A stretch of DNA of 64,000 nucleotides, from the NCBI GenBank assembly GCA_025336725.1, contig GCA_025336725.1_3647.1; one strand, written 5' to 3'. Each line of letters begins with the position of its first letter. Positions within the stretch are counted from its first letter, which is position 1. This DNA comes from Escherichia coli (GTDB lineage Bacteria; Pseudomonadota; Gammaproteobacteria; Enterobacterales; Enterobacteriaceae). A program made the position numbers and the translations under genes. This document shows, one piece after another, positions 1 to 64,000 of this stretch. Under the pieces are notes generated by a model. That model did not search any database. It saw only the letters and a list, made by a program, of their open reading frames with translations, and was not told the DNA's origin.

Positions 1-342
1 CACGTTCTCTTCAATATCTCCGCTATAGACACTTTTAATGAACGTCAGGATCTCTTTTTCACCATTAGACTGATTGCGACAGCAACGAGGGCATCCTTGT
101 CCTTTCCCGTAATGGAATTCAGGACGCTGCATGAAGATATTCCCACACTCTTTGTGGCGCATCATCATAGGCGTTGAGGCGTTCACATAAGAGTCTTCAA
201 AATACTCATAATCCCCACCATGAACTTCTACACATCTCTCAACTATTTCTTGGAAGCTAGGAACTTTTTTCACAGAAACAGACCTTGCTGCGCAAGTCTT
301 GCACCCTTGCCCAGATAAATGCTTGCTGGGTTTCTGATACAT
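1..342 (-). CDS. Zn-ribbon repeat protein, partial (runs off window start)
   Basis: Minus-strand frame from ATG near 342 encodes ...VHGGDYEYF...CGNIF-QRPEFHYGKGQGCPRC, the same repeat module as ORF 430..729; not in the ORF track because truncated. Confidence 0.35.
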   Translation of the reverse strand, partial: MYQKPSKHLSGQGCKTCAARSVSVKKVPSFQEIVERCVEVHGGDYEYFEDSYVNASTPMMMRHKECGNIFMQRPEFHYGKGQGCPRCCRNQSNGEKEILTFIKSVYSGDIEENV

Positions 343-429
343 TATTCTTCCGCACGTTTTGCAATGAATCTCAACCTTATCCCAGAGGTCTTGCTTACTA
401 CATGGCTATGACCATACTTTTCAGCATTT

Positions 430-729
430 TCAAGGATATCTTTTTAATACCTTTTTGATCCACTCCTCGGTAGTGCACCTGTTACCACGCTCATGTGGGA
501 ATTTCTTACCCTTTCTTGATTTTGCAGATCTCTCAGCTCCACAAACAGGGCATCCTCTTTTTAGATTTATATGGTTATCAGGTGTCTGGTTGAAGTGGTT
601 ACCGCAGGTATTGCAGACTATTTCTACCTTATCTTTGCATGTTTTGTATTCTATAAGAGAATAATCGTACTTATCTCCGTGAACCCTACGAGCTTTTTCG
701 ATAAACCTTTCTGCACTCAATTTAGCCAT
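430..729 (-). CDS. Zn-ribbon repeat protein (VHGDKYDYS...CNTCG...GCPVCG module)
   Basis: 99-aa track ORF; RBS AAGGAGGAG before ATG at 729; Cys-x2-Cys ... Gly-Cys-Pro-x-Cys zinc-ribbon signature. Confidence 0.45.
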   Translation of the reverse strand: MAKLSAERFIEKARRVHGDKYDYSLIEYKTCKDKVEIVCNTCGNHFNQTPDNHINLKRGCPVCGAERSAKSRKGKKFPHERGNRCTTEEWIKKVLKRYP

Positions 730-789
730 AACTGTCTCCTCCTTTATTGTAGGATACTAAAAACAAACAAATATGTCAAAACCCTAAAA

Positions 790-818
790 GCAAAAAAGCC
801 CCACCCGAAGGTGAGGCT
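790..818 (-). terminator. Intrinsic terminator after tail tube gene
   Basis: Minus-strand hairpin AGCCTCACC-ttcg-GGTGGGGCT followed by TTTTTTG. Confidence 0.55.
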
Positions 819-835
819 TATACTAAAGTGTGCCC

Positions 836-1309
836 TTAGATAATACCTGCAAGACCTGCGAGGCCAGTGAGAGCACCAGTGATGTTGTCACGGTTGAGCC
901 ATGCATCCAGAATACCGATATCCCAGTCCAGTTGACCTACTTCGGTTCCGTAAGTCAGGTCAGGCTGTTTCTGGATCCAACCGATTGTAGAAATACCAGG
1001 GCCTTGGCTACCTTCCAGCAGAACCGGGAAGAATACCAGACCAGTAATCGATGCCTGTTTCTGCCAGTCGGAAAGGTAGGCGTTCCATACAGAAGTGTTC
1101 TGCAAAGATACAGTCATAACACCGGATTGGTTACGAGACAGAGCCGCAGACATTTCGCCATCCACACCAACGTGAGGGTAGATGTTGTCTTCATTTCTTG
1201 AAACAACGATCTTGGTGTCAGCAGCGAAGCCAGTGACACGCTGCTGCATCAGATACAGTTTGACCTTTTTAGGGTCATACGCATAAGGAGTTAAAATTTG
1301 AGTTTCCAT
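836..1309 (-). CDS. Tail tube protein (putative)
   Basis: 157-aa ORF immediately downstream of the sheath-sized gene on the same strand, the canonical sheath-tube order; no motif check possible. Confidence 0.5.
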   Translation of the reverse strand: METQILTPYAYDPKKVKLYLMQQRVTGFAADTKIVVSRNEDNIYPHVGVDGEMSAALSRNQSGVMTVSLQNTSVWNAYLSDWQKQASITGLVFFPVLLEGSQGPGISTIGWIQKQPDLTYGTEVGQLDWDIGILDAWLNRDNITGALTGLAGLAGII

Positions 1310-1319
1310 CTAGTATTCC

Positions 1320-2696
1320 TTATTCAGTCATTGCAACAGCATTGGTGGATTTAGAACCAACTTTGTCCAGAAGAACGTTGATCCGGATACGAACGAAGTG
1401 CAGAGCGTTGTTATACACCAGTTCTACTTTCACACCTTCCAGAACACGAGCAGCCAACTGGTTGGTCGGGATTTCTGCACGTTTTGGAACTGTAATGATC
1501 GGGTCGTAGAATACATTGTTGTCTTCGTCAAAACCTGTCAGGATAGCACCGTTCTTAATGCCCGTATTGATCGGGTTGTTCATCAGAACAGACTTGATAA
1601 CTGGCAGATCATCATCAGACATCTTCATGCTCAGGCCCATATTAGAGCGGCGGTGCATATATCCGAACATGGACTCTTCAGATCTAAACTTAATCCAGTG
1701 AGCGAAGCGGATAGCATCTGCATACTGACCAGAGGCACATTTACCTTCCCAGAAAGCACCAACACCGTTGATTGTTCTGTAGAAGTTAATGTTGTTCTCC
1801 CAAATCGCCATGCGCTGGGTCAATGTCAGTGATGGTGCAAGCACACCAGGCATCTGTTTTAAGTGTAAGCTGTCTCCGTAAGATGGATCGTTGGATGCCA
1901 TAGCACCGATAATACCGCCCTCTGGGAAGTCTTTGTCGGCGCGAGGGTCGTACATACCAACACTGTCATATTTTGCAGCTTTCAGTTTAGCGGCGATGTT
2001 GCTGTCTTTACCAGTTACATCTTCTGAAGTAGAGTAGACATGTAACTTGTAGTTAGCCTGAGCCCACTTAGCACACGCCTCAATGTCTGTGTGGTCTTCA
2101 TGACACAGGAAGTACCAATTGTCCCGCTCAGCATTGATCTTGTCAATTACTGTAGAAGGTTTTTCAGCATTGGCGATATTTTTGATTGTATAGTTACCAG
2201 TATGATAACCAACAGTGCAGTCACCAGTGATGGTGAGAACACCTTCAGAAGCCTCTACAGTGATATCGTTCAAGCTATCATCTGCTTCAATTTTAGTCTT
2301 CATTGACTCTGCAATCTGAGTTGCACCTGTTCCACCAGAAACAGGGACTATCAAGGCAGTATTGTAGTCACCTTTTGCAATAGTCATTACGACATCGGTA
2401 TCAGCTGCAGCAGCAATGCCTTTGAAATCTACAGTGGTTTTTTCTTTGGCTTGTCTGCCGATCATAACATATTGTGGAGGGAATACACCACCAAAAGCTT
2501 TTGCTGCAAACTCATATGCTGCAGAGCCTTGTGCGAAACCATCTTCCACCATCTGGTCCAGCTCAGCATATACGCGAGCTCGCTCAGTAAAGTTATTGTG
2601 GATAGCGATGAACAGGGGAGTTTCGAAACCTACAGTGTCAATAGGCTGGGTTCCGAGGTTAACTGTAACATCTACCACTTTATCTAAATATGGCAT
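1320..2696 (-). CDS. Contractile tail sheath protein (putative)
   Basis: 458-aa ORF, sheath-like size and position between head-completion genes and tube gene. Confidence 0.6.
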   Translation of the reverse strand: MPYLDKVVDVTVNLGTQPIDTVGFETPLFIAIHNNFTERARVYAELDQMVEDGFAQGSAAYEFAAKAFGGVFPPQYVMIGRQAKEKTTVDFKGIAAAADTDVVMTIAKGDYNTALIVPVSGGTGATQIAESMKTKIEADDSLNDITVEASEGVLTITGDCTVGYHTGNYTIKNIANAEKPSTVIDKINAERDNWYFLCHEDHTDIEACAKWAQANYKLHVYSTSEDVTGKDSNIAAKLKAAKYDSVGMYDPRADKDFPEGGIIGAMASNDPSYGDSLHLKQMPGVLAPSLTLTQRMAIWENNINFYRTINGVGAFWEGKCASGQYADAIRFAHWIKFRSEESMFGYMHRRSNMGLSMKMSDDDLPVIKSVLMNNPINTGIKNGAILTGFDEDNNVFYDPIITVPKRAEIPTNQLAARVLEGVKVELVYNNALHFVRIRINVLLDKVGSKSTNAVAMTE

Positions 2697-2768
2697 TTGT
2701 TTCCTCTTAATATCTGTGCACGGATATCAAACACGCAGTGTAATCATTACACTACACAATTATAACGA

Positions 2769-3320
2769 TTACTGACCGCTGTCTGTAACCGCTTGACCAG
2801 CATCGGGTGAAGGGAAATGTGTGGTTACTTCAGCCTTTATTCCCTGGAGATCTTCAAAAGCCCCAATGTCTGTCTCAACAAACCTTACGTTAAATGTCAA
2901 CATTACAGTGGCTCTATTTTCATACGTCTGCTTATTCAACGGCACCCTTTGAGGTGAGATTGTTGAATTGTTAGAGTAGGCAAAGCACGATCCCAGAGGG
3001 AAATACTTGTCATAAAACATTGGGAGATTTATTGCTTGCAGCACTCTACTCAGTGCAGCATATGCCCTGCCACGATAAGCTGTTAACAGATAAGTAACAG
3101 TGTAACTATGGGTGACGTAAGCATTACCCTCCGCATCTTGAAACTCATTGTCTTCCCAAGTGGTAGGATTGATCGCCAATGTTTGTAAAAGTACAAACTC
3201 ACCTTCCGGCTTCGGTATGGTAGAACTTTCTGCCAGAACCACAGTTCTTCCTGTAGCAACCTTGACGAGTTTAGCAATAGTGGTTTCAAGATCAGAAAAA
3301 ACTTTTTCGAAAGCTTCCAT
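2769..3320 (-). CDS. Hypothetical virion protein (tail completion/neck region)
   Basis: 183-aa track ORF packed between head and tail genes. Confidence 0.3.
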   Translation of the reverse strand: MEAFEKVFSDLETTIAKLVKVATGRTVVLAESSTIPKPEGEFVLLQTLAINPTTWEDNEFQDAEGNAYVTHSYTVTYLLTAYRGRAYAALSRVLQAINLPMFYDKYFPLGSCFAYSNNSTISPQRVPLNKQTYENRATVMLTFNVRFVETDIGAFEDLQGIKAEVTTHFPSPDAGQAVTDSGQ

Positions 3321-3745
3321 TAGTTTTCTCCTTCAGGCTCTTCTACCACAAAAAATCTATATCTTCCCCCACCAGACGTGATATATGCATCACACTTTAA
3401 AACGGTAAACCATTTCAAGTCACCGCGGATGTCAGGCAGTTGAATTTGATCAGCCATTGCATACGTTCCTTCATCCGGACTATACAACTTGGTTGATGAG
3501 TAAACTGTAAAAGCCTCATACTGTCTGTCACCCTCAGGGTTTATTTGAGAGGAGTAATCTTTAGCTGCCCTTCCTGTCAACGGCTGCACAACACACTCTA
3601 AGACATCAAACTCTTCATATTCAAGTTCTAACCCCTCGTTAGCAAAAGGCCCACCAATTGTTTTGTTATACACTCTGTGGCGACCTTTGAATGTTTTACG
3701 AGGTATTAGCCTGTTCTTTCCTATCAGCCTATAACCTGCTGCCAC
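3320..3745 (-). CDS. Hypothetical virion protein (neck/tail terminator region)
   Basis: 141-aa track ORF, start/stop adjacency with neighbours. Confidence 0.3.
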   Translation of the reverse strand: MAAGYRLIGKNRLIPRKTFKGRHRVYNKTIGGPFANEGLELEYEEFDVLECVVQPLTGRAAKDYSSQINPEGDRQYEAFTVYSSTKLYSPDEGTYAMADQIQLPDIRGDLKWFTVLKCDAYITSGGGRYRFFVVEEPEGEN

Positions 3746-3754
3746 TCAACCCCC

Positions 3755-4231
3755 TTATTTTTGCTGTCCAATTTTAAAGGTTGCAGATTCAAGCAGCACA
3801 TCGTAATGCCGCATAGCTTCGTTGAAGCCCTTCTCTTGTGCCCACTGCTCACTAACCGTAGGATTACTAAACTGCCCCGCCTCAATAACAAACTGGATAG
3901 CTTTAGCCCCTGTATCCCCCATCTGCTTAAGAATAGCCTCTGCACTTGATCCTCTAGCCATAGCTCTCAACAATTTTTCTGTCAAGGTCTGCAGTTGCGT
4001 GCTGTGAAATGCAAAGGCCGTCTCCATGAAATTGCGAACAGGCAGCCCGTTCCAACCGAAGTTGTGAATAGCTGCCAATGTTGCCATATTTAAGCCTGAC
4101 GGGTGAGGTTCATCATAAAAGCCGTAGGTTATTGTTTTGCTTTCTAGTTTCACAAGGTCTTTGTAAAAGCGATCTAAACGCTTTAGGTTGAACCTGGTTT
4201 GACATCTAACCTTTAGCATTATATTCCTCAC
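3755..4231 (-). CDS. Hypothetical head-tail joining protein
   Basis: 158-aa track ORF in head-completion position. Confidence 0.3.
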   Translation of the reverse strand: MRNIMLKVRCQTRFNLKRLDRFYKDLVKLESKTITYGFYDEPHPSGLNMATLAAIHNFGWNGLPVRNFMETAFAFHSTQLQTLTEKLLRAMARGSSAEAILKQMGDTGAKAIQFVIEAGQFSNPTVSEQWAQEKGFNEAMRHYDVLLESATFKIGQQK

Positions 4232-4272
4232 TAATGTATTTTACCACAAAGATACATCAAAAGCAACAATTT

Positions 4273-4950
4273 TTAAAAACTGCGTTTGCGTCTTGGGTGG
4301 CGAGGAGGTTGGTTATTTAGACCACTGATAGGTGTAATCCCCTGGACATCGAACGGTCCGTTGCTGTTTTCATTAAATTTAACCCGAATTCCTTCATCTA
4401 CACGAACACCCCCAATGATAATCATTCTGCTGTAAGCATCTAGCTCAGAATCTACATAGTCTGGGTTTGCCAGCAACCAATCAAGGAAATCTTTCCATTG
4501 GGCGTAGGAAGATCCACCACGAATCTCTATGGTCTCATCACCTATTTTTTCCAGACGGGAAGTTATACTTGCATTACCGCTGGACACTTCCTGCATCATC
4601 AGCCACCGCACAAGCTGCACAAGCACATTGTACTTAAGTAGGGGAAGCTTATCAGGGTCTGCCGGATAATTTAATTTCAACTTTTCCATGTCAAGGAATG
4701 TTTTAATTACCTCATCAGGGAGGGTTTCCTCATCAACATTGCCAAGCAACAACCTCATAATATTAATAAGAGGTTGGTCTGGATCAGGTTCCGGAGGTAC
4801 AGGATCTTCTTTTGGTGGTTCTTCTGGGGTATCGACTACACCATCATGGTTAGGCGGGGACGGGATAATCTCTTCATCTTCATACCATGCCATTTGAAAA
4901 TACCTCGTAAAAATAAAGCCCCATTCCTGATTTGGAAGGGGCCTTAACAA
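4273..4950 (-). CDS. Hypothetical virion protein
   Basis: Track ORF uses TTG at 4950; likely true start is ATG at 4893 (MAWYEDEE...); proline/acidic-rich N-terminus. Confidence 0.3.
   Translation of the reverse strand: MLRPLPNQEWGFIFTRYFQMAWYEDEEIIPSPPNHDGVVDTPEEPPKEDPVPPEPDPDQPLINIMRLLLGNVDEETLPDEVIKTFLDMEKLKLNYPADPDKLPLLKYNVLVQLVRWLMMQEVSSGNASITSRLEKIGDETIEIRGGSSYAQWKDFLDWLLANPDYVDSELDAYSRMIIIGGVRVDEGIRVKFNENSNGPFDVQGITPISGLNNQPPRHPRRKRSF
4917..4942 (-). terminator. Weak hairpin plus T-tract between two head-completion genes
   Basis: GCCCC/GGGGC stem with a long loop, followed on minus strand by TTTATTTT. Confidence 0.25.
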
Positions 4951-4952
4951 AA

Positions 4953-5768
4953 TTATGCCAGTGCAGCCTCAAAATCTTTCATCATATTTTGGAAAGTTTT
5001 TGCCTTACTTAAGGTAACACCGTGCTCTTTAGCGAAGGTTTGGAGTGCATCTTTTGAACCACTTTTGTCATCTTCGTTGTTAAGAGCTGCGGCCTGTTTA
5101 AGGATTTCATCCTTATTCTCAACAGCTGCAGATGCGAAAGAGGCTACAGTCACATCTTGTGGATCTGCTACAGGACCTTCACCGTCACCCTCAAGAGGTG
5201 GTTCCGGAACTTCAGGTTCAGGCTCTGGGGCCACTGTAGAGGTCAGCCCAAGATTTACAACCTGAGAGCGTTTCTTAGGCCATTCGATGGTGAAAGTTTG
5301 GGTATCTTCTTCATAAACAATGTTGCATTGCTCATCGTTTATGGTCACTTTCTTAGGCATACCTTCAGGGTCCCACAGATGGCCCTCTGCAACGGAAACT
5401 TGGAAAGCAGCATCTACTTCTTTAAATACTGACGGGGTGAGTGTGATATTGACATCCCCACTTTGCAGTGTTAAAGTGCTTTCATCAAGGTTTTCTGTGA
5501 AGAACAGAAGAATAACACCCATACGGATAGTTGAAATACCAGTATCAATTGGCAGGCCTGTGTGTTTTGCAATCTTCTGGAAGAAGTCTACAATCGTTCT
5601 ACATGGATAGTGAACACTGCCAATAACGAATTCTGTTGGGGGCAGCAGAGCTGATAAACCAACATTGATTTCTGGATTGTATTGTGCTAAAAATTGATAA
5701 AAACTTAATTGATTGTTGAAAACTCTTAATAGAGGATCATACTCAACTGGATATACGGCTCTCTTCAC
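4953..5768 (-). CDS. Hypothetical virion protein
   Basis: 271-aa track ORF directly downstream of the major capsid terminator. Confidence 0.3.
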   Translation of the reverse strand: MKRAVYPVEYDPLLRVFNNQLSFYQFLAQYNPEINVGLSALLPPTEFVIGSVHYPCRTIVDFFQKIAKHTGLPIDTGISTIRMGVILLFFTENLDESTLTLQSGDVNITLTPSVFKEVDAAFQVSVAEGHLWDPEGMPKKVTINDEQCNIVYEEDTQTFTIEWPKKRSQVVNLGLTSTVAPEPEPEVPEPPLEGDGEGPVADPQDVTVASFASAAVENKDEILKQAAALNNEDDKSGSKDALQTFAKEHGVTLSKAKTFQNMMKDFEAALA

Positions 5769-5789
5769 GGGACACTCCTGTTAAACCCT

Positions 5790-5824
5790 AATAAAATAAA
5801 AAAGGGGGGGAGAACCCCTCCCCA
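5790..5824 (-). terminator. Intrinsic terminator after major capsid gene
   Basis: Minus-strand GGGGAGGGG-ttct-CCCCCCC hairpin followed by TTTTTTTATTTT. Confidence 0.6.
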
Positions 5825-5847
5825 TATGGGATGAATCACCTTAGTGA

Positions 5848-6858
5848 TTAGCCACCGTTTTTCAGAGTTACTTTAACAACCAGCTCTGGACGGGTGTTAA
5901 CTGCCAGCATAGAAGTTTCAGATTCAATCTTCTCTTCACGCAGGTATGCAGAGTGTTTATACCACATATACAGTTCCTGTGCTGGGGTATTTGCTTCGTT
6001 AACATCGTCTGCCGGAGCAAAGTGCAGCTGGAACATCTGATCAATACCCATCGGCAGAATGCGAGCTTCTTTCGTAGGAATATTGCCAGAGATATCTTCG
6101 ATAAAGGTGATACCTTTATGCTCAAACACACGGTATACGCTGTCTTGACCGCCAGCACCAAGACGGCGACGCAGAGGTTCCTGAGCAGAGCCGTAATAGG
6201 TGTATGCCAGTTCTACCAGAGGGTGATGGGTAATAGCACTGAAGAACTCCGGTGAGCACAGAGCTACAATACGATAGCCAGCTGCGTTATCGCCAGCTTG
6301 CAGCGCGATGTGCAGACGAGCTTCTTCCAGAACCTCCATCGGATCCTGATCTGCTTTTGCAGGGTCGATCTCAACAGATTTCTGAGACACACCCCACAGA
6401 GTGTAGTAGTCATACTGACAAGTTGTGTCGCCAGGTGCATAGGATTTACCCAGAATAGCCTGGAACAGCGCTTTCTCACGCAGTGCTTCATGAGAAACAC
6501 GGATACGGCGAACAACGCGGGTTACTACGTCCTGAACAGTTTTCGGAGCATCAGGGGTGAAGTAACGACGGAAGTTCTGAACATCTGCGGCAGTGATGCC
6601 TTTATCCAGAGGGAAGAACGGGATGTTCAGGTTTTTAACCTGGGCACGTTCACTACCAACGTAGTTACGCTCACCACCACGACGGCGTGCCGGAATGTCG
6701 GTTACAACTTCATCAACACGCTCGATCTGAGCAATTGTTGAGGTGCCGAGACGGGTTTCGAACAGATCCATACCAGTGATCAGTCGGAATTGGCGCGGAA
6801 CAAGGTCCAGAGTAGCACCTAAATCAACAATGCCAAATTCATCTTTACGAGTAATCAT
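5848..6858 (-). CDS. Major capsid protein (putative, HK97-fold)
   Basis: 336-aa ORF downstream of scaffold and decoration-like genes and followed by a strong terminator; typical capsid size. Confidence 0.6.
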   Translation of the reverse strand: MITRKDEFGIVDLGATLDLVPRQFRLITGMDLFETRLGTSTIAQIERVDEVVTDIPARRRGGERNYVGSERAQVKNLNIPFFPLDKGITAADVQNFRRYFTPDAPKTVQDVVTRVVRRIRVSHEALREKALFQAILGKSYAPGDTTCQYDYYTLWGVSQKSVEIDPAKADQDPMEVLEEARLHIALQAGDNAAGYRIVALCSPEFFSAITHHPLVELAYTYYGSAQEPLRRRLGAGGQDSVYRVFEHKGITFIEDISGNIPTKEARILPMGIDQMFQLHFAPADDVNEANTPAQELYMWYKHSAYLREEKIESETSMLAVNTRPELVVKVTLKNGG

Positions 6859-6908
6859 TTATTTCTCCAAAGTAAAACTTAAATATTTCCCGAACAATTT
6901 AGGGCTTA

Positions 6909-7295
6909 TTATTCACCAATAGTCTGGACGTGAACTTTGTTACCTAAAGCTTCCAACTTATCCAGAATTCTTTGGTCTGCTTTAGCTCCGTCTGCACCTA
7001 ACAGCATATCTTTTGCAAAGGTAACACCGTGGACGGCAACAACCAGGTTATAGGACTGACCCACTTCTAATGGTTTTGCAAGATGAACTTTTCCTGCATC
7101 TTTGACAAGAGCACGGTCAACAAGAACGCCGTACACATCAGAACCGTCTGCGTTAGCGATAGTCCCAGTTTTTGTTACAACAGTGCCAGCGTGGTGATGC
7201 TCTGTCAGTGTTACCTTGATCTCTTTAAAATTGTAGCCAGCATCGCTAGAATCAACTTTGCCGAGCACGATATCAGAATATTGAGCGGTAATCAT
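6909..7295 (-). CDS. Head decoration-like protein (putative)
   Basis: 128-aa ORF between scaffold and capsid genes (lambda D-like position). Confidence 0.35.
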   Translation of the reverse strand: MITAQYSDIVLGKVDSSDAGYNFKEIKVTLTEHHHAGTVVTKTGTIANADGSDVYGVLVDRALVKDAGKVHLAKPLEVGQSYNLVVAVHGVTFAKDMLLGADGAKADQRILDKLEALGNKVHVQTIGE

Positions 7296-7315
7296 TTATT
7301 TCCCCCGTTAATGTC

Positions 7316-7789
7316 TTATTTGTTAGATTCTGCACGTGCACGAGCAAGTGCTTTTGCAACGTTTTCAGCAAGAATTTCTTCTGCGGATTTTGCAATATCA
7401 TCCACAACAGGTTCGCCATCATTACCATGTTCAGTGGTGGCAAACTCTTCTTTGGTTTTATGCACCTCTGCTTCCAGCTCTTCAATTTTTGCTTGAGCTT
7501 TCTCCAGCATAGCTACGATAGGTTCGTTAGCTTTTTCCAGCATGAAGTCAACCAGGGTTGCATGATCTTCTTCACCAACAAAGCTTAAAGCTTGAGCTTT
7601 AGCCAGCATTTTAGCTTTTTCAACTTCAACCTGGGCCTTGATGATTTCTTCAGCTTTACTCTGGGTTGCTTTCAGCTCTTCTACTTGCTTCAGCAGATCC
7701 AGATACTCTTTAGTTTTGGTTACGTCCACCGGATTCTCCTCGGTATTTGCGGATTTTGCAACATCATCCACCTCGGTAGTTTTATCCAC
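7316..7789 (-). CDS. Scaffolding protein (putative)
   Basis: 157-aa acidic, Ala/Glu/Lys-rich predicted coiled coil, upstream of capsid gene. Confidence 0.45.
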   Translation of the reverse strand: MDKTTEVDDVAKSANTEENPVDVTKTKEYLDLLKQVEELKATQSKAEEIIKAQVEVEKAKMLAKAQALSFVGEEDHATLVDFMLEKANEPIVAMLEKAQAKIEELEAEVHKTKEEFATTEHGNDGEPVVDDIAKSAEEILAENVAKALARARAESNK

Positions 7790-7809
7790 CTCAGCAGGTT
7801 CCTGTCTAC

Positions 7810-8295
7810 TTAACAGATCAGGTTCCCTTCTTTATCGAAGAGATCAGCGGTTACTTGTTCAAAAATCTGTTGTGTTTTTAACGAACTGCTCTGATCTACC
7901 ACGTTAAGCTGCTTGCCTTCTTTTGCAGCTTTATGAATGGTCACGTTATCACAACGCTCTTCCAGCCATGCAATGCAAGACTCTGCGTCAGCTTGCGCCC
8001 ATTCCCAATCAGGATGCTCTTTAGCCCAAGCTTCCTCTTCAATCTCAAAACCAAGCATGTGTGCGAGTGCTTTGGCATCGTCATACCACATATCGAAGAA
8101 ACGACGCAGGTATTCTTCAAAACTCAGCTCCACAGTAACTTGGCGAAGTGCCTTAACAATATCGTCTGTTAACTGCTCAGGCTGAAGATCACTCTTCATC
8201 AAAAGAGATACAGGTCTGTTGTTAGCGCTATAGCCTTGCGCCTTATGGCACAGGGCAATCCCCTTCTCTTTAATAGTGATTGTTTTTTCAGACAT
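7810..8295 (-). CDS. Hypothetical head morphogenesis protein
   Basis: 161-aa track ORF between portal and scaffold. Confidence 0.3.
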   Translation of the reverse strand: MSEKTITIKEKGIALCHKAQGYSANNRPVSLLMKSDLQPEQLTDDIVKALRQVTVELSFEEYLRRFFDMWYDDAKALAHMLGFEIEEEAWAKEHPDWEWAQADAESCIAWLEERCDNVTIHKAAKEGKQLNVVDQSSSLKTQQIFEQVTADLFDKEGNLIC

Positions 8296-8870
8296 TATTC
8301 ATTGCCCTCTTCTACAACACTGATCCCGAAATTTACATTGGTAATTTCGCCCGTCTCTTCATCAACATTACCTGTTGCCTGAATGCTTAGGCCACCAACA
8401 ATGCCAGCCTTCTTAGCTTCCCATAATTCAGGATTATTGTATTTAACTTTAGCAACCCAAGAGCCAGCCTTGATGACCTGCTCAGTACCAATTACTACAA
8501 CATCAAACTCTTCTTGAATCCACGTCTTTTCAATAGTGAAAGCATCTGTAGAGGTCAAGTGAAAAAGGTTTTCAGAAACTAGGCCTGCGGCGTATGCTGC
8601 GTCCCAATTATCTTTAGCCTTTTTGATAGTGTCTTTACTCATCCACTCACCGTGAGCATCTTTAGTGTCAGGTTCGTAGATGATTTCGTAGGAAATCATT
8701 TCTTCCTGTGGCATCTTATTCCCCATGTGGATTATTTTATCACGCCAAAGGAGGTTTTGCAACCCCCTGTGTTGATAATTTTTAATTTTCCATGTTAGAT
8801 ATGGAATTATCTCTGGTTGATGACATCTTAGAAGTGCCGTTGCCAGTGGATCCTGCAGCCATACCATCAC
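8295..8870 (-). CDS. Hypothetical head morphogenesis protein
   Basis: Track ORF overlaps portal 3' end; true start probably the internal Met (MPQEEMISYE...). Confidence 0.3.
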   Translation of the reverse strand: MMVWLQDPLATALLRCHQPEIIPYLTWKIKNYQHRGLQNLLWRDKIIHMGNKMPQEEMISYEIIYEPDTKDAHGEWMSKDTIKKAKDNWDAAYAAGLVSENLFHLTSTDAFTIEKTWIQEEFDVVVIGTEQVIKAGSWVAKVKYNNPELWEAKKAGIVGGLSIQATGNVDEETGEITNVNFGISVVEEGNE

Positions 8871-10338
8871 CAGCTCTACTGATGTCCTGGCCCAAGAGTT
8901 TCATTAGCTCTTCCTGATCCATGTCCTCGTCAAATCTTTCATCAAACCCGCCTACTTCAAGAATCTTATTAATTACTGCAGGAGTTTTTGGCAAGTAACC
9001 TACAGCACCGATCCTCTGGACAAACTTGGAGAAGCTCTCCATGTCCACTTCTTCAATCAGACCGGGTTTCAGTTTAGGCATATCATCATCTTCAAGGATG
9101 ATACCATTCAATGCCAGAAGCTGTGGAATAAGATCTTTATTGAAGGCCTCAGTGATAATATCTATATCACGCTGAACAAAATGCCCATGGATAGACTGTT
9201 TTGACTCAGACAGGGAGAAGGATCCAACGTTATCGTTACCGAGGTTAATAAATCCAGCACCGAAACGGTCAAGAATCGCCTTCTTACGGGCATCAATCAA
9301 ATCTTTAGTTGAATACTGCTTACCCATGCCGTCAACACCCTTCAGGGTCATGGAGTAAAGCTCTTTACCAGACTTATCTCTATCAGACGGAAGTATAAAG
9401 AAACTTTGCTCCCCACTGTGGGCATTTGCTGCGTCAAGCATAAGATCTGCAACCATTCTCCCTTCCATTGAATTCGGGTCAATACTGGCCTTGTTCAGAA
9501 TATTGGAAGGAATTTTCAGCTCAAGCACACCACCAAGGTCTTTGGAGCAGCCAACAACCTCAAGGTTTTCAATCAGAACTTTCTCACGGAAAGATCTGTA
9601 GCAACCTATCATCGGTGACACACCTGCAGGATTAGACTCTGTTCCTGACAAGGTCATGAGCATAAGCTTCTTGGCAGGGATGAAAATTTCAGGCTCATTA
9701 AAGCCTTTTGAAGGCATTGCAGCAAGAGGACCAGCCCAGCGTGCATTCTGCGTGTTTAGAAATGCATTAGGTGATTGATAAATACCTGTCAGTGTTCTAC
9801 TATTCTTGTCAAAGACAAACGGCTCTGATCTGGACAAACTGGCCTGAGGTCGGAATGCAATTTTATCAATAAGAAGCATCCCGGCATATTTACCTTCTTT
9901 CTCTCTGCGGTATACTTTCTCAAACAGTGAAAAACCATACTCGTTAAAGGTAGCTGCGCTTCTTGCAATATCTCGAAGAGTTTGCTGGTTTGCCAAATTA
10001 CGCAAAGAATACTCTATAAGCTCGGCAGCTTTCCTAGAGTCTTCACTTTTAACATTATAAAGGATCTTAAAATCATTAAATGCTTTCGTGATGAAAACAT
10101 ATTTTGTATCTAAGGCAGTAGCAACTGTGGAATCACATTTCATAGTCTCCACTGTGGCAATCAGCTGAGGCCAACGCAATTCCTCAACCATCATAGATTG
10201 TGATTCTGCCATAATTTGGGAAAGTGCGCCAGAACCGATCTCACTCATACGAACATTATGAGTTGGTGCGCCTGCGTTCCCAGATTTATTCACAGTTTTG
10301 GCTGTGGCGTTGTGTTTCCTGCGGTTCTTTTTGGACAC
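8782..10338 (-). CDS. Portal protein (putative)
   Basis: 518-aa ORF immediately downstream of the large terminase on the same strand. Confidence 0.6.
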   Translation of the reverse strand: MSKKNRRKHNATAKTVNKSGNAGAPTHNVRMSEIGSGALSQIMAESQSMMVEELRWPQLIATVETMKCDSTVATALDTKYVFITKAFNDFKILYNVKSEDSRKAAELIEYSLRNLANQQTLRDIARSAATFNEYGFSLFEKVYRREKEGKYAGMLLIDKIAFRPQASLSRSEPFVFDKNSRTLTGIYQSPNAFLNTQNARWAGPLAAMPSKGFNEPEIFIPAKKLMLMTLSGTESNPAGVSPMIGCYRSFREKVLIENLEVVGCSKDLGGVLELKIPSNILNKASIDPNSMEGRMVADLMLDAANAHSGEQSFFILPSDRDKSGKELYSMTLKGVDGMGKQYSTKDLIDARKKAILDRFGAGFINLGNDNVGSFSLSESKQSIHGHFVQRDIDIITEAFNKDLIPQLLALNGIILEDDDMPKLKPGLIEEVDMESFSKFVQRIGAVGYLPKTPAVINKILEVGGFDERFDEDMDQEELMKLLGQDISRAGDGMAAGSTGNGTSKMSSTRDNSISNMEN

Positions 10339-10440
10339 AAGCTTTACCCCTCAAAACAGTATAACAAAATAGCCCTCGTGTCAGAGGGCTAGTATCTCCG
10401 ATTACTCTATTCTACCACATCTAATTAAGATTGGCAACAC

Positions 10441-11583
10441 TTAGATAAAACGCTTGAACATAGAGGGTGATGAGATTGATGGAATCACACAAGGCAGCGC
10501 TACCTCCTCTTTCTCCAGGAAATTAATCGCAGAAGCTACACAGTCGGCCCAGTCGTCTTTTCTGTTAAATGTTGATCTTTCCCCGTTGAATTTTTCAAGT
10601 TCAGTCAGAAATGCTTCCAGAGTATCAGGATGAAAACTGGATTTTACAATCCTCACCATCCCTTGTTGGGCAAGATTGGCAAAAGGTGAGAACCTTGTCA
10701 GTTTAGATTTGTTGGAAGGCATTGGGTCTTCTTCAACCCTGAACCCTTCGGCGAGCAAGGATCTGGATGAGGTTAAGAACTCACTCTTACCTGCCTGACC
10801 AGGGTCCACAGAAAATACGATTATGCAATCATCTCCATCAAACTGCGCCTGTTTTCTGATGATCACATCTCGTTCCCCAGCCTTTTTACAGAACTTGCCT
10901 TCCAGACCTGTGGAATACCTCCCGTCATCCACGTTCTCAGGACAATAGTCCCCAGATAGGTAATAAAAGCCGTCGCTATCTTTACTTACCTTAACACTGG
11001 CGGTAAAGTCAGGAAATTTATTACCGGAAGTTCTCTCGGTTCCTGCCTTATCCCATGCCCTGCAAGATACTGATCCAAGAGGTACTCTATCGGCATCACG
11101 AAGGAAAGATCTTTGGAAATAGTTTGCACCCTCAGGTTTGGCAAACCAGTTGCCATGAAGAAGCTGGGCTTTTTCCAGCTCTGGCAGACCTTCAAGGAAA
11201 GCAAGGTATTCTGGGTTGTCTCTCAGGCATACAGGATTATCGAAAATTGTTGCGCCTATAAACGAGAATGACAACGGTCTTGGCTTGATTTCCACACCTA
11301 GTCCATTGACCGTAGTGTATTTCTCTATTAACTCCTCTTTAGAGTCTCCCCAGATAAACTCACCGTCGCGTCGGATAAAATATCTTTTCTTACCACATTT
11401 CTCCGGATCTGGATACCCTTCATCGTCCAACCACCACCTAACCAGTTTGGCAAGCATGTGTTCTGAGTCGGGGTTACAACTGATAACCATTCTTGATGGA
11501 TACTTTGACTGAGATCGCAGACGAGACATCAAATAGTCTATCTGCTCCCATTCGAATTGCGTGCCTTCATCGAAGCAAACCAT
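10441..11583 (-). CDS. terL: Large terminase, Walker B and nuclease segment
   Basis: Begins MVCFDEGTQF (Walker B hhhhDE); same frame as 11611..11988, separated from it by a single TAA at 11608-11610. Confidence 0.75.
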   Translation of the reverse strand: MVCFDEGTQFEWEQIDYLMSRLRSQSKYPSRMVISCNPDSEHMLAKLVRWWLDDEGYPDPEKCGKKRYFIRRDGEFIWGDSKEELIEKYTTVNGLGVEIKPRPLSFSFIGATIFDNPVCLRDNPEYLAFLEGLPELEKAQLLHGNWFAKPEGANYFQRSFLRDADRVPLGSVSCRAWDKAGTERTSGNKFPDFTASVKVSKDSDGFYYLSGDYCPENVDDGRYSTGLEGKFCKKAGERDVIIRKQAQFDGDDCIIVFSVDPGQAGKSEFLTSSRSLLAEGFRVEEDPMPSNKSKLTRFSPFANLAQQGMVRIVKSSFHPDTLEAFLTELEKFNGERSTFNRKDDWADCVASAINFLEKEEVALPCVIPSISSPSMFKRFI

Positions 11584-11610
11584 GGTGTATTCAAGTCCTT
11601 GATGGTTAGT

Positions 11611-11988
11611 TTATCTTGGACATACTCCATGTGGCAGTATTTTACAACGGCCTCCTTTTTTGCTCCTGTCCCACTTGCCAGTGCTCGGATCAAACCGTGG
11701 AAAAATAAACTTATGATCCTTCTCTCTGAACTTTGGTTTAATGTTTTCAGGCAGATCACTGTAAATAGCTACTGCTTTAGGCCATAGCCCACCCTCACCT
11801 TCCAACTGTGGAGTTGTTCTTCGGAACATAACCACAGAGCTGTGTGGGTCATCAATAATTTTAAGTGGCATTAGCTGCAAGAGGAACGACTTGCCAGAAC
11901 CGGCTGCACCTCCGATCACCAAAATATCTGCATCGTTCTCAAGGATCATCTTCTGCTTTTCAGAACACGGTCCGTAAATCTTAGACAT
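11611..11988 (-). CDS. terL: Large terminase, N-terminal ATPase segment
   Basis: Walker A GGAAGSGKS; ends at an in-frame TAA 8 codons before the downstream segment. Confidence 0.75.
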   Translation of the reverse strand: MSKIYGPCSEKQKMILENDADILVIGGAAGSGKSFLLQLMPLKIIDDPHSSVVMFRRTTPQLEGEGGLWPKAVAIYSDLPENIKPKFREKDHKFIFPRFDPSTGKWDRSKKGGRCKILPHGVCPR

Positions 11989-12275
11989 TAACCTCTCTCC
12001 TTTGGAAACAGTGTTCTTATATAGTCTTGCAAAATGATCAATTTAGCTCTATCATTACTACAAGACAGGTTATTATCCCTCATAATGCCAGAATTCACCG
12101 CATCTGGCGCACCTTTCTTCAAAGGGATAGCTTTAGCAGGTGGTTTCATAGCACCCTCGGGAGGTTTAACAATCAACCTTCCTACATCAGGAGGGTCAAT
12201 CTTATATTCTTTTTCGACACTTGTCGCACATCCGCACAGCAGTAAGCAAGCAACTAACAATACGGTGGCTCTCAT
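11988..12275 (-). CDS. o-spanin (outer-membrane lipoprotein, Rz1-like)
   Basis: 95 aa; signal peptide with lipobox-like LLLCGC; Pro-rich; 4-nt overlap with upstream i-spanin. Confidence 0.5.
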   Translation of the reverse strand: MRATVLLVACLLLCGCATSVEKEYKIDPPDVGRLIVKPPEGAMKPPAKAIPLKKGAPDAVNSGIMRDNNLSCSNDRAKLIILQDYIRTLFPKERG

Positions 12276-12670
12276 CTACCCTCCTGATTTATACTCTCAT
12301 TATAAATCTCTATAAGCTGATCAGGGAGTGTTGACTTCTTACCCTCAGGAGACTGGAGGTAAATAATCTGCTTTTCTTTACCTGCCTTCTCAGCTATACT
12401 TAATTTATCCTGCAGGTCAGAAAGGGATTTTTCAAGGTTTTTAACCTCCTCTGCGTGACCCATTTTAATCCTGTCCGCTTGCTTTTGTTGCTGATCAAGG
12501 ATCCGTTCCCACTTCAACTCTGTTGCTGTCACACCTTCCTGGTAAGCAGTGTCAAGCTTAGAATTAAACCAATATACGGCACCAAGATAGGCTATACCAA
12601 GAGTTGCTGCAAAAACTAAACCTTTTATGACCCCTTTATACCTGCCCAGTCCTGTTAAAACTGAAATCAT
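12272..12670 (-). CDS. i-spanin (Rz-like)
   Basis: N-terminal transmembrane helix then coiled coil; start refined to the Met preceded by GGAG (track ORF extends to 12706). Confidence 0.5.
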   Translation of the reverse strand: MISVLTGLGRYKGVIKGLVFAATLGIAYLGAVYWFNSKLDTAYQEGVTATELKWERILDQQQKQADRIKMGHAEEVKNLEKSLSDLQDKLSIAEKAGKEKQIIYLQSPEGKKSTLPDQLIEIYNESINQEGR

Positions 12671-12775
12671 TTTACGGCTCCAGAAACGAAAAAACCCCGC
12701 AGCCATACAGCTAACGGGGCGGGTTAAAATTGAGTAACCTAAATAGATCGAAACTAACTAAAAGGAGACTAATAC

Positions 12776-13045
12776 TTATCGAGGCACTCGGTGGATGATT
12801 CTAACAGTAACTGCATTCTCATTCATCAAGTAAGCATCCACATCTCTGTAAATATAAAACTTCTGCTCGCTATCAACAACACAAGCTACTGCCCCTTCAG
12901 AGTTGTCTTCAAAGAAGACCACTACTGCATCGCAGCTTAGTTCATGATACGACTCTCGAAGATTTACAGCAAGAGGGTTGAAATCGTCACGAAAATCTAC
13001 AGTATGGGTTGGATTTACACGTTCTACAATTTTAAGTGTATACAT
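12776..13045 (-). CDS. Hypothetical protein
   Basis: Track ORF 12776..13201 trimmed to Met 53 because the upstream extension overlaps tRNA-Pro. Confidence 0.35.
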   Translation of the reverse strand: MYTLKIVERVNPTHTVDFRDDFNPLAVNLRESYHELSCDAVVVFFEDNSEGAVACVVDSEQKFYIYRDVDAYLMNENAVTVRIIHRVPR

Positions 13046-13088
13046 TTTTAGGATTCCTTTTGTATATATGTTTAAGGTATGGTGAAAT

Positions 13089-13165
13089 TGGTCTCCACGG
13101 AGTGATTCGAACACTCGACCTCCTGATCCCAAATCAGGCGCTCTACCAAGCTGAGCTACGCGGAG
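13089..13165 (-). tRNA. tRNA-Pro (anticodon TGG)
   Basis: Hand-folded cloverleaf: acceptor CTCCGCG/CGTGGAG, anticodon stem CCTGA/TCAGG with loop TTTGGGA, T-loop TTCGAAT, encoded CCA. Confidence 0.65.
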
Positions 13166-13174
13166 TTTATAATT

Positions 13175-13249
13175 TGGTGGCCCTGGGTGGAATTGAACCA
13201 CCGTCTGGCGATTATGAGTCGCTTGCTTGAACCTTCCAGCTACAGGGCC
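13175..13249 (-). tRNA. tRNA-Met (anticodon CAT; could be Ile-lysidine)
   Basis: Acceptor GGCCCTG/CAGGGCC, anticodon loop CTCATAA, T-loop TTCAATT, encoded CCA. Confidence 0.6.
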
Positions 13250-13250
13250 A

Positions 13251-13326
13251 TGGTGCTGATGGCAGGACTCGAACCTGCAACCTATTGATTACAAATCAAT
13301 TGCACTACCAATTGTGCTACATCAGC
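13251..13326 (-). tRNA. tRNA-Thr (anticodon TGT)
   Basis: Acceptor GCTGATG/CATCAGC, anticodon stem ATTGA/TCAAT with loop TTTGTAA, T-arm GCAGG-TTCGAGT-CCTGC, CCA. Confidence 0.6.
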
Positions 13327-13331
13327 AAAAA

Positions 13332-13430
13332 GGTGCTAGGCGATGGAATCGAACCACCTATGTATTCAACGACTACTTCGTCTATTTTCAGGATTAAAAA
13401 TCCTCGCCCTTGCCAAAGGGCCTACCTAGC
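13332..13430 (-). tRNA. Atypical tRNA-like element (~99 nt), identity unresolved
   Basis: Good acceptor (GCTAGGT/GCCTAGC), D-arm and T-arm (GGTGG-TTCGATT-CCATC); only plausible anticodon hairpin AGGA-TTTTTAA-TCCT (TTT) plus a ~30-nt variable region with its own hairpin. Confidence 0.4.
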
Positions 13431-13528
13431 ATATTATGCGAATCATGCTGCTAGTCGGCGATGACGACTGTAACATTTGTTAATCCGGTTCTGCTTCCGG
13501 AGCTCGCTTAATTTCATGATCCACGATC

Positions 13529-13618
13529 TGGCAGAGAGTAATGGAATCGAACCATCATCGAGGATATCTCAACGGGACGGTTTTCAAGACCGCTTGAGCA
13601 CCATGCTCCCTACTCTCT
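13529..13618 (-). tRNA. tRNA-Ser (anticodon TGA), long variable arm
   Basis: Acceptor AGAGAGT/ACTCTCT, anticodon stem GCGGT/ACCGT with loop CTTGAAA, ~20-nt variable arm, T-loop TTCGATT, CCA. Confidence 0.6.
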
Positions 13619-13730
13619 TTTTATAAACAACACTGATAATGACACTGATTTTCGAACAGTTAGTGACTAGTATAAACGACGATAAACATCAATGTCATTA
13701 TCTATGTTATTTATCACAAATATGTAATTT

Positions 13731-13817
13731 TGGTGGGGAGTGATGGAGTCGAACCACCCGAGTCGCAATGACAATAGATTTACAGTCTACACCGCTACCC
13801 CTACGGTATAACTCCCC
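13731..13817 (-). tRNA. tRNA-Tyr (anticodon GTA), long variable arm
   Basis: Acceptor GGGGAGT/ACTCCCC, anticodon stem GTAGA/TCTAT with loop CTGTAAA, ~15-nt variable arm, T-loop TTCGACT, CCA. Confidence 0.6.
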
Positions 13818-13821
13818 GATT

Positions 13822-13896
13822 TGGCACCCCGTACTGGACTCGAACCAGTGTCAACGGCTTAGAAGGCCGCTGCTTTATCCACTAAGCTAACAGGGC
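13822..13896 (-). tRNA. tRNA-Arg (anticodon TCT)
   Basis: Anticodon stem GCGGC/GCCGT with loop CTTCTAA, T-loop TTCGAGT, CCA; acceptor contains G-U wobbles. Confidence 0.55.
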
Positions 13897-13954
13897 ACTG
13901 GGTGGCTTTCTTTTACACCTGAGCCGCCAGAAAAGGTGGGAGACCATGTTTATA

Positions 13955-13983
13955 ATATTACACTGTTAAGCAAAGTTTGTCAA
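13955..13983 (-). promoter_or_regulatory. Sigma70-type promoter for the tRNA operon
   Basis: Minus strand TTGACA - 17 nt - TAATAT about 50 nt upstream of tRNA-Arg. Confidence 0.55.
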
Positions 13984-13992
13984 GAAAATATT

Positions 13993-14187
13993 TTAACTGT
14001 TGCTAACAGGCTGTATTTCGGTGGTAAACGGCATAAAAGGTGCTGGTTTTTCAGCCTCTTCTACTACCACCTCTTCTTCCTCTTCACCAAACATCTCATC
14101 ATATTCTTCCTGCATTCTGTCTGCCTTGTCAAGGACATACTCTGCAATGCTTTGACGAATATTTTGTTTGGTTTTCGGATCCAACAT
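13993..14187 (-). CDS. Hypothetical protein, 3' portion (5' end lost in assembly gap)
   Basis: Acidic C-terminal ORF segment running into the N-run. Confidence 0.3.
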   Translation of the reverse strand: MLDPKTKQNIRQSIAEYVLDKADRMQEEYDEMFGEEEEEVVVEEAEKPAPFMPFTTEIQPVSNS

Positions 14188-14288
14188 CNNNNNNNNNNNN
14201 NNNNNNNNNNNNNNNNNNNNNNNNNNNNNNNNNNNNNNNNNNNNNNNNNNNNNNNNNNNNNNNNNNNNNNNNNNNNNNNNNNNNNNNN
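14188..14288. other. Assembly gap (run of N)
   Basis: About 100 consecutive N characters in the sequence. Confidence 0.95.
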
Positions 14289-14296
14289 AAACAACC

Positions 14297-14539
14297 TCAT
14301 TGTAAAGCACAAATAAATAAAACATACTTAATTTGTTTGTTATCGGGCTCAGGGTAGAAGTAGAAGATCTTGCTATCACCAATCTGAACACCACCATCCC
14401 AACAACATAAACCATAACCCGTATTCATACAAGCTAAGTCGTTGGCAAAATCTATTGCATCATCTAGTGCACGAAATTCACCTTCATCTTCTAAATAATC
14501 CTCATTCATGGAGCGGAAAACGAGCTTAACCTTAAACAT
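14297..14539 (-). CDS. Hypothetical protein (3' end may lie in the gap)
   Basis: 80-aa track ORF abutting the N-run. Confidence 0.3.
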   Translation of the reverse strand: MFKVKLVFRSMNEDYLEDEGEFRALDDAIDFANDLACMNTGYGLCCWDGGVQIGDSKIFYFYPEPDNKQIKYVLFICALQ

Positions 14540-14615
14540 AGCATTACCTGTAGACCTCGTAAGTTAAAATTGCATCACATCATATTGCAGATCTTATCAG
14601 GTAACACTGTTTTTG

Positions 14616-14804
14616 TCAACAGATTCCGGCCTTATCCTTCCTGTCTGCGTACTCTTTAATCGCAATCTCATCTGCATTGAGGGCCAAGCCTTCAAAGTAA
14701 TCCTCAAGCTCCTCGTCAATATCAGGAGACCAGCTCTTTTTCCTGTCAGTGTGAATTGCAGACTTGTTGAACTTATTACAGTTCTTTGCTACCGGATTGT
14801 TCAT
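14616..14804 (-). CDS. Hypothetical protein
   Basis: 62-aa track ORF, same orientation as neighbours. Confidence 0.3.
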   Translation of the reverse strand: MNNPVAKNCNKFNKSAIHTDRKKSWSPDIDEELEDYFEGLALNADEIAIKEYADRKDKAGIC

Positions 14805-14819
14805 TAGCTCTCCTCAGCG

Positions 14820-15392
14820 TTCATAGTAAATTTTATTTAACATTACCTCATTCTTTGCAGAAAGAATACCGAGATATGCATCACCGAACCTACCTGCAAC
14901 AACCTCTGCATGATACATCACTTCGTTAATATCGTCAAGAGTGATAACTGGATGACCGTATCTCTCTGAATATTGTCTTAGAGTGCGATGTAGAGAGTCG
15001 TCATCGTAGGCAGACTTTTTAATATCGCAAACACGACGAATAGCCTTGATGTCGAAAAACCCTGTGCGATACTAACCAAAGGAAAGTGTCTCATCAGTAT
15101 CAACATCTACATCAATACTAGCAAGAACCTTATCTACAAGATAGCTGTCATCCTTTGGACTAGCTTCCTTAGTGCGAATGTAGTTGCCATCTTTCCCTGG
15201 TGACAACTCCTTCTCATCACCAACTCGCATGTCATCGTTTGGCGGTGTTAACCACTTATCTGGATGCTTACGATCACGAGCGTCCGAATGATTGCGCTGG
15301 AAACCTGGCTTCCACTTGAAAGTTTTCCCCATCTGTTCTTCATCCTGATAACGTTTTGCAATCTTTTCTCGGTCATGTTTGCGTGAGCTCAT
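14820..15392 (-). CDS. Hypothetical protein, apparently frameshifted into two segments
   Basis: Track ORF 15072..15392 continues in another frame (YRTGFFDIKAIRRV...KIYYER, no start codon of its own) down to ~14820; shift sits near a TTTTT run. Confidence 0.3.
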
Positions 15393-15499
15393 AGCTGACT
15401 CCTCTTCAGGTTATAGAAAAACTCACTGTATCGCTTTGTAACAAGCTTTTCTATCAATCTGGTGTGATTGCCTTACCTAATGTAGTTCACACAGCTGTA

Positions 15500-15770
15500 G
15501 AGCGATTTAGAGGCCTTCTTGCCAGTTTCCACACATAAACTTTAAACAAACTCGCGCGGGAGACTCTCAACCGACTCCTTACGGCGCTTGCAAGCTTTCG
15601 TCGGCGGTCCACATTAGTGCTCGGCCTTTGGCCTGCGCTATAGCTTCGCTACCACACATGTGAACAGTCATGCATGTATGCACGCCTGTTATTGTGTGCA
15701 CTATGGAGGCCCGGCATCTCGCCCCTCATAGGCGAGTGCCAATGAAGGGCCGACACTATACCAGTAAGTA
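15500..15770. other. GC-rich, ORF-free, hairpin-dense segment (candidate structured RNA/leader)
   Basis: Multiple stems, e.g. GGCCC-GGCA-CTCGCC-loop-GGCGAG-TGCC-GGGCC (15708-15751), GGCC-ttt-GGCC, GCTTGCAAGC; no ORF of 60 aa or more. Confidence 0.3.
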
Positions 15771-15896
15771 ATAAATTTAAAACATAATACTTTAGATCTA
15801 GTATATTCTACATAAGTTAAGTATATGTACTTTAGTACCATAAGTACTAGATCTTTTATTTTTTATTATTTAGTTATTTTAGTTATATTCTTTATG

Positions 15897-15977
15897 TGTC
15901 CGTATCACGGACAGTTAGTGTCCGTATTACGGACAGATGTGTCCGCGTGGCGGACAGTAGTGTCCGTCTCACGGACA
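15897..15977. promoter_or_regulatory. Array of four palindromic operator-like sites TGTCCG-N5-CGGACA
   Basis: Perfect 6-bp inverted arms at ~15897, 15919, 15940, 15961 (21-22 bp phasing), intergenic. Confidence 0.6.
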
Positions 15978-16052
15978 GTTGGTAATCTTTGTGCTGTTGT
16001 GGACATAAAACATACATACCTTTATAATACAAATATTTAAGTTTTTACTGGT

Positions 16053-16403
16053 CTAACCAGTTGTCGACATGTGAATCACTTCTTCTGGTGGTAAAACTTT
16101 AGAAAATGTGCATCTTTTCCCTCTCCCTTGTGTGGAAGTTTCAACTATCCCAGCACACTCTAAAGTTCTAACGCATTCTGCTGCTTTCGTTTTCTTAATC
16201 CCTGTATCAGCTGCAATTTTCCTTGTGCTTGGTGTGAATCGTGAATTTCCTCCAAGCTTATACCAGTTGTGCAGATAGCAGTATACTACCTTGTCATACA
16301 GATCAAGAATAACCACCTCTCCTGTTGTAGTATTCAAAACTTTCGACAGAGAAAGTATCCCAAGCGGGACTTTAAGATAGGGCAGCTTATCCTCATCTTT
16401 CAT
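16053..16403 (-). CDS. Small DNA-binding-like protein (possible winged helix)
   Basis: 116-aa track ORF; segment RKIAADTGIKKTKAAECVRTLECAGIV resembles an HTH; adjacent to the palindrome array. Confidence 0.3.
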   Translation of the reverse strand: MKDEDKLPYLKVPLGILSLSKVLNTTTGEVVILDLYDKVVYCYLHNWYKLGGNSRFTPSTRKIAADTGIKKTKAAECVRTLECAGIVETSTQGRGKRCTFSKVLPPEEVIHMSTTG

Positions 16404-16450
16404 ATCTCCTGATTCTCCTTGTGTGGATATTTTCTTTAATATAGCAGGGA

Positions 16451-17005
16451 TTACTCCCTGCTGTCAATATCAAAACCCATTGCAAGGCCGTATGCCTCTT
16501 CTAGCGGTAACAGTCTCCCCCACACATCCCAACCAACATCCAACTGCCTGCCAAATAACTGTTGTGTGGTTCCGTGAGCATGACCAAACAGTTGAACTGA
16601 TCCGTGGGGCTTTCTGTTCCACGTTGCAAACTGGTAATGGCTCATACAGATCAGATTCTTGTTGTGGCGAAGCTCGTAATAATCTACAACCTCATGACAG
16701 AACTCTTTCATAATTCTGACAGTCGTCCTTGTGTCATGGTTACCACGAACAAGAATAATATGTCCGTTCAGCATATTTAGAATTTCAGGCAGTAAGTTGT
16801 TGATATTCTTATCCTTAGTGCATGCAATGTCTCCCAAGTGGAACACGGTGTCCCATGGTGACACAATTGAGTTCCACTTGTCTATGATCCCTGCATTCAT
16901 GCTATCAAGATCGTGGTTATACTGCGATCTGTGCTTTTGACAAGAATCGAACTCCATAACACGCTGGTGGAGAAAGTGTGTGTCACTTGTTATAAAATAT
17001 TTCAT
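16451..17005 (-). CDS. Calcineurin-like metallophosphoesterase
   Basis: Motifs SDTHF (DxH), GD, LVRGNHD (GNHD), GHAHG (GHxH). Confidence 0.75.
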   Translation of the reverse strand: MKYFITSDTHFLHQRVMEFDSCQKHRSQYNHDLDSMNAGIIDKWNSIVSPWDTVFHLGDIACTKDKNINNLLPEILNMLNGHIILVRGNHDTRTTVRIMKEFCHEVVDYYELRHNKNLICMSHYQFATWNRKPHGSVQLFGHAHGTTQQLFGRQLDVGWDVWGRLLPLEEAYGLAMGFDIDSRE

Positions 17006-17012
17006 ACTATCC

Positions 17013-17423
17013 TCATTTAAGTTTAATACAGTTTTTCAGTTCACGTTCCATACGATCCACAACCCTTTCTGGAACATTGTGGATACTTTTGTTACCGTGG
17101 CGATTCTCCACCACGATTACGGTGTAATTATACCCATTACGGATCGCCATGTCAATATACTCTTGCACATGCTTTTCTTTTGTGAATGTGTTGCTTACCA
17201 CGACACGGTCGTATCCCATACGCATCATATCTTCTATATTATCTTTGCACCATTTTGCAGCAAGTGTGACTTTACTTGCATCCCAGTTGTAATTTCCATC
17301 ATCGTCGTACCAGAACATGTCGTTCTCAAAATGTGGATACAGACCTTCTAAAGATAGCGCATTTGCCAGTGTTGATTTGCCAGACCCTGGTAGACCACGC
17401 ACGATATACAGCATTTTAGACAT
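17013..17423 (-). CDS. P-loop kinase (polynucleotide-kinase-like candidate)
   Basis: Walker A GLPGSGKST right after start; start refined to Met 34 with GGAGGG RBS (track ORF runs to 17522). Confidence 0.45.
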   Translation of the reverse strand: MSKMLYIVRGLPGSGKSTLANALSLEGLYPHFENDMFWYDDDGNYNWDASKVTLAAKWCKDNIEDMMRMGYDRVVVSNTFTKEKHVQEYIDMAIRNGYNYTVIVVENRHGNKSIHNVPERVVDRMERELKNCIKLK

Positions 17424-17502
17424 AGCGACCCTCCGTTTTAATTTTAACGACAGTATACCGTGTTCTTTTGAACATTTCAAGTGTTGACATGATGCTGTTT
17501 GT

Positions 17503-18459
17503 GTGGGAAGATTGTGTAACAAAATGACAAACGAGGAACGTATGATGAAGTATTTTAATGCAGATGATTTAGTGGATAAAGGTCTTGTAACCAGTCGGTA
17601 TTATCCAAATCTCGGATTAAAGATCTACAAATATGCCAGAAAAGTATTCTACAACAATTTATGGCATTTGTCTCCGCGTCTACTGGAGTGCCGAGGCATT
17701 GTTGTCGGTAACGAGGGGAATGTTGTGGCATGGCCCTTCACAAAAGTGTTTAACTTAGGAGAAAACTCCACCAACCTACCTGACAATAAGCTTGTGACGG
17801 CTGTAGAGAAAAAGAACGGGTTCCTTGGCGTGGTATCCTCTCATAAAGGTGAACTATTGTTCTCAACGACTGGGTCTCTTGATTCTCCATATTGTAACCT
17901 TGCAAAGGAAACCATCCAGGAGCAATGTGGCAATTTAGATCTTATCAAGAAGGTTATGGGCCATGAAAACATGACATTTATGTTTGAAATTTGTCACCCT
18001 TCAGACCCGCATATTGTTCATGAGGATCATGGTGCGTATTTGATAGGTTGTAGATACAATGATTCTGGAATAATGCTACCAGAAGCGGCTTTAGACGGTA
18101 TTGCCAAGTATCTTGGTGCAAAACGTCCTCACACTGTGCGTGAAATTCCGTTCAGCTATGCAAAAGAATTAGCTGCAGAAACAAGAGGTGAAGGGTATAT
18201 GATTCGTAAGCCTTACTACCCTTATGATCTGCAGCTGAAGATCAAGTCTCCATACTATTTGGCACGGAAGGCCGTAATGAGGGGTAAAGCTTGGAAGATT
18301 TGGGATGATGATATCTTTAAACGTGTTGACGAAGAGTTTTATGGCATGGTAAACTTCATTCGTAGCAATTACACAGAAGATGTGTGGAACTGCCTCCTGG
18401 AGCAAGAACGTCGTGAGATACTTGACTGCTATTTCCACAACGAGGACTATATGCAATGA
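17503..18459 (+). CDS. ATP-dependent RNA ligase-like nucleotidyltransferase
   Basis: Motif I EKKNGF (KxNG), motif IV GEGYMIRK, motif V LKIKSP; likely start at a downstream Met (17524 or 17542). Confidence 0.55.
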   Translation: MGRLCNKMTNEERMMKYFNADDLVDKGLVTSRYYPNLGLKIYKYARKVFYNNLWHLSPRLLECRGIVVGNEGNVVAWPFTKVFNLGENSTNLPDNKLVTAVEKKNGFLGVVSSHKGELLFSTTGSLDSPYCNLAKETIQEQCGNLDLIKKVMGHENMTFMFEICHPSDPHIVHEDHGAYLIGCRYNDSGIMLPEAALDGIAKYLGAKRPHTVREIPFSYAKELAAETRGEGYMIRKPYYPYDLQLKIKSPYYLARKAVMRGKAWKIWDDDIFKRVDEEFYGMVNFIRSNYTEDVWNCLLEQERREILDCYFHNEDYMQ

Positions 18460-18504
18460 AGAAGTGGAAAGTTCTTTTTAATCATTCCAGCTTAAGGGAG
18501 CTGT

Positions 18505-19113
18505 ATGAAACTTGTGCATGGTGTTGGTGTTAATGATGCAGACTATCCTGTCAGGGTTTTAGACAAGGATACCGGAAAGAGAATCATGTGTCCTTTTTAT
18601 ATGACATGGTCAAATATGCTAGGAAGGTGCTACCTTAAAAACAAGAAATTTGAAGCTTATGCTATGGTAGAAGTTTGTGAAGAATGGAAAATCTTCAGCA
18701 ACTTTAAGCGCTGGATGGAAAAACAAGATTGGCGGGATAAATTTTTAGATAAAGATATCCTGTTTGAAAATAATCTTATATACTGTCCAGAAGCGTGTAT
18801 TTTTGTTCCTCGTGAAATAAACAACTTCTTTGTAGCAAGGGTACCACAAAGAGGGGAGTGTTTGATGGGAGTAAGAAGAAAAGGCCCATCTTTTGCTGCC
18901 TATTGCAAAGATGGGGTTAATGACACACAGGTTTATCTTGGAACCTTTCCCACGCAGATTGAGGCACATATGAAATACTTGGAATGCAAACTGCAACTTC
19001 TTAGAGACTTGATTAGAACTGTAGATGACAGTAGGTTGCTATTAGGATTACGAAGAATTGAGAGTAAGATAGTTTTAGCTTTATCTTCAAAAACACCGAT
19101 AGAAAATTTTTAG
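18505..19113 (+). CDS. AP2-domain protein (homing-endonuclease-related DNA-binding protein?)
   Basis: C-terminal GVRRKGPSFAAYCKDG...YLGTFPTQIEAHMKY resembles an AP2/ERF-type domain; no HNH or GIY-YIG motif seen. Confidence 0.4.
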   Translation: MKLVHGVGVNDADYPVRVLDKDTGKRIMCPFYMTWSNMLGRCYLKNKKFEAYAMVEVCEEWKIFSNFKRWMEKQDWRDKFLDKDILFENNLIYCPEACIFVPREINNFFVARVPQRGECLMGVRRKGPSFAAYCKDGVNDTQVYLGTFPTQIEAHMKYLECKLQLLRDLIRTVDDSRLLLGLRRIESKIVLALSSKTPIENF

Positions 19114-19121
19114 AGGGATGT

Positions 19122-19469
19122 ATGAAAGTCTGGATAGATGATTTGCGTAACCCAGCTGATTACGGACAGGCAGATGCAGTTTGGTTTAAAACTTCACAAG
19201 AGGCTATGGAGTTTCTCAATACTCCTGCTAAAATGTATCGAAGAGTGACAGAGTGGTTTTTTGACCACGATTTGGGTGAAGACTCTGATCAAGACGGGTA
19301 TGCTGTTTTATTGCGCCTGGAAGAGCTATTTGTATTTGGCAAGCCACCTGTTGTTGACAACGTGAAGATTTTCGTGCATACTTCTAACCCATCAGCAGCT
19401 CGTAAATTTATGCTTGCTGCAGATTCGTTCAGAAAGTTTGGAATAGAGATCAAACAGAACATTTACTGA
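19122..19469 (+). CDS. Hypothetical protein
   Basis: 115-aa track ORF immediately upstream of Sir2 with a 9-nt gap. Confidence 0.35.
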   Translation: MKVWIDDLRNPADYGQADAVWFKTSQEAMEFLNTPAKMYRRVTEWFFDHDLGEDSDQDGYAVLLRLEELFVFGKPPVVDNVKIFVHTSNPSAARKFMLAADSFRKFGIEIKQNIY

Positions 19470-19477
19470 GGACACCT

Positions 19478-20239
19478 ATGCGACGACTGATTATTATCTC
19501 TGGTGCTGGCTTGAGTGCTGAATCCGGTATCCCCACCTTTCGATCTGGTAGCACTGCAATGTGGGAGAATTTCAGCATCGATGAGGTGTGTAACATCCAC
19601 ACCTTTGCCAAGAACTACTATAAGGTGCATGACTTTTACAATGCACGGCGTGTAGCTCTGGGTAGTGTTGAGCCCAATCTTGCACATCTCCGGATCGCCG
19701 AGTGGTATTCTCGCTGGTCTGGTCGTGTAATCAACCTGACCACCAATGTAGATGATTTGCTGGAGCGTGCTGGTGTAAAACATGAAGATATTTTACATGT
19801 CCACGGGTATTTGCCAGAAATAGTCTATGAGGACGATGAAGGAAGTAATGTCATTAAAGACGTTGGGTATTCGGAGGTAGATGCAGGAGAGTATATTTGG
19901 GTTAAGCCTAATGTGGTATTCTTCGGAGAAGTTGCTCCAAAGTACACAGACATGTATGACCTATTGACTTCTCTGACAAGCAATGATATGGTTATCCTTG
20001 TAGGGTGCTCAAACACAGTTATCAATTTTAACTGGGAGCTGTTCCCTGCCTGTAACAAGGGCACTAAGCTGTTGATTGTTAACAAATACGACTCACAGCA
20101 TTTGGAGGAGAATGGCATTTCACGTAGTGACATTTACCAGTATGAGGATCGCGGCATTCCTGTTTGGTTTAACGGGGCGGTTGACGCTTTCTCTGATAAA
20201 ACATTTATTGAAACTGTAGAAAACTTCATGGAACTTTAA
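19478..20239 (+). CDS. Sir2-family NAD-dependent protein (no zinc ribbon)
   Basis: Sirtuin signature GAGLSAESGIPTFR, TTNVD, catalytic HG; no CxxC pairs between HG and VVFFGE. Confidence 0.75.
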   Translation: MRRLIIISGAGLSAESGIPTFRSGSTAMWENFSIDEVCNIHTFAKNYYKVHDFYNARRVALGSVEPNLAHLRIAEWYSRWSGRVINLTTNVDDLLERAGVKHEDILHVHGYLPEIVYEDDEGSNVIKDVGYSEVDAGEYIWVKPNVVFFGEVAPKYTDMYDLLTSLTSNDMVILVGCSNTVINFNWELFPACNKGTKLLIVNKYDSQHLEENGISRSDIYQYEDRGIPVWFNGAVDAFSDKTFIETVENFMEL

Positions 20240-20252
20240 AAGGAGACCTTTA

Positions 20253-20966
20253 ATGCTGAATACTAAGTTAATTGACAATCTGGAAAAACTGTCCCAACCT
20301 GAAAACTACCTTTGGTCTGCCAACTGGGTGGAAAACTGGAACCGTGTGGCAGCTAAAGTGAAAAAATCATACACACCATTCGAATTACAGCTTAGCTTCA
20401 TTGAGGAAGAGTTTAATGAAGTTCTGGAAGAGCTGGAGAAAGGTGATGGTGGAGATCATCTGCTAAAAGAGGCCTGCGATCTTCATGTTGTTACAAGCTA
20501 TGCCGCTTATCTTGTTAATGATAATCATGAAAAGTGGTCAAACCTGTTTGATAATCCGCGAGGTCTTAAGTTTAAGATCGGTGAGTTCTATGACACACTG
20601 ATCGCTGCGAAAAACACCTCCAAGCAAAAAGCTTCTGCTTACCGCCTGGCGGAGTTGTCAACAGCTTTGCTATTCCAGCTTCGCGGTGATGTGTGCGGGA
20701 TGATGCGGAAGGTTCTCAAATCTAATGACAGCAAGTTTGCACGGGTCAACCATCTACGGTATTCACACGGTGCCAGTGCAGATATGCCTGCTGAACAACT
20801 CGTAGAGTTAGAGATTAAAGATCTTGAGCGACGCTTCGATGGTCGATATGAAGGTTTTGTTGCTAAAGAAGAATTCTACAACGGTAATAAGGTTATCATC
20901 TTCCTTGACAGCAAAGGTAAGATCATGAAGCCTTCAAGCTTCAAGGATGTAACAGAGTATATTTAA
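20253..20966 (+). CDS. MazG-like nucleotide pyrophosphohydrolase domain protein (putative)
   Basis: EEEFNEVLEELEKGD...KEACDL resembles the MazG acidic motif; C-terminal half unknown. Confidence 0.4.
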   Translation: MLNTKLIDNLEKLSQPENYLWSANWVENWNRVAAKVKKSYTPFELQLSFIEEEFNEVLEELEKGDGGDHLLKEACDLHVVTSYAAYLVNDNHEKWSNLFDNPRGLKFKIGEFYDTLIAAKNTSKQKASAYRLAELSTALLFQLRGDVCGMMRKVLKSNDSKFARVNHLRYSHGASADMPAEQLVELEIKDLERRFDGRYEGFVAKEEFYNGNKVIIFLDSKGKIMKPSSFKDVTEYI

Positions 20967-21029
20967 CAACATAGCCGGGGTTACCCGGCTTTACCTGTTG
21001 TGGAAAGTAGTAAAGTGAGGTAGTTAGTT

Positions 21030-21338
21030 ATGTACAAGCACTCCAGGTATCTTGAAAACGATGCTGTGTTTGGGGATCAGATGAAAGAATTGGTTAAACT
21101 TATAGGCAGGATAGAGGATAAGTTTGACACTAAGATCTACATCGACAGCAAGGTCTTCAACCACAAAATATGGACAAATGTGTGTGTTGGACTACATGGG
21201 GATAGAGATGTAGTAAATTTAGTTGTAATTAAGTTCATAGTGTGGCAGAATAAGACTATAAGTTATTACGATCCACATCTGCTTGTTTACCCGATAAAAG
21301 ATCTATTAGAGAAGGAGGACTGCAATGCCATTATTTAA
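21030..21338 (+). CDS. Hypothetical protein
   Basis: 102-aa track ORF. Confidence 0.3.
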   Translation: MYKHSRYLENDAVFGDQMKELVKLIGRIEDKFDTKIYIDSKVFNHKIWTNVCVGLHGDRDVVNLVVIKFIVWQNKTISYYDPHLLVYPIKDLLEKEDCNAII

Positions 21339-21591
21339 TCTTGCTAAACCTGTAGAAGCACACCAGTTTGATGGAAGCTCTTCCTCAGCATCTGATCTGC
21401 AACGGTGGATTGATACAGGTGAGTTTACATCGTCACCTGTTCGGACCAGAGATATTCGTCGCATGTGTGAGCTTGTCGAGCGTTTGGTAACCTGGTCTTT
21501 TACAGGGGATTGGTTAGTTGACTTTATGGGAGACTGGCTGGTAATGAGTAAAGAAGAAATGTTTAAAATTTTTAAGGAGGAGACTGAGTAA
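21325..21591 (+). CDS. Hypothetical protein
   Basis: 88-aa track ORF. Confidence 0.3.
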   Translation: MPLFNLAKPVEAHQFDGSSSSASDLQRWIDTGEFTSSPVRTRDIRRMCELVERLVTWSFTGDWLVDFMGDWLVMSKEEMFKIFKEETE

Positions 21592-22892
21592 TGCATCAAA
21601 TCAAAACACCCCTGTACGCACTAAACAAAGATGGCAGTTACCAGCAGTGGAAAGTATTCACAGATGGTGAAAAGGTTATCGTAGAGTTTGGCAAGCTTGG
21701 CGGTAAATTGCAGTATAAAGAAACAGTATGCACGCCTAAGAACGTAGGTCGATCCAACGAGACTACAGCTGAGCAACAGGCCGAGCTGGAAGCGATCAGT
21801 AAGTGGGAAAAACAAGTTCGCCTGGGGTATGTTGAGAATATGGAAAATTGCGAGCAGGGTGTTGACCTTTTACCCATGCTGGTGCATGACTACCTGAAGC
21901 GTGGCAAGGCACTTAAATTACCTTGCTGGATCTTGCGTAAGTTAGATGGCCTTCGTCTGCTTGTTGTTTTCCAAAATGGTGAGCCTAAATTTATTTCCCG
22001 TGGTAATAAGTCCTACCCTATTCAAGGAAAGCTTTTAGAGCAACTTCGTTCTTTCCATTCTACCACTGGGATTAAACAACTTGATGGGGAACTATACATT
22101 CATGGTCTTCCTTTGCAGAAAATAGTGTCTCTTGCTAAACGGTGGCGCACACAGGAAGAGATTCAGGCCGAGATCGATAAAGACTACGAGGCAGATAAAA
22201 AACGCCGTCATGCCGCAATTAAGGCAGGCTTATCAACATACAAAAACTTCAATAAGGTAGATATTCCTGTTGATGTTGAGCCTGTTCGTGATGATTTGCG
22301 TTACGGAGGGTATTGTAGCTATGACTTAGAGTATCATATTTTCGACATCCCTAGCGACAAGGTATGGTGGGATCCGGAAACAGAATCTGGACGCTGTAAG
22401 GATCTTATGGATGCAGAAAATACCATTACCACTCTGATGCTTGACCATATCAAGGTTGTTGACGCAGAACTTGCGTACACAGTTGATCATTGCGAAGAAT
22501 CTGTTGGTGTATTCATGTCCGAAGGGTATGAAGGCACTATCATGCGTAACTTCTGTGGTAAATATGAATACGGTCAGCGAACATCTGAAGCGTTGAAATG
22601 GAAAAAATTCAACGACACGGAAGCCAAAGTGGTGGATGTAGAAAAGGATAAGAACGATGAGGGTGTTCTTGTCTGTGTTGACAAGGAAGGTGTTGTTGTT
22701 AAAATGAAGATGAAAGGGACGCACGAGGAGCGTAGTTATGACCGGATGCTGGAGTTGATTGGTAAGTTTGTGACTTTTAAATATCAGGCGCGAACAGAGG
22801 ATAACAACTTCCAGTTCCCGGTGGCTATATGCGTCCGAAATGTTAACCAGACACTTGGGAGGTGCTGGAATAATATAGGGTTTAGTAGGTAA
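21591..22892 (+). CDS. ATP-dependent DNA ligase
   Basis: Motif I KLDGLR, motif IV EGTIMR, motif V LKWKKF. Confidence 0.75.
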   Translation: MHQIKTPLYALNKDGSYQQWKVFTDGEKVIVEFGKLGGKLQYKETVCTPKNVGRSNETTAEQQAELEAISKWEKQVRLGYVENMENCEQGVDLLPMLVHDYLKRGKALKLPCWILRKLDGLRLLVVFQNGEPKFISRGNKSYPIQGKLLEQLRSFHSTTGIKQLDGELYIHGLPLQKIVSLAKRWRTQEEIQAEIDKDYEADKKRRHAAIKAGLSTYKNFNKVDIPVDVEPVRDDLRYGGYCSYDLEYHIFDIPSDKVWWDPETESGRCKDLMDAENTITTLMLDHIKVVDAELAYTVDHCEESVGVFMSEGYEGTIMRNFCGKYEYGQRTSEALKWKKFNDTEAKVVDVEKDKNDEGVLVCVDKEGVVVKMKMKGTHEERSYDRMLELIGKFVTFKYQARTEDNNFQFPVAICVRNVNQTLGRCWNNIGFSR

Positions 22893-23022
22893 CGGGGGTC
22901 AATTGAATGATGGTTTTTCAATTGTCTCCTGCATATGCCCTGATATTCTCACTGTGCAACATAACCATGCTGTGCAGTGTTGTTGATCGGGTTCGTTATG
23001 AGTGAACTGGAGAGTATGGAAA

Positions 23023-23511
23023 ATGAAACTTGATAAAAATGTTCAACGAAAAGCTTTCTTGGATATGATCGCATATTCAGAAGGCACAGATAATGGTAGA
23101 CAACCTACCAAGGATCGGGGATACGATGTCATAGTTGGTGGCAAGCTGTTTAGCGATTACAGCAAGCATCCAGGTGTGTACGTTAAGCTAAATTCTAAAC
23201 TTACCTCCTCTGCCGCTGGTCGTTACCAAGTTTTGGAGAAGTTTGCTAAACACTATATGAAGCAGTTAGGATTGCCAGATTTTGGCCCTGACAGTCAGGA
23301 TAAGATTGCCTTACAGCTAATCCGTGAGTGCAAGGCACTTGATGATATTGATGAAGGGCGTATTCATCAGGCCATTTATAAATGCCGCAGCCGCTGGGCA
23401 AGCTTCCCACCACCACCAGGGGCTGGAAAGCTGTACAATCAGCGAGCAGAAAGTATAGACAAGATGCTGGAGATCTTTAAGAAGGCAGGTGGAGTTGTTA
23501 CAGATGAGTAA
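23023..23511 (+). CDS. Endolysin, lambda R-like lytic transglycosylase
   Basis: QRKAFLDMIAYSEGTDNGRQ...GYDVIVGG...FSDYSKHP closely matches lambda R as I recall it; start refined to ATG after GGAGAG. Confidence 0.8.
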   Translation: MKLDKNVQRKAFLDMIAYSEGTDNGRQPTKDRGYDVIVGGKLFSDYSKHPGVYVKLNSKLTSSAAGRYQVLEKFAKHYMKQLGLPDFGPDSQDKIALQLIRECKALDDIDEGRIHQAIYKCRSRWASFPPPPGAGKLYNQRAESIDKMLEIFKKAGGVVTDE

Positions 23512-24187
23512 CGGGATTGACTGGTGGAGTGTCTTTAGATACGATACAGGCACTGGAAGGTTGTTTTGGAAGTCCCCACCAAAAAACAAACCTCAACTGA
23601 TGGGAAAGGAGGCTGGATGTACTAACATGGACGGGTACAGGGATATAATCTATCGCGGCGTGCATTACTACAGGCATAGATTGGTGTGGGAGATGCATTA
23701 TGGACCAATTCCAGAAGGGTACGAAGTTGATCACATAAAGCCACTTTTCTATTCCGATGGTGTTGCTGATGACAGGATAGAAAACCTACAGCTGTTAACA
23801 CCAGAAGAAAACGCAAAAAAGGCGGCAGATGACGGATGCCTGGCACGCAAGATACCTAAATCTAACACTGGACACTTGGGTGTATATTTTCATGCTAGAA
23901 CTGGAAGGTATGCTGCTTTTGGTAAGGTAGGTCATTACTATAAGAAAGACCTAGGAGAATACGATACCTTAGAAGAGGCCCTTGCTGCTCAAAAGTCTTT
24001 TGAAAGTGGCACGTTTGTCAGGGAATATCGTGGACAGCCTTTAGGGAGGGATAAATCTAGAGGTGTCAGATTTGAAGCAGATAGGGGCAAATGGAAAGTA
24101 ACTTTCAGAGGAAAAACGATAGGCAGGTTTGACACCAAAGAGTCTGCTGAAGCGTGTTACGCAAAGGCTCTTGCTGAAAGATTGTAA
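23489..24187 (+). CDS. HNH homing endonuclease with AP2 domains
   Basis: HNH core VDHIKP...NLQLLTPEEN followed by two AP2-like repeats (GVYFHARTGRYAAFG..., GVRFEADRGKWKVTF...). Confidence 0.7.
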   Translation: MELLQMSNGIDWWSVFRYDTGTGRLFWKSPPKNKPQLMGKEAGCTNMDGYRDIIYRGVHYYRHRLVWEMHYGPIPEGYEVDHIKPLFYSDGVADDRIENLQLLTPEENAKKAADDGCLARKIPKSNTGHLGVYFHARTGRYAAFGKVGHYYKKDLGEYDTLEEALAAQKSFESGTFVREYRGQPLGRDKSRGVRFEADRGKWKVTFRGKTIGRFDTKESAEACYAKALAERL

Positions 24188-24255
24188 CAGTATCATTGAC
24201 ATGACCACACGGACGTGGTATTGTTTCCTCATAAAATATTAAGGAGGGTTTAACC

Positions 24256-24462
24256 ATGAAAGATTTTCTGTTGGCAATTTTGTTCATGGTAGCATGTTTG
24301 GCCTGTGGTGTCGTATTTGCAGGTGAAACAGCGTACCTTGTCGATGTATATCGAGACAATGGTAAACGTATTTGCCTTTATGAAACAAGCCAAGGTGAAC
24401 TCTATGAGCTTGTGAAACAAGGCGAGGCAGGTTCCTGTCCTCGCACCCATTTCTTTGAATGA
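24256..24462 (+). CDS. Small secreted or membrane-anchored protein
   Basis: 68 aa with N-terminal hydrophobic segment LLAILFMVACLACGVVFA. Confidence 0.35.
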   Translation: MKDFLLAILFMVACLACGVVFAGETAYLVDVYRDNGKRICLYETSQGELYELVKQGEAGSCPRTHFFE

Positions 24463-24474
24463 GCGGGGGATTAC

Positions 24475-24937
24475 GTGGAAGACGGTCGTTTAATGAAGTC
24501 TGAACGCAGGCTTATTGTGCAGCTGATCCCAGAAACAGCTTGGTATAATAACCTACGAAACGCTGTGAAGAAGAGCGAGTGGGATAAGATCCGTAAGAAG
24601 TGCTACAGAGAGGCCAACTACACTTGTGAGGTGTGTGGCGGTAAAGGTAGCAAACACCCAGAATTAGTGTCATGAACTTTACACTTTCGAAGGGGGTGAT
24701 CGGCTTGTAGGACTGATAGCGTTGTGCCCAGACTGTCACACATCGGTGCATCCAGGGTTAGCAAATATCCGTGGAAAGTATGCTCAGGCAGTTAATCAGT
24801 TGGCTAAGGTGAATAAGATCACCAAGGGTATGGCAGAGGCCTATTACCGAGACTGCTTTGCAGAGTGGCGTGAGCTTAGTAAAGTTCCAGAATGGAAGAC
24901 TGACTTTTCGTGGATAGAGGGTTACCTTGATGGCTAA
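24475..24937 (+). CDS. HNH-like zinc-finger nuclease, apparently frameshifted
   Basis: CEVCGGKG...HPELV in one frame continues as CHELYTFEGGDRLVGLIALCPDCHTSVH in the adjacent frame (~24655). Confidence 0.4.
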
Positions 24938-25220
24938 GAAACCTGCAAAAGAGAAATTTGATAAGACAGCTTTTGTATTCGATACACCTTTGGACGATAT
25001 CATCAGAGGTATGCAAGCCTTGTATCGGAAGTCTGAATCTGAGCAGTTGTCGGAATCAGAGCTTTACTGGTTGGGTTGGTGGGAGCTTAATCTGCCTAAA
25101 GCTGAAAGCTCTAATCTAAAAATCGTTAAAACGTGTGCCCAAGAAAATGCTGCACTTGGGATTTACCACAAAAGAAAAAGATCAACAAAAAGCTCTCCAA
25201 GAAAGACTAAAAAGTCTTGA
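24927..25220 (+). CDS. Hypothetical protein
   Basis: 97-aa track ORF, basic C-terminus. Confidence 0.3.
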   Translation: MMAKKPAKEKFDKTAFVFDTPLDDIIRGMQALYRKSESEQLSESELYWLGWWELNLPKAESSNLKIVKTCAQENAALGIYHKRKRSTKSSPRKTKKS

Positions 25221-25279
25221 CAAAAGTGTTATTAATCTGATATTATCGGTCAGATACATATAAACTAGGAGAACTAGAT

Positions 25280-25588
25280 ATGCTTAAAATTTTTATTGTT
25301 GAAGATAAAGATATTGTCCAGTTGTATGCAAACGAGAATCATAAAGGTATGATTCTGAAGAAGGCAAGCAACCTTCATGAAAACACAATTCAACCTGGTG
25401 ATGTAATTAAGATCTGTGGTTATATGATGCCAGACTCCTTGATGAAAATAACCCACCACTGGGGGTCTAATCCGTTCCTTTTTGAAAAGTATTGGGATGT
25501 TGAATCACTTATTGCAGAGAGTGATGATGCATTCCATTACAGCATCCAACCATCTTGCAGAATAACTAACAGGAGGGTCTTTGAGTAG
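25280..25588 (+). CDS. Hypothetical protein
   Basis: 102-aa track ORF. Confidence 0.3.
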   Translation: MLKIFIVEDKDIVQLYANENHKGMILKKASNLHENTIQPGDVIKICGYMMPDSLMKITHHWGSNPFLFEKYWDVESLIAESDDAFHYSIQPSCRITNRRVFE

Positions 25589-26720
25589 AGAATATCCACT
25601 TATTGAGTCCATAGATTGTCTGGCTGATCTTCTTGAACCTGACGCTATAGTTTATTATGACTTCGATCAGGTTGCGTATCAAGCTGCAGCAAGTTGTGAA
25701 AAAAGGACAATTGAGGTAACACACAAAGCCTCCGGACGTAAGAAGATGTTTAAAACACGAACAGAGTTCTGGGGGCGGCAGAAGAACACCGTTGGTGGTT
25801 GGTTAAAAGCTGAGAATACCAACCGTGAAGCTGCATGTAAAAAGGCTGGCAAGGAGTTTATTCCGTGGACACGAGAAGATTTCGATGTCTTGGATATCCA
25901 AACACCTGATCCTGTAGAGAACTGCTTGCACACAATTAAGTGTAAAGCTAATGCAGTTCTTAATTATCTTGGTATTCCTGAAGATCGGTGCGTGGGGGTA
26001 CTTGGAGGCACAGGTAATTTCAGACTAGATCTTCCCATGCCGGAAAGATATAAAGCCAACCGTAACAATACTCTTCGACCACTGCTGCTTGGAGATGCAA
26101 GACAGTATCTCCAAAAGCAGTATAATGCTCAAGTGATCAACGGTATCGAGGCTGACGACTGGTTAGCTATCCAGCAATTTGAAGGTTGGAACCACTACCA
26201 AAAAACAGGTAAGTTCAACAAGTTTATTATCTCTATTGATAAGGACCAAAGAACACTACCGGGGCTTGTGTTCGATCCCATGCGAAACGATAAGGGAGAT
26301 TTTGTAAGGGAAACCCCTATGCTGATCGATAACGGTATGGGGAACATCTTCATGAAGCCTAATGGAGAGGTTGGTGGTTACGGAATGCTGTTCTTCGGAT
26401 ACCAAATGCTGTGTGGTGACTCTGCTGACAACATCAAGCCGTATCAAGGACTTATCGGTAAGGGTAAGTTCGGGGATGCCTCAGCATTCTACCTGCTGTC
26501 TCAGTGCAGCACTCCAAAGGAGATGTGGGTGGCTATTATTGATCAGTACAAGAAGTGGTTCCCGAAAGGTGTTGTTAAGTATACTGACTTCAATGGTATT
26601 GATCGTAGAATTTCCGTAGGTCAATGGATGAGTATAATTTTTGACTGTTTGTATATGAAGCGAACATTCAATGATCAAACAAAACTTGTTAACGTTCTTA
26701 GAAATGTTGGAGCAATTTGA
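25581..26720 (+). CDS. 5'-3' exonuclease / flap endonuclease (RNase H-like, FEN family)
   Basis: Hallmark GIEADDWLA (GxEADD) plus an acidic-residue pattern typical of FEN nucleases. Confidence 0.7.
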   Translation: MSREYPLIESIDCLADLLEPDAIVYYDFDQVAYQAAASCEKRTIEVTHKASGRKKMFKTRTEFWGRQKNTVGGWLKAENTNREAACKKAGKEFIPWTREDFDVLDIQTPDPVENCLHTIKCKANAVLNYLGIPEDRCVGVLGGTGNFRLDLPMPERYKANRNNTLRPLLLGDARQYLQKQYNAQVINGIEADDWLAIQQFEGWNHYQKTGKFNKFIISIDKDQRTLPGLVFDPMRNDKGDFVRETPMLIDNGMGNIFMKPNGEVGGYGMLFFGYQMLCGDSADNIKPYQGLIGKGKFGDASAFYLLSQCSTPKEMWVAIIDQYKKWFPKGVVKYTDFNGIDRRISVGQWMSIIFDCLYMKRTFNDQTKLVNVLRNVGAI

Positions 26721-27052
26721 TGACTAAAAATGCTGTAGATAACGCAATTATGGAAGCTGTTTTTGAGGATGACCATACAACAGGGACACTTAAAACAAAA
26801 AACACATTCGTTGTTGCCACAGGTATGTGGCGGTTGTATGAAGATGACACCATTTCATACATCCTGTACACGGATGATTACGCAGATGACCGTGTATGGT
26901 CTGCTGTTTTAAAAGAGGATTGTGAGCTGATTGATGGCGAGCGGTTATGCATGTTCACCAGTGTGGAAACCGATGTTAAGCTTTGCTCTCTCGTCTTGTT
27001 CAAAGATAAGGCTTATGCTCCTGATGAAGGAGAGGAGGATAAGGAAGCATGA
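26717..27052 (+). CDS. Hypothetical acidic protein
   Basis: 111-aa track ORF. Confidence 0.3.
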   Translation: MMTKNAVDNAIMEAVFEDDHTTGTLKTKNTFVVATGMWRLYEDDTISYILYTDDYADDRVWSAVLKEDCELIDGERLCMFTSVETDVKLCSLVLFKDKAYAPDEGEEDKEA

Positions 27053-27676
27053 GAGAGCGTCTATTATCCATAGACCAGTCGTTGACACACACAGCTTGTG
27101 TTGTATGGGACGATGGAAAGCCTGTTCATAAGGTTGTATTACGAACTCAAAGCTCATCTGCAAAAGAGAAGAAACCAGGGACGGTTTCTTTTGCAACAGC
27201 TGCTGAGCGTATTGACTGGATCTGCAAACAGGTCAGATATTATATCCACACGCACGGAGTTGACACCGTGGTTATGGAAGGGCTTTCCTTTGGATCACGC
27301 GGGGATGCCACACGTGAACTGGCGGGTTGTTTTACGGTCTCGAAGTATGCTTTGGGATGCTTTAGCAGATTGTGAAAATGACGGCCTGTTTAAGGTCCAC
27401 ACAGTAACACCGACAACCGCCAAAAAGTTTGCTCGTAGTCATCTTCCTGAAGAACTTGCTTTTGAGGAGAAGAAAAAGCTTGACAAAAAGACAGGTAAAG
27501 AGCATACTGTGAAGAAACCTGTTACGATGGATAAAAAGTTAATGGTTAAGGCCTGTGAAGTATCTGAACCAGGGTTTCTGGATGGGATCAATTTAAGATA
27601 CAAGGTAAGGCCGATCTGCAGATGCCTACGGATAGGCAGGGCGCATCTGGAGGGATTATCGCAAAGCGTAAAATAA
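27049..27676 (+). CDS. RNase H-fold nuclease (RuvC/YqgF-like resolvase candidate), apparently frameshifted
   Basis: SIDQSLTHTA...VVMEG in the first frame; continues in a second frame after ~27340 (near TGTTTTA). Confidence 0.3.
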
Positions 27677-28231
27677 GAAAGAAAGCTGTCAAAGCTCCCG
27701 TTCATAGCGGGTGGCTAAAAGATTCTAAGGACATAGCCAACTTTCGGAAAGAATTGTCAGAAGAGCAGGATGGCCTTGATCCGATCTTGTGCGAGCCACT
27801 TCGTAAGCCTTGTTTAGATCATGATCATCTGACTGGTCGTTGCAGAGGTGTTTTGTCCCAATGCACTAATACCTTTGAAAGATATGTGCTTAAATACTGG
27901 ATGAAATACTGTAGCGAGTATCAGGTGCAGTTTATCAGAGGCGTTGCGCCGGATGGCTGACTATCTGGAGAAAGACTACAGCGACTTCCCGCTCCACAAA
28001 AACTACAGAGACGATATGACAAAGTTCTTGAGGAGATGCTCTAAAGCCACAATTATTGCACGAGCAGAATCGGATCTCGATCTTGTCATTAATCCAGAGT
28101 ACACTAAGCATGAGGCTATTGAAGCCTACATGCAGGAGTTCATAAAGAAAACTGAGGAGAGAGACTTCTATGGGGATGAAAAAGGTATTCAATCCTTGCG
28201 ATTCAGTTCTGATCAGGATGAAATACCGTAA
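27622..28231 (+). CDS. Endonuclease VII-like resolvase, apparently frameshifted
   Basis: CLDHDHLTGRCRGVL...CTN resembles the T4 gp49 core; C-terminal part (ADYLEKDY...) lies in the next frame from ~27950. Confidence 0.5.
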
Positions 28232-28391
28232 CTGGAAAGGTGTTGTTGCAGATCGCCGCGTTACTGAACCTAATTTATGGTTTGGTTCTACAGAGTATCA
28301 TAAAGAAGAGCAGTGGTTGATGCATGCCTTTGATGTAGACAAGGGCGAATATCGTGACTTCGCTTTAAAAGACATTCTTCAGTTTTACTAA
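28170..28391 (+). CDS. Hypothetical protein
   Basis: 73-aa track ORF. Confidence 0.3.
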   Translation: MGMKKVFNPCDSVLIRMKYRNWKGVVADRRVTEPNLWFGSTEYHKEEQWLMHAFDVDKGEYRDFALKDILQFY

Positions 28392-28403
28392 GGAATCTTA
28401 ACG

Positions 28404-29387
28404 ATGATGACAAAGTTAACTCTTGAGCAAATTTTAACACTAAAGCAACAGGGATACACTAATAGACAAATTGCTCGTGAATTTTTAGGCCGTGAGTCAC
28501 GTGAGAGCTGGATCCGACTACAGCTTAAACGTGCACAAGAGAATATGTCAGAGATTGTAGGAGAAGCAACGGAGCGCTTCCTTGAAGAGCACAAAGGCGC
28601 TAAAGTTTGGGTGTATGATACAGAGACATCCCCAACAAACGGCTGGTTCTTTGGGCACTATAAGACCAACATTCAAACCTGTGGTATTGAAGTTATGCCT
28701 TATATGCTAACTTTCGCAGGTAAGTGGTTAGACAGCCCTAGTGTGGTTGACTGCGCTCTTCCCGATTACAAAATGTGGAATGAGGATATTCACAATGATC
28801 TCGAATTGATTCAGGATTTGTGGTATTATCTGGATAAATGTGATGTCGCAGTAGCCCACAATTCAGGTTTTGACTGTGGGTGGGCCAACCAACGATTTGC
28901 ATTTCACGGGTTGCCGCCAACAAGCCCATACAAAGAGGTTGACACCCTCAAAATGATCAAGAAGGCATTCCGTTTGAATGCAAACACTTTGGAGTATGCA
29001 TGCAAATACTTCCAACTTGCCAGACAGAAACTGATTGACCACACATTTGAAATGTGGATCAAGTGTGTTCACGGTGATCTTGAGGCGTTTAAACAGATGC
29101 GGGAGTACAATGTTGGTGATATCCTATCTCTGGAAGGCCTGTATTTGCTGGCTCGTCCGTTTGCTAAGCAGCACCCCAACATGTCATTGTACTACCAGGA
29201 CGAGGAGCCAAAAGTTCGTTGCCCACGCTGTGGTGGAGAACACCTTCACGAGGAAGAAGCTTTGGCGTATACTCAATTGAGTGCATTTAAAACATACCGC
29301 TGCGAAGGTTGTGGATCTGTTGTTCGTGATCGTAACAACATCCGTACCAGAGAAGAAATGAAAAACACCCTGATTCAGATAGTCTAA
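28404..29387 (+). CDS. DnaQ-like 3'-5' exonuclease with N-terminal HTH
   Basis: Exo motifs VYDTETS (DxE), HNSGFDCGW, YNVGDILSLEGLY; N-terminal TNRQIAREF helix-turn-helix; C-terminal CxxC...CxxC. Confidence 0.65.
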   Translation: MMTKLTLEQILTLKQQGYTNRQIAREFLGRESRESWIRLQLKRAQENMSEIVGEATERFLEEHKGAKVWVYDTETSPTNGWFFGHYKTNIQTCGIEVMPYMLTFAGKWLDSPSVVDCALPDYKMWNEDIHNDLELIQDLWYYLDKCDVAVAHNSGFDCGWANQRFAFHGLPPTSPYKEVDTLKMIKKAFRLNANTLEYACKYFQLARQKLIDHTFEMWIKCVHGDLEAFKQMREYNVGDILSLEGLYLLARPFAKQHPNMSLYYQDEEPKVRCPRCGGEHLHEEEALAYTQLSAFKTYRCEGCGSVVRDRNNIRTREEMKNTLIQIV

Positions 29388-29396
29388 CAATTATAG

Positions 29397-29430
29397 GGAG
29401 GCTTGCGCCTCCCTTTTCATTTTGGAGGCA
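29397..29430 (+). terminator. Intrinsic terminator after exonuclease gene
   Basis: GGGAGGC-ttgc-GCCTCCC hairpin followed by TTTTCATTTT. Confidence 0.55.
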
Positions 29431-29432
29431 CT

Positions 29433-30251
29433 TTGAGCAAGAAAGAGTCCAACGACAAATATTACACAAACCCTGAGTATGCAGAATACCTTGTTGGTAA
29501 AGTAAAAGATAAGTATGGGAATTGTGCATACGTTGAGCCTTCTGCTGGAAGGGGTTCTTTTTCAAAACTATTTTCAGAGATACTGTCGTACGATTTAGTA
29601 CCAGATCCTGAATTTGAAGGACCAACACCGTGCATTCAGGCAAACTTCTTGGAGGTGTATCCCAAGGCAGATGTCTTCATAGGTAACCCACCATTTGGCA
29701 AGAATTCATCCTTAGCTTGCAAATTCTTTAACCATTGTGCATCATTGCTGGAGATTGGAGGAGCTATAGCCTTCATCTTGCCACGGACATTTGAAAAAAT
29801 ATTTTTTGCAAACAAACTTAACCTGTCGATGCACATTGTCTACAGCGAAAGGTGCCCTAAGAACTCGTTTTTACTTAATGGCAAACCTTATGACGTGCCA
29901 TGTGTTTTCCAAATTTGGGAGAAAAAGGCGTGCAATAGGGATCCTGTAGAGGTTGGAGAGAATAAGTTATTTTCTTTTAGCACTCCAGATGACTACGACT
30001 TCTGTGTAAGACGTGTTGGGTATAATGCTGGAAAAGTATTGGAGGAGGATGACCCAAAATCTGAAGAATCAACATATTTCATAAAATCTTTAGTTGACGG
30101 TGTTGACAGAGTGTTTGCTGAATGCTATTCTTCCTTTCAAGAAGAAGCAGGTAAGACTGCCGGAATGAAGAGTATAGGTAAGAAAGAACTACAATACATT
30201 TTGGAGACTAGGTATGATCAAAAGCATAGACTTGACCAAAGAACTTACTGA
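29433..30251 (+). CDS. N6-adenine DNA methyltransferase (putative)
   Basis: Motif I-like VEPSAGRGSF and motif IV IGNPPFG; start moved to TTG after GGAGG because the track N-terminus overlaps the terminator hairpin. Confidence 0.6.
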   Translation: MSKKESNDKYYTNPEYAEYLVGKVKDKYGNCAYVEPSAGRGSFSKLFSEILSYDLVPDPEFEGPTPCIQANFLEVYPKADVFIGNPPFGKNSSLACKFFNHCASLLEIGGAIAFILPRTFEKIFFANKLNLSMHIVYSERCPKNSFLLNGKPYDVPCVFQIWEKKACNRDPVEVGENKLFSFSTPDDYDFCVRRVGYNAGKVLEEDDPKSEESTYFIKSLVDGVDRVFAECYSSFQEEAGKTAGMKSIGKKELQYILETRYDQKHRLDQRTY

Positions 30252-30672
30252 TGCAAAAGCTTTTGGTGAGACAGCGGTACAAAGGGGGCAGGCGATGGGA
30301 CTGGCACTACCTTTCGTCTTAAAAGAGCACTTTACAGATTTTCAACTTATCAAGGGTGATAAGGGAATGCTTATTCTGGAGCATAAGTTGAGTAAGAAAC
30401 GCTACAAAGTTGTTTTTAATTCTAAAGCCCCAACAAAACTAGGATTCAGAACTTACAATCTCAACCCATCCTACACCAAGGGTGTTGGAAGGGTAGAACA
30501 ACAACATTTCAGTGCCAGAGCTTCTTTAGCCCCTTTGATGCTAAATTTCTCAGGGGTGGCTTTAGGATACCTTGATAAGAAAAGAGTTCTTCATGTTCGT
30601 TTCACAGACTTTGTAACGCTTTTAGCTAACAACGAGGTTGATGAAAAGGGACGTGTAAAAACAAACTTCTAA
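30214..30672 (+). CDS. Hypothetical protein
   Basis: 152-aa track ORF. Confidence 0.3.
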   Translation: MIKSIDLTKELTDAKAFGETAVQRGQAMGLALPFVLKEHFTDFQLIKGDKGMLILEHKLSKKRYKVVFNSKAPTKLGFRTYNLNPSYTKGVGRVEQQHFSARASLAPLMLNFSGVALGYLDKKRVLHVRFTDFVTLLANNEVDEKGRVKTNF

Positions 30673-30687
30673 TAACGCATAGTATGA

Positions 30688-30891
30688 TTGGAGGCCACAA
30701 TGACACTAAAGTTAACAATTCCAGACAGCTTTTCAGAAAACTTTATCCCAGAAATGATGGATAAGATGCGATCATTGCTTGATCAGATCGAGGAAGCTGT
30801 TTGGGAAGACGATGCTGTAGTGGCTAACGAGCTGGTAGATAAGTGTAAAAGTATTATTGATGCAGTTGAAGAATACCACGGAGGTTTTTGA
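30688..30891 (+). CDS. Hypothetical acidic protein
   Basis: 67-aa track ORF. Confidence 0.3.
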   Translation: MEATMTLKLTIPDSFSENFIPEMMDKMRSLLDQIEEAVWEDDAVVANELVDKCKSIIDAVEEYHGGF

Positions 30892-32459
30892 TGGATATTA
30901 TTGTTCTTAATGCACCACCGTGCTGCGTCCCGAGTGGTACAGAGTTCCTCACCAAATCCGGGTGGAAAAGTATAGAAGATTTTGATAATGATTTCGTGGC
31001 GGTGTGCGATAAATTTGGGGCAATGCATTGGGAGATACCTGAATTTATTGAAGGCAATACTCCAGTTTTTGAAAAGGGCGTTTTTGCCACATGGTCTATG
31101 GTTTTAACACCTAACCACAAAGTTCTGTATGAAAACAGAAGAGGATCAAGAATTGCTAGAGAGTGGTCAGAGATAACTTTGGAATCCAAAACTGGCTACG
31201 ATGGATATATACCTGCCACCTTCCATCAAGAGTCTGGAGAGGATGTGGACGATTTTGACCTGCTTAGAGTTGCAATCCTAGCAGACTCTTCTGAGGTTAA
31301 AAACCGAGAAGGTGTGTTAATGTTTAATATTAAAAAGGACCGTAAAAAGGAGAGGCTGCGATACTTATTTAAAAGAACTGGAGTAACCTTTTCCGAAAAA
31401 GAGTTTGAGAGTATGCCTGGTTACACCCGTTTTTTCATTCACAACAGCCCTTTCATGAAGAAAGATGGTATACCTAGCCACTGGTGGAATCTCTCTTCCA
31501 AGGCCAGTGAAAAACTACTAAACGAGATGCTGAAATGGGATGGGTGCGAGAAATACAAATCTTTCTCAACCACTTCTAAAGAGGAGGCAGATCTATTTCA
31601 GCTTTTAGCAGCAAAATGTGGGAGAAAGGCCAAAATTGAAATAGATAACTACAAAAGGGAGTGTGATGAAGAGAGCAGAACTCGTAGCGTTTGCTATGCG
31701 GTAAAAATTCTAAAGTCAGACTCTTATTCGATGCGTAAAAGTGGCGGATATGATAATCCCGATAAAGCTTTTCAACCTTACAAAGAGGAGTTACCTGGGG
31801 GTAAGTGTTACTGCTTTACCACAACAACCGGATTTTGGGTGGCAAGACAAAACGGTATGGTGTTTTTAACAGGTAACAGTGGAAAAGACCATATTGCAGA
31901 TCTCTTGTTGGAAGCTATTCCTAACTCACACCACCGTGAGGTTAAGGAGATGCTATTCAGTGTGGCAATTAAGGCAGCTGGTGTAACTCCTCAGCTCTGG
32001 AATGCACTTTATGACCGCCACTACAAAGAAGAGCCTTGCCCTTTCTTAATGATAGACGGCAAGCATGTTTCTCCGCGAGAATGGATGATCCATTGTAGTG
32101 AAAATCTGATTAAACCTATCTTTGGTGAAGATGCTTTCGGTAAAGCCGCAGTCGCATCTTTGAAGAAAGATTTCCCTGAAGGTAAAGGGGTTATTGTTTA
32201 CTCCGATGGTGGATTCAAAGAGGAGCTGGCATGCCTTAGTGAGTACGCATACAGCACAGGTGGAGATCTGTTGTTGTTCCGTATTCACCGTGTCGGATAT
32301 GACTGGGGAAATGATTCCAGAACCTATCTAAGTCTGGAAAAGAACGGAATAAAAGGGATTGAGTTTGATGTTGTAAACCCTGAAGGTGCACCTTGGGAAT
32401 GTGCATCGGAGATTGTGTGCAAGTATATTGATGCTAAAGAGGCACAAGAAGAATGTTAA
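30891..32459 (+). CDS. dNMP kinase (T4 gp1-like) interrupted by an intein
   Basis: Extein MDIIVLNAPPC + SGKDHIADLL... gives a P-loop of the T4 gp1 type (RSGKDT); extein C-terminus resembles dNMP kinase. Confidence 0.6.
   Translation: MDIIVLNAPPCCVPSGTEFLTKSGWKSIEDFDNDFVAVCDKFGAMHWEIPEFIEGNTPVFEKGVFATWSMVLTPNHKVLYENRRGSRIAREWSEITLESKTGYDGYIPATFHQESGEDVDDFDLLRVAILADSSEVKNREGVLMFNIKKDRKKERLRYLFKRTGVTFSEKEFESMPGYTRFFIHNSPFMKKDGIPSHWWNLSSKASEKLLNEMLKWDGCEKYKSFSTTSKEEADLFQLLAAKCGRKAKIEIDNYKRECDEESRTRSVCYAVKILKSDSYSMRKSGGYDNPDKAFQPYKEELPGGKCYCFTTTTGFWVARQNGMVFLTGNSGKDHIADLLLEAIPNSHHREVKEMLFSVAIKAAGVTPQLWNALYDRHYKEEPCPFLMIDGKHVSPREWMIHCSENLIKPIFGEDAFGKAAVASLKKDFPEGKGVIVYSDGGFKEELACLSEYAYSTGGDLLLFRIHRVGYDWGNDSRTYLSLEKNGIKGIEFDVVNPEGAPWECASEIVCKYIDAKEAQEEC
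30924..31877 (+). mobile_element. Intein (318 aa) with homing-endonuclease-like insert
   Basis: Block A CVPSGTEF, block B TPNH (TxxH), C-terminal FLTGN followed by +1 Ser; central LAGLIDADG-like LLRVAILADSSE. Confidence 0.6.
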
Positions 32460-33046
32460 TCGGAATTGATGTAGATTTGACACTGGTAGATTCAGGAACA
32501 GCATGGTGGGAGTGGTTGGAGCGTTTGTATGGTCCAGCCAGTAAGACAGTCGCTAAACCTTCTAACGGACTGATGTATTACGATCTGTCAAAGTATTGGC
32601 CTGATCGCCCCAAAGAAAACATCATAGGGCCTTTTGATTTTTGGAGTGACCCGTTCCTCTACGACTTTCTTAAGCCTGAAGAGGGGGCTATTGAGGTTAT
32701 GAAAGATTTGGTGGCTCGTGGTCACAAGCTTGCATTTATCTCGGTATGCAAGAAAGGTCACCTTGCATCTAAATCAAGGTTCTTAAAGCGTTGGACCAGT
32801 GATTTTATGGATCTTGACGATCACACCCAGGGCCACGGCTTCTACGCCACACATTTCAAAGGAAATGTGGCTGTAGATGTTATAATTGACGACAGGCATG
32901 AATACCTAAACCAATTCGCTTCACGACCTGAAGTTATTAAAATCCTAAAAGATACGCCTTATGAGCAATTCGAGGAGTTAAAGGTCAGTGTTGACTATAC
33001 CGCTAATAGCTGGTATAAAATAGGAAAGTTTTTAGAAGGTATTTGA
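32453..33046 (+). CDS. HAD-family 5'(3')-deoxyribonucleotidase-like hydrolase
   Basis: N-terminal IGIDVDLTLVDS (DxD nucleophile motif). Confidence 0.55.
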   Translation: MLIGIDVDLTLVDSGTAWWEWLERLYGPASKTVAKPSNGLMYYDLSKYWPDRPKENIIGPFDFWSDPFLYDFLKPEEGAIEVMKDLVARGHKLAFISVCKKGHLASKSRFLKRWTSDFMDLDDHTQGHGFYATHFKGNVAVDVIIDDRHEYLNQFASRPEVIKILKDTPYEQFEELKVSVDYTANSWYKIGKFLEGI

Positions 33047-33047
33047 A

Positions 33048-33248
33048 ATGGGCAGATGTTCTAAAGGTGGCGATCCTGTAGTCAGATACGGTGACTGGCT
33101 AGAGGTGTATGATCTGGGAGGTAAGCTGGTGTATGCCTCCAGGATCACCCAAGACATGTGCTCCGATATGTTCAACAGATACCTTGCATTTAAGGCCAAC
33201 ATAAACCCAGACGAAATTTCCAAAATTAAAACAAGGAGAGCTAAATAA
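33048..33248 (+). CDS. Hypothetical protein
   Basis: 66-aa track ORF. Confidence 0.3.
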   Translation: MGRCSKGGDPVVRYGDWLEVYDLGGKLVYASRITQDMCSDMFNRYLAFKANINPDEISKIKTRRAK

Positions 33249-34231
33249 TGCTAAAACTGTGCACTGCAAAGATCATTGCTGACAGCATTTCCGAGAAAGG
33301 TAAGCGCATCACCACTTTTGAGCTAGAGTATCCTCGAATTATTCACTCAGAGCTTATGACGCATCGAGTATTCAGCCGAAACGCCATGTCTTCCCGTGCA
33401 GTTCCTGTCGGCAAGATGCTGCAACAGATTGTGGAGAATCCTGCAATGCCAGTTCGCTTCGGTGCAAATAAGCGAGGGATGGAAGATGGTGGGGAACACG
33501 ATCAAAAGATCCGTGTAGAGTACACTGACATGGAGTTAACTCCTGAAGAATTTTGGAAAGAAGCTGCAAAAAACGCCGCTTGGCATGCAGAGAAGTTCGC
33601 ACTTGCTGGTTACCATAAGCAAGTATGTAACCGCTTAGTGGAGCCTTTTCAACGCATGAAAACAGTTGTAACAAGCACCGAGTGGAATAATTTTTTCCAC
33701 CTCCGTTGCTGGCACGATGCGGATCCTACGATTCAGATGTTGGCTAATTGTATGTGGGAAGCTCTTGTGAATAGCACCCCTGAGATCCTTAAACCAGGTC
33801 AATGGCACACCCCATATGTAGAGCACGTTTATTTGGACGGAGAGTTTAACTACGCTGTACGTGACACAGAAGGAAAGCTCTGCATCCTCGATACTAAAGA
33901 AGCTCTGTCTATCAGTGCTAGTTGCTGTGCACAAGTATCTTATCGAAATATTGACAGCACGTTTGAAAAGGCAGACAGTGTGGCTAAAAAATTGATTGGT
34001 GGGGATCGTATTCATGCAAGCCCTTACGAGCACCAGGCAACACCTATGGATCACGATAACGCAATGGAACGTTTAAACTACTATCTATCTTCATGTGAAA
34101 TCACACAAGACAGCTGTGTTTGGCAGGAAGGTGTAACCCATCAAGACCGTGATGGTAAATTCTGGTCTGCCAACTTTTGTGGGTGGGTTCAGCACAGACA
34201 ACTGCTTAATAACCACTTCGTGAAAGGTTAA
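33248..34231 (+). CDS. thyX: Flavin-dependent thymidylate synthase ThyX
   Basis: ThyX-like signature ELMTHRVFSRNAMSSRA (HR...SxR). Confidence 0.65.
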   Translation: MLKLCTAKIIADSISEKGKRITTFELEYPRIIHSELMTHRVFSRNAMSSRAVPVGKMLQQIVENPAMPVRFGANKRGMEDGGEHDQKIRVEYTDMELTPEEFWKEAAKNAAWHAEKFALAGYHKQVCNRLVEPFQRMKTVVTSTEWNNFFHLRCWHDADPTIQMLANCMWEALVNSTPEILKPGQWHTPYVEHVYLDGEFNYAVRDTEGKLCILDTKEALSISASCCAQVSYRNIDSTFEKADSVAKKLIGGDRIHASPYEHQATPMDHDNAMERLNYYLSSCEITQDSCVWQEGVTHQDRDGKFWSANFCGWVQHRQLLNNHFVKG

Positions 34232-34290
34232 TCCTATCACAGCGATAGGTAACTTCTGTGTTGACTAATACTATCAGATAATCTATAATA

Positions 34291-34791
34291 ATGGCTCACT
34301 TTGTTGGTGAGCCAGAAATGGAGACAGATATGAGTAATGTTATGATTCCTAAAAAGACATTTATTTCAGTTACTTTAGATTTTCTATCTACCGTTCCCGG
34401 GTTTAACGTTCGCACACGAAACGGTCTCCGAGCTGCACTCTTTGCCATAGGGTTTGATTTAAAAAGTATTGATGTTCTTCGTGGAAAAAACGTTCGATGC
34501 AGAAATAAGCCAACACATTATCGAAAGACAGATGTATTTGCTGGTGTCATGCGTGCAGACTTTAGATACCCACAAATGTATAACGGTGTAGATATTTTAG
34601 ATGTAGATAAAGCACCCGGTGAGGCAATGCTTGTTCAAGATCTTCCGTATGATATCCCTGTAGAGGATCGTGTTAATGTAAGAAAGTATACAAAACAATC
34701 TGAAAAGGCTGAAGATATTCATATTGTTGATGAACCTTTCAATTTTGAAGATCTGCATCGCCTGGAAAAATTATTCGGTATTGAAAGCTAA
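34291..34791 (+). CDS. Hypothetical protein
   Basis: 166-aa track ORF. Confidence 0.3.
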   Translation: MAHFVGEPEMETDMSNVMIPKKTFISVTLDFLSTVPGFNVRTRNGLRAALFAIGFDLKSIDVLRGKNVRCRNKPTHYRKTDVFAGVMRADFRYPQMYNGVDILDVDKAPGEAMLVQDLPYDIPVEDRVNVRKYTKQSEKAEDIHIVDEPFNFEDLHRLEKLFGIES

Positions 34792-35032
34792 GGTGGTGAA
34801 GATGAGTCATAACTCCAAGTGGAAGGATCTTGGTTTTGCAAGTCGGGCAGAATATGTTGGTTGGCTTTGGTTCAACGGTCTGACAAACGATATTAAAATG
34901 TATGATGATGTTTATTATGACGAGTATACAGGTAAAATTATAAATATCTCTGTAGAAGAGGATACCTTTACTCGGCAAGATACTGATACCTGCCTTGATA
35001 AATACGTGGATGAAGTGGAGGAAGCAAATTGA
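34724..35032 (+). CDS. Hypothetical protein
   Basis: Track ORF; likely start is the internal Met (MSHNSKWKDL...) around 34801. Confidence 0.3.
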   Translation: MLMNLSILKICIAWKNYSVLKAKVVKMSHNSKWKDLGFASRAEYVGWLWFNGLTNDIKMYDDVYYDEYTGKIINISVEEDTFTRQDTDTCLDKYVDEVEEAN

Positions 35033-37344
35033 TCACCAAAGTAATTAAAAGTAACGGATGTGAAGTTGAATTCGATCCAGAACGTTTAAATAAGGCAGCT
35101 ATTTTCGGTGACGACGGTAACGGCAATTGGTCACATATTGCAATGGATGCATACAAACGTCTGTATGATGGATGCACAACCAAAGAAGTTAACCAAGCTA
35201 TTATAGATTCATGTGTTAGCCGTAAAGACGAAGCACATTCCCGTATGGCTGGTCGTGTTCTTATTGGTCAGATCTATAAAGAGGCTTTTGGAGGGTTTAC
35301 AAAGATCCCTTCCTTACCATCATTCTACAATACCATGGTTGAGAAAGGGTATTGGGAGGATATGGGTTATAGCTTTACTGAGTTAAACACTTTAAACACT
35401 GTTATTGATCACAGTAAAGATCTCGGTTATGGCTATGCAGTCCTTAAACAGTTTCGTGACAAATACGGGATCAAGGATACTCTTAAAGACACCCTGTTTG
35501 AATCTCCCCAGATGATGTTTATGGGGATAGCAATGGCTGTAATGAAGAATATGCCTAAAGAACGCCGTATTAACGATGTTGTAAAATTATACACTTATCT
35601 GTCAGACTTAAAGATCAATGCCCCGACACCGTACTTAAACGGTCTACGCACAGGCAAGACAGGGTATGCATCTTGTTGCGTAATAAAAGCTGACGATACA
35701 GCAAAGTCTATTGGTGTGGCACGTGAAGTTGCTTACACAATGACGGTTAACCAAGCAGGCATTGGCTACTATTTATCGTCAAGATCTGCAGGTGATGGTG
35801 TTCGTGGTAACACGATTAAACATATGGGAAAGCTCCCATATTATCGTGGTATTGATGCTGGGGTTAAGGAGAATAGACAACAATCCCGTGGTGGTTCGGC
35901 AACAGTGTCATTCCTTGCACTGGATCCTCAGATTGATGAGCTAATCCGTTTGAGAAACCCTATGACTGTTGCTTCAAAAAGAATCAACACTATGGATTAT
36001 TCCATAGGTATTAATAGGTCGTTTATCAACCGTGTGGCTAAAAATTTAGATTGGATGCTTGTTTCTTATAAGCACGCACCTCAGCTGCATGAAGGCATCT
36101 TCACCATGTCTATGGAGGAGTTTGATGCAGAGGTTGATCGGATCGCTAAAGATGACAGTATTCCTAAAACATGGATCCGTGCTAGAGATCTTGCTGCTGA
36201 ACTTATCACGCAGCGTACTGAGGTAGGAAGACTGTATGTATACTGGACAGACGAGATGAATAGGCATACACCTTTTAAAGATGTAATCTATTCAAGCAAC
36301 CTGTGTGCAGAGATAGCCCTTCCGACAAAAGGCTATTCAGATATGCGTAATATCTTCAAGTATGATGCTGATGATGGTGAGGTTGCATTGTGCTTCCTAT
36401 CATCTCTTGTAGCTGGGAGGGTTACCCCAGAGGAGTATGAGGACGTTGCATACTACACGGTGCTTATGATTGACAATGTTATGGAAATCATGACATATCC
36501 GTATGAAAATATGGAGAGCACTGTTAAAAAACGCAGATCCATCGGGGTTGGCCTTACCAATGTTGCACATTTTATTGCCAGCCACAAGGTTACTTACGGA
36601 TCTCCTGAAAGTAAACAGCTTGTTCACGATCTTGCAGAACTCCACAGCTACAGCTTGCATAAGGCAAGTTTACGGTTGGCAAAAGAGCGTGGTGTCTGCG
36701 AGTGGATGCATAAAACAAAATATCCAGAAGGTTGGTTACCAATCGACACCTATAACAAAGAGGTCGATAGCGTGGTGAAAGATCCTTCTCTTAAACAGGA
36801 TTGGGAAGGGTTACGTAAAGAAATAATTGAAAATGGTGGGCTACGTAATAGCGTTCTTGAAGCATATATGCCTAATGAAAGCTCTTCGCTGGCAACAAAC
36901 ACCACTAACGGGGTTTATCCTGTCCGTGAGCACATTATCTTTAAAAAGTCGCCACAAGGGCAGGTGCTGTTTATCGTTCCTGACTATGATGAGTTGAAAG
37001 AGTATTACACTTCGGCTTGGGACGTTGATACTAACGACATGATCGATATGTATGCTGTGATTCAAAAATTCACAGGTCAGGCAATCAGCGCGGATTTATA
37101 CATCGACTACACCAAGTTGAAAGATGGTAAAATTTCAATGAAGGAGCAGCTGGGTTACCTTATCCGTGCTACTAAATTCGGGATGAAGACATGGTATTAT
37201 TTAAACTCCAGGGTTGGTGCTGGTGACTCCTTGGCAGAGGAACTTCATGCCAAGAAACAGGCTGAAGATGAAACCAGAAAGAACTATCCTTTGATTGCAG
37301 ATAGTTCAGTTGAAGATCCGTATTGCGAAAGCTGTGCACTATAA
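35029..37344 (+). CDS. nrdA: Ribonucleotide reductase class Ia large subunit
   Basis: 771 aa, NrdA-typical length, followed by NrdB-like and glutaredoxin genes. Confidence 0.7.
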   Translation: MITKVIKSNGCEVEFDPERLNKAAIFGDDGNGNWSHIAMDAYKRLYDGCTTKEVNQAIIDSCVSRKDEAHSRMAGRVLIGQIYKEAFGGFTKIPSLPSFYNTMVEKGYWEDMGYSFTELNTLNTVIDHSKDLGYGYAVLKQFRDKYGIKDTLKDTLFESPQMMFMGIAMAVMKNMPKERRINDVVKLYTYLSDLKINAPTPYLNGLRTGKTGYASCCVIKADDTAKSIGVAREVAYTMTVNQAGIGYYLSSRSAGDGVRGNTIKHMGKLPYYRGIDAGVKENRQQSRGGSATVSFLALDPQIDELIRLRNPMTVASKRINTMDYSIGINRSFINRVAKNLDWMLVSYKHAPQLHEGIFTMSMEEFDAEVDRIAKDDSIPKTWIRARDLAAELITQRTEVGRLYVYWTDEMNRHTPFKDVIYSSNLCAEIALPTKGYSDMRNIFKYDADDGEVALCFLSSLVAGRVTPEEYEDVAYYTVLMIDNVMEIMTYPYENMESTVKKRRSIGVGLTNVAHFIASHKVTYGSPESKQLVHDLAELHSYSLHKASLRLAKERGVCEWMHKTKYPEGWLPIDTYNKEVDSVVKDPSLKQDWEGLRKEIIENGGLRNSVLEAYMPNESSSLATNTTNGVYPVREHIIFKKSPQGQVLFIVPDYDELKEYYTSAWDVDTNDMIDMYAVIQKFTGQAISADLYIDYTKLKDGKISMKEQLGYLIRATKFGMKTWYYLNSRVGAGDSLAEELHAKKQAEDETRKNYPLIADSSVEDPYCESCAL

Positions 37345-37349
37345 TTTTA

Positions 37350-37371
37350 AAGGGGCTTCGGCCCCATTTTA
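37350..37371 (+). terminator. Hairpin plus T-tract between nrdA and nrdB (attenuator-like)
   Basis: GGGGC-ttcg-GCCCC followed by ATTTT. Confidence 0.45.
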
Positions 37372-37382
37372 GAGGTAGAATA

Positions 37383-38470
37383 ATGGCTGTATTTAATGCT
37401 GAGAACACCGCTCATAAAACTGGTGACTATCCGCTGTTTCTGGGACAGCAAATGGGCATGTACGACTCTATCAACAAAAAATATCCACAACTGTTTGAAC
37501 TATACAAAAAACAAAAAGAGCAAGATTGGGCAGAGGATGAAGTGGATTTGTCGCAATCTATTTCAGATTTTGTAACATGCTCTAAGTCAACTTATGACGT
37601 GATGGTGCAGACCTTGATGTGGCAATGGGAGGCTGATAGCGTTGCGGCAAGATCGATTATCTGCCTCTTTTCACCATTCATCACTAATAGCGAGCTTTTC
37701 ACTCTACTGATGAAACAGTCAGAGATTGAAGTTCTTCACGCACTAACCTACTCAGAGATTGTTAGACAATGCCTCCCTAATGCTCGTGAGATTATAGAAG
37801 AGATTCAGGAAAACCAAAACGTTCTGAGCAGATCTGGCGTTATTGTCAAATACATGCAAGAGCTTGAGATTATTGGTGCAAAATACCGACTGGATCCTTC
37901 TAGTGTTGAAGAAGATATTGTGCGGAAATGCATTCTTAGAGCGCTTTTGCACTTTTAGCTCTGGAAAGTATTGAGTTTGTGCAAGTTTTGCATATACTTT
38001 CGCAGTAGCTGAACAGGGTATTTTTTGTTCAGGTAGCGCAGCTTGTTCAAAAAATCATGCTTGACGAAATGCTGCACTCGAAAGGTGATTTTGCCATCAT
38101 TGATATCCTGCTTAATGATCCAGCATGGGAGAAAAGCTTCCTTGAGATAAAAGGGGAGTTAAAAGAGATTCTTGATGAAGTACGAACCAAAGAGTACGGT
38201 TGGAGCGACTATATTTTCAGCGAAGGAAGAGCGATTATAGGTCTTAACTCACCGTTGCTTAAAGAATGGGTTGACTATAACTGTTCACCGATTTATGATT
38301 ACTACGACATCGACAAAGACTTTGTGCCGCCAACAAAGGACCCGCTACCGTTTATGCAGGTGTGGATGAAACCTTCATTGCAACAGACGGCGAACCAAGA
38401 AATGTCGAACACTGACTACCGCGTCAACACAACTGTTAACGACGCTGAAGAAGAAATTTGGGAGTTTTAA
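37383..38470 (+). CDS. nrdB: Ribonucleotide reductase small subunit, disrupted by about three frameshifts
   Basis: N-part has ExxH-Y (EIEVLHALTY); the SFAxxFAxAE and DEMLH motifs appear in different frames within 37940-38060, each switch at a T-run. Confidence 0.65.
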
Positions 38471-38473
38471 TAT

Positions 38474-38752
38474 ATGAGCTGCGAAAAATCTTTTTTCATC
38501 ATCATTTACGGTAAGGATAACTGCCCACATTGTGTAAGAGCAAAAGAATTTGCAGTCAGTAAAGGCATACCTTTCGTATACAAGACGCTAGGTGAGGGAT
38601 ACACAAAAGAAGAGCTTATCGAGAAGTGTAGCCCATTTGTTCCCAGAACGTTGCCTCAGATCTTCTTGGAAAGCAACCTTAACAGTATCCACATAGGAGG
38701 TGCTGACGATTTCATCTCTTTTGTTAAGAATGGTTTTGGAGAGAAAAAGTGA
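38474..38752 (+). CDS. Glutaredoxin (NrdH-like)
   Basis: 92 aa with CPHC redox motif near the N-terminus. Confidence 0.65.
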   Translation: MSCEKSFFIIIYGKDNCPHCVRAKEFAVSKGIPFVYKTLGEGYTKEELIEKCSPFVPRTLPQIFLESNLNSIHIGGADDFISFVKNGFGEKK

Positions 38753-41378
38753 AAGTTGTAAAACGGGACGGTAGAGAAGAGTTTTATAACGGAATCAAGG
38801 TGATCAAGGCGGCAGAGTCCGCCTTACTTGAGTCTGGGCATACTGAAGAAGAAGCTTACCGGATTGCCTGCGCGGTTAATGAAGTTGTTGCCAACAATCT
38901 GCCAACCGACCAGTGCACGATCTCTGTAAAAAATATCCATATCCTTGTTGAAGATGCTCTTATGGATATGGGTTTAAAATGTGCAGCCAGAGAATACATC
39001 CAGTATAGACAGACAAGAGATAATAACAGAGAGGCAGGTGGAAAACTGCTTGCAGATATTAGTGGCTTTTTGGATCGTACTTGTGATGAATTTACAAAAG
39101 AAAACGCAAATAAGCCTACTAATCATGTACACACTCATCGTGACCTGCTTGCAGGAATCCTTAGCAAACACCTTGCATCAACACAGATCCTGCCAGATCG
39201 TGTCTCAGAAGAGCACAACAAGGGCTTCATCCATGTGCATGATCTTGACTACTTGATCAGTCCGTTAACAAACTGTTGTTTGGTAAATTATCCGGATATG
39301 CTGGAAAACGGATTCAACATTGGTAACGCCCATGTCAGCAAGCCTAAGTCAATAGGGGTTGCAACAACAATCCTTAGCCAAATCTCTAGTGCAGTAGCTA
39401 GTGCTCAATATGGTGGTCAGACTATGAGCCATATTGATCATTATTTGGCACAGTATGCTGAAGCCACCTATGAGAAGAACCTTAAATTTTGTCAGGAGCA
39501 TTGGTTGCCGGATGCTGAAGGCGTTGCAATGCAGATGACTGATAAAGACGTGTTTGACAGTATGCAGACGTTGCTTTATCAAATCAACACGTTAACTTCT
39601 GTCAACGGTTAACAAACTGGCCGTTTTAAAACTCTGCTAACCTCAGTATGAGGGGTCAGCTGATTGCTGGCTAACGGGGAACGCTAAGGCGAAAGCTATG
39701 CCAATCCCGTGACTAGCTTCACAAGGAGTGAGGCGGTTGTAACGACTAACCTTTTGGTGTAGGGATTATGGAAGATTCCGAAACGCAGAGGTCTGATTAA
39801 GAATCACATGGTGTGATTTCAGGCAAGAGATAGTCTGGCCTTGTGGAAACATAAGGGTGGGGACCGCAAACCCCTTTTATCACATTAAGTTTAGGACTTG
39901 ATACCTCGGTCTTTGGTAGAATGATTACCAAAAACTATTTGAAAGTTCACAAAATGGGTCTTGGTGAAGAACGGATCACACCTGTGTTCCCTAAAGTATT
40001 GTTCTTCCTAGAAGAGGGTGTCAACATGAGCCCTGAGGATCCTAACTATGATTTGAAACGATTAGCTCTGGAATGCTCTGCAGAGCGGATTTATCCTGAC
40101 TTTGTTTCTGTTCCGCTAAATCGTAAGGTGACAGGTTCTACAGATGGCAAAGTAACGAGCATGGGTAAACTATAACTGCTCATGTAAAATCTATCTAAAC
40201 GGGGAAACTCCAGAACGGACAATCCCGTGCTAAATGTTCTTTTGAACTAAATGCCTAACGACTAACCGTGATGAATGTAGCGGTGTAGGGTGTAAGCCGA
40301 TGACACTCGAAATGGTAGACACACTAAGTGTGAAGATATAGTCTGATCTGCATGGGAACATGCAGCAGCACTTAAAGGTGCGGGGGTGGACTTGCGAACC
40401 ACCCTGAACATAATGTGTAGAAGTTTCTTATCGAAATATAGCGACCCTGTAACAGGCGAGGAGAAATACCTTGGCAGATTTAACTTAGGTGTTGTTAGCC
40501 TTAACCTACCAATGATTGCGGCAAAAGCTAAGACGGAAGGTGTTGATTTCTTTACCGTTCTAGACGAATATCTGGATTTGGCATATGAAGCTCACCTTGT
40601 AAGGGTTAACCGTCTGAAAGGCACTAAGGCAGGTCAGAACCCCATCATGTGGTGTGAAGGCGCTCTTGCTCGCTTGGATCCTGAAGAGAGTATTGATAAA
40701 CTCTTCTATGACGGGTACGCTTCCATCAGTATTGGGTATATTGGTGTGTATGAAACCTGTCAGATTTTGGGTAGAGAGGGAGACAAGGCTTTAGCTCTTG
40801 GAATCCTTCAGCACATGAAAGATGCTTGTGAGCGATATAAGAAGGAAAGTGGTCTGGCATTCAGCTTGTACGGCACTCCTTCTGAAAGCTTGTGCTACAA
40901 AGCTGCAACCTGTCTGGATCGTGAATATCCTGAGGTATTGAAGCACGAGCATGAATATATCACCAACAGTTTCCACCAACCAGTATGGATCAATAGTTCA
41001 CCTTTTGATAAGTGGAAGTATGAAGAAGGTTTTGCTATGATCTCCTCTGGCGGCAACATTGGATACATAGAGACACCTAACCTGAAAAACAACCTGGATG
41101 CTTTAGAGGCTCTTGTTGACTTCGGGTATAAACACATTATGTATTTTGGTATTAACCAGCCAGTGGATAAATGTCTTAAGTGTGGATTCTCTGGTGAGTT
41201 CAGTGCAACAGCTAAAGGGTTCTGCTGCCCTGCGTGCGGATGCCACGATGAACAATATATCTCAGTGATCCGAAGAGTGTCTGGCTATCTCTCCAGCCCG
41301 AACAGTAGGCCGTATAACACAGGTAAACAAGCAGAGGTTATCGAGCGAGTTAAGCACTACGGAAGTTGTGGCTGCTGA
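38749..41378 (+). CDS. nrdD: Anaerobic ribonucleotide reductase, three exons
   Basis: Exon1 38749..39609, exon2 ~39867..40166 (GPQTPF...DTS...GRMIT...PEDPNYDL), exon3 40416..41378 (CRSFL, RVSGYL glycyl-radical motif, CxxC...CxxC). Confidence 0.7.
39610..39866 (+). mobile_element. Group I intron 1 in nrdD (ORF-less, ~257 nt)
   Basis: Exon ends in T, intron begins with TAA stop and ends in G; contains AAGAGATAGTCTGG resembling the group I core; exon reading frame restored after removal. Confidence 0.5.
40167..40415 (+). mobile_element. Group I intron 2 in nrdD (ORF-less, ~249 nt)
   Basis: 5' exon ends ATGGGT, intron ends in G before TGT AGA (CRSFL); contains AAGATATAGTC, the conserved group I core element. 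Confidence 0.6.
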
Positions 41379-41440
41379 TACTTGACAAAAGCCACAAGGA
41401 TGTGGCATATTGTTGGTACACAGTAAACTAGGAGGTGCAG

Positions 41441-41560
41441 TATGTCTACAGGTATTTATAAAATTTGCAAGTGCGGTTGCCATTGTAATCTTCGTTGGTG
41501 CAAGGCGCTGGATGATTTTATTTGGTATTGCCCTGAATGTGGTGCGGAGTATCTATGAAC
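41441..41560 (+). CDS. Small Cys-rich zinc-ribbon protein (39 aa), not in ORF track
   Basis: ATG preceded by AGGAGGTG; MSTGIYKICKCGCHC...WYCPECGAEYL. Confidence 0.35.
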
Positions 41561-42028
41561 ATTGCCGGATACACAGAAATATCTTACACCGAAGGGCCAG
41601 GTATTAGAACTGCCTTGTGGGTATCTGGGTGCCCACACGCTTGCCCTGGTTGCTTTAATCAGGCATTTTGGTCAAAAGATAAGGGAAGAGAGTTCACCGA
41701 GGAAGACTTGCAAAAAATCTTGTCAGATTTGGACAACCCGTCTGTGTGCGGTATCTCTCTGCTGGGTGGAGAACCCTTGGCATACTATAATGAGCCGGGT
41801 ATTATTAGCCTGATGGAGAAAATTAAGGAAAAATTTGGTGACAAGAAAACTATTCTTGTGTATACTGGGTTCACATTTGACCATATCTCTAGTGATGTTC
41901 TTAAACTGGCTGATATCATCATTGATGGTAAGTATATAAAAGATTTGCCAACCAAGAAACCGTTCCGAGGAAGCGATAACCAAAGAATGTTTAAAAAAGT
42001 AGCAGGTGGGTGGGTTCAGGTAGACTAA
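41555..42028 (+). CDS. nrdG: Anaerobic RNR activating enzyme (radical SAM)
   Basis: Cys cluster GCPHACPGC near the N-terminus; start refined to MNIAGYTEIS. Confidence 0.65.
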   Translation: MNIAGYTEISYTEGPGIRTALWVSGCPHACPGCFNQAFWSKDKGREFTEEDLQKILSDLDNPSVCGISLLGGEPLAYYNEPGIISLMEKIKEKFGDKKTILVYTGFTFDHISSDVLKLADIIIDGKYIKDLPTKKPFRGSDNQRMFKKVAGGWVQVD

Positions 42029-42031
42029 TTG

Positions 42032-42061
42032 TTGACAAAGCTTTGTTTAGACGGGTATAAT
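42032..42061 (+). promoter_or_regulatory. Sigma70-type promoter
   Basis: TTGACA - 18 nt - TATAAT. Confidence 0.5.
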
Positions 42062-42092
42062 TATCGTAAAATGAAAGCAGAGGAGGTGCCAA

Positions 42093-42206
42093 ATGGCTAA
42101 AAAGGCCTTGAAGAAGGCGTATAAAAAAGAGATTGCGCTTGAGCTTAAGAAAAAACACAAGCGTGAAAAGAAACATCATGAGGATGAAGAGGGGGTGCAA
42201 CAGTGA
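42093..42206 (+). CDS. Small basic protein (37 aa), not in ORF track
   Basis: ATG after GAGGAGGTG; Lys-rich MAKKALKKAYKKEIALELKKKHKREKK. Confidence 0.3.
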   Translation: MAKKALKKAYKKEIALELKKKHKREKKHHEDEEGVQQ

Positions 42207-42553
42207 CACAAGAACGTATTGATTTGGCTAATAAGTTTGTAGATCTCATTTTGCCACGGTTAGTTACTCAACATGCTGACGCTATTTCTACTAATCTCGA
42301 TGGCTTACGCCTAATGCTGAATCGCACAGATGACCCTCGTATTCGGGCCGATTTAGAAGCCTCTGCCAACAAACTGGAAAAGTTCTTGCAAGTAGACACG
42401 CAAGAAGCCTTACACAATATTATGGTGGAAGGTTTCTCTAAAGAATTTACCGTTAAAGAGCTTAAGGAGCTGATCCACCAAGAAGAGATGAATATCCGAG
42501 TTCAGGCTGTTGCAAGCAGCATGGAAGCGGCTATCGAAAAACTGTTGCAATAA
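42203..42553 (+). CDS. Hypothetical protein
   Basis: 116-aa track ORF. Confidence 0.3.
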   Translation: MTQERIDLANKFVDLILPRLVTQHADAISTNLDGLRLMLNRTDDPRIRADLEASANKLEKFLQVDTQEALHNIMVEGFSKEFTVKELKELIHQEEMNIRVQAVASSMEAAIEKLLQ

Positions 42554-42591
42554 AAGTTCCAGACACATCTCAATCTGAAAGGAGTCCCACT

Positions 42592-43380
42592 ATGGGTCGA
42601 GCTAAAGAAACAAAACGCATGCGTGATGAAGCCAGAGAGGCTCGTAAATCTGATCGCCTGCGTAAGGCTGCTGAGAAATTTGCTGACGAACGAGAGCACA
42701 CCGCTCCAGCTCTCCGACCAATGAATAAAAAGCAGCAAAAGTATCTTGATTATCTAGGGTCACGTAAGATTATTATTGTAAACGGTGTGTTTGGGTCTGG
42801 TAAGACATTCATGGCATCTGCATATGCAGGTGATCTTCTGCGTAAGAACGAGATTGATAAGATCATTGTTGCACGCCCTTACGTTCAGACAGGAAAGACT
42901 TCAGGATTTAAACCCGGAAATGCAATGCAGAAACTGTGGCCCTATCTTCGGAGTATGATGGACACGATTTGTCGTCGTGTTGGCAAAGGTGCTTTTGCAG
43001 CAATGCTGGGAGACGGTCAGAACAGCCGTATCGAGATTTGTGAAGTTGAAAGTATTCGTGGTCGTAGTTTCGATGAACGATGCTTTGTCCTAATTGACGA
43101 GGCACAGCAAACTAACCCTGAAGAAATGTTGTCAATTATCACAAGGATTTCCGATCAGGCCACCCTTGTAATTATGGGGGACAATAGCCAACGAGACATT
43201 CCTGGTAAATCTGGCCTTGCATGGGTGACAGATTTCTTTACACGACATCCAGATCCTGAAGTTGGGATGATTAGCTTTGATAGTCCTGACGATGTTGTTC
43301 GTTCTGGACTGGGTCGTCAGATTGCACTCAATCTTATTGAGGACCGTGCAAACCGTATTTGGACTCCTGTTTCCGAGTAA
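42592..43380 (+). CDS. phoH: PhoH-like ATPase
   Basis: Walker A GVFGSGKT, Walker B VLIDEAQ. Confidence 0.7.
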   Translation: MGRAKETKRMRDEAREARKSDRLRKAAEKFADEREHTAPALRPMNKKQQKYLDYLGSRKIIIVNGVFGSGKTFMASAYAGDLLRKNEIDKIIVARPYVQTGKTSGFKPGNAMQKLWPYLRSMMDTICRRVGKGAFAAMLGDGQNSRIEICEVESIRGRSFDERCFVLIDEAQQTNPEEMLSIITRISDQATLVIMGDNSQRDIPGKSGLAWVTDFFTRHPDPEVGMISFDSPDDVVRSGLGRQIALNLIEDRANRIWTPVSE

Positions 43381-43424
43381 CATATAAGGGTGGTTATTCC
43401 ACCCTTGAATATCTAAAACACTTG

Positions 43425-43453
43425 TTGACAAACAGACAAGCTTTAGGTATTAT
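43425..43453 (+). promoter_or_regulatory. Sigma70-type promoter
   Basis: TTGACA - 17 nt - TATTAT, preceded by hairpin GGGTGG-ttatt-CCACCC. Confidence 0.5.
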
Positions 43454-43481
43454 TGCCTGACAAAACGAGGAGAAGAACAGT

Positions 43482-43793
43482 ATGGCTACGATACAAGAGA
43501 GATTGAATAAAATCTACTGCCTGTTTGTCTATAACGGCGAGACAATTTTGGCAAATAAAGGATACAAGAATGTGTGGATTAAGGACAGCGGTGGTAATAT
43601 AATCAACTTGGCTCTACTACGTGAGCGAAGACACCGATTCTTCACTGAGTCTCGTGTTATTGAAAGCAACACCTTTTACAGAACAGGTGATAAAGTAATT
43701 GTTGACAATGACACGTGGTATGTGGTAGACTGGCAATCGTTGACCTGTGATGCTTCTGACAATTGCAAGTATTCCATGGTAATTGCCAAATAA
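43482..43793 (+). CDS. Hypothetical protein
   Basis: 103-aa track ORF. Confidence 0.3.
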   Translation: MATIQERLNKIYCLFVYNGETILANKGYKNVWIKDSGGNIINLALLRERRHRFFTESRVIESNTFYRTGDKVIVDNDTWYVVDWQSLTCDASDNCKYSMVIAK

Positions 43794-43854
43794 AGGCAAA
43801 CGAGAATCAGGTTTAAATAAATCGCTTTTAATTTTCCAACATTAAGGACCTCAC

Positions 43855-44901
43855 ATGAATTTAACACCTCGCAGCACCATGGTACACGGCATGAAAGAAA
43901 AACAGAACGGCTTCGAACCGATGAGTAATAAAATGTTTGGTATGCCGGGTGGTATTATGGAAACATACAGCTACCCAACACCTGTTGTTGACCACGTTCT
44001 TTATATCGACGATTTGGAAGATCTACAAGACCATATGTCTCGTCTGCAGACGATCCGTATGGCTCAGCCGGAAGAAAGCATTCGGGTGATCATCAATAGC
44101 CCTGGTGGTTGCGTGCACATTGCAATGGCATATCTGCAGGCATTCCGCGAGTCTCAGGCAAGCGTTGTTGTACATGCTGAAGGGATGTGCTGCTCTGCTG
44201 GAACAATCTTATGGCTGGGTTGCAAAGAACGCACCGTGGCTCCAGATACTGAGTTTATGTTCCACTACTACCAAGGTGGCACTTATGGCAACGGTGTGAA
44301 CATGAATACTCAGGTCAGCTACTGGAAAAAACGTTTCGAACGTCTGATCGAAAAATACTACGGTGGGGTGCTGACAGAAGATGAGATCGCATCCATCACG
44401 GCTGGTGGAGAAGTGTGGTTGGACGGAGAGGAGCTGGCAGCTAGAACTGGAGCTATCATTCTGGACGATGAAAATATTCAGCGTATCCAGAACGGGCAGA
44501 AACCGAAAAAGCTCCTGGCAAAAGGTGATGAAGGGGTATTAGGTGAAGCAGGTCTGCCAGAGATTCACCAGTGCACCTCCCTGGACGAACTGGTTCATGC
44601 TGTTGAGTCTGCAAAAGCAGGTGGTGCGAAAGACGATGTTCACACTGTGTTCCTGAATCTGCAGATGGAAAGTGGTGAGACCGTCCGGATCGGCCTCGGA
44701 GAGATTACCTCAGAAGATCTGCAGCGATTCTCTGTGGTAGAGCTTCAGGACATTTTGTCCCAATTGAAAACCACCCTGAACGGCGGCGAAGAAGTTCAGG
44801 TGAAAGATAAGACCCGTAAGCGTCTGGTGGACAATATTATTAAAACAGCAAAAGAGCTCAATGAAAAAATCCTGGGCGCAGGAATTGTCGAAGAAGCTTA
44901 A
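43855..44901 (+). CDS. ClpP-like serine protease with ~150-aa C-terminal extension
   Basis: INSPGG, GMCCSAGT (Ser), FMFHYYQGG (His), VWLDGEE (Asp) match the ClpP fold and triad. Confidence 0.55.
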   Translation: MNLTPRSTMVHGMKEKQNGFEPMSNKMFGMPGGIMETYSYPTPVVDHVLYIDDLEDLQDHMSRLQTIRMAQPEESIRVIINSPGGCVHIAMAYLQAFRESQASVVVHAEGMCCSAGTILWLGCKERTVAPDTEFMFHYYQGGTYGNGVNMNTQVSYWKKRFERLIEKYYGGVLTEDEIASITAGGEVWLDGEELAARTGAIILDDENIQRIQNGQKPKKLLAKGDEGVLGEAGLPEIHQCTSLDELVHAVESAKAGGAKDDVHTVFLNLQMESGETVRIGLGEITSEDLQRFSVVELQDILSQLKTTLNGGEEVQVKDKTRKRLVDNIIKTAKELNEKILGAGIVEEA

Positions 44902-44913
44902 ACATTAATTCCA

Positions 44914-44935
44914 AAGCCCTCTTCGGAGGGCTTTT
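44914..44935 (+). terminator. Intrinsic terminator
   Basis: AGCCCTC-ttcg-GAGGGCT followed by TTT. Confidence 0.5.
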
Positions 44936-44952
44936 ATGATCTGGAGATTTGC

Positions 44953-45486
44953 ATGACTTGTGCTAGAAAACCTGATGAACAACGTAACGCTTACGATGAG
45001 TATGTGACACCGGAGTGGTGTGCAGAAGGGCTGTATGACCTTATTCCGTTCCCAGAAGACTGGACATACTTAGAGCCTTGCAGGAATAGCGCTTCAGGTG
45101 TGTTCTACTCCCGTATGCCGTTAGGATCTGCATGGGGAGAAATTCAAGAAGGTGTTGACTATCTGAATACAGAATACAACCATGTTGACTGTATTATCAC
45201 CAACCCGCCGTACAGCCTGGCTCGTGAGTTTGTGGACAAGGCGTTGAAAGATGCCGACGTAGTTATTATGCTTTTGCGTCTTAATTTTCTGGAAAGCAAG
45301 GCCAGATTTGAATGGTGGCTTGATAATGCACCTACCACTGTGATCACAATATCTAAGCGTCCGTCATTCCAATCCAATGGTAGAACGGATGGGCAGGCAT
45401 ATGCATATTTTGTATGGGACAAGAAAAACCGTCTAGACTTGCCGCCATTTATGTGGTTGGCACCACCAGAGGCAGACTTGAAATGA
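44953..45486 (+). CDS. Small phage-type N6-adenine DNA methyltransferase
   Basis: 177 aa with catalytic motif IITNPPYS. Confidence 0.6.
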   Translation: MTCARKPDEQRNAYDEYVTPEWCAEGLYDLIPFPEDWTYLEPCRNSASGVFYSRMPLGSAWGEIQEGVDYLNTEYNHVDCIITNPPYSLAREFVDKALKDADVVIMLLRLNFLESKARFEWWLDNAPTTVITISKRPSFQSNGRTDGQAYAYFVWDKKNRLDLPPFMWLAPPEADLK

Positions 45487-45767
45487 AAATGAGTGCTAAG
45501 GACAAGTTGCACCAGTTAGCGCTAAAACGTCCTGTAACGCTTCCTGACGAGCTTAACTCTATTTATGATGCGATTGTAGGGGAGATACAAAATAAAGCGT
45601 TAGCAGGCTTTCTGGGATGCGGATTTTCGATAAATCTTCCATCGCACCTCTCAGACTACTTCCCACACATCGTTGGGGATTTGAGGGCAGGAGGTCTGCA
45701 GGTGGATGTTGTTGGCATCTCTCCGGAGAAAAATAACACGGTTGCCTACTTGACAGTAACTTGGTAG
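45483..45767 (+). CDS. Hypothetical protein
   Basis: Track ORF 45414..45767 trimmed to ATG overlapping the upstream stop. Confidence 0.3.
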   Translation: MKMSAKDKLHQLALKRPVTLPDELNSIYDAIVGEIQNKALAGFLGCGFSINLPSHLSDYFPHIVGDLRAGGLQVDVVGISPEKNNTVAYLTVTW

Positions 45768-46028
45768 TTGTGTATTGTTGTTATCAACAAGGGGGTCATT
45801 TATGTATGTCATTTTCAATTTACTCAAGACAGGCGAAACACTACACAGAGATTCTGATCACTCAGAAAAAATCTGTAGAAGGTGAGGGAATATCATCATA
45901 AATGCGTCCAGATCGGGTTTTTGATAGGCTTATTGCTATGATCCCTCTTGAGAAGTATACCCTCTGACAGGTCATAGGGATGCTTGGGATTTAATTGATT
46001 ACATAGATTCATTTAAGGAGCCTAGTGT

Positions 46029-46427
46029 ATGAAGATTGAGATCACTAAAGAAGGTAAGAAAGTGTCTGGCGATTATGCAACAGTAATTCGGGATGTAATG
46101 TTTGAAGTAGCCCAGACTGGTACTTCTAAGGTTGGTCAAACGGTAAGTGTGCAAGGTAATATTGCCGCAGGTGAAAAGATAATCATCGTGATCAAAGGAC
46201 AAGACCCTGTGGAAGGAACAGTGGGCCGAGGAGGCTACCTGTGCATTTCTGAAGAACCGCGTATGCTGGTTGCTGATAACTCCACAGGTAAAAAGCGGGT
46301 ATGTAACACGGACGAGGTGATGATTATCTATCCAGTCAACCAAGATGATCCGGCAACATGGATTGTGGGAAATGAAATCTTCTCTTTAGAAGAGTTATCC
46401 TTCCCAGCTCCGCGCTCTGTTCAGTAA
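46029..46427 (+). CDS. Hypothetical protein (MKIEIT-type N-terminus)
   Basis: 132-aa track ORF. Confidence 0.35.
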   Translation: MKIEITKEGKKVSGDYATVIRDVMFEVAQTGTSKVGQTVSVQGNIAAGEKIIIVIKGQDPVEGTVGRGGYLCISEEPRMLVADNSTGKKRVCNTDEVMIIYPVNQDDPATWIVGNEIFSLEELSFPAPRSVQ

Positions 46428-46466
46428 TAATTTATCTTACCAGGGACGGTAGAAGTAGGAGGTAGC

Positions 46467-46700
46467 ATGAAAGTTAAATTTCTTACAGATTTAGGATACC
46501 CTTCCTTGGTTGACTGCATCGGTAAAATTGTGGAAGCAAAACGGCTATCTGCAAACGATAATGTTGTCATGGTTAAGGGAAAAGATTTATTAGCTGCAGG
46601 TGCAGAGTCTGGCAGGATCTCTCCTGACTATACGTATTACCTGTCTTTAAGTAATCTACCAGAACGAGGCGGCAAAGGCCTTGAAGTTGTAGAGGAGTGA
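46467..46700 (+). CDS. Small paralog-family protein (MKVKxLD...DLLAAGA)
   Basis: 77 aa; shares N-terminus and LIAAGA core with 50029 and 50243 ORFs. Confidence 0.4.
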   Translation: MKVKFLTDLGYPSLVDCIGKIVEAKRLSANDNVVMVKGKDLLAAGAESGRISPDYTYYLSLSNLPERGGKGLEVVEE

Positions 46701-47230
46701 CAGGTATGCTTCTGATTAACTGGGAATACCTCTATGGGGACAAAGATCCTGTTGCGTTTGTTGATCGTAGATGGAGATATACTGAAGAACAACTGGCTGC
46801 AAAAAATTTAACTGCAAAACGCAGAAAGATCATCCAGTGCAAGTATAAATACGCACAGTTTGCTGCAAAAGTGTCTCCACAAATCGAGAGCTTTGTGCTT
46901 AAATTGTATGACGAGTACCTCAAATTCAAATTGGATTTTGTACAGGTATACCGTGCACAGATACGGCCAGATACCAGCATTTGTAGATGGAAGGTTGTTT
47001 GTGACGGTAAAGATTTGCCACTCAGCTTGACAATTGAGCAGCGTTGGGGGTATCATGAGTGCGGTCTGTATGAGACTTGGGATGTCATTGTAGATCCTGC
47101 TAAGTACCTGAACACAGAGGAGCTGGAATATATCAATAAGGTTATTCTAGATATGTTTTTCAACTACACTCGTGAAAACTCCGAGAAAGAACGAGATAAT
47201 TTTCTTGACACCATCAGCAACCATCTGTAG
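46697..47230 (+). CDS. Hypothetical protein
   Basis: 177-aa track ORF. Confidence 0.35.
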   Translation: MTGMLLINWEYLYGDKDPVAFVDRRWRYTEEQLAAKNLTAKRRKIIQCKYKYAQFAAKVSPQIESFVLKLYDEYLKFKLDFVQVYRAQIRPDTSICRWKVVCDGKDLPLSLTIEQRWGYHECGLYETWDVIVDPAKYLNTEELEYINKVILDMFFNYTRENSEKERDNFLDTISNHL

Positions 47231-47260
47231 TATATAATTTAACCTACAAAGGGAGAGCTA

Positions 47261-47497
47261 ATGAGTATAAATGTTGTGCTAATAGGTTACCTGGTAATAG
47301 CCGTTATAACAGCGGTATTCTTGACAGGTGTATGCATCGTGTCTAGACGAAGGGTGAAGTTTGATGATTTTATCACCATCATCACTGCTGCACCTTTTTG
47401 GCCTATTGTTATCTTCATCGTAATAATGTGCCTAGTTGATTACTACAAGAATATCCGTAAGGAGAAAAAGGGGAGTAGGGATGGAGACCGCACCTAA
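47261..47497 (+). CDS. Small membrane protein
   Basis: 78 aa with two predicted hydrophobic helices. Confidence 0.35.
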   Translation: MSINVVLIGYLVIAVITAVFLTGVCIVSRRRVKFDDFITIITAAPFWPIVIFIVIMCLVDYYKNIRKEKKGSRDGDRT

Positions 47498-47698
47498 AAC
47501 TGTTTATACTGTTCTTAAAGAGATTGCGTTCTACGCAGATCTTAGCCAGGCACCTTTATGGGAAAAGAGCATGTATTTAAAGTGGTGCGTTAATTTAGGG
47601 AGACCTTCCAGTGTTTCAAGACATGTTTATTGAGATGCTATCTGGGGTATTGTTACTGGTAGCCATCTTAGGTGGTGCAGTTCTGATGTATAAATATC

Positions 47699-47902
47699 TT
47701 GAAAAAGGAGACAGCAATGGCAAAAAATAAATCTTTAGAGCAGGCTGAAAACCTTCTCCACGAGCTGGTAAAGGAGTGGAAAGTTGAATACTCAGATTTT
47801 AATGCAAGAGAAGGTGAGGATTATTGGCCTACGGAGCGCTCAGAGGGGGAGTGGTATCAAGATTTTATAGAATGGTTATATCAGACGTGCGATGAGGGGT
47901 GA
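47699..47902 (+). CDS. Hypothetical acidic protein
   Basis: Track ORF; probable start MAKNKSLEQ near 47717 after AAAGGAGA. Confidence 0.3.
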   Translation: MKKETAMAKNKSLEQAENLLHELVKEWKVEYSDFNAREGEDYWPTERSEGEWYQDFIEWLYQTCDEG

Positions 47903-48309
47903 CGATGTTTGTTAAATATGTAAAAACGTGCCTCAACAGTCTTGGTAGAGAGCATTGGTACACACTGCTTGAAAAAGGAGAAATTTTAACAAAATCTGGA
48001 AAGATAACTTTGATACCTTTGGACGATAAAGATCCGTCACTACTTGTCATAGATGATTACGTTACAGGTGTGTCGTACGAGGTATCTGTAGAGAGGTTAA
48101 TACGCAGATCTGGAGGTCCTTATGACCGAAGAGAGTATGTTTTCGATTCCGTTACAGAGAAGGAAGATCCGTCCCTAATGTTTAGGATGGTGATCAGGGA
48201 TATGAAATCATCTATAAATAGGATCGTAAAGGACATTAGAAGGCCTTTTAGGGTAAAAGTTAAGAAGTTTTTGATTCTAAAAAGATCAACATACTCGCCG
48301 TTGTGCTAG
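47899..48309 (+). CDS. Hypothetical protein
   Basis: 136-aa track ORF. Confidence 0.3.
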   Translation: MTMFVKYVKTCLNSLGREHWYTLLEKGEILTKSGKITLIPLDDKDPSLLVIDDYVTGVSYEVSVERLIRRSGGPYDRREYVFDSVTEKEDPSLMFRMVIRDMKSSINRIVKDIRRPFRVKVKKFLILKRSTYSPLC

Positions 48310-48342
48310 GCGTAATTCAACTTCTGTTAATTTTGCACTATT

Positions 48343-48372
48343 TTGAACTGTTGTTTAAGTAATGTGTATTAT
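48343..48372 (+). promoter_or_regulatory. Sigma70-type promoter followed by a palindrome
   Basis: TTGAAC - 18 nt - TATTAT, then ATGGCACA-aagga-TGTGCCAT. Confidence 0.45.
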
Positions 48373-48422
48373 GGCACAAAGGATGTGCCATAATTAAATA
48401 AACTAAGAAAGAGGTAGAGAGA

Positions 48423-48770
48423 ATGTCAAAGATTAAATCGATATTAATGTGGGTGGCTGTTGTAGCTTTTGTAGGATACTGGACTTGGGAAACTGAATTA
48501 AAAGATATTGGGTATACCAGCCTTGAGAGCAAGGCGTGCATTGGCATAACCGATGCATTCAGGCAGAATGCTATGGATCACGAATGTGTCGATGCAGATA
48601 TAGATGAGAAACTGTCTAAGGACAAAGATTTTTACCATGGTCATGCCTTGCTTGATAGTGGTGACACTGTAGAATTCTGGTCGTGGTTCCGTGAAGATGG
48701 GACAATAAAGACAGCAGTAAAGATTTCCAACAAAGAGTTGATGCTGTTGCAGCAGAAGGAGGTGCAATGA
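48423..48770 (+). CDS. Secreted or membrane-anchored protein
   Basis: 115 aa, N-terminal hydrophobic segment ILMWVAVVAFVGYWTW. Confidence 0.35.
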   Translation: MSKIKSILMWVAVVAFVGYWTWETELKDIGYTSLESKACIGITDAFRQNAMDHECVDADIDEKLSKDKDFYHGHALLDSGDTVEFWSWFREDGTIKTAVKISNKELMLLQQKEVQ

Positions 48771-49054
48771 TCTGGATATCCTACGCTGATGGCACCATGC
48801 TGTATACTGCAGGTACTAGATATGAAGTTAAGGAGGACGATAAAAAATTTATCGTAAAAACATTTGACAAGGACGACAACCTTTTGCTAGAATTGACTTA
48901 CAAGGTTGGGGAGGTATCTAGCATCCAATTGGATTGCGGTCATAAAGATAACCCGCTCAAGAAACCTGGGGTAGGTAAATCTTCAGAAGAACGCCTGTCT
49001 CGTATTGCAGAAAGCGTTTCTGCACAAAAATCTAAGAAGGGGACTAGAAAATGA
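48767..49054 (+). CDS. Hypothetical protein
   Basis: 95-aa track ORF. Confidence 0.3.
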   Translation: MIWISYADGTMLYTAGTRYEVKEDDKKFIVKTFDKDDNLLLELTYKVGEVSSIQLDCGHKDNPLKKPGVGKSSEERLSRIAESVSAQKSKKGTRK

Positions 49055-49245
49055 AAAACTTACGTTTTAACACTTATTACTACAACACCTTGAATGATTT
49101 GTATTATATTGTTCGAAGTAAAAGTCCTGAAACAGTCCTATTCTGCCGCGAACCTTTCAAAGGGGAGGAAGTAGAGTCTGAGATGAATGTTAGCCATATT
49201 ACCTCTTTGTTGCTCTCAGGCGCAATGGAAGAAGCAATATTCTAA
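49051..49245 (+). CDS. Hypothetical protein
   Basis: 64-aa track ORF. Confidence 0.3.
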   Translation: MKNLRFNTYYYNTLNDLYYIVRSKSPETVLFCREPFKGEEVESEMNVSHITSLLLSGAMEEAIF

Positions 49246-49263
49246 ACCAGGCGGGAGGGTTTT

Positions 49264-49461
49264 ATGAAGCACTATTGCCTGTTTGGTAGGATGGGTGTAG
49301 ACTGTGATTGGGTTTTCTTAAAACTTGTCAGCATCCGAGAGTCAATCCCAGAAGAAGAGCAAGAAAGTGAGCTGATGGCATGGATCAACTATTACGGAAA
49401 CACTTTCAGGTATGTCAAAATGGAAGGGCTGCCAAGCGAGGCTGAAGATGAAACTGTTTGA
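49264..49461 (+). CDS. Hypothetical protein
   Basis: 65-aa track ORF. Confidence 0.3.
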   Translation: MKHYCLFGRMGVDCDWVFLKLVSIRESIPEEEQESELMAWINYYGNTFRYVKMEGLPSEAEDETV

Positions 49462-49732
49462 GTGGTTTAAAAAGTTTAAATACCGAGCCGTTGCTGTATC
49501 GAAATGGACCGTCCGCTGGGTGGACGATGATGGAACACAAATTCCAGGTGATCAGGATACCGGATACTGGGTTATGATGGAGAACGGATTTGGGAAAAGG
49601 AAGTTTAAATGTGTTGGTGCTCCTACTCTTTTAAATGTTAGAAGTGTGCCAGGGTACAGCACTATGGTTGTTTGGGAGCTATCCGGTGTTCCTCCTGCCA
49701 ATGTGCAATATCTGCCAAACCCAGAAAAATAA
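49412..49732 (+). CDS. Hypothetical protein
   Basis: 106-aa track ORF. Confidence 0.3.
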   Translation: MSKWKGCQARLKMKLFEWFKKFKYRAVAVSKWTVRWVDDDGTQIPGDQDTGYWVMMENGFGKRKFKCVGAPTLLNVRSVPGYSTMVVWELSGVPPANVQYLPNPEK

Positions 49733-49744
49733 AAGGAGAAGATA

Positions 49745-50029
49745 ATGAGCAAGGGTGTCAGTAACAGTGCTGCAGAGTTTAAAGTGATCTGTAAAGGAAC
49801 TTATTGGATAGTGAAACAGAAGGTGTACCTATTCGGTTTCATACCGTTTTGGCAGAGATTTTGCTGGGGAGCTAACGAGCTTAAGAGATACGCCACCAAG
49901 GCTATGGCACTTATTGGTATAGCTGAATACATTGCTGCCAGGGACAGAGAGGGGAAAACTTGTTACTACACTGCTGACGAGATTCGCAACAGTGTTTACG
50001 TTCCACAACCGCCCGATGGAGACCGCTGA
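49745..50029 (+). CDS. Hypothetical protein
   Basis: 94-aa track ORF. Confidence 0.3.
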   Translation: MSKGVSNSAAEFKVICKGTYWIVKQKVYLFGFIPFWQRFCWGANELKRYATKAMALIGIAEYIAARDREGKTCYYTADEIRNSVYVPQPPDGDR

Positions 50030-50253
50030 TGAAAGTGAAAGTTTTAGATTCAAACTTCTATATTGGTCAAGAGCCTTTAGTTGGAAAAGTATTTACCGCT
50101 ATCCCTAACGAAGATTATCCTGACCTTTTAAAAATAAAAGGATCAGATCTTATTGCCGCTGGCGCGTCTCAGGAGTACTTTGACAGTCAGTGGGCCTACA
50201 ACTTTGCCCTAGGGGAGGATGTGGAGGTAGTGGAGGACGATTATGAAGGTTAA
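50029..50253 (+). CDS. Small paralog-family protein (MKVKVLD...KGSDLIAAGA)
   Basis: 74 aa, paralog of 46467 and 50243 ORFs. Confidence 0.4.
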   Translation: MKVKVLDSNFYIGQEPLVGKVFTAIPNEDYPDLLKIKGSDLIAAGASQEYFDSQWAYNFALGEDVEVVEDDYEG

Positions 50254-50497
50254 AATTCTTGACTCTAACGTCTACTTGGGACAATCATTCCTGAAGGGAA
50301 AGGTAGTACCTGCTGTATACTTCGAAGGGTTGCCGTGGGATGATCCTGTGCGGCAAAATCACAGCTATGTAGGCCACAATGTGGTGTTCATTTTGGGATC
50401 AGACCTGATCGCGGCTGGTGCTCCGGAATATTATTTCGGAGAGGACTCGTATTATGCCTTTGGGTTAGGGTCAGATGCAGATATTTTAGAGCCGTGA
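50243..50497 (+). CDS. Small paralog-family protein (MKVKILD...GSDLIAAGA)
   Basis: 84 aa, paralog of 46467 and 50029 ORFs. Confidence 0.4.
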   Translation: MKVKILDSNVYLGQSFLKGKVVPAVYFEGLPWDDPVRQNHSYVGHNVVFILGSDLIAAGAPEYYFGEDSYYAFGLGSDADILEP

Positions 50498-50900
50498 TTG
50501 GGGACTGTTGTGAAAAATAAACTGTTCAAAGTTACAATGAAAATTCGCGGAGCTTGGAGCGTAAAGCAAGGGCGTATCCCGGAATTTGAAAAAGACTTCT
50601 ACGTAGTCTCCACCTCGGAGGCTGCATGCTGTGAGCTGGCTGTACTATGCAAGAACTGTCGAAGGATACCAGACTGGTGGCTATGACGGAGAAATTATAA
50701 GCAAGGGTGTAGAAGAAATTAATGTGTTGACAAGTGAAAAAGTTTTTGTTATAGTGCATCCAGATTCCAGAGTGAAGCATTACTGGAATGCCAGAACAAA
50801 AACTTGGACACCGTTTGCAGATTCTGCTACGCCACTTTTAAACCAGAAAGCTCTTGACTCTGCCCCAAGTTATGGGGTTGTTGAAGAAAAGCTAGACTGA
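50498..50900 (+). CDS. Hypothetical protein, apparently frameshifted; paralog of 52705..53100
   Basis: Two overlapping track ORFs; C-part VIVHPDSRVKHYWNARTKTWTP matches VMRHPHSNIAYYWDVLNNEWTP of the 52705 ORF. Confidence 0.35.
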
Positions 50901-51213
50901 AACAGTGAGGTACTAACATGATGGATTTAGTTCTGGACACTGATAACACCGGAGAGTTTAAAAAGGATGGTGTAACAAGCGTTGACCAATCCTTCTCTGC
51001 CAAGATTGACTCAAAATGGACCTACAAGTTTGATGGAGATCTCCGCAAATGACTAAGGAAGGTTGTAGATGCTGCAGCCATTTTGAACGCTCTGGATACG
51101 ACCCTGTGAATCCTTTGATCAAGGATCCTGTTGAGTTTGCAGAGTATGTTCGAAAAATGGCAGATCTTGCTGTAGATATTTTAGACACTATCGACAACAA
51201 GCTATAAAAACTG

Positions 51214-51242
51214 TTGACACAACGCTTCAGATTTAGTATCAT
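51214..51242 (+). promoter_or_regulatory. Sigma70-type promoter upstream of hpf-like gene
   Basis: TTGACA - 17 nt - TATCAT, then hairpin AGAGGG-tttggtt-CCCTCT. Confidence 0.45.
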
Positions 51243-51289
51243 TGTTTTCAAAGAGGGTTTGGTTCCCTCTTCTTTAAAAGGAACACGTT

Positions 51290-51607
51290 ATGCAAATTGA
51301 AATCACTGGCAACGTAGAAATCACTGAAGGTATGGTGTCTTTCATTTCCCACAAAATGTCTAAGCTGGAGCGTTTGCACCCCTCTGCCAACTATGCACGT
51401 GTGAGTGTAAAAGTTGAAAATGATCACCAGGAAGTTATGGCGTTCATTTTTGACACTTTCGGAAAAGAAGTTATTGCCAAAGCTAAAGGCAGTGATGCTT
51501 ACGAGGCAACTGACCGTATGGTAGATGTTGCAGCACGTCAGCTGGCTAAATGTGGTGGAAAGAAAGGTAAGGGGAAAGGCAAAGTAAAGATTGACTTTGG
51601 AGAATGA
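51290..51607 (+). CDS. hpf: Ribosome hibernation promoting factor-like protein (HPF/RaiA family)
   Basis: MQIEITGNVEITEGM...KLERL...VKVEN...AKGSDAYEATDRMVDVAARQLAK parallels E. coli HPF as I recall it. Confidence 0.65.
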   Translation: MQIEITGNVEITEGMVSFISHKMSKLERLHPSANYARVSVKVENDHQEVMAFIFDTFGKEVIAKAKGSDAYEATDRMVDVAARQLAKCGGKKGKGKGKVKIDFGE

Positions 51608-51743
51608 GGTGCTACAATGGATGTGATTAAGAAATTAGTCCCAAGTGTAGAGATTGCATGCTTTGAAATTATGTTTGCAATCGCAGTTGTAGTTAATGTG
51701 TTAGGTTACGGCTATTAATATCAAATATTGAGGAGACCTCTAA

Positions 51744-51974
51744 ATGAAAATTAAATTATTCAAAACTGAGCTGGCAGACAAAAACTGTGGACTGGTCGAA
51801 GGCATGATCGTTGAAGCACAACCAGTTGACTACATGAAGGTGGTTCGTGATGCCCTGGGTGAAGGTTTTGATCTGATGGAGCCAGCTCTGCGAGAAGATG
51901 TTATCGAGATGGCTAAAAAGCACACACCGGAAGGTTTGGTAGTGTTTGTTGCTCCGGTAATGGAGAGGAGTTGA
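51744..51974 (+). CDS. Small hypothetical protein (MKIKLF-type)
   Basis: 76-aa track ORF. Confidence 0.35.
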   Translation: MKIKLFKTELADKNCGLVEGMIVEAQPVDYMKVVRDALGEGFDLMEPALREDVIEMAKKHTPEGLVVFVAPVMERS

Positions 51975-52104
51975 TTGTAACTCCGGATGTGTATGAGGTT
52001 GTAGAAGAGTAATCCTGCTTGGGTTGGAATACTTTCCTCGACAAGAAAGGTTTATAATTATTTGTGGGAAAGGAATCCCCATCTCTTACCAGAGGTGATA
52101 CCAT

Positions 52105-52368
52105 ATGATTGTTTATTTTAAAACTTCAGGTGGATACCCTGATTCTCAAAGCTTGATTGGAAAAACGTGCACAGCATACTCGCCTCTTGATGAGGAGGTA
52201 AGCGGTATCCTACAAGATATGTATCGGATTGATCCCCAAGAAGCTTTTGATCAAAACCTTGTATTTGTCAAAGGCTCAGACATGAAGTCTTTGGGGGCAT
52301 TCCCTGAAGCAGATGATGATGCTGTTTATTCGTTTATGACACCTTTTGAAGCTATGATTGTGGGGTGA
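52105..52368 (+). CDS. Small hypothetical protein (distant member of the LIAAGA family)
   Basis: 87 aa; VFVKGSDMKSLGAF resembles the family core. Confidence 0.35.
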   Translation: MIVYFKTSGGYPDSQSLIGKTCTAYSPLDEEVSGILQDMYRIDPQEAFDQNLVFVKGSDMKSLGAFPEADDDAVYSFMTPFEAMIVG

Positions 52369-52705
52369 GAATATGAAAGTACGCTTTATTGGTGAAACAA
52401 TTCCTGTGCATCTCCGGTCTCCTGAAGACTCTGCAGATCTTGCATCTCAAAAGGCGAGAGGGTATGATAAGAAAGTGATCTCAAGCAATGTAGAGCTTGA
52501 GGCCACCAGTCTACCTGACCCGGCTGCATTCTTCAATCATTATGGCTACTATTTTAGCAATCTGATGAATATTGGTGAGCTTGTGTTTATTAGTGGTGGA
52601 GAGATAGTTAGCAAGCTTGGTGGAGATCCGGATATCTTTCATGAAACCTGCCCTTTTGCATTTGTGGTGGGTTCAGATGTGGAAGTTATTGAGGAGGTTC
52701 GGTAA
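52358..52705 (+). CDS. Small hypothetical protein
   Basis: 115-aa track ORF. Confidence 0.3.
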   Translation: MWGENMKVRFIGETIPVHLRSPEDSADLASQKARGYDKKVISSNVELEATSLPDPAAFFNHYGYYFSNLMNIGELVFISGGEIVSKLGGDPDIFHETCPFAFVVGSDVEVIEEVR

Positions 52706-53100
52706 TGGTAAGTCTATACCGTGTTGAGTATAGCTCGGATACTGTATACAACGTAAGAAGCAAAGATCGCAGTGATAGAGTGCAAGAAATGTATGTTCTT
52801 GCAGATAGTCCGTTATCTGCAGCGTTCAAGGCAGGAGCTCTTGCATCTCGTTGGAAATTTGAGGGTGGATCTTTCTATGAAGAAACCCTTGAAGATTCTG
52901 TTGTTATTTCTTCTGTAGAGGTTTCAACCGACTACGAAGGGAAAAAGTTCGTAATGCGGCACCCACACAGCAATATTGCGTACTACTGGGATGTTCTGAA
53001 CAATGAGTGGACCCCTGATCTTCAGAAGGCCACTGTTCTAACCCCATTCCTGGCAGATAAGTTCCCACCAGAAGGTAATTTATCTGCACTGTTTCAGTAA
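52705..53100 (+). CDS. Hypothetical protein, paralog of 50498..50900
   Basis: 131-aa track ORF. Confidence 0.35.
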   Translation: MVSLYRVEYSSDTVYNVRSKDRSDRVQEMYVLADSPLSAAFKAGALASRWKFEGGSFYEETLEDSVVISSVEVSTDYEGKKFVMRHPHSNIAYYWDVLNNEWTPDLQKATVLTPFLADKFPPEGNLSALFQ

Positions 53101-53118
53101 TTTTATGCCACACAGGTG

Positions 53119-53147
53119 TTGACAACACCAACCCTGTGTGCAATAAT
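53119..53147 (+). promoter_or_regulatory. Sigma70-type promoter embedded in an inverted repeat
   Basis: TTGACA - 17 nt - AATAAT; CACACAGG (53109-53116) and CCTGTGTG (53133-53140) flank the -35. Confidence 0.4.
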
Positions 53148-53176
53148 ACCTTCATCTTAACAAGATAGGAGACCGA

Positions 53177-53437
53177 TTGATGAAGATTAAATTGAAAAAC
53201 CTTGAAACGGCAGAGATTCAGGAAGGTGTTGATTTCCGTTCTAAAGATGGAGACATCCTAGAGGCGAATGTCCCGACATATAAGTTGATTAAAGGTTTTG
53301 GCAACGTTCCGGAGGAGGATATTACAGACATTCTTATGATGTTGATCCTTGACGGGACTGTGTTTGTAGGTGAAGGTGAGAACGCTATTGCAATCCCGAG
53401 ACATTTTTATGAAGTAGTTGACGAAGAGGTGCTGTAA
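53177..53437 (+). CDS. Small acidic hypothetical protein
   Basis: 86-aa track ORF. Confidence 0.35.
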   Translation: MMKIKLKNLETAEIQEGVDFRSKDGDILEANVPTYKLIKGFGNVPEEDITDILMMLILDGTVFVGEGENAIAIPRHFYEVVDEEVL

Positions 53438-53788
53438 ATGAAAGTAGAGATCACAGGTTTTGATATGAATGCGGTTCCGGAAGATATTTTAGCTAAACTC
53501 CCGGAAGGTTTTGGTAACGGTGTTGTGGTTGATGCTGTTCCTCCTACCAAAGACATTCTGCTGCAGTATGGTGTGGCAGAGGAAGATGTCGATAAAGTTC
53601 TTACAATGATGGCAATCGACCGTGTTGTCGTTGTTAAAGGTCTTGAAGGTTTTGATGACGATCCTCTGATTATTCGTGGTGATGACTATAGCATCATCGA
53701 CAACGAAGGCCAAGAGTTCTACGAACCTTCTGCTGAAGATGTTCTTAACTTACTACTGGAAGCAGGCACCGAAGAGGAGGAAGAATAA
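53438..53788 (+). CDS. Small acidic hypothetical protein
   Basis: 116-aa track ORF. Confidence 0.35.
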   Translation: MKVEITGFDMNAVPEDILAKLPEGFGNGVVVDAVPPTKDILLQYGVAEEDVDKVLTMMAIDRVVVVKGLEGFDDDPLIIRGDDYSIIDNEGQEFYEPSAEDVLNLLLEAGTEEEEE

Positions 53789-54138
53789 TGAAAATTGATC
53801 CGTTACTGAAGGCTCGTGCAGAAAAAGTATACACTGTCAAGCTGACCTCTCTGGTCCCTACTTGTCATCCGGATGTAGGTTGGCCTGAAGGCCTGGTAGA
53901 GGGGACTGTAACAGCTGCATACCTTCCTAACATCAAATACCTCATGGAGATCTTGGAGATGGATGAGGAAACGGCAGAACAGTTCCAGTTAGACATGAAG
54001 CAAAGTGGGACTCTGGTTATTCACGGGTGGTATAATACTAAAGATGCAGAAGACCCTCTGGTGACTTCTAATCTGGCATATGAAATCTTAGGGCCTTTGA
54101 ACCTGGGGAAGACTAATGAAAGATCTGGTTTAGATTAA
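53788..54138 (+). CDS. Hypothetical protein
   Basis: 116-aa track ORF. Confidence 0.3.
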   Translation: MKIDPLLKARAEKVYTVKLTSLVPTCHPDVGWPEGLVEGTVTAAYLPNIKYLMEILEMDEETAEQFQLDMKQSGTLVIHGWYNTKDAEDPLVTSNLAYEILGPLNLGKTNERSGLD

Positions 54139-54205
54139 GATTAAAGATACCAATGGAGAACTCAGCCATTTTGGAATTAATGATGGTGACGAGCTGATCG
54201 CACAC

Positions 54206-54403
54206 TTGCCTACCAAGGAAGTTGTAAGCAAAGCGGTTGCCGGAGAAGAAGCTGCAATGCAGGCTGCAGGTGTGGATGAAAACTATGTAGCTATGTGCAT
54301 GTGCCGAGATCAGGTTGTTCTGTATAAAGCGTATCGACCAAACGGAGCCACGGAGTGGCTTGTATTCCGACCAGATGGGTATGAAATCTTAGAGGCACTA
54401 TGA
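54206..54403 (+). CDS. Hypothetical protein
   Basis: 65-aa track ORF. Confidence 0.3.
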   Translation: MPTKEVVSKAVAGEEAAMQAAGVDENYVAMCMCRDQVVLYKAYRPNGATEWLVFRPDGYEILEAL

Positions 54404-54492
54404 TAAATCTTGCCAAGGTTGCAATGGTCCTGCTAATTATTTGCTGGTCAGTAACCTTAACACTGTGTCTTGTATTTCAGTAAGGTGCTTGT

Positions 54493-54756
54493 ATGAACAT
54501 CCTGATGTGGGGTGTAGCAGTGGCGTTTGTTGCATGTTTTTGCTGCTGGGTTGCGGTGAGGATTTCTGTAGCTACCCTTCGGAAGTTGGGGTTCTCAGAG
54601 TGGGATATTAATATCCTCTCTTTTCGCAATGAAACAATCTCAGCCGCCCTGCTCTGTAAGAAATTCAAGTGGGAACCTTGTGAGGTCATGAACTATCTAA
54701 GAACGGGTGATATACCTGAAAGATTTAAAAAAGTTCTTGACGGCAAGGATAAATGA
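54493..54756 (+). CDS. Small membrane protein
   Basis: 87 aa with N-terminal hydrophobic helix. Confidence 0.35.
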   Translation: MNILMWGVAVAFVACFCCWVAVRISVATLRKLGFSEWDINILSFRNETISAALLCKKFKWEPCEVMNYLRTGDIPERFKKVLDGKDK

Positions 54757-54845
54757 TAGTATAGTGACTAACAAGAGGTGAGGAATGACTGATTTTACTG
54801 AAGCTTTAATGATGGCCTTGTCTGTTTTAGCGCTATCGGTGTGTT

Positions 54846-55163
54846 TTGGTGCGTTATTCACATCTCTGGTTAAAGTTTTACATACCATATTATCACCCAA
54901 GGAGCACAGTAATGACGAAGATTGACTTAAATGCTGGCGACCATGTTGTTGTCAAATGCATCGGGGATTATCTTGGATTCACAATCGGCAATACTTACGA
55001 GGCAGTAGTGGCGAATGTTTATCATGATAAAGTCCTCAGTCTTGTATTTGACTGCGACGATGACGGAGATGACCGCTACGTCTGTGAGGTGCTGGCACGT
55101 GACGATAGTGAAGATCAGAAATTCCTGGTTATCGAACTGAACGGTATTTTTGTAGAACGTTAA
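54846..55163 (+). CDS. Hypothetical protein
   Basis: Track ORF; likely start at internal Met (MTKIDLNAGD). Confidence 0.3.
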   Translation: MVRYSHLWLKFYIPYYHPRSTVMTKIDLNAGDHVVVKCIGDYLGFTIGNTYEAVVANVYHDKVLSLVFDCDDDGDDRYVCEVLARDDSEDQKFLVIELNGIFVER

Positions 55164-55191
55164 TTTAAAACAATATAAGGAGACTCTTACT

Positions 55192-55497
55192 ATGGCTAAA
55201 TCTAAAGTTGAACTGTTCACCTCTCTTCCTTCTGACACTGCAGAGCGTGATCGCCTCCGTAAAACAATTGAAGAGCTGGTAGAACTTCAGCTTCAGATTA
55301 AAGATCTGAAAGATGCTATTAAGGATATCATCCTTGTTGAGAAGCAGGATCACCTGTATTCCCCTAAATTCATCAAATCTCTGGTGGCTACCGAGTTCGA
55401 TATTCGCTATGAGGCTGAAAAGCGTCGAGCTAAAATCGAAGAAGAGGTTGAACACATGTCTGAGGCAGACATTCTGTTCAAACGCTCTGTAGAATAA
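55192..55497 (+). CDS. Hypothetical coiled-coil protein
   Basis: 101-aa track ORF followed by a strong terminator. Confidence 0.35.
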   Translation: MAKSKVELFTSLPSDTAERDRLRKTIEELVELQLQIKDLKDAIKDIILVEKQDHLYSPKFIKSLVATEFDIRYEAEKRRAKIEEEVEHMSEADILFKRSVE

Positions 55498-55503
55498 TGA
55501 CAA

Positions 55504-55529
55504 AGAGGGGGCTTGGCCCCTCTTTTTTA
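55504..55529 (+). terminator. Intrinsic terminator
   Basis: AGAGGGG-gcttgg-CCCCTCT followed by TTTTTT. Confidence 0.65.
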
Positions 55530-55551
55530 CTATCTATGAAGGAGATTTGAG

Positions 55552-55878
55552 ATGGGTATGCCGATTACTGTAAAAGAATTGAATGAACGTGATGCAGGTG
55601 GGCTATGGCCTGCACGAAAAATACGCTGCGTCTATATGAAAGAGAATCTTGAACATCTTGATCAACAGATCAAGGTCGGCGATATTTTCGAGGTCTTCTA
55701 TTCCAATCGTCGCAACTGGGAAACCATTCAGCCTTCTGGTTTTGTTCTTGCCAAACTTGACACTGGAGAAGTGATTATCCCCGGGTTGAATATTGTCTTC
55801 GAAATTATCCAGGAGTGGGATCCGGACAAAATGAAATACGAAGAGTTGTTCGGTAAGGACATCATTAAACCTGTGTGA
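55552..55878 (+). CDS. Hypothetical protein
   Basis: 108-aa track ORF. Confidence 0.3.
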   Translation: MGMPITVKELNERDAGGLWPARKIRCVYMKENLEHLDQQIKVGDIFEVFYSNRRNWETIQPSGFVLAKLDTGEVIIPGLNIVFEIIQEWDPDKMKYEELFGKDIIKPV

Positions 55879-55886
55879 GGTGAATT

Positions 55887-56186
55887 ATGTCTACAAAGAC
55901 AGCTAAATACTCATACATGCCAGCCACCTCAGCAGAAATAGACTTCAGTTTTGATGTGTTTCCACTGTTTGAGGTAGTTCTGGCATACCCTACTGTATTA
56001 TCTGCTCCTGAATCACTTGTGCCTGTTAAATTGCAGAACGCCATGCATTCCATGCACTACAACAATAAATGTAGGCACAGATGGTGTCAAGACGAGGAAA
56101 AAGATCTGGAGAGTTTGAGAGATTTTGATAGCCACCTTTTGACAACTTTTAGCTACTCTAATCTTGATAAGCCCTCATGGGTATAG
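55887..56186 (+). CDS. Hypothetical protein
   Basis: 99-aa track ORF. Confidence 0.3.
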   Translation: MSTKTAKYSYMPATSAEIDFSFDVFPLFEVVLAYPTVLSAPESLVPVKLQNAMHSMHYNNKCRHRWCQDEEKDLESLRDFDSHLLTTFSYSNLDKPSWV

Positions 56187-56210
56187 CAAAATATAGAATT
56201 TAAGGCACCT

Positions 56211-56239
56211 AGGACGCTCTGTGGCGTCCTTTTCTTTAT
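56211..56239 (+). terminator. Intrinsic terminator
   Basis: AGGACGC-tctgtg-GCGTCCT followed by TTTCTTTAT. Confidence 0.55.
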
Positions 56240-56398
56240 CTGATGCACGATTGCATATCTTAGATAGTTAATCTCACCACAGAGCGTTTAAGAGCTTCCT
56301 GCACACAATTATCTTTTTCGAGCGTAGCGAGAACGCACGTCCGTTTTGACCCAAATCACCATACGCTCGGATTTTAACCAACCCTCGCGGCGTTTCTG

Positions 56399-56427
56399 TT
56401 GACACATTACCGCTCCTGTGATAGTAT
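56399..56427 (+). promoter_or_regulatory. Sigma70-type promoter
   Basis: TTGACA - 17 nt - TAGTAT, upstream of two small unlisted ORFs (33-aa hydrophobic peptide, 52-aa acidic protein). Confidence 0.4.
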
Positions 56428-56821
56428 CCACACATCGTTTGGAGAATATGGAATACACAATTAAAACATTGTCAGAGGTTTTGGTGGTGATCCTGATGAT
56501 CATCACGTCCATAGCGGCTGTTGCCGGAATACTAACGGGTGGAACATGACCAACACACATGCATCTGAAGAGACATCTGAAGAAGTGACCGTAGAGGAAA
56601 ACTTAGACCCTGAGGCTGATGACCTGACGTGGGAAGACATCTTAGACATCTGGTTCTCTATCCTGCCTGAGCACGAAGAGTTCAGAGGTGGCAGACTATG
56701 AAGCACCGAGCCCACATAAGTTTATCATGCTAAAGCATGGCCTGAAGAGGCAAACGTATATAAATTCCTGCGCATTGGAACGTATAACCCTGTTCACACT
56801 CTCATTCCCAGAGGAGATTTC

Positions 56822-57037
56822 ATGAAGATAGAAATATTTGGTGGAGCTGACAACACTCGTGGCCTGATTTACCTTGAATTTGATGAATCTTACCTCCCAG
56901 AGGTGTTAAACATGGACGCTATTGCAGAATCCCTTAATGTAGACCCTAAAGATCTCTACTCAGGTGCTGAAATTGATGGTTGGGAAGAGACTATGAACAT
57001 TGATTTCAGTGAATCAGGTGATGAACCTCTGGACTGA
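56822..57037 (+). CDS. Small acidic hypothetical protein (MKIEIF-type)
   Basis: 71-aa track ORF, last plus-strand gene before the ORF-poor region. Confidence 0.35.
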   Translation: MKIEIFGGADNTRGLIYLEFDESYLPEVLNMDAIAESLNVDPKDLYSGAEIDGWEETMNIDFSESGDEPLD

Positions 57038-57385
57038 CACACAATTAGCTGCTCAGCTAAGGTTCTGTAGGCACCTATAACATCTTCCAACTAAATTTCC
57101 TACCAACACAGTTACTTACCTACCACACATGACTGTTTGCTTGTTTAGTGAGCAGTCATCCCTTGACATTCTTGCCTATCATGATAAAATTAAGTTCTTC
57201 TCTTTTCTTTTACCGAGTAATTCGGGTTTTCTGTTCTCTTCGGTTTGAAGGGGTATGGAGATACACCTGAGTGAACAGGGTGAACAACCGAACATTTGGC
57301 TATGGCATTAGCATGGCGAAGCGGACGGGTGACGAAAGAGGGGCCGGAGGACACCAGTCACTGCCATATAGTATATGGGTGATAA

Positions 57386-57927
57386 CCTGAAGAGTCTGAA
57401 TAAGTGTTTAAGTACCAGTCAGAGGAAAGGGTGAATGGTAGACGAAGGGGGAGGGGGGTTTCTTATATCTTTAATTTGTATACTTTATATACACTTGTAA
57501 ACCAATTCAATTGTAATTTGTTTACCACACAAAGTGGATAGAGACAAATATCACCTATTAAACTTGAATTATTTATAGAAAATACCACAACACCTCTTAA
57601 GTCTTTGATTTTACACACAAATCTTACAAATATCCTACCTCCATATTTAACATACTTGTAACATACTCCATATCCTACCTGCCTGATCAATTTTACTCCC
57701 ATCACATCCCCACATTCCCCTGTCTGTATTACTCCCCGCCCCGCTTGGGAGTCCTGTCATATCTGGCTTTCCGGCAAATATCACACCCACAAATATCATC
57801 ACCTGAAGAGGGTTTCATCCCATAGTATATACCTTGCCTGAAGAGCGCTTCATACACCACCTAAATTTTTTAATTGACCCCTCCCCGCCGCCGGAGAGGT
57901 TGGCTTTTCCCACACAGGCCTGAAGAG
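57386..57927 (+). repeat. Four same-strand copies of CCTGAAGAG
   Basis: Copies at ~57386, 57802, 57837, 57919; two preceded by ATAGTATAT. Confidence 0.5.
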
Positions 57928-58464
57928 TCAGCCAGAAATATCTCAAGGGGTCCGGTTATGCCACGATTCTGTGCTTGTCCTACAGGAGTGCTGCCCTGTC
58001 AGGAGCCGGTAGCGACTGGAGTGCTGCCAGGCGGACGGAATGGGAATACTTCTCATTCTTATAACGATTCTCAAATATCATGGCAGTGAGGCAAATTAAT
58101 AGGCCAGGCCGTTCACACAGTGGCACAACATTTGCAACCTATCTTGGGTGGGGGAATGAGAATACCTATCATTGTGAGAATAGTTATCATTACGGGCAAT
58201 TTAACATAATACCCATTATGCGCACCACTGGCGATACATACAGGGATTGATAACATGTGACACTGTTTACGCATATAACAATTGCATTTCTTACTATTTG
58301 TGGGGGATATAGTTAGCAGCCAATAGATTAGATATTAACCTGCAGCTATCCAGCCATTTAGACGTCTAAACGCCCACACAACAAGGATTATACATACATT
58401 CCTGAATGTAAACAGGGCCGCAAAAATGCTACCATACCAGATTGTAAATTTTTCATGCAGCACT

Positions 58465-58560
58465 TGACAAAGAGGAGAAAAACTTGTCTGACATGCTGTG
58501 ACATAATGGTGACATACTGGGCATGCTGTGACACAACTGACACGATTGACATAATTGACA
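58465..58560 (+). repeat. Phased array of TGACA(T) motifs
   Basis: Eight TGACA at ~58465, 58489, 58499, 58510, 58529, 58538, 58547, 58556; last four 9 bp apart; GCATGCTGTGACA occurs twice. Confidence 0.5.
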
Positions 58561-58683
58561 TGCATGACTGTTTACGCTCTCACTATTCCCGCTATTACTA
58601 TTCACTCCCTTTACTGTTTACATTTCCAATAATCTACATGCATAATAGTTTACATAGCTAACTATTTACACAGAGATGATAAG

Positions 58684-58924
58684 CCATGACATTCGTTTGC
58701 ATGACAATAATCACACTGATTATAATTAGCATGACATAATATAAAAGCAGGGCAACTATTAGAAGATCTATAGTTGCCTTGCTTATTATGTCATGATTAA
58801 CTGAATATAAGGCAACTATGATCTGATTAATAGTTTGCAGACAAACTATCACGGGGGTGATGGTTACTGCTTTTATATTATGTCGCGACTCCGTCGCGCC
58901 ATGCCATTCGTTTGCATAGTTGCC
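58684..58924. repeat. Direct repeat plus long imperfect palindrome
   Basis: CCATG(A/C)CATTCGTTTGCAT at ~58684 and ~58899; inverted arms CATGACATAATA...GGCAACTAT / ATAGTTGCC...ATTATGTCATG about an AGATCT centre (~58730-58795). Confidence 0.5.
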
Positions 58925-59530
58925 TTATTGTTACAGGTAAAACAATTGCATTGTTAATTGTTTCTTATCTTTTTCTTAGTCATCTAATGATTTCAGTCAG
59001 GACAGTAATGTACAGTAACCATTAGACGACTAAAGATTTCTCTGTTTATGATAACTCACCGTGATAATTTCGGACGGTTTACGAAAAATGTTGACACCCT
59101 GGCTGATTTATGTTATGCAGTTTACACGAATAATTATTTTATGCAGGTATTGACTATTCCGTTATTCTGTGGTTGGAATAAATACTTAGCAGGCTATAGA
59201 ATGGTGAACGTACGTAAATTCTGAGATTTGGCGGCTATAGTTATACTCGATTTTTCACGTAGAACACGGCTTTGTGGTTGTGTAAGTGTATGACTTATAA
59301 AGATTTTTAGTTATTGACAAGATATTGAAGATGTGCATCAGGTTAAATTTTGTGCAATAGCGGCATTACGTGCAATTTTGGGAGAGAAAACGGGTAAAAA
59401 TGGCATTGCTACCACATAATGAAAGATTATGCAATAGTTATTTTATATGTATATTTGTACAGTGTGCGGGATTGATGGCTCGTCAATTATTCCACTTGCC
59501 AGGCGGGGCCGTTGTGGTAGGAAGAGAGCA

Positions 59531-59559
59531 GACAAAAAGAAAGGGGCTTAGTGGGCCCC
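59531..59559 (-). terminator. Intrinsic terminator for the minus-strand block
   Basis: Minus-strand GGGGC-ccactaa-GCCCC followed by TTTCTTTTTGT. Confidence 0.45.
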
Positions 59560-59714
59560 TTGATAATTCAGTTAAAAAATTATAATGATTCGTATATTTC
59601 AAAAATCCGATTTGCCAGGCGTCGTTACGGAATCTAAATTTTTCTTCACGTTTGATCATAAGATCTTTATAGCCGTATTTCCTTAAGCACTTCATTAACT
59701 TTATGGCGGCATAC

Positions 59715-60002
59715 TTACATTATCTTGAGCGTCACCAATAAACTTGTTGCTATGTGGTGCATTGCTTTAATTTCTTCTTCCAGGACCAGGGCAACTACGC
59801 GGACCGGATCAAGCTGATATGCGGTAACATCAATGCGGCATTGTAGACGGCTTTTAACGTCTGCCACCGGATATACTGCAACCTCTTCCCCGTCAACATT
59901 GACGATAATTAGTTTACCATCGATTTCGAATCCTTTCGCCGCCGGACCGTGACAAAAAGCGTTATCAAAACTGTATGCCGGATTATCAGATTCAATGTTC
60001 AT
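59715..60002 (-). CDS. Hypothetical protein
   Basis: 95-aa track ORF. Confidence 0.3.
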   Translation of the reverse strand: MNIESDNPAYSFDNAFCHGPAAKGFEIDGKLIIVNVDGEEVAVYPVADVKSRLQCRIDVTAYQLDPVRVVALVLEEEIKAMHHIATSLLVTLKIM

Positions 60003-60156
60003 GGCGTTTTTACCTCTCAGTTAATTTTCTTACAGCTTCCCTTCAAAAAAGAATATATCAAAACTGCCGATCCCTGTCAACCAGGGATAGCATAATTTTT
60101 ATGTGATCAAGGGGCTGTTTGCCCCTGACCATGTAACTTGTTGTATTATTTATTGC

Positions 60157-60405
60157 TCATCCAGCTTTCCCAAGCTGCCTGATAATCTGCCTCACTGCGG
60201 CGGATCTCTTCTTGCTCTTCAAGCCGGATCTCTTCTTCAAAGGTAAAGGATATCGGATTTTTGGTCTGGCGTAACATCCAATCATCTTTTTTACGGGTAA
60301 AGATCTTATATGCTTTCTCGCAAACCTCCTTTTTACTACCTTTTTGGACTTCAGCGCTTTGTAGGCCATGTACTGAACTAGTTTGAGCTGATCAAGGCGT
60401 TTCAT
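60157..60405 (-). CDS. Small basic hypothetical protein
   Basis: 82 aa, Lys/Arg-rich. Confidence 0.3.
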   Translation of the reverse strand: MKRLDQLKLVQYMAYKALKSKKVVKRRFARKHIRSLPVKKMIGCYARPKIRYPLPLKKRSGLKSKKRSAAVRQIIRQLGKAG

Positions 60406-60470
60406 GATGTTTTCCCTCTTTATGGGGTTCTGGTTTGGTGGGCCTTTTGGCCCGCAGTGTCATTATCTTA

Positions 60471-60740
60471 TTACTTACGGCGGCAAAATTCAAGTGTTTT
60501 AATTGATAATCTTCCTCGGCCTGATACAACCGCCTCAATCATTTCGTTGGCATTGTTGAAGCCATACCCTTGAGCGAACTCATCCGCGCCACCTTCGTGA
60601 TCATGTTCTGCATTCATCGCTTCCACAAAATGGAATTCCAGGGTTATTGAGATAAGGCTTGATGTTCCGTCCTCTTTTTCGATGAGATCCCAAATAGCGT
60701 TAAAACGTGATTCGACTTCTTGGTTAATCCAGCTTGACAC
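60471..60740 (-). CDS. Hypothetical acidic protein
   Basis: 89-aa track ORF. Confidence 0.3.
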   Translation of the reverse strand: MSSWINQEVESRFNAIWDLIEKEDGTSSLISITLEFHFVEAMNAEHDHEGGADEFAQGYGFNNANEMIEAVVSGRGRLSIKTLEFCRRK

Positions 60741-61162
60741 GGCGTTTTCCTCTCTTCTGGTTGTTGTGTGGACACTTTTGCCCCTTCAAGATAAATGTTA
60801 CCTAACCACGGCAGATGTCAACTGTTTTTATAGTTTTTATATAACGGGCACCCTACGTGGGTGTCTCCCCGTCGCCAGGTGCCACCCGTGAGATAAGTAT
60901 AACAAAAAACAGGACCATTGCAAGCCCTGTTTATTGTCTTAAAACCAGTTGCCAACCGTTTCCAATAGATCACTGCCTATCAGGACAACACTGATCAGCA
61001 CATACCTAACCATAAAGGGAAAGATCGCCAACATTGCCGCCACGATCCCTATGGTAATAATTATCTTTCTCATGTTTTCTATTCTCTTTCTGTTGCGTTC
61101 AAGGCGGTCACCGCCGCCTGCTTATGCTTTGTTAGTCAAGGGGGCGTACGGTATAGATTAAA

Positions 61163-61387
61163 CTATGCTGTACGCTCAACTATGACAACGGTTTGAGGGA
61201 TCTCACCTTCCACCACTATCAAGGCTTTTTTCTGCGTAATGGATATTTTTACCCGCTTCAGCGTGGCGGTAAAGTCTTTCATTTCGTCACGTGGTGTTTT
61301 AGTGCAATGCCAGATCTCAGGCTTACCTATTTGCAAGCCGCGTAAAAATTCCGTTTTCCCTGTTTTGTTCGTGATCATTTGTTTCAC
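61163..61387 (-). CDS. Hypothetical protein
   Basis: 74-aa track ORF. Confidence 0.3.
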   Translation of the reverse strand: MKQMITNKTGKTEFLRGLQIGKPEIWHCTKTPRDEMKDFTATLKRVKISITQKKALIVVEGEIPQTVVIVERTA

Positions 61388-61388
61388 C

Positions 61389-61598
61389 TTACCCGATACC
61401 GTGGGAAGATAGGATCATGTTAGCCATAGTTGCAACCACTCCAACCGATAATGCCAGGCCAACTACTACAACCGTGAAAATTTTTTCTAACATGATTCCA
61501 CCATCATTAATGGGCGTTGCCTTATTGCCCCGCCCTATGTCGTACACTTTACCAGATCCGCGCCAGGTGTCAACAATTATTTTTAACCGTCTGTACAT
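61389..61598 (-). CDS. Small membrane protein (putative)
   Basis: 69 aa with hydrophobic segment VVVVGLALSVGVVATMANMIL; competing plus-strand ORF judged less likely. Confidence 0.25.
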   Translation of the reverse strand: MYRRLKIIVDTWRGSGKVYDIGRGNKATPINDGGIMLEKIFTVVVVGLALSVGVVATMANMILSSHGIG

Positions 61599-61664
61599 TC
61601 TGAAATTGTCAAGGTTTTTGATAAAACAATGGAATTGAGAGTTTTCCCATCTTCTGATCCTCTG

Positions 61665-61928
61665 TTAGCATATGATAGCGATCACGCCGCCACAAATAAA
61701 AGGTAAATCAAAACGGTCTAACCTGCAAGCTATTTTTAAACGAAAGGCAACATAAAAGAAAAGTTGCAAACAATCGATCATTGTGTTAGCTGTTGAAACG
61801 CTGCCAGCATTAAACATCGCCCCGCCCACGGCGTTAAACGTTGCGTTACTCACGAAAGCGAAAAGGCAAGCGATCACGGTGGCGATCATAATGTTGCGTT
61901 TTGTCAATTTGTAGATGATGTTTTTCAT
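61665..61928 (-). CDS. Small membrane protein (putative)
   Basis: 87 aa with N-terminal hydrophobic helix. Confidence 0.3.
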   Translation of the reverse strand: MKNIIYKLTKRNIMIATVIACLFAFVSNATFNAVGGAMFNAGSVSTANTMIDCLQLFFYVAFRLKIACRLDRFDLPFICGGVIAIIC

Positions 61929-61992
61929 TCTGTCATGTTGGCGGCAGCGATGCCGCCTTATGTATTATGCTTTGTTAGATTGTTGTTTGTTG

Positions 61993-62226
61993 TCAACTAT
62001 TTTCAAAAAATTTTTCTGCTGTAATATTTTTCCCGGTAGGGTTCGCTACTTTCAAAATTTTATCATGCACTGGACGCCCAAAAGAATAAGCGCCGTACAC
62101 AGTGCACCAATAATCGCCGTCAGGCTGTACTATTACCGCCGCATAGGGTACGCCTTTTTCGTTTTTGCTGACAAAATAGATCACATTGCCATTAATAGCC
62201 TCAGCGCGTTTAATTTGTTCCATCAT
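61993..62226 (-). CDS. Hypothetical protein
   Basis: 77-aa track ORF. Confidence 0.3.
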   Translation of the reverse strand: MMEQIKRAEAINGNVIYFVSKNEKGVPYAAVIVQPDGDYWCTVYGAYSFGRPVHDKILKVANPTGKNITAEKFFENS

Positions 62227-62289
62227 GATGATTCACCTATCTTTATTTTTTCATAGTTTCAGGAGGGGCCTTTTTCGGCCCCGCCAGGC

Positions 62290-62589
62290 TTATTTATTGA
62301 TGGCGTGCAGCGGGAAAGGTACGCCAGGTTGATAGATAACTTTTACAACCTCATCAGGGCAAAAAAAGTTACAAAATTCACCCTGATAAGCCTCATCCTC
62401 TTTTAATTCTTCATCAACATACTGGAAAAAGTAGTCGATGCTTGGATAATCCTGACCGGGATTATAGTCGACCATTGTCAGGACTAGTTCAAGATCGTTG
62501 CGTAGGATATGCATACCCGCTTTTAAGTATTTTGCTTCCATTTCTACTACATCGCCAACAGTAACAATAGCCATGATTTTAACTCCCAT
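62290..62589 (-). CDS. Hypothetical protein
   Basis: 99-aa track ORF. Confidence 0.3.
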   Translation of the reverse strand: MGVKIMAIVTVGDVVEMEAKYLKAGMHILRNDLELVLTMVDYNPGQDYPSIDYFFQYVDEELKEDEAYQGEFCNFFCPDEVVKVIYQPGVPFPLHAINK

Positions 62590-62797
62590 CTATCCGGTTA
62601 ATGATTGGGGGCCGCCCCCTGATAAGTCTTATTATCCATATTGTCGGACTTGATGCAAGTACTTTTTAAAAATTTTTTAAACGCCTTGGGGGCCGCTGTA
62701 GCGCTAAAATAAAAAAGGCCATGCAACCGCATAGCCTTTGTGTGATTATATCGCTGCAGGCCCTGCCATGGGCCTTATTTTGCATCATTTGCCGGAA

Positions 62798-63118
62798 TTA
62801 TTCAGAGAAAACATCGTTCACAATAGCGATCACAATGCCGCCCACCTTGTCACGGTCAACAATGCACAAATCACCATAGATCATGTGGTAGTCTGGATGA
62901 TCTTTCACGGAATAGTCAATGAGTGTTTTCTTATCATCCAGCTTTTTAACTTCCACAGTCATTGTAATAAAATGATCGTTAAAGGCACTATTGCGGAAGA
63001 TCATTACCTGGCCGCCTTGACATCCAGTGATCTCAACTTCCACGCCGTCTACGATCTGACCATCAAAGAAATAAAGATTATTGGCGGGCATAAACATGAT
63101 CATTGCTCCTTTTTGCAC
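62798..63118 (-). CDS. Hypothetical protein
   Basis: 106-aa track ORF; the overlapping plus-strand ORF looks like a shadow. Confidence 0.3.
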   Translation of the reverse strand: MQKGAMIMFMPANNLYFFDGQIVDGVEVEITGCQGGQVMIFRNSAFNDHFITMTVEVKKLDDKKTLIDYSVKDHPDYHMIYGDLCIVDRDKVGGIVIAIVNDVFSE

Positions 63119-63189
63119 TGATTATTTTAGCAGGGTTTAAATTTACTTTATTTGATGGCCCTGGGGTCAAGGCCATCTAAAAATAAATT

Positions 63190-63390
63190 TTACAGGCCTA
63201 CGATCTCTTTAATTCGTTTTACTGCTGCCTCAGCGCCTTGAGGGTAAAAATTATGGTAACCAATTACGCGGGTAATACTGATCGCCGCCTGATGATCTTC
63301 ATAATACCCCTTGAATATTTCTTGACCATCAACCAGCACAGCGATTTTTTCTTCTTTTTTGAAATTAATAACGCGGATATTGTTGCTCAT
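63190..63390 (-). CDS. Hypothetical protein
   Basis: 66-aa track ORF. Confidence 0.3.
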   Translation of the reverse strand: MSNNIRVINFKKEEKIAVLVDGQEIFKGYYEDHQAAISITRVIGYHNFYPQGAEAAVKRIKEIVGL

Positions 63391-63674
63391 TTTGTTTCTC
63401 CTTTTGGAACTTTGTCTGTGTGGTGGGGAGTGTCTCCCCGTTGATTGTTATTATCCATATCCCGGACCGGATTGCAACACCCCGGAAGAAAAATTTTTTG
63501 AAAAAAGTCAGGCCCCCAGGGATCGGGGCCGTTATCAGGTACGTACGGCGATAAAATACATCCCTACGCCTAACAATATTTCAAGGGCGATAATCTCAAG
63601 CCATACCATAACGCGGCGCGCCTTATCGGTGCTGGGCTTATCCTTGAGTGTCATCGTCTCCCCCTTTCCTTCTG

Positions 63675-63914
63675 TTAGCAGTGACGTGGTTTACAATGGC
63701 CCCCAGGAGTATTATCGCCACGCACATTACGAGAAAAATTATTTCTGTCGTTGTTCGATCCATTGTTATAAAATTCCTCAAGATCAGGCCTAAAAGTAAA
63801 TTTTTCGTTATTGAATCCATCACGCCAGGCGGCTGGCCTCAAATCTTCACTAAATGGATTAATTAACGTGGTATTATTTAAACGGCTGGCCCACATATTT
63901 TCTATTCCTCTCAA
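63675..63914 (-). CDS. Hypothetical protein
   Basis: 79-aa track ORF. Confidence 0.25.
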   Translation of the reverse strand: MRGIENMWASRLNNTTLINPFSEDLRPAAWRDGFNNEKFTFRPDLEEFYNNGSNNDRNNFSRNVRGDNTPGGHCKPRHC

Positions 63915-64000
63915 ATAAGCGATCCGCCTCAGTTAAACAAATCTCATGGGCGTGATCTCTGGTTTTAGCTTCATCAAAAACCTGTTGTGCAAGGCTGCAA

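Follow-up and report, generated by a model that had tools for sequence, protein, structure and literature searches.

In the 64,000-nt stretch of DNA analysed here (the window), we describe a phage gene whose 105-aa product belongs to the HPF/YfiA (S30AE) family of ribosome hibernation factors, an assignment that we regard as secure. The protein is a divergent short-HPF-type factor of rV5-like coliphages (Vequintavirus); it retains the most conserved ribosome-contact residues of the family, has lost several others, and ends in a phage-specific Gly-Lys tail. The gene is already known, from an annotation of 2008 and a study of 2019, and the idea that its product competes with host factors has also been published. 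New here are the lost contacts, the phage-specific tail, the strong selection acting on the gene, and a sister lineage at 63% protein identity. As to function, we lean tentatively, at close to even chances, towards a YfiA-like occupation and protection of vacant host ribosomes.

Family assignment and predicted structure

The gene is a 105-codon open reading frame with an ATG start at window positions 51290..51607 (+), and its product reads MQIEITGNVEITEGMVSFISHKMSKLERLHPSANYARVSVKVENDHQEVMAFIFDTFGKEVIAKAKGSDAYEATDRMVDVAARQLAKCGGKKGKGKGKVKIDFGE. An initial annotation of the window, made from the letters alone, had proposed a phage-encoded HPF/RaiA-like protein of 105 aa, and both the reading frame and every HPF motif that it quoted are found at this location. 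A profile search with Pfam Ribosomal_S30AE, which it had put forward as a check, returned PF02482 at 45.9 bits (gathering score 23.7) over residues 3-88, corresponding to profile positions 1-83 of 88. This was the sole Pfam match, making the product a single-domain protein. The HPF/YfiA family model TIGR00741 also matched (44.7 bits against a cutoff of 40.9), and the best sequence matches among solved structures were to E. coli HPF (2rql, 4v8h and 6h4n; E ~2e-11, residues 1-89). Membership of the HPF family is therefore backed by Pfam and TIGRFAM profiles, by similarity to solved structures, and by the predicted fold described below.

Within the family, the two halves of the label ‘HPF/RaiA-like’ fared differently. 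The HPF-like part stands, with 41% identity to E. coli HPF (E 9e-17, residues 1-91), whereas the RaiA-like part does not, with 24% identity to YfiA/RaiA (E 8e-6) and only 17.6 bits to the NCBIfam RaiA equivalog model NF007654 (cutoff 158). The HPF equivalog model NF007780 scored 53.9 bits, also below its cutoff of 125. Judged by these sequence comparisons, the window protein is a divergent short-HPF-type factor and the equivalog of neither E. coli protein; the RefSeq product name ‘RaiA’ for the phage gene is a generic label. The Pfam search gave no match to the dimerisation domain PF16321, and the protein stops at residue 105. It thus lacks the C-terminal PF16321 of long HPFs of the Firmicutes/Thermus type, a domain that the long HPFs recovered in our homologue search do carry.

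An AlphaFold2 model built from a 42-sequence alignment (mean pLDDT 81) shows the canonical beta-alpha-beta-beta-beta-alpha topology of the family, with strands at residues 2-7, 33-43, 46-55 and 60-67 and helices at 13-29 and 70-89. Confidence is high across the core (pLDDT 77-93) and falls below 50 for residues 91-105, which are predicted to be disordered. A Foldseek search against the PDB returned 37 significant matches, all of them HPF, YfiA, protein Y or other S30AE-type (RafH/MPY) factors, led by V. cholerae HPF 4hei (TM 0.82/0.93, rmsd 1.0 A); weak matches to dsRBD-type proteins ranked beneath these. The coding sequence can accordingly be divided into two parts:

51290..51556, + strand: HPF/S30AE core domain, residues 1-89, beta-alpha-beta-beta-beta-alpha (Pfam, structure matches and model)
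51557..51607, + strand: phage-specific C-terminal tail, residues 90-105 (GKKGKGKGKVKIDFGE), with the stop codon (disorder prediction and alignment)

The closest characterized counterpart is E. coli short HPF (YhbH; 2rql, 4v8h, 6h4n), which likewise consists of a single S30AE domain with the same topology. E. coli YfiA/RaiA (protein Y; 4v8i, 1n3g) has the same fold and, like the phage protein, a C-terminal extension past helix alpha2; in YfiA this extension has been linked to 70S rather than 100S hibernation (bioRxiv 10.1101/2025.10.07.680626). Other phages carry S30AE proteins as well. Those of jumbo coliphages and Cronobacter phages (GAP32 K4F6Q6 and PBECO4 L7TII8) share the fold (Foldseek TM 0.72-0.77) and were also listed as phage HPFs by Mizuno et al. 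(PMC6375957), but they are only 20-24% identical to the window protein and are missed by tblastn at E<1e-3. They fall in PHROG 8990, while the window protein falls in PHROG 12469, and this low identity and separate grouping imply that the two kinds of phage acquired their genes independently.

Phage context, selection and transcription

The genomic surroundings bear out the proposal that the gene is phage-encoded. The 3 kb around it are 94-95% identical to >110 Vequintavirus (rV5-like) coliphage genomes, and 118 phage records contain the gene itself (90-99% identity at the protein level), under the labels ‘sigma 54 modulation factor’, ‘RaiA’, ‘hpf’ and ‘ribosome hibernation factor’. Its orthologue in phage rV5 is ORF144/gp139 (ABI79209, YP_002003641), which is identical at 103 of 105 residues (98%) and shares its genomic position, promoter P144 and leader with the window gene. 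The two substitutions, N56T and S57F, both lie in the beta3-beta4 loop, and S57F is seen in the window only, among the 21 loci compared. The rV5 record (NC_011041) notes a similarity of ORF144 to the Klebsiella sigma-54 modulation protein P17161. We also observed that 18 GenBank records for ‘Campylobacter phages’ (MG0656xx, e.g. L011 and L014; marked UNVERIFIED, host C. jejuni) are Vequintavirus genomes that carry hpf at 95-98% protein identity, and their host label looks doubtful.

Relative to rV5, the small ORFs on either side of the gene carry frameshifting indels in the window. Directly upstream, the homologue of rV5 ORF143 (50918..51207, +) is split by small indels into ORFs of 44 and 52 aa, while ORF143 is a single 96-aa CDS in both rV5 and ECP26; the split marks a true pseudogene or results from misassembly. 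Downstream, the homologue of rV5 ORF146 (51744..51974, +) encodes 76 aa as against 89 aa in rV5 and ECP26, having been shortened by the loss of one nucleotide from a G run near 51955. This downstream ORF (window 51744..) is labelled ‘sigma 54 modulation factor’ in ECP26, nimi and other phages and was considered as a possible second HPF. Its window and ECP26 versions have no Pfam match, and we therefore take the label to be annotation spill-over from hpf.

Experimental knowledge of the gene comes from Mizuno et al. 2019 (Nat Commun; PMC6375957), whose list of HPF-encoding phages takes in rV5, FV3, JES-2013 and their relatives. After pBAD-driven expression of rV5 HPF in E. coli, its peptides were present in the crude extract, but none were detected in high-salt-washed 70S or 100S ribosomes; 100S formation was unchanged and the ribosome profile unperturbed (PMC6375957). 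The authors deemed this negative ribosome result inconclusive, citing growth phase, a genuine loss of binding, or dissociation during the salt wash, and suggested that viral HPF may compete with the host factor and so prevent the formation of ribosome dimers (PMC6375957). A 2020 paper gave the same annotation for five new rV5-like phages (PMC6969025). In our literature search we found no experimental work on phage HPFs after 2019 beyond these results and their repetition in the 2020 paper.

Sequence relatives of the protein are few. Searching 1.84 billion representative proteins with phmmer yielded only 23 matches at E<=1e-3, the nearest non-phage match being 44% identical, and a search of IMG/VR returned only 2 loci. 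For the comparisons we used relatives from phage records in GenBank and from contigs in Logan/ENA. Vequintavirus is the only group of cultured phages in which the lineage is found. A sister lineage, found on uncultured contigs of ~125-137 kb that are collinear with Vequintavirus at 73-76% nucleotide identity, encodes a 103-aa orthologue at the syntenic position that is 63% identical to the window protein. The GC content of the gene (42.8%) equals that of the phage (42.7%), which, together with the isolation of the sequence lineage, points to an old acquisition. A homologue labelled ‘Salmonella phage’, which could have dated this acquisition, proved to be a Salmonella chromosome contig carrying the host hpf (39.8% identity).

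The gene is under strong purifying selection. Comparing the window with 17 other haplotypes by the Nei-Gojobori method gave dN/dS values of 0.03-0.1 in pairs with dS of 0.2-0.8, and values of 0.03-0.09 for the core domain. The reading frame is intact in 21 of 21 loci (18 distinct coding haplotypes). Within Vequintavirus the tail is also constrained: for the most diverged pair, Sd is 6 and Nd 1. Since selection is strong and the frame is intact throughout, we conclude that the gene is functional. This effectively refutes the notion of a non-functional passenger gene picked up from the host: no phenotype is known for the gene, as that notion would have it, but the protein persists in the sister lineage despite a divergence to 63% identity, and the gene's GC content has fully ameliorated to that of the phage. 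A length polymorphism was noted in the beta1-alpha1 loop within the genus, where phages slur12 and V18 (L009, L012) read TGNNVEIT at codon 9 and the window and rV5 read TGNVEIT; the extra Asn is also found in E. coli HPF.

The region around the reading frame contains the following transcription and translation signals:

51214..51242, + strand: sigma70-type promoter, -35 TTGACA (51214-51219), 17-nt spacer, -10 TATCAT (51237-51242), 11 of 12 consensus positions
51251..51271, + strand: leader stem-loop AAGAGGG / TTTGGTT / CCCTCTT, 7-bp stem, ~-9.9 kcal/mol
51278..51282, + strand: Shine-Dalgarno-like AAGGA, 7 nt upstream of the ATG (sequence reading)
51591..51618, + strand: second promoter-like site TTGACT-16-TACAAT with an upstream TG, 10 of 12 matches

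That the gene has a promoter of its own, as first annotated, agrees with a near-consensus sigma70 site that is conserved and that the rV5 record (NC_011041) annotates as ‘Sigma70-type promoter P144’. Neither its -35 hexamer nor the AAACTG upstream of it varies in any relative, the sister lineage included. Here the phage gene differs from that of E. coli HPF, which belongs to the rpoN operon. Sigma70 sites with at least 11 of 12 matches are abundant on the window's + strand, where 12 were found as against 1.08 +/- 0.96 in dinucleotide shuffles (~11-fold). Other strong + strand promoters lie, for example, at 34261, 42032, 43425, 47027 and 53119, several of them followed by a 5′-proximal stem-loop. 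The second promoter-like site lies across the 3′ end of the gene and is directed at the 33-aa ORF that comes next, and a PhagePromoter prediction falls at the same place in phage Gotham. Because the rV5 record annotates no terminator before ORF158, hpf is probably the first gene of a unit spanning ORF144-149. Going by promoter type, the gene is probably transcribed early and by host RNA polymerase.

The leader hairpin that the initial annotation had also reported is present and kept in Vequintavirus, though it has weak significance on a single sequence and is absent from the sister lineage. It begins ~2 nt after the predicted transcription start (~51249-51250). Taken alone, its folding energy is unexceptional (z = 0.15 for a 68-nt fold and z = -1.8 for the 41-nt leader). 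However, a purine/pyrimidine stem occurs at the same position in 12 of 12 Vequintavirus leader haplotypes (-5 to -12.5 kcal/mol), and some of the stem changes are compensatory, as in GGG:CCC to GAGA:TCTC, exemplified by AAGAGAGA/TCTCTCTT. In the sister-lineage leader the hairpin is missing and AGGGA serves as the Shine-Dalgarno sequence, while relatives within Vequintavirus keep theirs as AAGGA or GAGGA. No Rfam motif was found in the leader at gathering thresholds. A role as intrinsic terminator is a minor alternative, as the hairpin was not called by a terminator scan and has a poor U-tract (CUUUAAAA). Stem-loops at the 5′ terminus are established protectors of mRNA against RNase E-dependent decay; the hairpin is thus probably a 5′-terminal stabilizing element, and we read it as part of a general mRNA-stabilizing design of this phage's early units rather than as regulation specific to HPF.

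Ribosome-contact residues and the C-terminal tail

Lists of ribosome contacts for HPF and YfiA in E. coli numbering were taken from a preprint (bioRxiv 10.1101/2025.10.07.680626) and mapped on a 57-sequence alignment. The window protein keeps the contacts K23, K26, a basic residue at 29, E60, D69, Y71, D75, R83, K87 and K91, and eight of these (K23, K26, D69, Y71, D75, R83, K87 and K91) are shared outright with E. coli HPF. All five residues that are near-invariant in the family (K23, D69, Y71, D75 and R83) are present in both the window protein and the sister lineage. R83 touches m4C1402, and the R83/K87/K91 ladder as a whole touches m4C1402 and h44 (bioRxiv 10.1101/2025.10.07.680626).

Four contacts differ from those of E. 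coli HPF: the aromatic residue at position 30 is replaced by leucine (Y30L), and T53, K80 and K89 by phenylalanine, valine and glycine (T53F, K80V, K89G). Two of these changes fall at well-conserved places, since, of 52 cellular sequences, 45 have Y, F or H at position 30 and 47 have K or R at position 89. The sister lineage deviates at the same contact positions as the window protein. Both phage lineages also carry M70A and I74T in helix alpha2, within the otherwise near-universal DMYxAID motif.

The helix itself ends after K87 and gives way to CGGKKGKGKGKVKIDFGE, a Gly-Lys-rich stretch that is predicted to be disordered. In all, 16 residues follow alpha2, and the tail exceeds that of E. coli HPF by 10 residues. 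It is kept within Vequintavirus, with the number of GK units varying between phages; the sister lineage has a different but also basic tail that ends in KWDY. Of the cellular factors, YfiA is reported to have a tail that heads towards the RMF site, while the short tail of HPF does not clearly do so (bioRxiv 10.1101/2025.10.07.680626). The phage tail is basic (KKGKGKGKVKIDFGE) and that of YfiA acidic (…NFVEEVEEE), so any parallel drawn between them is one of length.

Possible roles on the host ribosome

There are several possible explanations for the maintenance of an HPF-type protein by these phages. The one that we favour, tentatively and with a probability just short of even, is that it would act in a YfiA-like manner. 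The protein would dock, as HPF and YfiA do, in the tRNA/mRNA channel of vacant 30S or 70S host ribosomes through a face formed by the beta-sheet and helix alpha2, comprising K22, K25, R28, D69, Y71, D75, R83, K87 and K91 (phage numbering). The Gly-Lys tail would probably extend in the direction of the RMF site, like that of YfiA. Idle 70S ribosomes would then be reversibly occupied and protected by the phage protein, as opposed to translation being potently shut off, and the protein may compete with 100S dimerization by host RMF and HPF, leaving ribosomes available for phage mRNAs. Several considerations lead us to favour YfiA-like action: the long tail should reach towards the RMF site, no RMF gene is present in the phage, expression in E. 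coli left 100S particles and ribosome profiles unchanged (PMC6375957), and a strong inhibitor made early would harm the phage itself. The search for a partner protein consisted of tblastn of the window with the E. coli proteins RMF, SRA and YqjD, and returned only chance matches (E>0.1). Given the lost contacts and the flexible Gly-Lys tail, binding to the ribosome is probably weaker or salt-labile, which could explain the negative ribosome result of 2019.

The same data also supply arguments against YfiA-like occupation. In the only direct test, no rV5 HPF was detected on purified 70S or 100S ribosomes although the protein was expressed (PMC6375957). Such a lack of ribosome association is what the initial annotation had named as counting against its own proposal, namely that a phage copy could silence or protect host ribosomes. 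Positions 89 and 30, which are ~90% basic and aromatic, respectively, in cellular homologues, are changed in both phage lineages. The protein scores far below the equivalog cutoffs for both HPF and RaiA, and the opposite charge of the two tails weakens the analogy with YfiA.

One possible, though doubtful, alternative is that the protein serves as an anti-hibernation or anti-dormancy factor, a low-affinity HPF mimic that blocks or reverses RMF/HPF-driven 100S formation. Its core would take the HPF/YfiA site while the Gly-Lys tail fills the RMF/anti-SD region, for instance once RMF levels have risen in a stringent response or under a dormancy-inducing defence. The 3′ end of 16S rRNA might thereby be shielded from RNases, permitting phage translation in stationary-phase or ‘shut-down’ hosts. 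Action as a classical hibernation promoter, which with host RMF would turn 70S/90S particles into inactive 100S dimers, seems unlikely to us; the outcome would be a shutdown of host translation, or persistence of the phage in starved cells until nutrients return. In sequence and fold the protein is indeed nearest the RMF-dependent short HPFs of gammaproteobacteria, and a phage without an RMF gene would have to rely on that of its host. Yet expression of rV5 HPF produced no discernible change in 100S particles (PMC6375957), K89 and the aromatic residue at 30 are lost, and the tail, at 10 residues beyond the length of HPF's, may clash with RMF in the way the YfiA tail does. A dimerizing factor made early would moreover sequester the very ribosomes that the phage needs.

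Distinctly unlikely is a repurposing of the S30AE fold as an RNA-binding domain that has lost ribosome binding and instead targets phage mRNA leaders, phage tRNAs, host sRNAs or a protein partner. Such a change of function would fit the failure to detect rV5 HPF on ribosomes (PMC6375957), the loss of several conserved contacts in both phage lineages along with M70A and I74T in alpha2, the weak dsRBD-type Foldseek matches, and the isolation of the lineage, with its 23 phmmer matches and a nearest cellular relative at 44% identity. Against it, K23, D69, Y71, D75 and the R83/K87/K91 ladder are retained under purifying selection, and all significant structural matches are ribosome-bound hibernation factors. 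We consider it improbable that the protein is a host shut-off factor, one that binds 30S strongly through a poly-Lys tail and prevents initiation on host but not phage mRNAs. Factors of the HPF/YfiA family bind vacant rather than translating ribosomes, which speaks against shut-off, and the sequence offers no mechanism for discriminating phage from host mRNAs. The gene does appear to be early and has a strong promoter, and the HPF/YfiA binding site overlaps those of tRNA, mRNA and initiation factors (bioRxiv 10.1101/2025.10.07.680626), but moderate expression in E. coli left ribosome profiles unaltered and the protein was not retained on ribosomes (PMC6375957).

The rV5 HPF can be set beside other phage-captured translation genes under purifying selection, such as bS21 of a pelagiphage and bL12 of a Salmonella phage; unlike rV5 HPF, these two proteins were incorporated into E. 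coli ribosomes (PMC6375957). Phage copies of translation factors reveal which steps of host physiology a virus must control. If the window protein does bind ribosomes during infection, it would constitute a compact natural tool to lock, protect or wake them. A role of this kind would, if true, bear on phage replication in non-growing bacteria and hence on phage therapy, for which Vequintaviruses are common candidates.

Two further features of the window were noted. The anaerobic ribonucleotide reductase gene nrdD (38749..41378, +) has two interruptions relative to the uninterrupted 707-aa NrdD of rV5, with inserts at ~39610-39866 and ~40167-40415, and is recovered by tblastn as three exon pieces. 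Rfam identifies a group I intron at 40093-40365 (72.7 bits, gathering score 50), and a sub-threshold group I match at 39600-39856 (28.1 bits, E 5.7e-5) coincides with the first insert. Both inserts are short versions without an ORF, while the second site is occupied in other Vequintaviruses by a ~850-nt version with an annotated HNH homing endonuclease. The window also holds six tRNA genes at 13089..13896 (-), for Pro(tgg), Met(cat), Thr(tgt), Ser(tga), Tyr(gta) and Arg(tct), and this cluster and hpf represent two kinds of translation-related cargo in the phage.

What the first reader, a model, noticed from the sequence alone, without database searches (positions are those of the whole stretch)
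57040..59714. 2.7-kb ORF-poor region at the convergent junction of the two gene blocks
Between the last plus-strand gene (ends 57037) and the first minus-strand gene (59715) there is no convincing ORF but dense repeat structure, described in the next three findings. Candidate roles are replication origin, packaging recognition site or terminal-repeat boundary, or a regulatory RNA locus.
Basis: seen in the sequence. Interest (0 to 1): 0.65.

Follow-up and report, generated by a model that had tools for sequence, protein, structure and literature searches.

The report
Phage genome ends and packaging region
The 2.5-kb gene-free stretch is where the linear DNA of this rV5-like E. coli phage begins and ends: it holds a 459-bp terminal repeat flanked by short repeat arrays that probably guide DNA cutting and packaging, which is largely known for this genus.

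Summary
Window 57038-59579 has no conserved ORF and is far richer in repeats than shuffled sequence. The right edge needs correcting: the first minus-strand gene is a frameshifted ORF164 homologue that runs down to 59580, with its terminator at 59541-59561.

The window is a Vequintavirus (rV5-like). The rV5 paper already drew this stretch as a "non-coding" box, and a 2025 transposon screen found no insertions in it.

The decisive result concerns the genome ends. Two curated relatives (HdK5, Gotham) carry an identical 459-nt sequence at both ends, and it maps to window 58030-58488. At least seven more assemblies start or stop exactly at one of these two positions. A different genus (Phapecoctavirus Schickermooser) has a 329-bp terminal repeat at the matching place, with homologous boundary motifs.

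So the region is the concatemer junction. It holds one copy of a short direct terminal repeat, with hypervariable repeat arrays on both sides (TGACAY starts at the first base after the repeat), as in T7.

Two parts remain unexplained:
- a 265-nt element at 57194-57458, driven by a strong promoter and about 96-99% identical across the genus;
- a hairpin element at 58730-58930 that recurs in three phage clades from two subfamilies.

The origin and RNA options are untested and could coexist with it.

The parts
56822..57037 (+). Last + strand gene (rV5 ORF163 homologue, 71 aa). In the linear genome it is the last gene before the right end.
   Evidence: Intact in 15 of 16 relatives.
57163..57190 (+). 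Sigma-70-type promoter-like site, TTGACA-16-TGaTAAAAT (11 of 12 matches, extended -10). It points toward the terminal repeat.
   Evidence: Both hexamers are invariant in 17 genomes.
57194..57458 (+). Near-invariant, purine-rich, non-coding element that ends in a G5-A-G6 tract (57447-57458). Candidate RNA or R-loop-forming transcript; function unknown.
   Evidence: Only about 14 variable columns in 17 genomes, and 96-99% identity in about 120 records. Second most purine-rich 200 bp of the window. Substitutions are not concentrated at third codon positions (my reading). No Rfam hit. Fold z-score -1.4. Restricted to the genus.
57459..57600 (.). AT-rich tract whose sequence varies between genomes. 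Strand composition flips here, from G-rich to C-rich on the + strand.
   Evidence: 22.5% GC over 120 bp, the second-lowest real value in the window. GC skew reaches -0.70 at 57545. Two genomes carry a quite different sequence here.
57545..58029 (+). Flank on the genome's right-end side. C-rich, with CAAATATC (57545, 57627, 57775, 57790), CCTGAAGAG (57802, 57837, 57919) and GGAGTGCTGCC x2 (57984-57995, 58017-58028). It includes a hypervariable indel zone at 57955-58015 that abuts the repeat.
58030..58488 (.). Direct terminal repeat, present as a single copy as at a concatemer junction. Boundaries: ...GGAGTGCTGCCA|GGCGGACGG... and ...AAAAACTTGTC|TGACATGC...
   Evidence: The first 459 nt equal the last 459 nt in HdK5 and in Gotham (where it is annotated repeat_region), and both map here. 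ECP2309 and at least two of the bov records (four by ORF164 offset) start at 58030. ECP2303 ends at 58488, and EcoIv14a_Aya starts there on the other strand. A 458-bp redundancy is reported in PMC6563267.
58072..58082 (+). CAAATATCATG motif, 42 nt inside the left boundary.
   Evidence: The same motif lies 44 nt inside the left boundary of the Phapecoctavirus repeat.
58157..58191 (.). Tandem 18-bp palindromic unit, TGAGAATAnnTATCATT x1.9. It resembles a Fur box and is annotated repeat_region in some records.
   Evidence: A related palindrome sits in the Phapecoctavirus repeat.
58441..58470 (-). Promoter-like site, TTGTCA-18-TACAAT, inside the repeat and reading leftward. It overlaps the conserved TTGACAAAGA motif.
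   Evidence: 100% conserved. TTGACAAAGA is shared with A5-4 and W70.
58489..58680 (+). Flank on the genome's left-end side. A TGACAY array (7 copies in 58489-58560 at mostly 9-11 bp spacing; an eighth at 58465 lies inside the repeat) starts at the first base after the repeat, followed by xTTTAC repeats. Copy number and sequence are hypervariable.
58697..58726 (+). Weak promoter-like site, TTGCAT-18-TATAAT (perfect -10), just upstream of the hairpin element.
   Evidence: Read directly from the sequence. It falls below the scanner's -35 threshold.
58730..58930 (.). Conserved hairpin or palindrome element. It has 18-nt perfect arms (58733-58750 / 58867-58884), an alternative local 66-nt hairpin (58730-58795), GGCAACTAT x4 in both orientations, the inner hairpin AACTATCAC-GGGG-GTGATGGTT, and then GCGAC-TCC-GTCGC.
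   Evidence: 94-100% conserved. A long inverted repeat with a different sequence lies at the matching place in A5-4/W70/LTH01 (21-nt arms) and in tuntematon/nieznany (24-nt arms).
58931..59540 (.). Conserved non-coding stretch (0.83-0.99 agreement with the window across 17 genomes, per 30-bp bin) with several TTGACA-containing sites. No role assigned.
59541..59561 (-). Intrinsic terminator of the minus-strand gene block.
   Evidence: The same site is annotated as a terminator in Murica, HdK5 and Gotham.
59580..60002 (-). rV5 ORF164 homologue, disrupted here by four window-specific indels. It is either a pseudogene or a product of draft-sequence errors.
   Evidence: The gene is absent in nomo, APCEc02, HdK5 and Gotham.

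Best explanation
The gap is the terminus region of a linear Vequintavirus genome, seen here in its joined (concatemer-junction) form because the assembly was not opened at the physical ends.

Anatomy:
- Window 58030-58488 is the single junction copy of a 459-bp direct terminal repeat.
- 57038-58029 is the non-coding right-end flank.
- 58489-59579 is the non-coding left-end flank.

Inferred mechanism, by analogy with T7-type short-repeat phages:
1. Replication gives head-to-tail concatemers joined through the repeat.
2. Terminase recognises sequences at or near the repeat. Candidates are the one-orientation TGACAY array abutting the right boundary, the GGAGTGCTGCC and CAAATATC elements on the left, and CAAATATCATG 42 nt inside the repeat.
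3. Terminase cuts at 58029|58030 and 58488|58489, and the repeat is duplicated by local DNA synthesis so that each virion receives a copy at both ends.

The conserved hairpin element (58730-58930) and the promoter-driven element aimed at the repeat (57163-57458, then an AT-rich tract) are candidate helpers for that local synthesis or processing. Their roles are not shown.

Shown: the position and boundaries of the repeat by homology, the absence of genes, the conservation pattern and the repeat arrays. Inferred: which elements terminase reads, and how the repeat is duplicated.
For: 1. Identity: the gap is about 90% identical to more than 120 Vequintavirus records.
2. HdK5 and Gotham each have a first 459 nt identical to their last 459 nt, and both map to window 58030-58488. 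Gotham annotates both copies as repeat_region.
3. Korf et al. placed genome ends where most reads ended abruptly, and report a 458-bp redundancy for EdH4 and HdK5.
4. Independent assemblies use both boundaries as record ends. ECP2309 and at least two bov records (four by ORF164 offset) start at 58030. ECP2303 ends at 58488, and EcoIv14a_Aya starts there on the other strand.
5. Conservation fits. The repeat is conserved right up to both boundaries, while the sequence just outside each is hypervariable, with indels and changes in repeat copy number.
6. Cross-genus support. Schickermooser (Phapecoctavirus) has a 329-nt repeat at both ends inside the equivalent gap next to its ORF164 homologue. 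Its boundary motifs are homologous (AGTGCT| on the left, ACTTG(T/C)(C/T)|(T/C)(G/A)ACAT on the right), and CAAATATCATG lies 42-44 nt inside the left boundary in both genera.
7. T7 control. T7 has a 160-bp repeat followed at once by a one-orientation CCTAAAG array (8 exact copies), a leftward host promoter next to the repeat, and phiOR aimed at the right repeat from 549 bp upstream.
8. A transposon screen of a sister phage (Bas54) found no insertions in this roughly 2-kb intergenic region. That fits an essential cis-acting site.
Against: - No reads or virion DNA exist for this genome, so its ends are inferred from relatives that are about 93% identical in the repeat.
- Three papers call this genus circularly permuted or headful: the rV5 paper and PhageTerm results for the bov phages and BpE1AUH.
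- An essential packaging site normally spans a few hundred bp, so it does not obviously explain an insertion-free 2 kb.
- The most conserved element (57194-57458) lies 570-840 bp from the repeat and is absent from the two other clades examined. It is therefore not a general requirement of this terminus type.
- TerL here has the T4-type fold (Terminase_6N/6C). That says nothing either way about end type.
- I did not confirm which GenBank record is Bas54. The match to this gap rests on the paper's description.
Confidence: 0.8

Rival explanations
1. The gap is, or also contains, the origin of phage DNA replication. Transcription from the 57163 promoter forms a G-rich R-loop that ends at the G5AG6 tract next to an AT-rich unwinding tract, or the repeat arrays bind an initiator protein.
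For: - Strong invariant promoter.
- Purine-rich transcript side, ranked second in the window, followed by a 22.5% GC tract.
- Repeat arrays.
- The locus tolerates no insertions.
- In T7 a promoter near the right end acts as a secondary origin (my knowledge, not tested here).
Against: - No DnaA box with one mismatch or fewer.
- The arrays abut the repeat boundaries rather than the AT-rich tract.
- Cumulative GC skew peaks here rather than bottoming out, and the rV5 authors tied all skew switches to transcription direction.
- The promoter element is missing from Phapecoctavirus and A5-4-like gaps.
- The AT-rich tract is not conserved in sequence, which is compatible with an unwinding element but not diagnostic.
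Confidence: 0.2
2. The gap is chiefly a non-coding RNA locus. It would make a roughly 265-nt RNA from 57197 to about 57460, and possibly a roughly 140-nt RNA from about 58733 to the hairpin-plus-T run at 58844-58880.
For: - A promoter directly upstream of a block that is 96-99% identical across the genus and shows no coding signature.
- The pyrimidine-rich 5' end can pair with the purine-rich 3' end using many G-U pairs, which only RNA of this strand allows.
- A T-G wobble recurs in the inner hairpin of the 58730-58930 element in two clades, and the + strand folds better than its complement in Phapecoctavirus (-88 vs -58 to -63 kcal/mol).
Against: - No Rfam family at E <= 5 in either element.
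- Fold z-score is only -1.4.
- There is too little variation for covariation, and the cross-genus alignment is unreliable.
- No transcript data were found in the literature searches.
- In A5-4-like phages the two strands fold equally well.
- The hairpin could equally act as DNA.
Confidence: 0.25
3. The phage packages by the headful mechanism from a pac site in this region. On this view the '459-bp repeat' is an assembly convention, not a fixed physical repeat.
For: PhageTerm calls of 'circular permutated' or headful for bov phages and BpE1AUH. The rV5 paper also states circular permutation.
Against: - Headful packaging fixes at most one cut, yet both boundaries recur as record ends in assemblies from several laboratories.
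- 459 bp exceeds any assembler k-mer overlap. The bov records, by contrast, had a 77-nt overlap trimmed between versions (135,960 to 135,883 bp).
- Korf et al. saw abrupt read ends.
- A second genus shows the same layout.
- The rV5 statement rests on low-coverage Sanger assembly.
Confidence: 0.07
4. The gap is merely a buffer between convergent transcription units (terminators plus decayed genes) with no specific function.
For: Terminator-like hairpins on both strands. ORF164 is decaying in this genome. Annotators place scattered small ORFs here.
Against: - Blocks are more conserved than the neighbouring genes.
- Repeat density is 5-10 sd above shuffles.
- The locus tolerates no insertions.
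- The equivalent gap in Phapecoctavirus is not convergent.
Confidence: 0.03

Closest known systems
Vequintavirus terminal redundancy (phages EdH4 and HdK5, Korf et al. 2019, PMC6563267; GenBank MT682716 Gotham repeat_region)
   Same: It is the same sequence. The 459-nt repeat of HdK5 and Gotham aligns end to end with window 58030-58488 at about 93-94% identity, with identical boundary motifs.
   Different: The window holds one copy in the interior of a permuted draft assembly. Neither source, as far as I could read, describes the flanking arrays, the hairpin element or the conserved promoter element, or links the repeat to the 'non-coding' box of rV5 or to the insertion-free region of Bas54.
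Bacteriophage T7 concatemer junction (160-bp terminal repeat with flanking CCTAAAG short-repeat arrays, promoters A0 and phiOR)
   Same: - A short direct repeat.
- A one-orientation array of short repeats starting next to the repeat.
- A promoter reading into the repeat, and another aimed at it from several hundred bp upstream.
- Gene-free flanks.
- A hairpin DNA intermediate is proposed for duplicating the T7 repeat (PMC4281155), which parallels the conserved hairpin here.
   Different: - There is no sequence similarity.
- This is a 137-kb myovirus that uses host RNA polymerase and a T4-type TerL fold.
- The repeat is three times longer and the gene-free zone about twice as long.
- The two flanks carry different repeat units.
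- Function of the arrays is unproven in both systems.
Phapecoctavirus terminal repeat (Schickermooser 328-329 bp)
   Same: It occupies the matching position next to the ORF164 homologue. It shares homologous boundary motifs, CAAATATCATG at the same offset, TGAGAAT..TATCA palindromes inside the repeat, and a long inverted repeat about 250 bp beyond the right boundary.
   Different: The repeat is shorter. The left flank is only about 280 bp, with different repeats (CATGGCAATCA). It has no counterpart of 57163-57458, and its neighbouring genes are not convergent.
Human mitochondrial CSB II (G-run that stops transcription and leaves an R-loop primer)
   Same: GAAGGGGGAGGGGGGTTTC (57444-57462) is a G5-A-G6 run followed by T's, about 250 nt downstream of a strong promoter and next to an AT-rich tract. 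The resemblance is recalled from memory and was not tested.
   Different: Nothing shows that transcription stops here or that a primer forms. The length of the G-run varies between genomes. This is a lead only, not a membership claim.

Membership tests
Short direct-terminal-repeat genome terminus (T7-type ends) | The same sequence is present at both ends of the linear virion genome | tested here: met
   Shown for close relatives only. HdK5 and Gotham have a first 459 nt equal to their last 459 nt, and this maps to window 58030-58488. It cannot be shown for this genome without reads.
Short direct-terminal-repeat genome terminus (T7-type ends) | Sharp read-start pile-ups at both boundaries and two-fold coverage across the repeat | not testable with these tools
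   No reads are available. Korf et al. report that most reads ended abruptly at the ends. Two PhageTerm reports disagree.
Short direct-terminal-repeat genome terminus (T7-type ends) | Both boundaries are fixed positions, seen independently | tested here: met
   Records from several laboratories start at 58030 or end at 58488. By chance this would be about 1 in 70,000 per record.
Short direct-terminal-repeat genome terminus (T7-type ends) | Gene-free flanks with one-orientation short-repeat arrays next to the repeat, as in T7 | tested here: met
   The TGACAY array starts at 58489, and CAAATATC and GGAGTGCTGCC lie on the left. This is a resemblance rather than a strict defining trait.
Headful (pac) packaging site | One fixed initiation cut, with other ends spread out and no fixed second boundary | tested here: not met
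   Two fixed boundaries 459 bp apart recur as record ends.
DnaA/iteron-type replication origin | DnaA boxes | tested here: not met
   No TTATCCACA site with one mismatch or fewer in the gap, against 39 in the window. One relaxed match was found.
DnaA/iteron-type replication origin | An AT-rich unwinding element next to the iterons | tested here: inconclusive
   An AT-rich tract exists at 57459-57600. The arrays, however, lie 0.5-1 kb away and abut the repeat boundaries.
DnaA/iteron-type replication origin | The cumulative GC-skew minimum lies at the origin | tested here: not met
   Cumulative skew is at its maximum near 56-57 kb. In phages skew follows transcription direction, so this is weak evidence.
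Known structured RNA family (Rfam 15) | A covariance-model match at or near the family threshold | tested here: not met
   No hit at gathering score in the gap. At E <= 5 there are only four chance-level hits, none in 57194-57458.
Structured RNA (any) | Compensatory base changes that support a fold | tested here: inconclusive
   57194-57458 is too invariant for the test. For 58730-58930 each clade keeps a long inverted repeat with a different sequence, but the cross-genus alignment is unreliable, and a DNA hairpin would give the same pattern.

The most novel reading that the evidence does not exclude
The 265-nt element (57194-57458) is driven by a strong promoter, nearly invariant across the genus, purine-rich, ends in a G5AG6 tract and abuts an AT-rich stretch 570 bp from the terminal repeat. 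The most novel reading is that it is a new functional phage RNA or R-loop. It would prime the local DNA synthesis needed to duplicate the terminal repeat, or to start replication. The hairpin element conserved across three phage clades would be the second half of that processing machinery. This would explain why about 2 kb, not 0.3 kb, tolerates no insertions.
Probability: 0.15. Interest if true: 0.6.

Novelty: already known. Interest (0 to 1): 0.33.

Why it matters
This links three separate published observations on rV5-like phages:
- the "non-coding" box drawn in 2013;
- the 458-bp terminal redundancy reported in 2019;
- the unexplained insertion-free 2-kb region reported in 2025.

It also argues against the repeated statement that these phages are circularly permuted. 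That has practical consequences for opening and annotating more than 120 deposited genomes consistently. It affects phage engineering, because insertions here are likely to be lethal. It also bears on judging transduction risk in therapeutic phages, since fixed-end packaging carries a lower risk of generalised transduction than headful packaging.

The internal anatomy gives concrete targets for packaging studies in a large myovirus: two different flanking arrays, boundary motifs shared by two genera, a conserved hairpin and a near-invariant promoter-driven element.

Tried and rejected
- **Protein coding.** Nine gap ORFs were scanned against PHROGs, and six of them, together with rV5 ORF164 and the flanking ORF163 homologue, against Pfam. 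Nothing passed threshold, and the ORFs are not conserved.
- **Known RNA families.** Nothing was found.
- **Distant homologues of 57194-57458.** Sensitive blastn against the phage collection found only Vequintavirus. nhmmer and short-word blastn against A5-4, W70 and tuntematon found nothing. A metagenome scan with a 20-mer returned five Vequintavirus contigs and two unrelated high-GC chance matches. A covariation test was therefore impossible.
- **Cross-genus structural alignment of the hairpin element.** MAFFT/RNAalifold could not handle the length differences, and one coordinate set I supplied was off. I do not use its pair counts.
- **DnaA boxes and IHF sites.** None were enriched.
- **IMG/VR search with the ORF163 protein.** Only three loci were returned.
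- **Exact-protein contig look-up for ORF163.** The protein is not on record.
- **Bas54 identity.** JeffSchatz turned out to be Bas55, so Bas54's record was not identified.
- **The 5% GC spot at 14.19 kb.** I first took it for a feature, but it is a run of 100 N.
- **TTGACA sites as promoters.** The idea that the sites at 58464, 59094 and 59313 are all promoters was dropped. They lack -10 elements, and the 58464 motif is conserved in A5-4 without a promoter context.
Full report
**What the window is.** The gap is about 90% identical over its full length to more than 120 records of rV5-like E. coli myophages of the genus Vequintavirus. These include rV5, Murica, FFH2 and several BASEL phages. In rV5 it lies between ORF163 and ORF164. 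The rV5 paper draws it as a grey box labelled "non-coding" and gives it no function. The authors' skew analysis, done to look for an origin, found only switches that follow transcription direction. [quoted passage not shown] It concludes only that the locus must be important.

**Checking the observation.** The last + strand gene (56822-57037) is real and conserved.
- Inside the gap, no ORF of 50 aa or more is intact in more than 7 of 16 aligned relatives, apart from one inside a near-invariant block. The small ORFs that stay open also lie inside that block.
- The longest ORF (80 aa) is what shuffled sequence gives (83 +/- 18), and no other 2.5-kb tile of the window is as ORF-poor.
- No gap ORF matches a PHROG or Pfam family above threshold.
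- Repeats are dense: 74 direct and 54 inverted 9-mer pairs, against 18 +/- 5 and 22 +/- 6 in shuffles.
- Several words are strongly enriched and lie in one orientation.

One correction is needed. ORF 59715-60002 is the front part of the 139-aa ORF164 homologue, which in this genome carries four private indels. Its remnant runs to 59580, and its terminator is at 59541-59561. The non-coding span is therefore about 57038-59579.

**Conservation pattern.** I aligned 17 genomes.
- 57182-57460 is almost invariant, more so than the flanking genes.
- 58440-58470, 58740-58930 and 59100-59160 are also highly conserved.
- Two zones are hypervariable, with indels: 57955-58015 and 58498-58650.

**The decisive result.** Korf et al. 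[quoted passage not shown] They report that the Vequintavirus phages EdH4 and HdK5 have terminal redundancies of 458 bp, and that the Phapecoctavirus Schickermooser has a terminal repeat of 328 bp.
- In the HdK5 and Gotham records the first 459 nt are identical to the last 459 nt. Gotham annotates both copies as repeat_region. Both map to window 58030-58488.
- The boundaries read ...GGAGTGCTGCCA|GGCGGACGG... and ...AAAAACTTGTC|TGACATGC....
- Other assemblies break at exactly these positions. ECP2309 and at least two Hungarian bov records (four by ORF164 offset) start at 58030. ECP2303 ends at 58488, and EcoIv14a_Aya starts there on the other strand.
- The two hypervariable zones sit immediately outside the two boundaries, while the repeat itself is conserved up to its last base.

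**A second genus shows the same layout.** Schickermooser's first 329 nt equal its last 329 nt. They lie inside the equivalent gene-free gap beside its ORF164 homologue.
- In window orientation its boundaries are AGAAGTGCT|TAACGCG... and ...GAGAACTTGCT|CAACAT..., recognisably related to those of the window.
- CAAATATCATG lies 44 nt inside the left boundary, against 42 nt in the window.
- The A5-4-like phages share the 11-mer TGCTGCCAGGC that spans the left boundary, and the motif TTGACAAAGA near the right one. Their ends have not been mapped.
- In Phapecoctavirus the genes on both sides run the same way. The gap therefore marks the genome ends, not a convergent junction as such.

**Anatomy around the repeat.**
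- *Right of the repeat:* seven TGACAY units (an eighth, at 58465, lies inside the repeat), mostly 9-11 bp apart, begin at the first base after the boundary. TGACAT occurs 8 times against 0.8 expected. xTTTAC repeats follow.
- *Left of the repeat:* GGAGTGCTGCC twice, CCTGAAGAG three times and CAAATATC four times, all on one strand.
- *T7 control:* I checked T7 directly. Its 160-bp repeat is followed at once by a one-orientation CCTAAAG array. A leftward host promoter (A0) sits beside the repeat, and phiOR points at the right repeat from 549 bp upstream.
- The window has the matching items: a leftward promoter-like site inside the repeat (58470 to 58441), and a strong invariant promoter (57163-57190) pointing at the repeat from 840 bp upstream.

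**Most likely mechanism.** I conclude that this is the concatemer junction of a phage with short fixed terminal repeats. Terminase would read elements in or beside the repeat, and cuts would fall at the two boundaries. The repeat would then be duplicated by local DNA synthesis, as proposed for T7, where a hairpin DNA intermediate has been seen (PMC4281155). The position of the repeat is shown by homology. Which elements terminase recognises, and how the repeat is duplicated, is inference.

**Two sub-elements are not explained.**

1. *57194-57458.*
   - It starts just after the promoter and is 96-99% identical across about 120 records.
   - It is the second most purine-rich 200 bp of the window.
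   - Its few substitutions are not concentrated at third codon positions (my reading).
   - It ends in G5AG6 followed by T's, and abuts a 22.5% GC tract where strand composition flips.
   - It has no Rfam match and an unremarkable folding z-score.
   - It has no counterpart outside the genus.
   - An RNA or R-loop role is plausible but untested.
2. *58730-58930.*
   - It has 18-nt perfect arms 116 nt apart, an alternative local hairpin and four GGCAACTAT sites.
   - Each of the three clades examined (Vequintavirus, the A5-4 group, Phapecoctavirus) keeps a long inverted repeat at the matching place, with a different sequence in each.
   - An inner ATCAC/GTGAT hairpin carries a T-G wobble on the + strand in two clades.
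   - The element could act as RNA, as a DNA hairpin or as back-to-back terminators. My cross-genus alignment was too poor to decide.

**Rival explanations.**
- *Headful pac site.* Some PhageTerm reports and the rV5 paper claim this. It does not fit two fixed boundaries seen by several laboratories, nor a 459-bp identity that is far longer than any assembler overlap.
- *Replication origin.* It may coexist with the terminus. However, it lacks DnaA boxes, and the arrays sit at the repeat boundaries, not at the AT-rich tract.
- *RNA locus.* It may also coexist, but is unproven.
- *Passive spacer.* This is excluded by the conservation and the insertion data.

**Novelty and score.** The gene-free box, the terminal redundancy and the essentiality are each already published for this genus, so the feature is known. 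What I found nowhere in the papers I read is the link between the three, the boundary motifs shared across genera, the two different flanking arrays, the near-invariant promoter-driven element and the recurring hairpin. These make useful hypotheses rather than a surprise, so I rate interest at about one third.

Noticed in passing
window 14190-14289: A run of exactly 100 N, i.e. a scaffold gap. The window therefore comes from a draft assembly, and single-base indels elsewhere (for example in the ORF164 homologue) may be sequencing errors. The gap also produced a false 5% GC signal in my composition scan.
   Followed up: yes
window 38749-41378: The anaerobic ribonucleotide reductase gene nrdD is split in two (38749-39612 and 40386-41378) by a group I intron that Rfam detects at 40093-40365.
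   Followed up: partly
window 10441-11583 and 13089-13896: Only the C-terminal part of the large terminase (T4-type fold) is encoded at 10441-11583. This fits the split, intron-containing terminase gene described for rV5. Six tRNA genes lie just upstream.
   Followed up: no
window 59580-60002; L019 5891-6310; L024 1019-1438: The ORF164 protein is about 91-92% identical between Vequintavirus and Phapecoctavirus, which belong to different subfamilies, and it always sits next to the genome end. Yet it is absent from several Vequintavirus genomes and broken here. This suggests a mobile or exchangeable accessory gene at the terminus.
   Followed up: partly
window 58059-58073 and 58157-58191; L019 4630-4650 and 4812-4830: AT-rich palindromes inside the terminal repeat resemble the E. 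coli Fur box. TGAGAATAGTTATCA has 2 mismatches to TGATAATnATTATCA. The Phapecoctavirus repeat has TGAGAATAATTATCA, by my count 1 mismatch (sequence seen). They could bind a host protein or a phage protein.
   Followed up: no
window 57040-59600: GATC is depleted. There are 3 sites in the gap against about 14 expected from the window-wide density of 348 sites in 64 kb.
   Followed up: no
window 57447, 57453, 58150, 58302, 58853: Five of the window's 27 runs of five or more G lie in the gap, all on the + strand, and the gap has no run of five or more C. A5-4 and W70 carry GGGGGAGGGGGAGGGGG 12 nt inside their putative left boundary.
   Followed up: no
L016 (phage I29) 1283-5027: I29 carries a tandem duplication of about 580 bp corresponding to window 57669-58246. 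It spans the left boundary of the terminal repeat. It may be real, or an assembly artefact of the terminal repeat.
   Followed up: no
L023 (LTH01) versus L020 (A5-4) 4080-4300 and 5690-5980: LTH01 lacks two blocks of the A5-4 gap. One contains two TTGTCCACA (DnaA-box-like) sites, so those are dispensable in that clade.
   Followed up: no
literature: Published statements on the ends of rV5-like genomes conflict. Circular permutation or headful packaging is claimed in PMC3606486, PMC8407724 and PMC13211470. Fixed 458-bp or 328-342-bp repeats are reported in PMC6563267 and PMC12210895.
   Followed up: partly

Follow-up and report, generated by a model that had tools for sequence, protein, structure and literature searches.

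An oriented repeat array ahead of the terminal repeat of rV5-like phages as a candidate packaging signal

The locus

The window, by which we mean the whole stretch of 64,000 nucleotides analyzed here, is DNA of an rV5-like coliphage of the genus Vequintavirus and displays ~90% identity to many deposited records. Copies of a nine-nucleotide motif, CCTGAAGAG, are clustered in the gap where two converging gene blocks meet, bounded by rV5 ORF163 and ORF164. This region was drawn by Kropinski et al. as an ORF-free 2.6-kb "non-coding" box, and the terminators expected there were not found (PMC3606486). Pfam searches with the six small flanking ORFs returned no matches; the "DNA translocase FtsK" label carried by some records is unsupported, and the idea that a KOPS-binding protein is encoded here was dropped. 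The features of the locus are the following:

56741 to 56749, plus strand: CCTGAAGAG copy 0, between the last two small plus-strand ORFs
57151 to 57465, plus strand: ultra-conserved block specific to Vequintavirus
57386 to 57394, plus strand: CCTGAAGAG copy 1, within the ultra-conserved block
57545 to 58079, plus strand: second repeat family, (C)AAATATC, with copies at 57546, 57628, 57776, 57791, 57936 and 58073
57802 to 57810, plus strand: CCTGAAGAG copy 2, whose conserved unit continues 3' as CCTGAAGAGGGTTTCAT
57837 to 57845, plus strand: CCTGAAGAG copy 3, CCTGAAGAGCGCTTCAT, 35 bp past copy 2 in all relatives
57919 to 57927, plus strand: CCTGAAGAG copy 4, 102 bp ahead of the terminal repeat
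57983 to 57995, plus strand: similar unit CAGGAGTGCTGCC, whose copy number differs between phages
58016 to 58029, plus strand: degenerate motif copy CTGGAGTGCTGCCA, ending at the start of the terminal repeat
58030 to 58488, no strand assigned: direct terminal repeat of 459 bp, placed by homology to phage Gotham
58199 to 58226, minus strand: dif-like XerC/XerD site, read on the plus strand as ATTTAACATAA-TACCCA-TTATGCGCACC
58489 to 58561, plus strand: TGACAY array of seven same-strand copies, beginning at the first base past the terminal repeat

The initial annotation had reported four same-strand copies of CCTGAAGAG, at 57386, 57802, 57837 and 57919; all four are exact and lie on the plus strand, and to these we add a fifth plus-strand copy at 56741 that was absent from that list. 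The five copies fall within 1.2 kb with irregular spacings (645, 416, 35 and 82 bp) that are not in helical register, and neither CCTGAAGAG nor CTGAAG is found further along between 58030 and 59700. Across the window the motif occurs eight times against an expectation of 0.57 +/- 0.74 derived from dinucleotide-preserving shuffles of the window (n=100), none of which reaches eight; the other three copies are scattered (15402 on the minus strand, 32675 and 40680 on the plus strand). The complete rV5 genome (137,947 bp) contains nine copies, five of which lie between 103717 and 104896, and the remaining four are inside annotated CDS coordinates on the coding strand (ORF104, thymidylate synthase, nrdD and ORF236); a scan of that genome recovered no CCTGAAGAG upstream of any other gene. 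A similar density of the motif throughout the genome, the outcome named in advance as fatal to its significance, is accordingly not what is observed, since five of the nine rV5 copies share 1.2 kb.

The terminal repeat and the end of the genome

The deposited record of phage Gotham annotates a 459-bp repeat_region at both of its ends, the two copies being identical, and this repeat maps to 58030-58488 of the window with 93.7% identity. The published length of the Gotham terminal repeat is likewise 459 bp (PMC7471380), and those of EdH4 and HdK5 have been published as 458 bp (PMC6563267). Several independently deposited records also start or stop exactly at 58030 or 58488. The four clustered CCTGAAGAG copies thus lie 102-644 bp to the left of the homology-placed left boundary of the repeat, with the copy at 56741 being 1.3 kb from it. 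This placement predicts that the cluster is close to a physical end of the DNA packed in virions or, while the phage replicates, at the junction of the concatemer.

The stretch immediately ahead of the boundary is rich in indels and holds one to three units of the form (A)C(A/T)GGAGTGCTGCC, with the final unit running up to the boundary itself, CTGGAGTGCTGCCA^GGCGGACGG (the caret marks the repeat boundary here and below). Interspersed with the motif is the second repeat family, (C)AAATATC, with six plus-strand copies in ~540 bp and none on the minus strand; CAAATATC has a single copy elsewhere in the window. The columns of this family are conserved (3 of 40 variable, p = 2.6e-6), and its final copy, at 58073, is 43 bp inside the terminal repeat. 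On the far side of the repeat, the region of the TGACAY array is poorly conserved in the genus, with 33-50% identity to the window per 50-nt bin.

Conservation of the motif within Vequintavirus

We searched for the motif in related phages, as the initial annotation had recommended, using an alignment of Vequintavirus sequences that comprised 14 members at first and was extended to 21. Across the five sites in these 21 relatives, 93 of the 99 available copies are exactly CCTGAAGAG, and the departures comprise CCCGAAGAG twice, CCTGAAAAG, CCTGAAGAT and TCTGAAGAG once each and one insertion after the motif at 56741. Site by site, the copy at 56741 is kept in all 21 covering relatives (in one of them with the insertion directly after it), that at 57386 is exact in 20 of 21, that at 57802 in 18 of 19 (the exception being CCCGAAGAG, and the two 5' bases being variable), that at 57837 in 16 of 19 (with the variants CCCGAAGAG, CCTGAAGAT and TCTGAAGAG), and that at 57919 in all 19 (the preceding base being G or A). 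When the three copies outside the ultra-conserved block are compared with the other columns of 57470-58029, 2 of 27 motif columns are variable as against 215 of 533 other non-coding columns (Fisher p = 3.6e-4). The base directly 5' of the motif varies at four of the five copies, the exception being the one at 57386 inside the invariant block; the element is therefore sharply delimited at its 5' end. On the 3' side, the next six bases are conserved, yet they differ from copy to copy. Taken at the level of the alignment, this pattern indicates that the CCTGAAGAG 9-mer is under purifying selection.

The same alignment bears on ATAGTATAT, which had been noted as preceding two of the copies. It is indeed present, at 57368-57376 and 57822-57830, but it does not survive as a signal: relatives carry ATGATATAT or ATAATACAT/CCT at the same place, and it is therefore incidental.

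A related array in other genera of the subfamily

We then examined more distant phages, in which the region is no longer alignable. In the Klebsiella phage VIK251 (Mydovirus), converging genes are separated by a corresponding gap of 1.7 kb, which can hardly be aligned to the window by blastn or nhmmer. One strand of this gap carries CCTGAAG twice, TCTGAAG twice and TCTGAGG once, and the gap also holds three copies of AAAATATC. Further loci were taken from Av-05 (Avunavirus), SSE121 and 4MG (Seunavirus), CR8 (Certrevirus) and Hena1 (Henunavirus). All were anchored on the common 28-bp dif-like site, and occurrences were counted in the interval from -1000 to -150 relative to this anchor. CTGAAG occurs four times in VIK251, four in Av-05, five in SSE121, four in 4MG, twice in CR8 and not at all in Hena1, which has only the looser form CCTGAR, in three copies. 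In total the six phages have 19 occurrences on the plus strand versus none on the minus strand, where ~2.3 are expected (Poisson p ~7e-12); the background used, 0.45 per kb per strand, was set deliberately high, the measured values being 0.41-0.60 (rV5 genome, window and VIK251). The core YCTGAAG is thus kept upstream of the repeat in five other Vequintavirinae genera that blastn cannot align here, and AAATATC is retained in all the other genera, where one of its copies again falls ~43 bp into the repeat. The promoters preceding the arrays of these genera match the consensus only weakly.

At the junction itself the other genera read TCTGA(R/T)NKGYTA^GACGGAC:

VIK251: TCTGAGGTGCTA^GACGGAC
Av-05: TCTGAAGGGTTA^GACGGAC
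SSE121: TCTGATGTGCTA^GACGGAC
4MG: TCTGATGTGTTA^GACGGAC
Hena1: TCTGATCTGTTA^GACGGAC (519-bp repeat annotated in the record)
This window: CTGGAGTGCTGCCA^GGCGGAC (boundary taken from Gotham)

A degenerate member of the repeat family is thus found in each genus, its distance from the cut being constant. Comparison across these loci suggests a one-directional DNA element shared by the whole subfamily, with YCTGAAG as its core and CCTGAAGAG as the form it takes in Vequintavirus. The earlier judgment that the copies are not due to chance is borne out by conservation in the genus, by the core in other genera and by the complete strand bias.

The ultra-conserved block

Nothing else in the 4.4-kb comparison is as conserved as the block at 57151-57465: its identity to the window is 96-100% in 50-nt bins, and the mean pairwise identity is 98.5% versus ~94% for the genes on either side. 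At its start stands a near-consensus sigma-70 promoter, TTGACA-16-TGaTAAAAT, at 57163-57190, which is followed by ~270 nt of G-rich sequence up to G5AG6TTT and then by an AT-rich stretch (57459-57525) lying upstream of most motif copies; the GC skew changes sign at 57465. As a structured RNA the block is unconvincing, its fold z-score being only -1.5, and folding of the array region is no better than that of shuffled sequences (z = +0.19 and -0.45 for the two strands). Searches against Rfam recovered nothing relevant at gathering thresholds, nor at E <= 5 on 56900-59800. Our literature searches found no description of transcription of this region.

The block has no match in E. coli, and a host origin was rejected on this ground. 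Using nhmmer it is absent from the VIK251 locus, and motif and promoter scans of the other genera revealed no counterpart of the promoter and G-rich block. An exact 24-mer from it was found in one IMG/VR contig, and protein-guided locus searches of IMG/VR and metagenomes yielded more Vequintavirus copies and one spurious locus (L032), which was rejected as its downstream sequence lacks either motif, is continuously coding and is unrelated to the phage region.

A dif-like site within the terminal repeat

The terminal repeat harbors the reverse complement of a site resembling E. coli dif, with both 11-bp XerC/XerD arms identical and four of the six central bases matching; E. coli dif itself is GGTGCGCATAA-TGTATA-TTATGTTAAAT (PMC3025954). 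Lying inside the terminal repeat, the site is therefore present twice in virion DNA in direct orientation. It is at 170-197 of the left repeat copy of Gotham, the right copy being identical, and in Hena1 it is again within the annotated terminal repeat. Its arms are invariant across all Vequintavirus loci, and a 49-nt query spanning the site has matches in 197 phage records, which include Mydovirus, Henunavirus, Avunavirus, Seunavirus and Certrevirus phages. In the literature we found no paper tying Vequintavirinae to XerD or dif. A screen of the Keio collection with the rV5-like phage LL12 recovered only LPS genes (PMC7229145), and XerCD is therefore not essential for plating on K-12. This argues against an indispensable role of XerCD and leaves a quantitative one, such as a cyclisation comparable to that by P1 Cre-lox.

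A proposed recognition region for packaging

In summary, the YCTGAAG element is repeated four to six times in the several hundred bp ahead of the short direct terminal repeat and is interleaved with AAATATC. In light of this, we propose, with moderate confidence, that the array is a DNA-level recognition region for the formation of genome ends and for packaging. Under this proposal the array would be the cis-acting recognition region of the concatemer junction, with the terminase, or a putative small DNA-recognition subunit, binding the repeated sites. The fixed orientation of the copies would set the polarity of the bound complex, and a nuclease would cleave at a distance of 12 nt, measured from the first base of the last copy, the one proximal to the cut, thereby producing the repeat boundary; the pattern at the cut would be TCTGA-N5-TA^ in the other genera and CTGGAGTGCTGCCA^ here. 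The sequences show that the motif exists, that it is enriched, conserved and confined to one strand, and where it lies with respect to annotated terminal repeats; we infer protein binding as such, the identity of the binder as the packaging enzyme and the guidance of the cut by the boundary copy; a fixed orientation is what is expected of a signal read by a directional machine. In keeping with a terminase site, the array adjoins the cleavage point, by homology to the annotated repeats of Gotham and Hena1, and its cut-proximal copy finishes at the boundary.

Several observations count against the proposal. A small terminase subunit was not recognized; the neighbors of the large-terminase gene resemble spanins, an assignment also made in PMC7344957. 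Comparison of the large terminase with solved structures gave no sequence hit. Moreover, the array is one-sided, its copy at 56741 is 1.3 kb off, its spacing is irregular, Hena1 has only CCTGAR and a strong conserved promoter reads through the array, which leaves some likelihood to an RNA-level or transcription-coupled role.

The proposed arrangement finds parallels and differences in several known systems. Known pac and cos regions include the R sites of lambda cosB, the hexamer repeats of P1 pac and the pacL/pacR boxes of SPP1. As in these, several short repeated sites lie beside a terminase cleavage point and their polarity would fix the direction of packaging, although binding is inferred here. 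Unlike the present case, in which there is an exact short terminal repeat, those regions are recognized by known small subunits of the terminase and are part of cohesive-end or headful systems. In their single-strand orientation towards a target the copies are also reminiscent of KOPS (GGGNAGGG, read by FtsK) and Chi (GCTGGTGG, read by RecBCD), with the dif-like site and a DNA end being downstream here; however, the sequences are unrelated, and the copies form a local cluster rather than being spread along the replicon. GGGNAGGG itself occurs nine times on the plus and eight times on the minus strand of rV5, i.e. with no genome-wide polarity.

Resemblance to the ends of T7 and T3

The closest parallels are seen in the short-repeat arrays of T7 and T3, known as SRL and SRR. 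In nucleotides 1-340 of T7, CCTAAAG occurs 11 times, always on the top strand, with three copies inside the repeat of 160 bp and the other eight directly following; further copies precede the right repeat on the same strand, and T3 is similar. Some of the T7 and T3 copies read CCTAAAGAG, one transition away from CCTGAAGAG. To our knowledge, the function of the T7 arrays has not been established. Shared with the Vequintavirinae are a short direct terminal repeat (160 bp in T7 and 231 bp in T3, as compared to 459 bp here), an adjoining motif of 7-9 nt restricted to one strand, promoters directed towards the repeat, replication genes annotated as T7-like in rV5, and the string TCTGA-N5-TA right before the repeat at the same offset. 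The junctions concerned are TCTGAGTGACTA^TCTCAC in T7 and TCTGAATGGGTA^TCTCAT in T3, both of the form TCTGA-N5-TA^. The chance of this string is ~1e-4, given seven fixed positions at a fixed offset, a figure that is to be read knowing that the pattern was recognized post hoc and that T7 and T3 constitute one lineage. The pattern is absent from the SP6 junction, for which we assumed a terminal repeat of 174 bp.

The differences are equally clear. In T7 and T3 the arrays flank the repeat at either end and also extend into it; the YCTGAAG copies are confined to a single side, and it is TGACAY that follows the repeat here. In sequence, (C)CTGAAG(AG) is identical to CCTAAAG at 6 of 7 positions and to the CCTAAAGAG variants at 8 of 9, and is thus similar but not the same. 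A 13-mer shared with T3, AGTGCTGCCCTGT, was dismissed as chance, given that random segments of the window share 13-mers in 53 of 200 trials. The resemblance may reflect convergence or chance, common descent being disfavored by the one-sided layout, by the absence of the pattern from SP6 and by the large terminase, for which no match among solved structures was detected; by analogy the element probably works like the T7/T3 end region, but it is not a member of that family by sequence or layout.

A joint reading of these data can also be entertained, although we consider it unlikely as a whole. Here the array would be part of a Vequintavirinae terminal module that couples exact-end packaging to host XerCD, with Xer recombination circularising the linear genome on entry, in the manner of P1 Cre-lox, or excising unit circles from concatemers. 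YCTGAAG and AAATATC would direct a translocating enzyme, be it the terminase or an Xer activator, to the cut and to dif, and TCTGA-N5-TA^ would point to an end-cutting specificity of common ancestry in T7-like podoviruses and rV5-like myoviruses.

Alternative explanations

A DNA-binding array need not serve packaging, and one that serves another end-associated process, be it a transcription-primed origin, the protection of ends or accessory sites for XerCD, is conceivable though rather unlikely. As an origin, the promoter at 57163, the G-rich transcript with G5AG6TTT and the AT-rich stretch would act like T7 phiOR, ColE1 or mitochondrial CSB II. The strong and fully conserved sigma-70 promoter, G-rich block and AT-rich sequence directly upstream of three copies are in line with this, as are the flip in the sign of the GC skew at 57465 and the annotation of rV5 replication genes as T7-, SIO1- or SP6-like. 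Moreover, the promoters phiOL and phiOR, which mark secondary origins, flank the ends in T7 and T3. However, the other genera keep the YCTGAAG array even though the promoter and G-rich block were not found there, and the array is therefore independent of the block. Replication iterons are regular direct repeats, usually of 17-22 bp, beside an AT-rich unwinding element; here an AT-rich stretch does exist, upstream of most copies, and the spacings of the copies are irregular and out of helical register, one of them differing between phages by indels. For a role as XerCD accessory sites, the presence of the dif-like site 270-810 bp downstream of the four clustered copies is suggestive. In cer and psi, the accessory sequences of Xer recombination are placed on the XerC side and no more than ~200 bp away, whereas the array is on the XerD side and farther off, and the even distribution of KOPS on the two rV5 strands likewise speaks against this version.

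The strict strand specificity, and the position of four copies downstream of a near-consensus promoter on the same strand, would also be explained if the motif acted in RNA, with transcripts from 57163 (and from near 56760) carrying CCUGAAGAG for protein binding or base-pairing; its purine-rich GAAGAG might engage in tandem G-A pairing, or else anneal to UUCUCUUCGG, a pyrimidine tract at 57236-57245. The copy at 57386 indeed folds as a purine-rich internal loop (GAAGAG/GGAAA) flanking a hairpin, and CUGAAGA fits the hammerhead core pattern CUGANGA. Even so, we regard this as distinctly unlikely: there is no Rfam match, hammerheads included, even at E = 5, the array folds like its shuffles and the block reaches z = -1.5 only, the copies have no structural context in common, the copy at 56741 is upstream of the 57163 promoter, the promoters ahead of the arrays of other genera are weak, and a cut-proximal copy at a fixed offset to a DNA end is more simply accounted for at the level of DNA. 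A hammerhead ribozyme in particular was rejected, given the lack of a match at E <= 5 in 56900-59800 and the occurrence of a hairpin plus GAAA only after the copy at 57386. That the motif is an element of promoters, i.e. an activator or sigma-appropriator box replacing the -35 in the manner of the MotA box of T4 middle promoters, is highly improbable. CATAAT or TATAAT does follow the copies at 56741 and 57802 by 9-10 nt in most relatives, and the first VIK251 copy overlaps a -35-like TTGACC. Against this, three of the five copies have no -10 at a matching distance, copies are at no fixed distance from any predicted sigma-70 promoter and none is ahead of other genes in the 138-kb rV5 genome; furthermore, four copies have no downstream gene, being in the ORF-free region (PMC3606486). 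Of the two possibilities offered in the initial annotation, a protein-recognition element with fixed orientation is thus upheld by the conservation and the strand bias, while a promoter-like element does not stand as a general reading.

Conclusions

The motif is real and non-random, and ordinary in kind, namely a set of cis-acting repeats located at the end of a phage genome; our searches brought up no earlier description of the array in the rV5-like group. The rV5-like phages are widely used and proposed for the control of E. coli O157 and for phage therapy, yet no function has been attributed since 2013 to the "non-coding" box of 2.6 kb (PMC3606486). The physical genome ends are now placed, by homology, within that box, and the conserved oriented cis-elements at the cut site constitute a concrete candidate for a packaging signal. 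Such a signal would be of use in the linearisation and annotation of genomes, in the engineering and rebooting of phages, in the design of packageable vectors and in the assessment of transduction risk. If real, the likeness to the T7 and T3 junctions bears on the evolution of packaging with exact terminal repeats, and the presence of a dif site within the repeat prompts a new question, namely how virulent tailed phages may exploit the Xer recombination of their host.

Direct repeats at the terminal-repeat boundaries

In both T7 (L021, 39766-39777) and T3 (L023, 37966-37977) the pattern TCTGA-N5-TA directly precedes the first base of the terminal repeat, at the same offset as in the Vequintavirinae, whereas SP6 lacks it before its terminal repeat. 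In the window, the following elements lie within or around the 459-bp direct terminal repeat (58030-58488):

57151-57465: ultra-conserved block
57545-58079: (C)AAATATC, a second strand-specific repeat family, six copies
57878-57899: C-rich element
58025-58033, 59497-59505 and 59613-59621: TGCCAGGCG, + strand
58041-58057 and 58157-58191: palindrome-like AATGAGAAT...TCATT units, within the terminal repeat
58199-58226: dif-like XerC/XerD site, within the terminal repeat
58489-58561: TGACAY array, seven copies, all on the same strand
58730-58930: nested perfect inverted repeats, non-coding, right of the terminal repeat

The (C)AAATATC family is retained both within the genus and in other genera, with one copy always positioned ~43 bp inside the terminal repeat. 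The first copy of the TGACAY array begins at the base directly after the terminal repeat; this region varies strongly among Vequintavirus phages, and it was not seen in the other genera examined. At the opposite boundary, the first of the three TGCCAGGCG copies, which are the only ones in the window, straddles the left edge of the terminal repeat (TGCCA|GGCG).

Conserved non-coding elements and palindromes

In 50-nt bins the ultra-conserved block is 96-100% identical to the window, with a mean pairwise identity of 98.5%, and its conservation exceeds that of the adjacent genes. At its start is a sigma-70 promoter of the extended -10 type that is close to consensus (57163-57190); at its end is G5AG6TTT, beyond which the DNA is AT-rich. 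We regard the block as a candidate for either a ~270-nt ncRNA or a transcription-primed origin. Searches against Rfam and E. coli returned no match to the block, nor was it found by nhmmer in the locus from the Mydovirus VIK251. Between the motif array (same-strand copies of a 9-mer with the core YCTGAAG) and the terminal repeat lies the C-rich element, CCCC(T/G)CCCCGCC(G/C)CCGGAG, which is conserved in several genera (L036 1296-1318, L033 ~15427 and L034 ~2134 in Vequintavirinae relatives); in the Seunavirus SSE121 the - strand of its counterpart scored as a terminator-like hairpin.

The AATGAGAAT...TCATT units, with the sequences TGGGAATACTTCTCATT, TGAGAATACCTATCATT and TGAGAATAGTTATCATT, also occur at L033 15926-15979, and comparable AATGAGAATCATT units are present in VIK251. 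In naswa, navn and pangalan a repeat_region of 34-36 bp is annotated at the position corresponding to their tandem pair. These units resemble operators of the kind bound by a dimeric DNA-binding protein. The nested inverted repeats comprise an 18-nt pair (58733-58750/58867-58884), GGCAACTAT/ATAGTTGCC palindromes and CATGACATAATA/TATTATGTCATG.

Elsewhere, the window carries a group I intron (40093-40365, + strand; Rfam, 72.7 bits), a cluster of six tRNA genes (13089-13896, - strand) and a large terminase that seems to be divided between two ORFs (10441-11583 and 11611-11988).

A dif-like site within the terminal repeat

The dif-like site is a near-perfect match to E. coli dif, with both 11-bp arms identical and agreement at four of the six central positions. 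It shows no variation across Vequintavirus, and a 49-nt query spanning it matched 197 phage records. Five Vequintavirinae genera besides Vequintavirus are represented among these; in the Henunavirus Hena1 the site falls within the annotated direct terminal repeat. We found no published account of such a site in these phages in the literature searched. In a Keio screen with the rV5-like phage LL12, XerCD was dispensable for plating (PMC7229145). The site could permit XerCD-mediated cyclisation or resolution.

Follow-up and report, generated by a model that had tools for sequence, protein, structure and literature searches.

A phased TGACA array abutting the terminal repeat of an rV5-like Escherichia coli phage: a probable DNA-end or packaging element

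Introduction

A 64-kb stretch of DNA from an Escherichia coli phage, referred to here as the window, carries a dense, same-strand cluster of the pentamer TGACA in a zone that contains no genes. Helically phased direct repeats of this kind raise the question of whether the locus serves replication or packaging. An earlier note on this DNA had offered both answers, namely iterons or a binding site (pac) for a terminase small subunit. We asked which of these readings the sequence of the locus and of its relatives supports.

Packaging with exact ends, delimited by a direct terminal repeat (DTR), is common in therapeutic and model phages, and its DNA signals have been detailed in almost none beyond T7 and T3. 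In T7, completion of the left repeat is not fully understood (PMC3350473). The paper describing rV5 draws the zone considered here as 'non-coding', notes a change of skew at the same zone, and never uses the word 'repeat' (PMC3606486). A literature search for a prior account of the array in rV5-like phages found nothing usable.

Results

The window and its gene-free zone

We assign the window by sequence identity to an rV5-like E. coli phage of the genus Vequintavirus, and about 120 rV5-like phages of that genus match the region at 88-93% identity. A minus-strand structural module encoding the major capsid protein, portal, protease, and a split T4-type large terminase is followed by a long plus-strand block. 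A gene-free zone of 2.4 kb (about 57040-59480) separates this block from small minus-strand genes that start beyond it. Terminator-like hairpins on both strands bracket the part of this zone that holds the arrays described below, and no conserved ORF lies inside. The first minus-strand gene past the zone (59483-60002) is apparently split into a 95-aa ORF and a 70-aa ORF, while its intact homologues are 139 aa long (rv5_gp159, Murica gp151). The N-terminal 83 aa of this gene are approximately 90% identical to an end-proximal gene of Phapecoctavirus, which belongs to a different subfamily, and this likeness suggests that end-region modules have been exchanged.

The large terminase is of the T4 type (Terminase_6N/6C), and the phage that carries it is a 137-kb myovirus. 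Within the window the gene is divided between an ORF at 10441-11583, corresponding to profile positions 267-621, and an ORF at 11611-11988, corresponding to positions 147-241; this division fits the introns that have been reported in the rV5 terminase. The N-terminal part of the protein was not found in the window's terminase region (10441-12706), and no small terminase was identified among the ORFs beside the large-terminase exons. Likewise, the seven ORFs flanking the non-coding zone, considered as possible neighbouring DNA-binding proteins, gave no Pfam match. Two Rz-like spanin ORFs lie directly upstream of the large terminase (11988-12706), and a run of 100 N at 14189-14288, i.e., a scaffold gap, falls in the region upstream of the large-terminase exons.

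A non-random cluster of TGACA

On the plus strand, TGACA starts at 58465 and at the seven perfect unit starts of Array A (Table 1), which amounts to eight same-strand copies in 96 bp (58465-58560), and the last four (58529, 58538, 58547, and 58556) are spaced 9 bp apart. Both the eight motifs within ~95 bp and the 9-bp steps of the last four had been pointed out in the earlier note and are borne out. That note had also described a longer unit as duplicated, which holds for an exact 12-mer, CATGCTGTGACA, with copies 30 bp apart, but fails for the 13-mer as it was quoted, the first copy of which reads ACATGCTGTGACA rather than GCATG…. We found that eight copies of TGACA in 96 bp form the top cluster among all 5-mers of the window, the runner-up having 5, and that the maximum 5-mer cluster across 100 simulated first-order Markov sequences of 64 kb was 4. 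Under a Poisson model 0.165 copies of TGACA are expected per 92 bp, giving P(>=8) of approximately 1e-11, or approximately 1.5e-6 once multiplied by all positions and both strands. Tandem Repeats Finder returned periods of 9, 11, and 18 at the array. The TGACA motif cluster is real.

The copy at 58465 stands outside the tandem array, 24 bp upstream of it, within a conserved TTGACAAAGAGG element of the DTR. The array proper (Array A) comprises seven perfect units and one degenerate unit (GCATG, at 58521), and it contains no GATC site. The window has seven occurrences of the extended motif TGACAYAMT. Five fall in 58499-58793, including an inverted pair at 58732/58793 that lies 170-230 bp from the array and flanks a hairpin. 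Within 1-90 kb of the Gotham genome the motif occurs only at 460, the boundary position, and at 658. Its near confinement to the end region argues for a site-specific signal and not for a dispersed promoter or operator word.

Table 1. Coordinates of sequence features within the 64-kb window.
Feature	Position	Strand	Remarks
Candidate lambda-like replication origin	15770-16403		Four 21-22-bp repeats, AT block, winged-helix gene
CCTGAAGAG, four copies, right-end unique DNA	57386, 57802, 57837, 57919 (57386-57927)	+	Repeated motif
AAATATCA, three copies, right-end unique DNA	57546, 57776, 57791	+	Fourth copy inside the DTR at 58073
GGAGTGCTGCC, two copies	57985, 58018 (57985-58029)	+	Second copy stops one base before the left DTR boundary
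Direct terminal repeat (DTR), 459 bp	58030-58488		Single copy in the window; placed by homology to relatives with mapped ends
Conserved terminal 25 bp of the DTR, TTGACAAAGAGGAGAAAAACTTGTC	58464-58488	+	Nearly invariant in 22 Vequintavirus genomes
Array A, head-to-tail TGACAYAMT	58489-58564	+	Unit starts 58489, 58499, 58510, (58521, degenerate), 58529, 58538, 58547, 58556
Array B, seven ACTRTTYAC-like units	58567-58669	+	Unit starts 58567, 58582, 58597, 58613, 58629, 58645, 58661
Palindrome-rich block	58683-58928		Direct and inverted repeats, hairpin

The array directly abuts the terminal repeat

The boundaries of the DTR were transferred to the window by homology from relatives (Gotham, HdK5, and others). 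The repeat_region annotated in Gotham at 1-459 and 136567-137025 matches the DTR of the window base for base, and the right end of Gotham terminates at …AAAAACTTGTC. HdK5, which comes from another laboratory, has a 459-nt prefix equal to its suffix, with identical first and last bases and the ending …CTTGTC, and approximately nine additional records begin or stop at exactly the same points. Published values for the exact DTR length in Vequintavirus are 459 bp (PMC7471380) and 458 bp (PMC6563267). The left edge of the DTR, by this homology, would correspond to the physical left genome end and the right edge to the physical right end. The window thus presents as a collapsed concatemer-type junction in which right-end unique DNA, one DTR copy, and left-end unique DNA follow one another.

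In the window, base +1 after the DTR is the first base of the tandem array (…AAAAACTTGTC/TGACAT…, the slash marking the boundary), and the right boundary of the DTR is the predicted terminase cut site in the concatemer. The conserved terminal 25 bp of the DTR hold the first TGACA together with a GACAA…TTGTC inverted repeat and, joined to the next five bases, give a small palindrome (TGTC/T/GACA) that spans the cut. No matching TGACA array was found at the opposite (left) edge of the DTR, where the repeated words are different ones (CCTGAAGAG, AAATATCA, and GGAGTGCTGCC). Inside the DTR, the near-palindromic GAATGAGAATA-N-TTATCATT is found twice in tandem at 58157-58191 and once more, in a weaker form, at 58041, and CAAATATCATG lies at 58072. 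Both are conserved within the DTRs of three genera and are plausible candidates for conserved terminase-recognition elements. A leftward promoter in the DTR (TTGTCA-18-TACAAT) seemed conserved in KPP-1 and was rejected, the critical last -10 base being T in the window, G in Gotham, and A in KPP-1.

Copy number varies among Vequintavirus genomes while the core word is retained

We compared the locus across 22 Vequintavirus genomes, which are not independent of one another and of which two, L005 and L028 (both 137,418 bp), may be duplicates of one sequence. Hardly any variation is seen over the last 25-28 bp of the DTR in this sample, and the first five bases after the DTR are TGACA in 22/22. 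Perfect units, with the consensus TGACAYAMT and in a single orientation, number 1-8 per genome, and the window with its seven is second only to BP9. Spacings between units of 9, 10, and 11 bp occur in 11, 15, and 11 cases, respectively, with a mean of 10.0 bp, and larger gaps are multiples that hold decayed units (e.g., AGACA and GCACA). Overall, approximately 30% of Array A units are degenerate. Together with isim and SophiaRose, in which a single perfect unit is found, this indicates that multiple copies are not essential. Fourteen unit types all read TGACA-Y-A-M-T with tails that vary in length and sequence, an invariance scored on units picked for a perfect core and hence no clean test of selection.

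The identity of the DTR averages 93.5% across the 22 genomes, whereas the distance from its boundary to a conserved anchor beyond both arrays ranges from 101 to 232 bp. This range of spans between conserved anchors indicates that the region evolves by gain and loss of whole units, with the core word retained. Wider sampling for the boundary word covered three loci from IMG/VR and two from metagenomes, one spurious, and a blastn search for more distant DTR homologues returned only Vequintaviruses, at 90-95% identity. An array that abuts the DTR boundary is, on these comparisons, well supported as a conserved yet variable feature of the genus.

A second array and a palindrome-rich block follow

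Array B comes directly after Array A with a regular period of 15-16 bp, and its copy count differs between genomes. Five of the window's eight exact ACTRTTYAC matches fall within 58262-58669. At the equivalent place Schickermooser carries an array of 16-bp period built from another word (TAATTATT). Downstream of Array B lies a block rich in palindromes, in which GCCATGNCATTCGTTTGCAT is directly repeated at 58683 and 58898 (215 bp apart), TGACATAAT forms an inverted pair at 58732 (+) and 58793 (-), and GGCAACTAT occurs four times in both orientations. The block also contains a perfect 18-nt inverted repeat (58733-58750/58867-58884) and a terminator-like hairpin on the minus strand (58745-58784), and Murica has a minus-strand terminator annotated at the homologous place. 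This block may be part of the same element as the arrays.

Related genera share the end motifs and lack the array

We next considered two related genera, represented by KPP-1 (Mydovirus), for which PhageTerm gave a DTR of 514 bp (PMC9862379), and by Schickermooser (Phapecoctavirus), for which we derived a DTR of 329 bp from the record. Several motifs are common to these two phages and the window. RGTGCT lies 0-4 nt outside the left cut in all three, AAGAG…A(A/C)TTG (also written AAGAG…AACTTGY) lies just inside the right cut, and CAAATATCATG and GAATGAGAAT…ATCATT lie within the DTR. Forms akin to TTGACAAAGAGGAGAAAAACTTGTC are found at the same place, as TTGACAAGGAGAGAGAATTGTGTT in KPP-1 and as …TTTAAGAGAACTTGCT in Schickermooser, and AAATATCA recurs just outside and inside the DTRs of both. 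No tandem TGACA array was found in KPP-1 or Schickermooser. Since the DTR architecture and its motifs are present in both genera without the array, the array cannot be the core recognition element. The conserved recognition signals probably lie in the DTR or at its edges, and the array appears to be a genus-specific elaboration of the word that follows the boundary.

The two other lineages each repeat their own word close to the boundary. In KPP-1 the first post-boundary word, TAGCAAT, occurs three times within 250 bp and nowhere else in the 4.5-kb locus, and in Schickermooser CAACATT recurs 21 bp on as TAACATT. These words, which were picked post hoc, give a weak hint that the post-boundary word may be recognised in each lineage.

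A separate candidate for the replication origin

The window contains a candidate for a lambda-like replication origin far from the array. Four tandem palindromic units of 21-22 bp (GTGTCCGTATCACGGACAGTT) at 15896-15983 abut an AT block (15770-15895) that, with 83% AT, is the most AT-rich of the window. The repeats sit just downstream of an ORF of 116 aa on the minus strand (16053-16403) that encodes a winged-helix protein with Pfam matches to HTH_36 and DUF6945 and a PHROG match to 'replication initiation protein' (E = 1e-71). This is the only initiator-like winged-helix gene that we found, and it adjoins its own repeat array. The 15.8-16.4 kb block is conserved in all 119 Vequintavirus records matched, some of which label the protein a transcriptional regulator.

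Discussion

A probable role in DNA ends or packaging

Our data indicate that the array is probably a DNA-end or packaging element rather than a replication origin. Of the earlier note's suggestion of a terminase small-subunit (pac) site, the link to packaging stands, given that the array sits at base +1 after the DTR, while a headful pac site does not, given that the ends are exact. We rejected a pac site of the P22/SPP1/P1 type because the ends of relatives are fixed at identical nucleotides in independent records.

The closest analogue among known systems is the CCTAAAG array of T7. By inspection of the T7 sequence, CCTAAAG occurs at 175, 188, 213, 226, 239, 293, 306, and 332, after the 160-bp terminal repeat, with four further copies just left of the right-end repeat and four inside the repeat. 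The arrays of short repeats that flank the 160-bp terminal repetition were reportedly named SRL and SRR by Dunn and Studier in 1983. In both phages the genome ends in a short direct terminal repeat with exact boundaries. Each has a short core (7 bp in CCTAAAG, 5-9 bp in TGACAYAMT) arrayed on one strand of the unique DNA immediately to the right of the left-end repeat, in a gene-free zone, with a putative function in packaging. The two arrays have no sequence homology, and they differ in layout. The T7 array has eight copies in about 160 bp, mostly in 13-bp steps, whereas the TGACA units follow each other at 9-11 bp. The T7 heptamer stands on both sides of the repeat and inside it; TGACA, by contrast, is arrayed on one side only and has one copy within the DTR. 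The T7 array begins 15 nt past the boundary, and the array described here begins at +1. The phages themselves are also unlike, one being a T7-like podovirus and the other an unrelated 137-kb myovirus with a T4-type large terminase.

Short motifs beside a terminase cut are found in other phages as well. The P1 pac site has seven TGATCA/G hexamers flanking the cut, pacL and pacR of SPP1 and the R sites of lambda cosB are comparable, and in all three phages the motif copies form a binding platform for the terminase small subunit. The array resembles these sites in having several copies of a short motif beside the cut, with a binding role that is putative here. It differs in the type of end, since P1 and SPP1 package by headful and lambda has cohesive ends, whereas the present phage has exact direct repeats. 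The Dam control known for P1 would not apply, because the array has no GATC.

We propose that the array is an accessory protein-binding platform for left-end formation and packaging, a reading to which we give a probability of roughly 0.4. We infer its binding and role from its position, its phasing, a conserved motif with varying copy number, its restriction to the locus, and the T7 analogy. Against this reading stand the genomes with a single perfect unit, the two related genera that have no array, the lack of a matching array at the left DTR edge, and the failure to identify a small terminase or a DNA-binding protein among the neighbouring ORFs. The array would be a cis-acting element of the concatemer junction and not a gene, an RNA, or an origin. 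Replicating DNA would contain one 459-bp repeat between neighbouring genomes. The packaging enzyme would cut both edges of the repeat, and the repeat would be duplicated, as in T7, so that each virion DNA carries a copy at either end. The right-hand cut would fall at …AAAAACTTGTC^TGACAT…, where the first TGACA unit forms half of the palindrome over the cut, and the later TGACAYAMT units, spaced at 9-11 bp, would repeat the recognition motif on approximately the same face of the helix. A phage DNA-binding protein (the small terminase or an accessory factor in end processing) could dock on this series of units and, once bound, would help to position or stimulate cutting and completion of the left end. 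The boundary copy alone would be indispensable, the other copies would tune efficiency, and they would expand and contract through replication slippage. A stricter variant, in which the array is a loading or measuring site that directs the right-hand cut of the T4-type terminase and in which copy number tunes packaging efficiency, seems doubtful to us.

Alternative explanations

The main rival to the accessory platform is that the cut-site motif seeded a satellite that is largely neutral. On this account only the boundary TGACA(Y) would matter for cutting, and the further copies would arise by slippage or template switching at a site that is repeatedly nicked and extended during duplication of the terminal repeat, persisting without function. 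The range of 1-8 copies among genomes whose DTRs are about 93% identical, the decay of units to AGACA, GCACA, AAACA, and AGACT, and the lack of the array in two related genera with the same end architecture all fit such an origin, and some GenBank records annotate the array merely as a generic repeat_region. Yet the fourteen unit types keep TGACA-Y-A-M-T while their tails vary, the spacing is held at 9-11 bp, and slippage leaves unexplained the inverted 9-mer pair at 58732/58793, which stands 170-230 bp off. Furthermore, lytic phage genomes usually lose non-functional DNA quickly. We therefore consider a neutral satellite rather unlikely, though it is the explanation against which the accessory platform has chiefly to be measured. 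Less credible is a cluster of host sigma-70 promoters, in which TGACAYAAT would be an extended -10 (TG-n-CAYAAT) and TTGACA or GTGACA a -35, recruiting RNA polymerase at the incoming left end for a short rightward RNA or as a polymerase sink. A GTGACA-16-CATAAT site with an upstream TG (10/12) can indeed be read at 58528-58555, the T equivalent to -7 is the best-conserved tail position (38/46 contexts), and the T7 record annotates host promoters in its post-repeat array, among them A0, which points leftward, at 224. Five of the seven units in the window fit an extended -10 with TGn, A at 2, and T at 6 (CATGCT, CATAAT twice, CATACT, and CACGAT), but the invariant A and C at the -13/-12 equivalents are not sigma-70 preferences and remain unexplained by this fit. 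The motif is unused at other promoters in the about 150 kb examined, and promoter-like sites in the region number 12 against 9.7 +/- 3.1 in shuffles, i.e., no enrichment. No conserved plus-strand ORF and no Rfam family lie downstream, and rightward transcription would collide head-on with the minus-strand early genes. Altogether a promoter cluster is improbable.

The iteron reading of the earlier note, in which the array would be part of a replication origin bound by a phage initiator, is disfavoured and in our judgement very improbable. It draws on direct, phased repeats in a 2.4-kb gene-free zone with a sign change of the GC skew, and on the units of Array B, which loosely resemble what we take to be weak DnaA boxes (7/9 to TTATNCACA, our own reading of the sequence). 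The skew changes sign, however, where the genes switch orientation. The array shares with the iterons of lambda-type origins the occurrence of direct repeats in non-coding DNA and differs from them in unit length and spacing, and it has neither an AT-rich block nor an initiator gene beside it. Its units are 9-11 bp long, whereas units of about 20 bp (17-22 bp) with about two helical turns between them are expected. The AT content rises from 57% in Array A to 66% in Array B and 71% over the following 70 bp, and no unwinding block is present, and the flanking ORFs have no Pfam matches. The block at 15.8-16.4 kb is a much better candidate for the origin. A further reading takes the units as transcription-factor sites, e.g., for host PhoB, since the complement TGTCA is the core of the Pho box at about one helical turn and the minus strand reads TGTCA-N4-6-TGTCA. 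Pho boxes are direct repeats of CTGTCAT-N4 with a period of 11 bp, whereas the array shows 11-bp spacing in just 11/37 adjacent pairs and has R, not C, immediately 5' to TGTCA. Moreover, the critical final T of the downstream putative leftward promoter (TTGTCA-18-TACAAT) is missing in Gotham (TACAAG) and KPP-1 (TACAAA), and we regard PhoB sites as the least probable of the explanations considered, with hardly any chance of being correct.

Several other candidates were rejected. Both strands have ORFs running through the array, and small CDSs are annotated there in some records, but the array length varies in all three classes modulo 3 among the 22 genomes, which excludes coding. A structured RNA was discarded because Rfam at E <= 1 gave no match in 56500-60000. 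A Chi-like reading (CTGGTG), type I restriction sites, and Dam sites were checked by eye, and none matched.

Implications

A strongly non-random, lineage-specific array is now pinned to the nucleotide at which the terminal repeat ends, neighbouring motifs common to three genera have been identified, and the end region has been separated from the likely replication origin. If the stricter variant, a loading or measuring site, is correct, Vequintaviruses would provide a natural allelic series of 1-8 units with which DNA recognition in exact-end (DTR) packaging could be dissected. The locus suggests concrete and cheap constructs with which the making of exact ends by a T4-type terminase could be tested. 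For annotators, it offers a guide to where rV5-like genomes should start.

Two further observations concern the same region. A near-consensus sigma-70 promoter-like site with an upstream TG (TTGACA-16-TAAAAT, 11/12) lies at 57163-57190, followed by a small hairpin (57213-57225) and by approximately 250 nt of purine-rich sequence that ends in GGGGGGTTTCTT (to 57465). The stretch 57163-57465 has no Rfam match and may be a small RNA. Finally, eighteen GenBank records of the MG0656xx series, titled 'UNVERIFIED Campylobacter phage' (e.g., L015), are approximately 90% identical across the region and are classified as Vequintavirus, and they look like records with mislabelled hosts or contaminants.
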